A DNA stretch of 16,371 nt from Candidatus Thorarchaeota archaeon. GTDB lineage: Archaea; Asgardarchaeota; Thorarchaeia; Thorarchaeales; Thorarchaeaceae. Positions 1 to 16,371 of the stretch are shown piece by piece (position 1 is the stretch's first letter; each line of letters opens with the position of its first letter). The DNA lies in NCBI GenBank assembly GCA_004524445.1, contig SDNP01000046.1, forward strand, positions 1 through 16,371, read 5' to 3'. The notes under the pieces were generated by a model. That model saw only the letters and a list, made by a program, of their open reading frames with translations, was not told the origin of the DNA and searched no databases. Position numbers and translations under genes: made by a program.

Positions 1-332
1 CCGAGAAAGAGGCAGCCCAGATCAATGGGGTAGTCTTCGCATTGAGATGCGTCCCGACAGATGCATTTGTTCATTACCCAATGGAAGTTGGCTTTGTCGA
101 TGAATTCGTGTATGACTTTTGACGGAAGAGCTGTTTCTGTTGGCATGTCTAGACTCTGATTCACATTGATGTTGATCACGTCATCTTTGGGAAGATACAT
201 GATGTCATCCCCTTCAAAAAGGAATTTTTCAGCGATGGTTCCAAGAACTGGCAAATGAGTAAGCTTTGCAATCATTCTTCGGTTAGGAAATGTCTTCTTT
301 ATCAGCTCAACGAGCCAGAGTGGAGTGCCCAT
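1..332 (-). CDS. Cys-rich 4Fe-4S/ferredoxin-type protein, N-terminal part only (runs off left edge)
   Basis: Not in the ORF track. Manual translation from ATG at 332: MGTPLWLVELIKKTFPNRRMIAKLTHLPVLGTIAEKFLFEGDDIMYLPKDD...HWVMNKCICRDASQCEDYPIDLGCLFL, open to base 1. The CxCR-x4-C-x2-YP-x4-C pattern is typical of the N-terminal half of anaerobe 4Fe-4S-binding proteins. The C-terminal ferredoxin motifs would lie outside the window. Confidence 0.75.
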   Translation of the reverse strand, partial: MGTPLWLVELIKKTFPNRRMIAKLTHLPVLGTIAEKFLFEGDDIMYLPKDDVININVNQSLDMPTETALPSKVIHEFIDKANFHWVMNKCICRDASQCEDYPIDLGCLFL

Positions 333-478
333 ATCCCGTGTCCATCATCTCTATCCTCATATTACTATCGATTTGGATGTGAAGTCGCCTAGTGACTCCT
401 TGGAATGTATTTTACCTTACCAGATGACACTTCATAGCATTTAAGAGAAAGGGGCCTCGAGTATGTATGTAGATAACT

Positions 479-1228
479 ATGGTTAATAACACATTGAAAG
501 ACAAAGTTGCCATTGTGACCGGTTCTGCACAGGGGATCGGGCGCAAAATTGCAGAAGAACTCGCTCTGAGAGGGGCAAAAGTTGCCTTGAGCGACATAAA
601 TGAGAAAGTCGTGCAGGTGGCCAGAGAAATTGGGAGAGAAGAGGAGGTCATGTATGTTGTTGCCGACGTTTCTAACGAGGATCATGTTGAGAAAATGGTA
701 AGCAATGTCTTAGAGCGCTGGGGGCACATTGACATATTGGTCAACAATGCTGGGATATATCCCTATAAATCGCTCAAAGAAATGACCGAAGCTGATTGGG
801 ATAAGGTAATCGATATCAATCTAAAGGGGATGTTCAATTGCGTAAAGGGTGTCTTGCCCGACATGCACGAACACGGCGGAAGCATCATCAACATATCATC
901 CATTGCTGGCACAACTGTAGGGTATGCTCAACTAGCTCACTATAGCGCATCCAAAGCTGGAATGAGCGGTTTCACTCGGAGTGCAGCAGTTGAACTTGCA
1001 GAGGACGGGATACGAGTGAATGCGATTGCTCCAGGCGCAGTTGAAACTCCTACAGTCAAAGAAACCATGGATGAAGAAACACGACAAGCAACAATCGCAT
1101 CCATCCCACTCAAGCGGCTTGGGAAACCCGAAGACATAGCAAACCTGGTTGCATTTCTGGCATCAGAAGAGTCATCGTACATCACAGGTCAATTGATTGT
1201 TATAGACGGCGGAATGACTATCCAGTAG
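479..1228 (+). CDS. fabG: Short-chain dehydrogenase/reductase, FabG-like (3-oxoacyl reductase family)
   Basis: TGSAQGIG dinucleotide-binding motif, NNAG, catalytic S...YSASK, IRVNAIAPG, C-terminal YITGQLIVIDGG. The acidic residue after beta2 (SDIN) suggests NAD(H) preference. Substrate not determinable. Confidence 0.9.
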   Translation: MVNNTLKDKVAIVTGSAQGIGRKIAEELALRGAKVALSDINEKVVQVAREIGREEEVMYVVADVSNEDHVEKMVSNVLERWGHIDILVNNAGIYPYKSLKEMTEADWDKVIDINLKGMFNCVKGVLPDMHEHGGSIINISSIAGTTVGYAQLAHYSASKAGMSGFTRSAAVELAEDGIRVNAIAPGAVETPTVKETMDEETRQATIASIPLKRLGKPEDIANLVAFLASEESSYITGQLIVIDGGMTIQ

Positions 1229-1319
1229 TGTTTGTTCTATCCACCAAAGAGATAATTGACTTACTGCAAGACTAAAGTACTCTTCATGGCTGCTAAACCC
1301 ACAACCCCGTGACTGCATA

Positions 1320-2126
1320 ATGAAAACACTAACGCTCCATAGCTATAAAGGCGGTACTGGACGCACAACCCTTGCCGCAAACATCGCAGCAATCCTAGCG
1401 CAGCGCGGGAACAAGGTTGCAGTACTAGATTTAGATTCATGGTCACCAAGCCTGCATACTATTTTTAGAATAGAACCAAACTCGGGATTCATGCATCAAT
1501 ACCTTTCTGGAAGTATTGACCACAGGGAGCTTATCACTGACCTTACCCCTGCACTGAATCTTGAGGGTGAACTTCATGTGGGCGTCGCTGACTATCATAT
1601 AGATGTCATTCGAGAGAATCTCTCAAAGGACAGAAAATGGCACATGAATGCTTTATCACGGCTCCTCCATCTGAAGGAAGAGCTACGAGATGAGAAATTT
1701 GACTATGTTGTGATGGATTCATCTCCCGGAATTCATTCCTCGACAGTGAATGCTGTTGTCGCATCGGATCTGACTTTGGTAATTTGCAAGATCGACAATT
1801 TTGATTTGGATGGCACAGTGCAGCTCATGGATGTTCTCTATGAACGCCTCGATAAAGAAACTGCATTCCTCTTCAACAAGGTCCCTCCACCTATGCTCGA
1901 AGAACCCAGGAGATCTCAAGTGGAAGACATAATTGAAAATGCGTTTGGCTCTGACGCAGTTCTCATGGGTTTCATGGAATACTATCCCGAAATACCGTTG
2001 TCCATGGGAATTGAGGTTCATGCACTCACATCTCCAGACTTGAAATTTACTCGAAACTTAAAGGACATAGTAAGCAGATTATCAATCGTGTCTGGTTACG
2101 CTGAATCAGCAAGTGGCGAATGCTAA
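1320..2126 (+). CDS. MinD/ParA-family (SIMIBI) P-loop ATPase with variant Walker A (KGGTGRTT)
   Basis: N-terminal HSYKGGTGRTT deviant Walker A, VLDLDSWSPSL (A'), DYVVMDSSPG (Walker B/switch II), LFNKV (G4-like). Confidence 0.9.
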   Translation: MKTLTLHSYKGGTGRTTLAANIAAILAQRGNKVAVLDLDSWSPSLHTIFRIEPNSGFMHQYLSGSIDHRELITDLTPALNLEGELHVGVADYHIDVIRENLSKDRKWHMNALSRLLHLKEELRDEKFDYVVMDSSPGIHSSTVNAVVASDLTLVICKIDNFDLDGTVQLMDVLYERLDKETAFLFNKVPPPMLEEPRRSQVEDIIENAFGSDAVLMGFMEYYPEIPLSMGIEVHALTSPDLKFTRNLKDIVSRLSIVSGYAESASGEC

Positions 2127-2737
2127 TGATACGGGCGGTCTATATCTTCGCTGAGGGCGGCGTTTCCCTCTTTAGTAAGGTATACAATCCAAATGAGGCG
2201 GATCCATTTCTCATGAGCAGTTTCATTTCAGCTATATCTGAATTCAGCAAACAGGCCATGGGTAATAGACTGAGTGGAATCGAAGCCGATGGCCGGTATA
2301 TTTTCAATTATCACCAAGAACCCATAACTGTCGTTTTGCTTGCTGATAGACAGAGCGAGGTTTCTATCAGTCTTCTAGAACAAATCGCTCTCAGCTTCGT
2401 GAGCAAGTACTCGGATATCATCAAGAATGGAGATTTCAATGCAAATAGATTTCAGGACTTTGGTCGTGTACTGAGCAATATCCTTCCGGGTACACTCATG
2501 GAAGTTGAACCTACGGAAGTGATAGAGCCATTGGATGGTGTTAGTATAGTCAGTCTTCCTATCGGTCTGCAGAGAATGGCGAAACTGATTCTTCGAGAGA
2601 AGAAACTCACTCCACTGAGGGCAGCAAAGGGTCTTTGCATAACAAAGGATGCTGCAGCAGAGCAACTTGAACAGCTATTCCAGTTGAAGAAGGTTGCCAG
2701 ACAAAAAACCCCAAATGGGACTCTCTATACTATTTGA
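2126..2737 (+). CDS. Longin-fold domain fused to C-terminal winged helix-turn-helix (alternative start 2120)
   Basis: The first ~120 aa (MIRAVYIFAEGGVSLFSKVY...DPFLMSSFISAISEFSKQ...ITVVLLAD...LLEQIALSFVSKY...FQDF) follow the beta-beta-alpha-beta-beta-beta-alpha-alpha longin pattern of sigma-adaptin/TRAPP-like proteins. The C-terminus (LTPLRAAKGLCITKDAAAEQLEQLFQLKKVARQKTPNGTLYTI) has HTH + beta-wing spacing. ATG 2126 overlaps the upstream TAA (TAATG). Confidence 0.75.
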   Translation: MIRAVYIFAEGGVSLFSKVYNPNEADPFLMSSFISAISEFSKQAMGNRLSGIEADGRYIFNYHQEPITVVLLADRQSEVSISLLEQIALSFVSKYSDIIKNGDFNANRFQDFGRVLSNILPGTLMEVEPTEVIEPLDGVSIVSLPIGLQRMAKLILREKKLTPLRAAKGLCITKDAAAEQLEQLFQLKKVARQKTPNGTLYTI

Positions 2738-2788
2738 GAGAAATTAATAAGAATACAACTGATAAACTCAGAGAATTGTTCAGTAGAT

Positions 2789-2793
2789 GAGGA
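2789..2793 (+). promoter_or_regulatory. Shine-Dalgarno-like GAGGA upstream of the peptide deformylase gene
   Basis: GAGGA ends 6 nt before ATG 2800. Confidence 0.45.
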
Positions 2794-2799
2794 CTAATA

Positions 2800-3288
2800 A
2801 TGGCTAGGCGGCAGATACTTCTTCTGGGTAATCCCAGACTATACGAACCCTCTATTCCTGTTTCTGAAGGTGAGCTTGAAGACTTACAGAATACAGTTGA
2901 CGATTTGCATGAAACATTGAATGCCTTCAGAGCTGAACATGGCGTTGGCAGGGCGATTGCTGCTCCTCAAATTGGTGAATTCAAGCGAATAGTATATGTT
3001 AACATAGATGAGCCCATTGTTCTCCTCAACCCCGAGATTGTACATCATAGCAGAGAGACATTTGAGTTGTGGGATGATTGCATGTCATTCCCAAACCTGC
3101 TAGTTAAGGTCGAGCGCTTTCAAAACATTGTAGTGGAATATAGAGACTTGAATTGGAAGCAAGTAAGTGTGGAGTATTCAGATGATATGTCTGAACTCTT
3201 ACAGCATGAGATTGACCATCTTGATGGCATTCTCGCTGTCCAGCGAGCGAAAGACTCCAGATCCTTTTCTCTACGTTCTGAACGTTAG
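2800..3288 (+). CDS. def: Peptide deformylase (variant motifs)
   Basis: ILLLGNPRL N-terminus, motif 1 GRAIAAPQIG, motif 2 DDCMS (canonical EGCLS), motif 3 QHEIDHLDG (HExxH metal site). Confidence 0.9.
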   Translation: MARRQILLLGNPRLYEPSIPVSEGELEDLQNTVDDLHETLNAFRAEHGVGRAIAAPQIGEFKRIVYVNIDEPIVLLNPEIVHHSRETFELWDDCMSFPNLLVKVERFQNIVVEYRDLNWKQVSVEYSDDMSELLQHEIDHLDGILAVQRAKDSRSFSLRSER

Positions 3289-3414
3289 AGCAATCTGCCT
3301 TAACCCTCGCCTAATATTTTTGCAGTTTCATCTGCTTATGATAGTGTCCAATTGACAACGCTCATATGTTCTCGTTCCATTTCTTCTCAAGCTTCAGGAT
3401 TGAGATGACTTAGA

Positions 3415-6400
3415 ATGAAACATGTCCGGCTCATACTCGCCATACTTATTTCCATCGCCGTTGTTGCTGCCATCACTGTTACGACCTACGGCTGGATATT
3501 GGGACAAACAATATACCAATCCACTTACTCGGCCAAGGCAGGTGTAGATTACTGGGCAACTTGGACTCTCGAGAATAACATCTTCTATGCTTCTATCCTT
3601 CTTGCAGTTCTAAGCATAATCACACTACCTCAGCGCTCAACATTCATCTCCTTTGTTTCAGCCCTCTCTCAAACTGGGCCTGTAGTCAAGAGACTCAAGC
3701 TATCTCATGCAATCATCTGGAGAATTATCGAATTTGGCGGTCTGCTTCTCTTCTACATTTCAAGTGGCGGATATTCTGTTACGGGGCAGAACGTTGCGTT
3801 TCTCATGATGCTAACTGGAGATGGATCAATAGCATTGTCACAGCAGAATATTTCGACTCTATTCTCTCTTCCATTCTACCCGGGTACGCCGTCAGATGCA
3901 ATTATCCAATTGATGCCTGCCTTGGAGGCATATCAGCTCTATGTTGGGCTGATAGCCACATTCATCGTGTTCACGGCTGGTCGCATTGGGCTCTCAATAG
4001 CAGCAGATTTCATGGCTCCGCGACGCGACTCATATGCCATAATTTCGAAGGCGTTATTCATAGTTTCTCTAATCGTTGTGCTGGAAATCCTCAGTGTGCC
4101 TATGTGGACAGCTAATGCAGGCACCTGGATGAGTTACCTCGCACTCATCATTTCCTTGGCTGCAGCATTAATCGGCGCTCTTGCGTTCCTAGTCATGCGG
4201 CTTCACGCAGGGGACGCATACCAACGGCTTCAAGGCAAGATTCAGCAACTGGAAGAGAACTTAGCGAGATTACAAGGAGAGCTGATTTCCGTTCGCTCTG
4301 AGTATGAATCGGGATCTCTCTCTATGGAAGAATACAGACGAAGGGTTTCCATGCTGATGGAGGACCGTGCCAACATAAGCAAAGAATTGCGTCGATTAAA
4401 ACTGGAACGTCTCTTACCAATTGGAACCTCCCCTCGAAAGTTTGGTTTGTTAGCTGCCATACTCATCGTCATGGTTGTCCTATTACCTGTCATTCAAGGA
4501 TTTTACTATGGCATTCAAATGCAGGGCGACAAATACATTGAATGGAAGTTCAACTATGAAACACGAAAGGAGATCGCCATTACAAATTGGGCTGCGGGTG
4601 TGACCGATATAGAGCAGCTCACTATTGATGACCTGATTTCAAATGCGACTCCTGAGAGCGAAGTTGAATTCCTCACAACCGTGAGACAATGGGACCAAGA
4701 AGCAAGTTATCTTCGAATGAAAAACCAGATAGGCACAAATTGGATGCAGTTGGCGGGTTCGGACATTGTGTATTTGAATGGGCAGCAGTATTGGATAGCT
4801 CCGTTGACGTTTGACTACGGCACAATATCAACCAGTTTCATCAATCAGAGGCTGATATATACACATACTGAAGGGATTGTTATCTTAGATGCCTATAGCG
4901 GCGACATTGTAGAAGATGATGCCCTCGTCGCATTATTCAACAGAACAGAGCCGGTCACGATGTATTATGGTGAGGGCACTGGGTTCCGAGGACCAGTATT
5001 TCCCAATGTTCCATCAGTTCAGGAAATTGGCAACAACTCATTTCAGGGAACACCAGATTATAAGCTCCAAGGCTTTGAGTCATTCTACTATATGCTCACT
5101 CAGGGTCCGGAAGCTTGGTCATTCCTTGGACAAGAGATGGATATTCTGATTGAGAGAAATGTTCTGTCGCGTGTTCAGAATGTCTTGCTACAAGGTCTTC
5201 GAGCAGATAACGATCCGTATATCGTGGTGGCACCTGATGGCACATTTAGTTATGCTGTATCAATATATGTTGATTATCGCCTTGCCACGGCATATGCCCA
5301 CGAGAAGTACATGCGGTTCATGGGCGTTGCCCTCGTTGATATTGAAAATGGCGATATTGAGTTCTATAGTCAGCCATTAGTGAACTCCTCTTTCTTCATT
5401 GACCAGACATTCGTAGACCATTATGACTGGCAGCAGGCACCAGATTGGCTTCAAAGACAAATGAAATGGCCGGAGGACTTGTATGAGCGTCAATTGGATG
5501 TAGCATATATTTACCACGTGACTGATGGTTTCCTGTGGAAGGGTGGAAATGATTTTCACGAGTCACCGGAAGGGTCTGATACTCGTTACATCGTGATGCG
5601 TATTGGTGGACTTGACAGATTCGTTGCAATCCATAACTCAGAATTCTTAGATTCAGCAGGACGAAATCTTGCTGGCCTATACACGATTGGCTGTGGAAAC
5701 AAGGACTTCGGAAAACTCCAATTTTATAGCGCTTCAAGTCAAGGGTTCTCGACATTGCTTGGTCCTAATGCTGCGGTTCAGGCATTCGAAACCAATGAAG
5801 ACGTGAGAACGCAATTACAGCTTTGGGGCGATTATCGCTATGGCAATCGTCTTATCTATCATTTGGGTGGTGACTTATTCTTTGTAGTTCCAGTGTTTCT
5901 TGTCGTGGAAACCTCAACGGACAGAGTTATTCAGAAACTGGGAGGCGTTGGCTTGGTTGACGCCGGCACTGGAGAACGTGTTACGTTGGGAGAGAATGTC
6001 ATTGAGGCATATTACAAAATGTTTGGACTACTGAATCGTAGCATTATTGGAGAGGGTGAGGTTGGTATCGAGAATGCTGCGTTCAATCCACTGACCATTG
6101 AATCGGGCGAACTATCACAGCTCTCTATGATATTACGAAACAATGACAATACTGAACATAATCTAACCGTTGACATAACTGTTGCAGCTGGCAACTTCTC
6201 TGTGTTCTGGCATGGTGCAGAAGTGTCACCAATTGCCAACCCATCAAATACAACATTTTCACTCAATATTGGAACTGTAGGCTCAGGTGATTACTACGGG
6301 ACAACTCCATCTTTGACTGCATATCTGCCCGATGGCATTGTATCAGCTCAATACCTGGTAGTTGTGACACTAAGAACCGAAGATGGCATCGAGGATCAGC

Positions 6401-6426
6401 TGAGTCTGATACTGACAATCACTTGA
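3415..6426 (+). CDS. UPF0182-family multi-pass membrane protein with cytoplasmic coiled-coil insert and C-terminal Ig-like domain
   Basis: About 7-8 hydrophobic helices in the first ~365 aa, then a large soluble region with UPF0182-like motifs (VRQWD, RLIYTHTEG, MYYGE, DNDPYIVV, WPEDLY, YGN..IY, FVVPVF). The last ~125 aa are beta-rich. Confidence 0.8.
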   Translation: MKHVRLILAILISIAVVAAITVTTYGWILGQTIYQSTYSAKAGVDYWATWTLENNIFYASILLAVLSIITLPQRSTFISFVSALSQTGPVVKRLKLSHAIIWRIIEFGGLLLFYISSGGYSVTGQNVAFLMMLTGDGSIALSQQNISTLFSLPFYPGTPSDAIIQLMPALEAYQLYVGLIATFIVFTAGRIGLSIAADFMAPRRDSYAIISKALFIVSLIVVLEILSVPMWTANAGTWMSYLALIISLAAALIGALAFLVMRLHAGDAYQRLQGKIQQLEENLARLQGELISVRSEYESGSLSMEEYRRRVSMLMEDRANISKELRRLKLERLLPIGTSPRKFGLLAAILIVMVVLLPVIQGFYYGIQMQGDKYIEWKFNYETRKEIAITNWAAGVTDIEQLTIDDLISNATPESEVEFLTTVRQWDQEASYLRMKNQIGTNWMQLAGSDIVYLNGQQYWIAPLTFDYGTISTSFINQRLIYTHTEGIVILDAYSGDIVEDDALVALFNRTEPVTMYYGEGTGFRGPVFPNVPSVQEIGNNSFQGTPDYKLQGFESFYYMLTQGPEAWSFLGQEMDILIERNVLSRVQNVLLQGLRADNDPYIVVAPDGTFSYAVSIYVDYRLATAYAHEKYMRFMGVALVDIENGDIEFYSQPLVNSSFFIDQTFVDHYDWQQAPDWLQRQMKWPEDLYERQLDVAYIYHVTDGFLWKGGNDFHESPEGSDTRYIVMRIGGLDRFVAIHNSEFLDSAGRNLAGLYTIGCGNKDFGKLQFYSASSQGFSTLLGPNAAVQAFETNEDVRTQLQLWGDYRYGNRLIYHLGGDLFFVVPVFLVVETSTDRVIQKLGGVGLVDAGTGERVTLGENVIEAYYKMFGLLNRSIIGEGEVGIENAAFNPLTIESGELSQLSMILRNNDNTEHNLTVDITVAAGNFSVFWHGAEVSPIANPSNTTFSLNIGTVGSGDYYGTTPSLTAYLPDGIVSAQYLVVVTLRTEDGIEDQLSLILTIT

Positions 6427-6431
6427 GAAAC

Positions 6432-7379
6432 CTACTCAGTGTGATTTCGATACCATGACAAGGTCTCGGACAAACCATCTTTCAATGATTTTGAGGGGTT
6501 GAATCCGAGGACTCTCTTAGCTCGGGCAATGGATCCAATACTATCTCTAACATCTCCCGGTCTCTTCGGTTGATGTAGGATTTCAAGCTTTTTATCCTTC
6601 TCCAACTCATCAATCATGCTAGCCAGTTCTAGGATGCTTATCTGATCGGTGCCTGATATGTTCAGAACCTGCCCGATGGCATTGTCCTGTTCAGCGGCTT
6701 TGATTGTTGCTTCTACTACATCATCAACATGAATGAAGCTACGAGTCTGCTTTCCATCCCCCTCTACTGTTAGTTGTTGCCCTCTAAGAGCTTGATTCAG
6801 AAATATTGAGATCACACCGCTGTACTCGGAGTAGGTTTGCCTGGGGCCAAAGACATTGAAGTATCGAAGAATGGTGGCATCAATAGGAAATGCTTCCTGA
6901 TATGCGCTTAGATAGTTCTCAGCTGATAATTTGGATGCAGCATAGGGACTCAGAGGATGCGTTGGTTCATCCTCCTTGACTGGCAAATCTTCGGGTTTAC
7001 CGTAGACTGCTGCACTGGAACTGAACACAACTCGAGGGGTGTTACAGTATCTAGCAAGTTCCAGCATCATTAGCGTGCCTGTGGCGTTTATTTCGTGTAC
7101 TACTAGAGGCTGCTCGCAGGATAGTCTTACCGAGGATATTGCAGCAAGATGGAACAGAGCATCATATTCACCATTTACAGATTCTCTGAGTTTCGGATTC
7201 GTGATATCCATCTGTAAAAACTCAAATCTGTCAGTTCCCAGAAATGTTGCCATATTTTGCTTAGTACCAGTTCTGAGGTTATCTACTCCAAGAACTGAGC
7301 TCCCGCGATTCAACAATTTTTCTGTAAGATGGCTCCCGATAAATCCTGCACAGCCAGTGACAATTGCCTTCATTGACAC
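6432..7379 (-). CDS. NAD-dependent nucleotide-sugar epimerase/dehydratase (GalE/WbpP-like extended SDR)
   Basis: VTGCAGFIGS, FHLAA, SSSAAVYG, PLSPYAASK, LRYFNVFGPRQ, GDGKQTRSF, RPGDV. GTG start with GGAG 7 nt upstream (alternative ATG 7373). Confidence 0.92.
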   Translation of the reverse strand: MSMKAIVTGCAGFIGSHLTEKLLNRGSSVLGVDNLRTGTKQNMATFLGTDRFEFLQMDITNPKLRESVNGEYDALFHLAAISSVRLSCEQPLVVHEINATGTLMMLELARYCNTPRVVFSSSAAVYGKPEDLPVKEDEPTHPLSPYAASKLSAENYLSAYQEAFPIDATILRYFNVFGPRQTYSEYSGVISIFLNQALRGQQLTVEGDGKQTRSFIHVDDVVEATIKAAEQDNAIGQVLNISGTDQISILELASMIDELEKDKKLEILHQPKRPGDVRDSIGSIARAKRVLGFNPSKSLKDGLSETLSWYRNHTE

Positions 7380-7507
7380 ATCAGGTCTCCGTTATGTTTT
7401 TGGCTTCAGAGTTATTGAGTCCTCTTACAGGCTCAAATATACGTCTCTCCGCCATCATTTCCAGCTCATAGGGCGAAGAAGCCAGCATATGAATGCTGCC
7501 CCATCAT

Positions 7508-7536
7508 AGAGTGCAAACTTCTATATTTTGAACTCT
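7508..7536. promoter_or_regulatory. Imperfect inverted repeat flanking a TATA-like core (candidate operator)
   Basis: AGAGTGCAAA-cttctatat-TTTGAACTCT, 9/10 arm match, ending 27 nt upstream of the GIY-YIG ATG in the divergent intergenic region. Confidence 0.35.
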
Positions 7537-7563
7537 GCTACGCATAATATAGTGACACTCAGC

Positions 7564-7851
7564 ATGTACTTCGTGTACATTATAGAAACTGAAGATGGTA
7601 CCTACTACACAGGACAGACCAATGACTTAGCGCGCAGGTTGAAAGAGCACGCCTATAGCAATTCACATGGATCTTTCTATCTTCGGATGCATAAGCCAAA
7701 ATTTGTGGTACATCTGGAACAGTTTGAAAGCAGGTCGGAAGCCATGCAGAGGGAACTGGAGATAAAGAACAATCGTAAGCTCAAAATGGAATTAATTGGG
7801 CCACGGCGGGATATCCGGGAAGTAATTGCCACTGAAGAGAGCTACAAATAG
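7564..7851 (+). CDS. Small GIY-YIG nuclease family protein (UPF0213/YhbQ-like)
   Basis: MYFVYII...GTYYTGQTNDLARRLKEH and E.FESRSEAMQRELEIK. ATG 7564 is preferred over TTG 7528. Confidence 0.88.
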   Translation: MYFVYIIETEDGTYYTGQTNDLARRLKEHAYSNSHGSFYLRMHKPKFVVHLEQFESRSEAMQRELEIKNNRKLKMELIGPRRDIREVIATEESYK

Positions 7852-7966
7852 TAAATCCCGGCCTTTGCAACAATCCCTTGCTTGGTAATATGACTCTCAT
7901 GAGGAGTTAGAATCCTTATATTTGCAGAAATGAAGATAATCATGTATGCGAGGAAGTGGTTCATTT

Positions 7967-8890
7967 ATGCGTGAGCTAGTTACGAGAACTGGTAGACAAC
8001 GGGCAGTCTTTATTCTTACTATATTGATTTTCAGCTATGGCATTCTTTCGATAAATATAGAGTCTGTTTCGGCGCAGGAAGATTCTGAAGTGGGTTGGGC
8101 AGTGATTATGGAGATGCTTGAATATCCCGAGGGGTGGAATGACATTCCCACAGAGCATGCGGATAGTAAGAAATGGAATAACACACTTCACGCACTTGGT
8201 TGGGACAGCGATCATATTCGGATTCTTCATGAAGAAATCACATTCGGTAGAATTGTAGACGAGTTTCAATGGCTTGAAGAAAACACGGATGAAAATGATG
8301 CAGTGGTATTCTTTGTCTTTGCACATGGATCTTGGATGCGAAATATCATAGGAGATGGAATTGATATAGGGGCGGCTTGGGAGGATATTCCCAGCAACAA
8401 GAAACTGATGGTATTTTCAACATGTCATGCGGGGGAGTTTGTCACGGGAATACCGGGTGATGACCCTCAAGTCAGGATTGGCTCGGTTCAACGTGACGAG
8501 CTCGCTTGGGCAGGAATTCCGGAAGAAGACCTGCCTATCATTGGCGAGGTCTTCAATCACTTCTTTACTTCAGCACTCCTTAATGCAACAGCTGATACAA
8601 ATGATGATGGAGATGTCAGCGTTGAGGAGGCATTCTATCTAGCTTCCCCCAACACACAGGAGTACCTTCAGAACACAGTGTTTCCTGCTTTCCCAGACTA
8701 TGCTGAAATTTGTAACAATTCAGTTCCTGAGCCAGTTATTCTAGATATGTATGGTGGGGATTTATCATTGGCATGGAACGAAATAGAATCCGAATCTGCA
8801 AATCCATATCCAATTATCTTGGTGTCTATCATGTTCGCAACATTAGTCATCATCCTTGTTTATAGACATCGTAGAGAACGCATAGGATAG
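7967..8890 (+). CDS. Secreted, membrane-anchored caspase/legumain-fold (clan CD) cysteine peptidase (alternative start 7946)
   Basis: Signal-peptide-like N-terminus (RQRAVFILTILIFSYGILSINIESVSA|QED). His motif FFVFAHG (CAT 8324-8326) and Cys motif FSTCHAG (TGT 8423-8425). ADTNDDGDVSVEEAF loop typical of prokaryotic caspase-family proteins. C-terminal TM helix plus basic tail (YPIILVSIMFATLVIILVYRHRRERIG). Confidence 0.82.
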   Translation: MRELVTRTGRQRAVFILTILIFSYGILSINIESVSAQEDSEVGWAVIMEMLEYPEGWNDIPTEHADSKKWNNTLHALGWDSDHIRILHEEITFGRIVDEFQWLEENTDENDAVVFFVFAHGSWMRNIIGDGIDIGAAWEDIPSNKKLMVFSTCHAGEFVTGIPGDDPQVRIGSVQRDELAWAGIPEEDLPIIGEVFNHFFTSALLNATADTNDDGDVSVEEAFYLASPNTQEYLQNTVFPAFPDYAEICNNSVPEPVILDMYGGDLSLAWNEIESESANPYPIILVSIMFATLVIILVYRHRRERIG

Positions 8891-9098
8891 TTTTGATTAT
8901 CCTGAGTGGTGGATATGGACTAGTAGCGAGGTGTGCTGCTGCAGCTACTGTTGCAACAACTAATGCTGCTGTTATTGGACTGGCTGATTATACAGACGCA
9001 GATGGAGTCCCTTGTGGCTCGATACTGGAAGCCATTAGCCAACTGTCTTAGTTTGTACAAGATACAGGTGTGGGTACTACTAGTGCCAACGCCTCATT

Positions 9099-9824
9099 CT
9101 ACTTTCCAATGAAGCATGTTCTTTCGATATTAATTGACCAGAAACGAAGGCCAGAAAGTTCCGCACATGATTCTGTTGGAATATGCCTTGGAATAGCTTC
9201 AAGGATAGATTGAGGTGGTCTTTGAACTTTCTCTTTTTTGCGTGATTCCCCGGAATCTTGCCATGAGGATGCCGGCAAGGCAGCTTGTATCGCCCTGGAT
9301 ACGCTTTGTCGGCCGGAATGTGCCGAAGCACTATAATCAGACGGACTAATTCTAAAGAGATAATACGAAACAATAAGTATGAGCACGCATACGACAATAT
9401 TCATGGACCAAATCAAGTTTACAATTACTTCAAAAGTCGATACCCACTGCCAATTCTCCAATAATCCCAAAATGAAGGATGAAATAATAAGACCCACATA
9501 TGAAAGTAGACCAATAAGCAAAATGACCGCCAGCAGCGATAATGAGGTGGATGCCATTCTTGCCTTTTCCAATGCGTCTGGCTGCGGGAGGAATACTCCT
9601 CCTATAAACTGGGAGTTTGATTTTGTTGAGCCTTCAAACAGCATTAGCCGTATATCGTCTTTTTCCATGCACACTGAGGTATCCTCTTCAGCAGAGCCCA
9701 CAATCTCATAATGGTGTGCTACAAAGCTATTCTTGAGGTCAGAAAAATCAATAGACTGGTCCCAAAGGACAAAATAATAGATTCCGAAGGACTGTTTTGG
9801 CTCTGCGAACCATATTTTGCTCAA
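9099..9824 (-). CDS. Hypothetical membrane protein (2 central TM helices)
   Basis: 241-aa ORF with TTG start preceded by GGGAG, and two long hydrophobic stretches. No family recognised. Confidence 0.55.
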   Translation of the reverse strand: MSKIWFAEPKQSFGIYYFVLWDQSIDFSDLKNSFVAHHYEIVGSAEEDTSVCMEKDDIRLMLFEGSTKSNSQFIGGVFLPQPDALEKARMASTSLSLLAVILLIGLLSYVGLIISSFILGLLENWQWVSTFEVIVNLIWSMNIVVCVLILIVSYYLFRISPSDYSASAHSGRQSVSRAIQAALPASSWQDSGESRKKEKVQRPPQSILEAIPRHIPTESCAELSGLRFWSINIERTCFIGK

Positions 9825-10059
9825 AGGAACTCCCTTCTCTTCTTCTGCTGGAATTTCTATTTAGCCTTATGCCCTTCAAAGTACACAGTTGTTCACTGAT
9901 AAAACACAAAAGAATCAACCACTCAGAGTCAAATCATACGAGCTCTCATTCATTGAAACGTGACAACTAACCTTAATCCATCAAATGAGAGTTTTATTTC
10001 TTGAGAGAATTCGAATACTTCTTATCAGGGAGGCGCTTCCTAACCAGCTAGTGGTTGAA

Positions 10060-11580
10060 ATGGCTGAATATGTCCTAGCTATCGATGTTGGCACATCAGG
10101 CGTACGTTCTATCATATTTGATACAAACGGCGAAGTAAAGGCGAGCGCCTATGATGAATTCACTAGCATGTATCCCCGTCCCTCTTGGGTGGAGCAAAAT
10201 GCGGATGCTTGGTGGTCAGCAGCAACAGATACAACCCGGCTTGCACTCAAGGAGACCACGCTCTCAGGTGAGGACATCATTGGAATCAGTGTTACGAACC
10301 AGAGAGAAACAATCGTTCCCGTCGATGAATATGGTACTCCACTCAGACATGCCATAGTGTGGCAGGACCGAAGAACGACTGTCCAATGTGATGCAATCCG
10401 CTCAAGAATTCCCGTTGAGAAAATCTATCACACGACTGGGTTGACAGTAGATCCTTATTTCTCCGCGCCGAAAATCTTGTGGATAAAAGACAATGAACCA
10501 GAGGTATTCAAGAAGACGCACAAATTTCTCCTTGTTCATGATTACCTTGTTCACAAATTGGCAGGCAACTATGTCACTGATTACTCGAATGCAAGTCGTA
10601 CCCTTCTCTTTGACATAGACGCATCTCAATGGTCTGATTTAATGCTCAACGAGCTGGAAATACCCACAGAAAAGATGCCTAAACCTGTGTCTCCTGGCAC
10701 AAAAGCAGGAGAGCTTACCACTAAAGCTGCTGAATCAATGGGTCTTGAGCGCGGGACTCCAATTATCGCAGGAGGTGGCGATCAGCAATGTGCCGCATTG
10801 GGGGTTGGTGTAGTCGAAGAAGGCATGATAAAAGCTACTACGGGTACGGGTACATTCATTCTAGCCCACTCGGATGCACTCAGACTGGATGACGAAAGAA
10901 GAGTTCTCTGCAGTCGGCACGTTGTTCCAGAATCTTATGTGGTAGAGGCCAGCATGTTTACTACCGGTTCCGCATTGCGTTGGGTACGAGATAACATAGC
11001 CATCGAGGAGTGCAATATTGCGGAAAAGAGGAATATGGACCCCTATGATATAATGACAGCCGAGGCTGAGCAAATATCTCCCGGATCAGAAGGTGTTATC
11101 CATATACCCCACCTTGCTGGAGCAGGTGCACCATATTGGAATCCACATGCGCGTGGTGTCTTTGCTGGACTCGCTCTAGGTCATACTCGTAGTCATATGA
11201 TTCGTTCTGTCTTGGAAGGTGTTTCTTATGAAATTCGGGCTAATCTGGAAGTAATGAGATCTCTTGGTCTCCCCTCTGATGAAGTGAGGATAACAGGCGG
11301 AGCTGCTCGTAGCGAGACATGGATGCAGATACAGGCAGATGTGCTTGGCGTCCCCGTAATCAGAACCGAGTTGGAGGATGCCACTGCTTTGGGTGCTGCC
11401 ATTCTTGCTTGCTATGGTGTTGGTATCTTCAAATCGATTTCAGCTGCTGCACGAGAGATGGTCAGACTGAAAGACCAGTTGAAACCATCTGAGGAAAATA
11501 GGACAGTATATGATACGGCATACGAAAGATATCGGGAATTATACGACGCCATCTCCGAGATTCGATTGGATACTATCTAA
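10060..11580 (+). CDS. FGGY-family carbohydrate kinase (glycerol kinase/xylulokinase-like)
   Basis: LAIDVGTSG, ISVTNQRET, AIVWQDRRT, DPYFSAPKILW, TDYSNASRT, GGGDQQCA, GAPYW, RSVLEGV, ITGGAARS, ATALGAA. The start is moved to MAEYVL (10060) because the family motif begins there. Confidence 0.93.
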   Translation: MAEYVLAIDVGTSGVRSIIFDTNGEVKASAYDEFTSMYPRPSWVEQNADAWWSAATDTTRLALKETTLSGEDIIGISVTNQRETIVPVDEYGTPLRHAIVWQDRRTTVQCDAIRSRIPVEKIYHTTGLTVDPYFSAPKILWIKDNEPEVFKKTHKFLLVHDYLVHKLAGNYVTDYSNASRTLLFDIDASQWSDLMLNELEIPTEKMPKPVSPGTKAGELTTKAAESMGLERGTPIIAGGGDQQCAALGVGVVEEGMIKATTGTGTFILAHSDALRLDDERRVLCSRHVVPESYVVEASMFTTGSALRWVRDNIAIEECNIAEKRNMDPYDIMTAEAEQISPGSEGVIHIPHLAGAGAPYWNPHARGVFAGLALGHTRSHMIRSVLEGVSYEIRANLEVMRSLGLPSDEVRITGGAARSETWMQIQADVLGVPVIRTELEDATALGAAILACYGVGIFKSISAAAREMVRLKDQLKPSEENRTVYDTAYERYRELYDAISEIRLDTI

Positions 11581-12863
11581 GATGCATAGACCGCTATCTT
11601 GTTCGCTTTATCCAAGACAGTGATCTTCACATTTGGATCATCTTCAATCCATCTATCAATAGTTTCCTGTGGATTGAATACCTTGTTGAGATGAGCAGCC
11701 TCTACATCATCCTTTTCGAGCTTGGTGTACATATCGATTGAATTCACGCGTTTGAGTAACTGGGCAAACTTGTATGCTTTGTGTTGGTAGAGTTTGTACC
11801 CTTCGCTAATGCTATCAATCACTTTGTTAAGCGGCATTGTGAGCTTATTGTAGAAGTTCTCGATAGCGGAACCTGGTCCAATTCCATCTCTACACTCTGC
11901 TAGGAATAGGATATCTCCTCCGTCCATCACGGCATTCTTGGTTAGCTCTAAACCCCTCTGTGCGTGGTACAAGCTCTTATCCTGGGGATAACCGCCGGGA
12001 GATACCACTATCTTAGGGGTTGGTTGGACAGTGAAACTAGTAGTCTCATCTAAGATTTCAATCCCACCGGCAATGACCGGTTTCACCTCGCCAGCATCCG
12101 CCCAGACAATTTCTTCCCCTGCTGAAATGACGGATAGGGTGAAGACCCTAGCATCCTTTGTAATCATCTCAAAGGCCTCCCTCATATCATCAGCCAGAGG
12201 ATTATTTCGTCTGTCTTTATTTGGATGATATGGGTGAAGGCCAAAGGTCGAGTTTACATCAAGAGCCATGGAGTGGTTTGCTTCTATGCTGTCAAACGCA
12301 CAGATGCCTGGCAATAAGTCCTTTAGAGCATTGGAATAACCAGCAAAATAGTGTGCCTTCATGTCAGCGAGTGCTACATACAGCTCATGGCCTAATGCTG
12401 CATCATTTATTATGACAGGGGTTCCTCTAGATGTGGTGCCCACATCAGTGACATCCTCGCTCTCGCAGTCATTGATAACCACATCATAGTTTTCTAACTT
12501 TGCTGAGCGTGCTGCTCGATGAATCATCTCAACTATTTCGAGATTTCCCGTATGCTTGACCTCATGTGAGCCAGTTGTGACAATGAATTGGACCATAGTT
12601 GCATCTCTTAGGCGTGGAACTGTGGTACTCAGAAGTTCCCAATGAGGCTCATCACGTGTATGATCTTCTACCAAGACACAGACACTCTTTCCTCGACTGA
12701 GGTCTTCGAGCATTTCGCCATGTGGGTTGTCAAGGACACGATTCAGTTCATGCTCCACATCAGCTATAGTGTCAGGATTTCTTGGCTCAATAATATCTGC
12801 AAGATTCTTCTTAGGAATCTCAAGTTCTATTTTTTCCCTTCCGTACGTAAGGCTGACCTTCAT
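11577..12863 (-). CDS. larA: LarA-family nickel-pincer-dependent racemase/epimerase
   Basis: MKVSLTYG start, EDHTRDEPH, TTGSH, GTTSRGTP, HYFAGYSNALKDLLPGI, EANH, GGYPQD.SLY, AECRDGIG, HKAY. The start is moved from 12935 to ATG 12863. The substrate may not be lactate. Confidence 0.88.
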   Translation of the reverse strand: MKVSLTYGREKIELEIPKKNLADIIEPRNPDTIADVEHELNRVLDNPHGEMLEDLSRGKSVCVLVEDHTRDEPHWELLSTTVPRLRDATMVQFIVTTGSHEVKHTGNLEIVEMIHRAARSAKLENYDVVINDCESEDVTDVGTTSRGTPVIINDAALGHELYVALADMKAHYFAGYSNALKDLLPGICAFDSIEANHSMALDVNSTFGLHPYHPNKDRRNNPLADDMREAFEMITKDARVFTLSVISAGEEIVWADAGEVKPVIAGGIEILDETTSFTVQPTPKIVVSPGGYPQDKSLYHAQRGLELTKNAVMDGGDILFLAECRDGIGPGSAIENFYNKLTMPLNKVIDSISEGYKLYQHKAYKFAQLLKRVNSIDMYTKLEKDDVEAAHLNKVFNPQETIDRWIEDDPNVKITVLDKANKIAVYAS

Positions 12864-12968
12864 TGAATACCCCTGTATTATTTCTGTCTTGGTACCAGAA
12901 AAACATTCACTAAGATGCACTCTCGTGGAAACCAAAATGATTATTCGACTTGGAACGAAAAATCATCT

Positions 12969-13298
12969 ATGGACAATGACGAAAGACAGGATAGCCTTGA
13001 TATGACTATCGGCCGATGAATAGATGTGGAATCAGAGCCACCCTGTTTTATGATAACCTTCCTCTCCGCAGGACAAAAATTTGGTTTCTCTCTTGGCGGC
13101 ACACGAGGTGCGATGTGGGGGCACTCATTGGTTCTTTAGCAGGATCCGTTTTTTTGGTGTGATTAGTATATTCATTTCAATTCGGGTCTATGAAAGAATT
13201 GAACAGAAACAGGCTTCACATTAATCTTACACCCATCCTCAGTTGAAGAAATTCCTGAAGATGTGAAGTTTGATTTTGAAAATGAAGGTGACCCGTAA
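12969..13298 (+). pseudogene. Disrupted small two-TM (AtpZ/AtpI-like topology) membrane protein gene
   Basis: Reconstruction: MDNDERQDSLDMTIGR*IDVESEPPCFMITFLSAGQKFGFSLGGTRGAMWG/ALIGSLAGSVF/FGVISIFISIRVYERIEQKQASH*SYT/PSSVEEIPEDVKFDFENEGDP*. It has two in-frame stops (13017, 13222) and three single-base deletions in homopolymers, and ends 5 nt from the convergent gene's stop. Confidence 0.55.
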
Positions 13299-13303
13299 CC
13301 TTT

Positions 13304-13882
13304 CTAATCCAAGAATTCTGAGTCATCAGTGTCAAGAACTTCAATAATCACTTTTGATGCGGTTCTTCCCACAATTGCGATAATGATTTGAATTAGGAGC
13401 GCAATGAAGAAAGCACCCAGCGCGAAACTGAACACAAGTAGTGATATCGAGTCATACGATGCAGCCCAAGGCGCAAGGTAGTATTTGTGGATCAAATACC
13501 AGATGTATATACCTGTTATCCCCACCAAGCCCACAATTAGGGCATACATGTAGACCAGGGTCTTGACTCTTGGCTTATCAATATCTACGATTTCAATTCC
13601 TGGGCCAATTACTGCATAACTGATTCTCCTAGAGAAGCGCAAAAAGAAGCTAAAGGCAATCAGAAAGACCATGAGAGTAATGATACTCCCCACGAGTAGA
13701 AGTAAGACTCTTAGATCCTCAGCAATGCCAGGGATGAACTCATCTAGGTAGAATGCTGCTATTGCTCCAATCATGACAATGACGGATATAATCTCAACAA
13801 TGAAGGTGGCTATAGATGAATTGCGAAAGAGAGACCCAATATCGAAGAGCTTTCTGTTTTGGGATACACTATTCTCCGTCAT
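13304..13882 (-). CDS. Hypothetical 4-TM membrane protein
   Basis: 192-aa ATG-started ORF with four hydrophobic helices arranged as two hairpins and an acidic C-terminal tail. Confidence 0.8.
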   Translation of the reverse strand: MTENSVSQNRKLFDIGSLFRNSSIATFIVEIISVIVMIGAIAAFYLDEFIPGIAEDLRVLLLLVGSIITLMVFLIAFSFFLRFSRRISYAVIGPGIEIVDIDKPRVKTLVYMYALIVGLVGITGIYIWYLIHKYYLAPWAASYDSISLLVFSFALGAFFIALLIQIIIAIVGRTASKVIIEVLDTDDSEFLD

Positions 13883-14020
13883 ATTGTTGCGCCTTATCTG
13901 GCATGTGCGTTTCTAGTATTTGAATGTTGATGAAAAGAATCAAGCATAGTTCTTTCATGCTGGAGATACTCTTTACCATCCCTTCAAGGTAAGTTGAATA
14001 TATAGTGCTGCTCCCATACT

Positions 14021-14044
14021 AGATCCGAATCAAACATCGGATTT
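14021..14044. other. Short hairpin downstream of the large helical-protein gene (possible terminator/processing element)
   Basis: agATCCGA-atcaaaca-TCGGATtt, a 6-bp perfect stem about 30 nt after the stop at 14076. Confidence 0.25.
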
Positions 14045-14075
14045 GACGATTTGAACTGATTATCTATTCTGTTGG

Positions 14076-16371
14076 TCAGCCAGTTCCACCAAGGTAGAGT
14101 GCTGCAAGCTCTTGGTCACCTTTGTACTGGGGTTCTTGATCGCGACTCAGACGTTGTCTATTGTCCCACATACTTCGTGCTAGTAAGTCTGCTGTCTTCG
14201 CCCTTCTGTCAACACTCTGAGCTGCCTGCGAATCTCCCACTTCCTGAAACGCCTGTGCTGCTACGTTATAATTGCCCACCGCTTCTCTGAGCATATCTTT
14301 GGCATCATCGTAATGCCTTTGTGCCTTAGTATTCTGTCCCCGCCTTGACATGAACTCTGCAATGAAATCGCTCCGCGCACCCTGGAGTCGAGATAAATCT
14401 CCTTGGAACTTCATTACGACTGCCTTTAGCTGTTTCACTTGAACGTCTACATTGTTCTTCTTACGAATTATTTCTCCTTCTACACTGTCGAGTGCTTTCG
14501 AGGCTTCATCAAATGAAGCAATAGCATGCCGTATCCTTAGAATTGCCTCATCATGAACATTGACTCCCTTCTCAATAGTGTCATTCTCTTCCAATTCCAG
14601 TATCGCATCATCGATATTTTGGATTATATTGCCTCTCTCAATCTGCGATCGAAAGGCCCACTGCTCCGATTGTCTTGCGAACACCTGTGCTTCCGAGGCA
14701 TAGGCAGTGGCAAGCGCGAGCTTGCCCAAATCCGTCAATTCTTCGGCTGTTTCATCCTTTCCCAGTATCTTGTAGTACTTGGCTGCATCAGCTGCATGAA
14801 GATTCTCCAAAATCCGGGACATGATGAATTTCACACCATGTTGCAGATTTGAGCTTAGTTGAAACTGGATTACATACTTCGCATTACTGAGTATCGCTCG
14901 CGTTCTATTTCTAAGAAGAGTGACCTCTTCGTCTTCCGAGTCAAGATTCAGCAGAATACCAAGACTATTCAGTGCTTCACGGATTGAGTCGAGAGCATCA
15001 GATGGTTCATCTGATAATTGATTACTTGCATCATCTAGGAATTTATTCACATCCTGTATTAGCCCTGTCTTTCTAAGGTCCTTTGCAAAGTCTATCTGTT
15101 CAGCGATGCTGCTGGCTTTTCTCTCCTTTTTATTCATCAAATCTTCAACATATGAAATGATTCTGAGGTCTTCCTTAATCGCTGAAATGAGTTCCCTGCT
15201 TCCAGCCAACTTTTCAGCCTTTTTCAAATTCTTAGCAATATCTCCGAGAACCTCTTGGGCTCCATCAATATTCTCTACTTCAAGAAGGTCCGATAGCACC
15301 TTCAAGGAGGTTTCAGCTTTGCAAAACAGGGCTTGGGATTTCCGATGATTTTTGTCCTTCCCGGATTGCTCTGCATTCCTTCTCAGAGCTATAACTTCAT
15401 TGAAAACAGATTCAGCTCGGGCAAATGCATCAGATGATGATTGATAGAGCTTTGCAGCGTCTTCCAAATTACCATCTCTCAGTTGAGTGTCAGCGATATC
15501 ATCGTAGGTCATAGCGAGGTACACCTCACTAAGCCCCGCAGTATTGTGTTTCCATGATTTTATCCTTGAAATGATGGCCTCGTTGCCTTTTCCTCCCTTC
15601 TCCAAATCGGCTAATGCTTCATTGTAGAGGTCAGTTGCCTGCTCGAATATGAACGAGCTAAGGATATCTCTCCAAACAATCTCGTCAAAGGGATTGAATG
15701 CCTGCCGGAATGTACTCTCTTCTTGTATGAGCTCATTGAGAAACTCATCATAGAATTCTGCCTCTGCCGCCTTATTCTTGCCCAGAACAGTCGCCAACTC
15801 TTCTTCGTTCTTACTGGGAGATTCTTCTAGGAGGCTATAGGCCTTGTACCCTAATGCCACTCGCCTTAGTTTCTGCGTACCGTCAACTTTTGAAGGAACT
15901 GCATTAAATGACCTTTCGAGCATGGTATAGACAGAAGCAAGAAATGTGGATGCTTTTTCCACCTTGTCCGCATGTTCCTTCTCGACAAAGGGGCCACTAG
16001 CAGCAGCTGCTTGATGCAACCATGCCATGACTTTGGCCATCCAAATCTCGGATAGACTTTCTTGGACCTGTTCCTGAAGCTGTTTCATTGCCTCTTCGAG
16101 TTGTTCGCGAGCTTCTCCTTCGGCCTGTATCAATCGGTTCCTCAAGTATGCAATGTCAAAGTCTTGACCCATTATTCTCTCACCGAGGGATGCCGTAGCA
16201 TTGTAGAGCTGGGTAAATGCATCATGCATAGCAATCCGTTTGTTTTCGAGTTCCTGTGTATCATCAATATCATGGAGTGCAAAGTCAAAGACTGCATCTT
16301 GGGATGCCTTGTTCAATTCAAAGAGGTGCTTGGTATAAACCTCAATTTCATCTGAATTTGTATCTGTCTTC
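14076..16371 (-). CDS. Large all-alpha helical (TPR/SNAP-like solenoid) hypothetical protein, 5'-truncated
   Basis: The frame stays open upstream of the TTG at 16316 (KTDTNSDEIEVYTKHLFE-L...) to the window edge, so the true start is outside. The sequence is Ala/Glu/Leu/Lys-rich and Pro-poor, with recurring A..Y..A...F helices. Confidence 0.85.
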   Translation of the reverse strand, partial: KTDTNSDEIEVYTKHLFELNKASQDAVFDFALHDIDDTQELENKRIAMHDAFTQLYNATASLGERIMGQDFDIAYLRNRLIQAEGEAREQLEEAMKQLQEQVQESLSEIWMAKVMAWLHQAAAASGPFVEKEHADKVEKASTFLASVYTMLERSFNAVPSKVDGTQKLRRVALGYKAYSLLEESPSKNEEELATVLGKNKAAEAEFYDEFLNELIQEESTFRQAFNPFDEIVWRDILSSFIFEQATDLYNEALADLEKGGKGNEAIISRIKSWKHNTAGLSEVYLAMTYDDIADTQLRDGNLEDAAKLYQSSSDAFARAESVFNEVIALRRNAEQSGKDKNHRKSQALFCKAETSLKVLSDLLEVENIDGAQEVLGDIAKNLKKAEKLAGSRELISAIKEDLRIISYVEDLMNKKERKASSIAEQIDFAKDLRKTGLIQDVNKFLDDASNQLSDEPSDALDSIREALNSLGILLNLDSEDEEVTLLRNRTRAILSNAKYVIQFQLSSNLQHGVKFIMSRILENLHAADAAKYYKILGKDETAEELTDLGKLALATAYASEAQVFARQSEQWAFRSQIERGNIIQNIDDAILELEENDTIEKGVNVHDEAILRIRHAIASFDEASKALDSVEGEIIRKKNNVDVQVKQLKAVVMKFQGDLSRLQGARSDFIAEFMSRRGQNTKAQRHYDDAKDMLREAVGNYNVAAQAFQEVGDSQAAQSVDRRAKTADLLARSMWDNRQRLSRDQEPQYKGDQELAALYLGGTG

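Follow-up and report, generated by a model that had tools for sequence, protein, structure and literature searches.

The window analysed here, a stretch of 16,371 nucleotides from a Candidatus Thorarchaeota archaeon (contig SDNP01000046.1), carries two overlapping genes on the forward strand that form a conserved, co-transcribed-looking module. The first encodes a ParA/MinD-type ATPase, and the second a partner protein in which a longin domain is predicted to be followed by a winged helix. The pair is probably a self-contained ATPase-adaptor module in which an old archaeal pairing of a ParA/MinD-type ATPase with a winged-helix protein takes its Asgard form, with a longin. Longins are among the eukaryotic signatures of Asgard archaea, where they tend to be considered only as partners of small GTPases. 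Here the genetic link of a longin protein is to a prokaryotic ParA/MinD switch, and the two proteins offer a simple bench system in which the task of an archaeal longin could be probed.

Organization and distribution of the gene pair

The ATPase gene (268 aa; open reading frame, Pfam and structure model) extends from 1320 to 2126, and the partner gene (203 aa; open reading frame, AF2 model and fold matches) from 2126 to 2737, its product consisting of a longin, a linker motif and a winged helix. The two meet in the sequence TAATG (2124–2128, forward strand), where the TAA stop of the ATPase (2124–2126) and the ATG of the partner (2126–2128) have one base in common, as had been read earlier. 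A second in-frame ATG for the partner lies at 2120, and the start is placed at 2126 because MIR... opens every orthologue. Overlaps of 1 or 4 bases, or gaps of a few bases, are seen repeatedly at orthologous loci, and overlap or near-abutment together with adjacency is a pattern repeated at dozens of loci across several families of Asgard archaea. Conserved adjacency, which the earlier note had put forward as a check, is borne out: among 29 Asgard loci picked on ATPase similarity alone, the longin-winged-helix gene adjoins the ATPase gene on the same strand in 25, and does so in 16 of 16 among the closest. Cross-matching of ATPase and partner coordinates gave more than 40 adjacent pairs, and three members of the partner family at just 24–31% identity also have a ParA/CbiA gene before them.

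The module is accessory rather than core, being cleanly present or absent between sister species. A genome of the same genus (G386:C1) is collinear with window positions 1–1228 (82% nucleotide identity) and 2799–7373 (79%), and has 75 bp at the place of the two-gene cassette and its flanking spacers (1229–2798). It keeps the genes for the SDR, Def, UPF0182, epimerase and GIY-YIG proteins, while the ATPase and partner genes are both missing. A three-gene unit with the downstream deformylase was rejected, since Def is still present in this pair-less genome; it lies next after the pair here and at no fewer than eight related loci, and is missing beside the pair in many others.

With a threshold of E≤1e-30, the ATPase was found in 65 of the 400 Asgard genomes and, within the family to which the window belongs, in 15 of 85. 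Its copy number varies up to four per genome, and tandem partner genes are found in G078, G075, G077 and G067. In each of 136 locus pairs compared, conservation is lower in the partner than in the ATPase, and within the partner it is slightly lower in the winged helix than in the longin; no partner was detected by profile at 25 of 79 related ATPase loci. A tblastn search of plasmids and phages gave no relatives of the partner, a weak result as Asgard mobile elements are poorly represented there, and IMG/VR held only distant ParA relatives (≤28% identity over full length).

The ATPase

Against Pfam, the ATPase scores 70.8 bits for AAA_31 and 45 bits for CbiA, well over the respective cut-offs of 27 and 25.4. 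Its AF2 model (pLDDT 89) is best matched by E. coli MinD (3r9j_B, Z 28.4, rmsd 2.4, 238 aligned), followed closely by a further MinD structure (3q9l_A, Z 28.1), FleN (Z 27.7) and Soj (Z 27.0). FleN, which is near the top by sequence as well as by structure, also appears there in complex with FleQ (7ejw, Z 27.5; 8p53, Z 26.7), and the list includes SegA (7dut, Z 22.6) and pNOB8 ParA. The sensor-1 DxD and a Walker B are present, and in the orthologue alignment D37-L-D39 and D133 are invariant or almost so. By the model, the protein has an intact MinD/FleN/Soj fold and belongs to the ParA/MinD clade of SIMIBI P-loop NTPases. It was rejected as a MinD orthologue, scoring far under the cut-offs for MinD proper (TIGR01968, 53 bits vs 212.9; TIGR01969, 54.9 vs 201.75). 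An SRP54-type NG GTPase domain was also rejected (PF00448, E 0.1, 12.6 bits vs 22.7), the type being MinD/ParA. The last seven residues (262–268) are disordered in the model, and by inspection contain no amphipathic basic helix.

The deviant Walker A motif SYKGGTGRTT (1341–1370, forward strand) retains the signature Lys10 and has Arg15 (codon 1362–1364) where the canonical P-loop Lys would be. The KGGTGRT form with Arg15 is found in the window ATPase and its closest relatives, and the remaining orthologues have KGG[TV]GK. In the ATPase tree the Arg form is restricted to one monophyletic Thorarchaeial clade (7 rows, support 100/100), and the Lys is kept in 33 longin-linked and 36 short-winged-helix-linked ATPases. 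On this alignment, the Lys-to-Arg change is the mark of one Thorarchaeial paralogue clade only, where it would probably slow hydrolysis and make for a longer-lived switch. A PG motif downstream of sensor-1 is absent, the window having DLDSWSPS and the orthologues [AGS]P[ST]; SPG at this position was seen only in a distant paralogue on C48. A literature search on the KGGVGR form of Walker A returned nothing relevant.

The partner protein

Both domains that the earlier note had recognized in the partner, a longin-like N-terminus and a wHTH-like C-terminus, are confirmed by the AF2 model (pLDDT 91), from which the protein is predicted to be a true longin fold joined to a winged helix. Residues 1–124 (2126–2497, forward strand) have the order b-b-a-b-b-b-a(a) and match the longin of Fuzzy (7q3d_C, Z 13.4, rmsd 2.8, 121 aligned), TRAPP (3cue_C, Z 12.9) and VAMP7/Sec22 (Z 12.5). 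Over eukaryotic longins in general the VIA Z values are 11–13.4, with 114–121 residues aligned for the best, and SR-alpha SRX is at Z 11.6. Matches to roadblock domains cover less of the fold, with about 95 residues aligned and Z values of 10.9 at most, no profilin occurs among the top 50 structural matches of the domain, and Foldseek agrees with the longin assignment. The Pfam longin cut-offs are missed (Fuz_longin_1, 20.8 bits vs 26.1; Longin, 16.9 vs 26.2). In this genome, further longin-bearing proteins adjoin related ATPases.

The winged-helix domain covers residues 138–203 (2537–2734, forward strand) by AF2 and structural matches. Residues 137–203 match TFE-alpha (Z 9.7, rmsd 1.5, 66 aligned), AntR (9.6), ESCRT-II (9.2) and TrmBL2 (8.9), and by sequence there are weak matches to ArsR/SmtB, MarR and TFE, as well as to Lrs14 regulators. 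Among 23 orthologues the net charge of the recognition helix ranges from -5 to +3 and that of the wing from 0 to +6, the helix being acidic or neutral in most Asgard orthologues. An EPLDxxSIxxLP motif together with the first helix of the winged helix (residues 134–159; 2525–2602, forward strand) is the predicted ATPase-docking element. L136, P145 and A152 are invariant or almost so in the orthologue alignment, and the PLD motif is missing from an unlinked paralogue on contig C1.

A predicted interface

Binding between the ATPase and its partner, as proposed in the earlier note, is supported by a controlled complex model. The pair, modelled 1:1 as a nucleotide-free complex with a single ATPase chain, reached an ipSAE of 0.70 (runs 0.60, 0.70 and 0.70), while the best of three controls reached 0.01; at least 90% of contacts agree between runs, with a partner pLDDT of 72. 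Of 80 solved complexes 58 attain the ipSAE mark, as do 2 of 110 mismatched pairs. This calibration is only roughly valid for a model set up in this way and from self-made alignments, and the pass may in part come from a resemblance to the known structures of MinD-MinE or ParA-ParB peptide complexes.

On the partner side, the modelled interface consists of residues 134–159, 169–171 and 203, which belong to the PLD motif and winged helix, and includes zero longin residues. On the ATPase side, the face predicted to hold the partner is made up of helices with residues 105–120, 140–148 and 172–178 (1632–1853, forward strand), where V143, N144, Y174 and L177 are nearly invariant; for both proteins, the conserved residues are those of the interface. 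These helices correspond to residues 99–111, 127–135 and 159–165 of E. coli MinD (sequence from the annotated record), including the helix-7 residue I159, in an alignment at about 20–25% identity with a gap-free anchor at Walker B. Helix 7 of MinD is the site of MinE/MinC binding (PMC6803595). From the model, it seems to be by its PLD motif and the first helix of its winged helix, and not by its longin, that the partner docks, on the side of the ATPase that corresponds to where MinE and MinC bind MinD.

Longin-less pairs and the origin of the longin

At 38 loci, mostly from Bathyarchaeia, the orthologous ATPase is preceded by a short, longin-less partner with the motif [S/P]LDxxxLLSxP and a winged helix. 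The Bathyarchaeial ones, which are 120–165 aa long and consist of a helix, the motif and the winged helix, are strongly conserved, and their wing and helix are basic. The type of partner (longin or short winged helix) tracks the ATPase tree, and only the C-terminal PLD-winged-helix module is common to both types. Because Bathyarchaeia have the same ATPase with a longin-less partner that carries the same motif, the longin appears to be an Asgard add-on. Going by these sequence comparisons, it is a later gain on an older ATPase-winged-helix pair that is common to Bathyarchaeia.

Possible roles of the module

In the favoured reading, that of a self-contained ATPase-adaptor module, the winged-helix end of the partner would be captured by an ATP-bound dimer of the ATPase or would act on it as a regulator, a step for which MinD with MinE and FleN with FleQ offer an analogy. 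The longin would stay free as a second platform, for dimerisation of the adaptor or for recruitment of another protein. Candidate jobs of such a module are the positioning of a cargo, the control of a DNA-bound regulator, or the anti-invader role discussed below. That the free longin recruits one of the numerous Asgard Arf/Rab/Rag-like small GTPases, while the winged-helix end holds the ATPase, is a long shot; the window has no GTPase gene linked to the pair, and only one relative has an Arf-like gene nearby, at a distance of 2 kb. If true, one adaptor would join a SIMIBI switch to a Ras-superfamily switch, in a prokaryotic likeness of SR-alpha/SR-beta (longin SRX, Arf-like GTPase and SIMIBI NTPase), and the module could be a stepping stone to the longin-based trafficking regulators of eukaryotes.

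Li, Burroughs and Aravind (bioRxiv 10.64898/2026.10.19.760177) have proposed that ParA-wHTH systems serve in immunity against invaders: the wHTH would recognise foreign DNA, and the ATPase would multimerise on it and coat it, with the longin-like domain as an extension of the assembly. Such a role is possible, if rather unlikely, for the present pair. The architecture is as they describe, the window ATPase has the Walker A Arg that marks their ConB2 group, and the patchy occurrence of the ATPase with its loss from the same-genus genome, its variable copy number and the lower conservation of the partner are all in keeping with such a role. However, the canonical Lys is kept by most orthologues, the short Bathyarchaeial partner is strongly conserved rather than fast-evolving, and the recognition helix of the Asgard orthologues is mostly acidic or neutral. 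An effector gene is absent, and the neighbours are of housekeeping type (SDR, deformylase, PolD, beta-CASP and EF-2) instead of forming a defence island. PADLOC gave only the generic ParA-like PDC-M28B for the ATPase (3.7e-12), and nil for the partner and neighbours; the proposal is itself a hypothesis from computation. A DNA partition or positioning locus of the type Ib par or archaeal SegAB kind, with the winged-helix protein as site-specific DNA binder, is improbable. A small ParA-fold ATPase coupled to a small protein of DNA-binding fold is the classic layout of such loci, the structures matched by the ATPase include SegA and pNOB8 ParA, and the Bathyarchaeial partners do have a basic wing and helix. 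Against this, no iterated or centromere-like repeats were found in 1150–2850 and no tandem arrays in the window (sites may lie elsewhere), a sister species does without the pair and some genomes have several copies of it, and relatives of the partner were not found on known plasmids or phages. MinD and FleN are also closer to the ATPase than the partition ParAs, though the Z values are within about 1.5.

The two remaining explanations assign a different part to the domains of the partner. In the model of the earlier note, the longin would regulate the SIMIBI ATPase or serve as its adaptor, much as longin or roadblock platforms do for small GTPases, with the winged helix left to bind DNA or another protein. 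The longin fold is genuine, longin/roadblock domains do regulate NTPases (the SRX of SR-alpha being among the matches), and the other longin proteins next to related ATPases in this genome fit the idea. Nevertheless, it is very doubtful, as the confidently predicted interface is free of longin residues, and the partners of orthologous ATPases in Bathyarchaeia have no longin but retain the PLD-winged-helix module, the one element conserved in both partner types. The partner might instead be a transcription factor that senses a ligand or another protein, with a sensor and wHTH as in CodY, and is gated by the MinD-type ATPase as FleQ is by FleN. In favour are a weak full-length Foldseek likeness to CodY (GAF and wHTH), the FleN-FleQ complexes among the best ATPase matches, and the ArsR, MarR and Lrs14 regulators matched by the winged-helix sequence. 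The CodY matches are poor, however (TM 0.27–0.29, rmsd 16), the recognition helix of the Asgard orthologues has few basic residues, and no palindromic operator stands out upstream of the operon, so that this explanation too is very unlikely.

Comparison with known systems

The ATPase fold is that of MinD, and the partner is modelled on the helix-7 (I159) face as in MinD-MinE/MinC; unlike MinD, the ATPase has an Arg in Walker A and no evident C-terminal amphipathic membrane-targeting helix, and its partner shows no kinship to either MinE or MinC. FleN/FlhG is likewise a MinD-type ATPase, which binds and gates the DNA-binding regulator FleQ, but FleQ is an AAA+ enhancer-binding protein whereas the partner is a longin-winged-helix protein, and the locus has no flagellar context. 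Type I partition pairs (ParA-ParB/ParG, SegA-SegB) are also operons of a deviant-Walker ATPase and a small adaptor of DNA-binding fold; here, in contrast, centromere-like repeats were not found, the module is optional and sometimes multicopy, and the fold and motif of the partner are different. Residues 1–124 have the fold of the longin/roadblock platforms (TRAPP Bet5/Trs23, Mon1-Ccz1, Fuzzy-Inturned, MglB, Ragulator, and SR-alpha SRX with SR-beta), at Z 10–13.4. All of these, SRX included, are NTPase-associated adaptors. Unlike the platforms of small GTPases, the longin described here has a SIMIBI ATPase as its gene neighbour, and the model leaves its surface unused for that ATPase.

The nearest relative among described systems is ParA-wHTH, reported in October 2026 from computational work (bioRxiv 10.64898/2026.10.19.760177). 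It is mainly archaeal, and combines a gene for a ParA-clade ATPase with one or more genes for a helix-preceded wHTH, some of them fused to a V4R or profilin-longin-like domain; its ConB2 group is marked by Lys to Arg in Walker A and PG downstream of sensor-1, and the wHTH is rapidly evolving. The present clade, which was compared with it on the published description, agrees in the coupling of ParA and wHTH genes, the tandem partners at some loci and the Walker A Arg of the window, as well as in the helix and winged helix of Bathyarchaeia, to which a longin is fused in Asgard archaea. It departs from ConB2 in that most orthologues keep the Walker A Lys and have P[ST], not PG, after sensor-1. 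It also departs from the published account in that the N-terminal domain matches true longins, with profilins absent from its top 50, and in that the predicted contact with the ATPase is on the winged-helix module, with no sign of a defence context.

A literature search on longin and MinD in Asgard archaea gave nothing relevant; nonetheless, the view in the earlier note that the module was unrecognised is overtaken by the prior description of longin-like fusions in ParA-wHTH systems (bioRxiv 10.64898/2026.10.19.760177). Systems of this kind have been predicted before, and the pair, real and old, is one of them. New over the preprint is a predicted, testable interface, in which the PLD motif and first winged-helix helix sit on the MinE/MinC-equivalent face of the ATPase. 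Also new are the longin as an apparent later Asgard gain, the paralogue-specific change from Lys to Arg, and the clean presence and absence of the module between sister species.

Gene organization

The genome that holds the window has 2.79 Mb in 64 contigs, the window being contig C61. The ATPase gene at 1320-2126 (+) encodes 268 aa, and the partner gene at 2126-2737 (+) encodes a longin plus winged-helix protein of 203 aa. The ATPase stop codon (TAA, 2124-2126) and the partner start codon (ATG, 2126-2128) have a single base in common, confirming the overlap described in an earlier note on this DNA. The start at 2126 is preferred to an alternative in-frame ATG at 2120, because all orthologues open with MIR. 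A short-chain dehydrogenase gene (479-1228) and a peptide deformylase gene (2800-3288) flank the pair, and the latter is followed by a gene for a UPF0182 membrane protein of 1003 aa. The deformylase is of bacterial type (Pep_deformylase, 131.5 bits), in an archaeon, and is likewise found after the pair in at least 8 related Thorarchaeial loci.

Elsewhere in the window, a stand-alone GIY-YIG protein of 107 aa (7528-7851) is followed by a 314-aa protein (7946-8890) with an N-terminal signal-like segment, a C-terminal membrane helix and a weak caspase match (Peptidase_C14, E 1.1e-3); its counterpart in a same-genus genome is recognisable over the first 74 residues only (48% identity). A protein of >764 aa that runs off the window end (14076-16370 (-)) has many helices and charged residues and no family match except one weak TPR match. 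It adjoins a 192-aa multi-pass membrane protein (13304-13882 (-)) without any family match.

Conservation of the pair

The adjacency of the two genes, which the earlier note had proposed to survey, recurs in several Asgard families. Coordinate cross-matching in 400 Asgard genomes gave >40 loci with the ATPase directly upstream of a longin-winged-helix gene, and 25 of 29 loci chosen by ATPase similarity alone have an adjoining partner in the same orientation; of the remaining four, three encode long ATPase fusion proteins. A ParA/CbiA gene also precedes three distant members of the partner family (24–31% identity). The partner profile matches 395 of the 400 genomes, with many paralogues in each, and the ATPase (E<=1e-30) is found in 65, spread over 24 of 85 genera; the window's own family has it in 15 of 85 genomes.

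In relatives at 77% and 50% identity the ATPase, partner and deformylase genes stay together, and the outer flanks change. In the relative whose partner is 50% identical (L001/L002), an Arf-family small GTPase gene (8776-9708, 310 aa) lies downstream of the pair, some 2 kb away; none is found near the pair in the window. The same-genus genome G386 is collinear with the window (82% nucleotide identity over 1-1228, 79% over 2799-7373) and has 75 bp in place of 1229-2798. It lacks exactly the ATPase and partner genes, which therefore come and go as a unit. The deformylase, retained there without the pair, is a neighbour and no component of this unit.

Predicted structures and interface

The ATPase scores above the cut-offs of Pfam AAA_31 and CbiA; the NCBIfam MinD models give 53–55 bits, short of their cut-offs (202–213). 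Its AF2 model (pLDDT 89, pTM 0.90) is closest to MinD (3r9j_B, Z 28.4, rmsd 2.4, 238 aligned), FleN (Z 27.7) and Soj (Z 27.0), values that are effectively tied, and archaeal MinD, FleN and Soj are also the top solved relatives of its sequence profile. The sensor-1 DLD and Walker B D133 are conserved. The Walker A motif is SYKGGTGRTT, with the signature Lys present and Arg replacing the P-loop Lys. This Arg is confined to a single monophyletic Thorarchaeial clade (7 rows, 100/100 support) and is no family-wide trait, all orthologues outside it having Lys. Two Thorarchaeial genomes, G385 (contigs C12, C23) and G336 (C6, C4), hold one copy of each form, each with a partner, so the Arg and Lys forms are coexisting paralogues rather than allelic variants. 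One relative of the ATPase, at 51% identity, is from Candidatus Thorarchaeota, and there are related loci in Thorarchaeota MAGs.

Close relatives of the partner are few: four by word-indexed search, and 75 clusters (E<=1e-3, about 30 full length) by exhaustive search. In its AF2 model (29-row alignment, pLDDT 91), residues 1-124 are arranged b-b-a-b-b-b-a(a) and match whole longin domains (Fuzzy 7q3d_C, Z 13.4; TRAPP 3cue_C, 12.9; VAMP7 and Sec22, 12.5; SR-alpha SRX, 11.6), Roadblock matches being shorter (about 95 residues). Foldseek gives the same assignment, and Pfam sub-threshold matches only. A winged helix follows at residues 137-203 (TFE-alpha, Z 9.7; AntR, 9.6; ESCRT-II, 9.2). Both domains are thus as the earlier note had read them.

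A modelled complex supports ATPase–partner binding, with an ipSAE of 0.70 (runs 0.60, 0.70 and 0.70; best control 0.01) that may owe something to resemblance to solved MinD–MinE-type complexes. The ipSAE mark is reached by 58/80 solved complexes and 2/110 mismatched pairs, counts that hold only roughly here because our own alignments were fed into the model. The runs share at least 90% of contacts (partner pLDDT 72). Confident partner contacts are predicted at residues 134-143, 146-159, 169-171 and 203, that is, at the conserved EPLDxxSIxxLP motif (the PLD motif) and the first winged-helix helix; none falls in the longin domain. The modelled ATPase contacts (105-120, 140-148, 172-178) lie on three helices, include the nearly invariant V143, N144, Y174 and L177, and align with E. 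coli MinD 99-111, 127-135 and 159-165. Helix 7 of MinD, which includes I159, is the shared MinE/MinC site (PMC6803595).

Origin of the longin domain

A scan with the ATPase alignment, one genome per species, gave 79 usable loci. Sixteen, all Asgard, have longin-winged-helix genes (18 downstream of the ATPase, one upstream). Another 38, mostly Bathyarchaeia, have a gene of 120–165 aa directly upstream, whose product matches the C-terminal partner profile only; it consists of an N-terminal helix, an [S/P]LDxxxLLSxP motif common with the longin-winged-helix partners, and a winged helix, without a longin. Our profiles found no partner in the other 25 (Nitrososphaerales, a second Bathyarchaeial clade, fusions). 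The ATPase tree and partner type agree. The element common to both partner types is exactly the modelled interface element, and the longin is not shared, which makes the latter an Asgard addition to an older ATPase–winged-helix pair and no core regulator. This, with the longin-free modelled contacts, speaks against the earlier proposal that the longin regulates the ATPase or adapts it.

An unlinked longin plus winged-helix paralogue of 207 aa on contig C1 of the window's genome (L008, 1501-2124 (+)), 28% identical in the longin domain, lacks the PLD docking motif and has no adjoining ATPase gene. Similar matches (profile positions 3-197, E about 1e-40) occur in most genomes of the family. Bathyarchaeia-type pairs with the short partner also occur in MAGs labelled Candidatus Acidoferrum (Acidobacteriota) and Chloroflexia (loci L082 and L089); mis-binning is likelier than transfer, as both nest inside Bathyarchaeial clades. 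At six Heimdall/Hodarchaeota-type loci (L036, L040, L043, L103, L106, L110) the same ATPase type is the N-terminal domain of 565–902-aa proteins, whose C-terminal parts do not match our longin or winged-helix profiles; no separate partner gene was detected at these loci.

Possible function

Positioning, regulation and immunity are all candidate roles. The patchy distribution and the loss in a sister species are consistent with an accessory, conflict-like lifestyle, as are copy numbers of up to four per genome and a partner evolving faster than the ATPase in all 136 locus pairs. A defence role, however, is at odds with the ordinary neighbours of the pair, among which there is no effector gene, and with a recognition helix that is acidic or neutral in most Asgard orthologues. 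Also against it, Bathyarchaeial partners are strongly conserved, and PADLOC yields a generic match only. No centromere-like repeats were found in 1150-2850 or as tandem arrays in the window, and no relatives of the partner on known plasmids or phages. Weighing this evidence, we favour a mechanism in which the ATPase would be a nucleotide-dependent switch that holds its adaptor, the partner, via the winged-helix module, leaving the longin free as a second platform. The pair is of interest mainly as a tractable system in which to study what a longin domain does in an archaeon.

Relation to the ParA-wHTH system

A preprint by Li, Burroughs and Aravind (bioRxiv 10.64898/2026.10.19.760177, 22 Oct 2026) defines the “ParA-wHTH system”, which is mainly archaeal and for which the authors propose coating of invader DNA. 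In it, a ParA is coupled to at least one gene for a wHTH with an N-terminal helix, fused in some cases to a V4R or profilin-longin-superfamily domain. Their ConB2 assemblage, which includes this system, has a Walker A Arg and, after sensor-1, a PG motif. On contig C48 the window's genome has another ATPase-linked longin operon, which encodes two longin paralogues of 303 and 427 aa, both with a C-terminal HTH region (L011, 1937-2848 (-) and 583-1866 (-)). Their genes lie upstream of, and overlap, that of a 254-aa MinD-type ATPase (L016, 1354-2118 (-)) with Walker A FRGGTGKS (signature Lys to Arg) and an SPG motif after sensor-1. The window pair matches the published architecture, but of the two ConB2 marks its ATPase carries only the Arg, and Lys predominates among its orthologues. 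Of the earlier reading, the gene pair, both partner domains and the predicted binding are supported; a regulatory longin is not, and the module can no longer be called unrecognised, the kind having been described in that preprint. Compared by published description only, the window pair is likely a ParA-wHTH member, and it is a new example of an already described, so far only predicted, kind of system.
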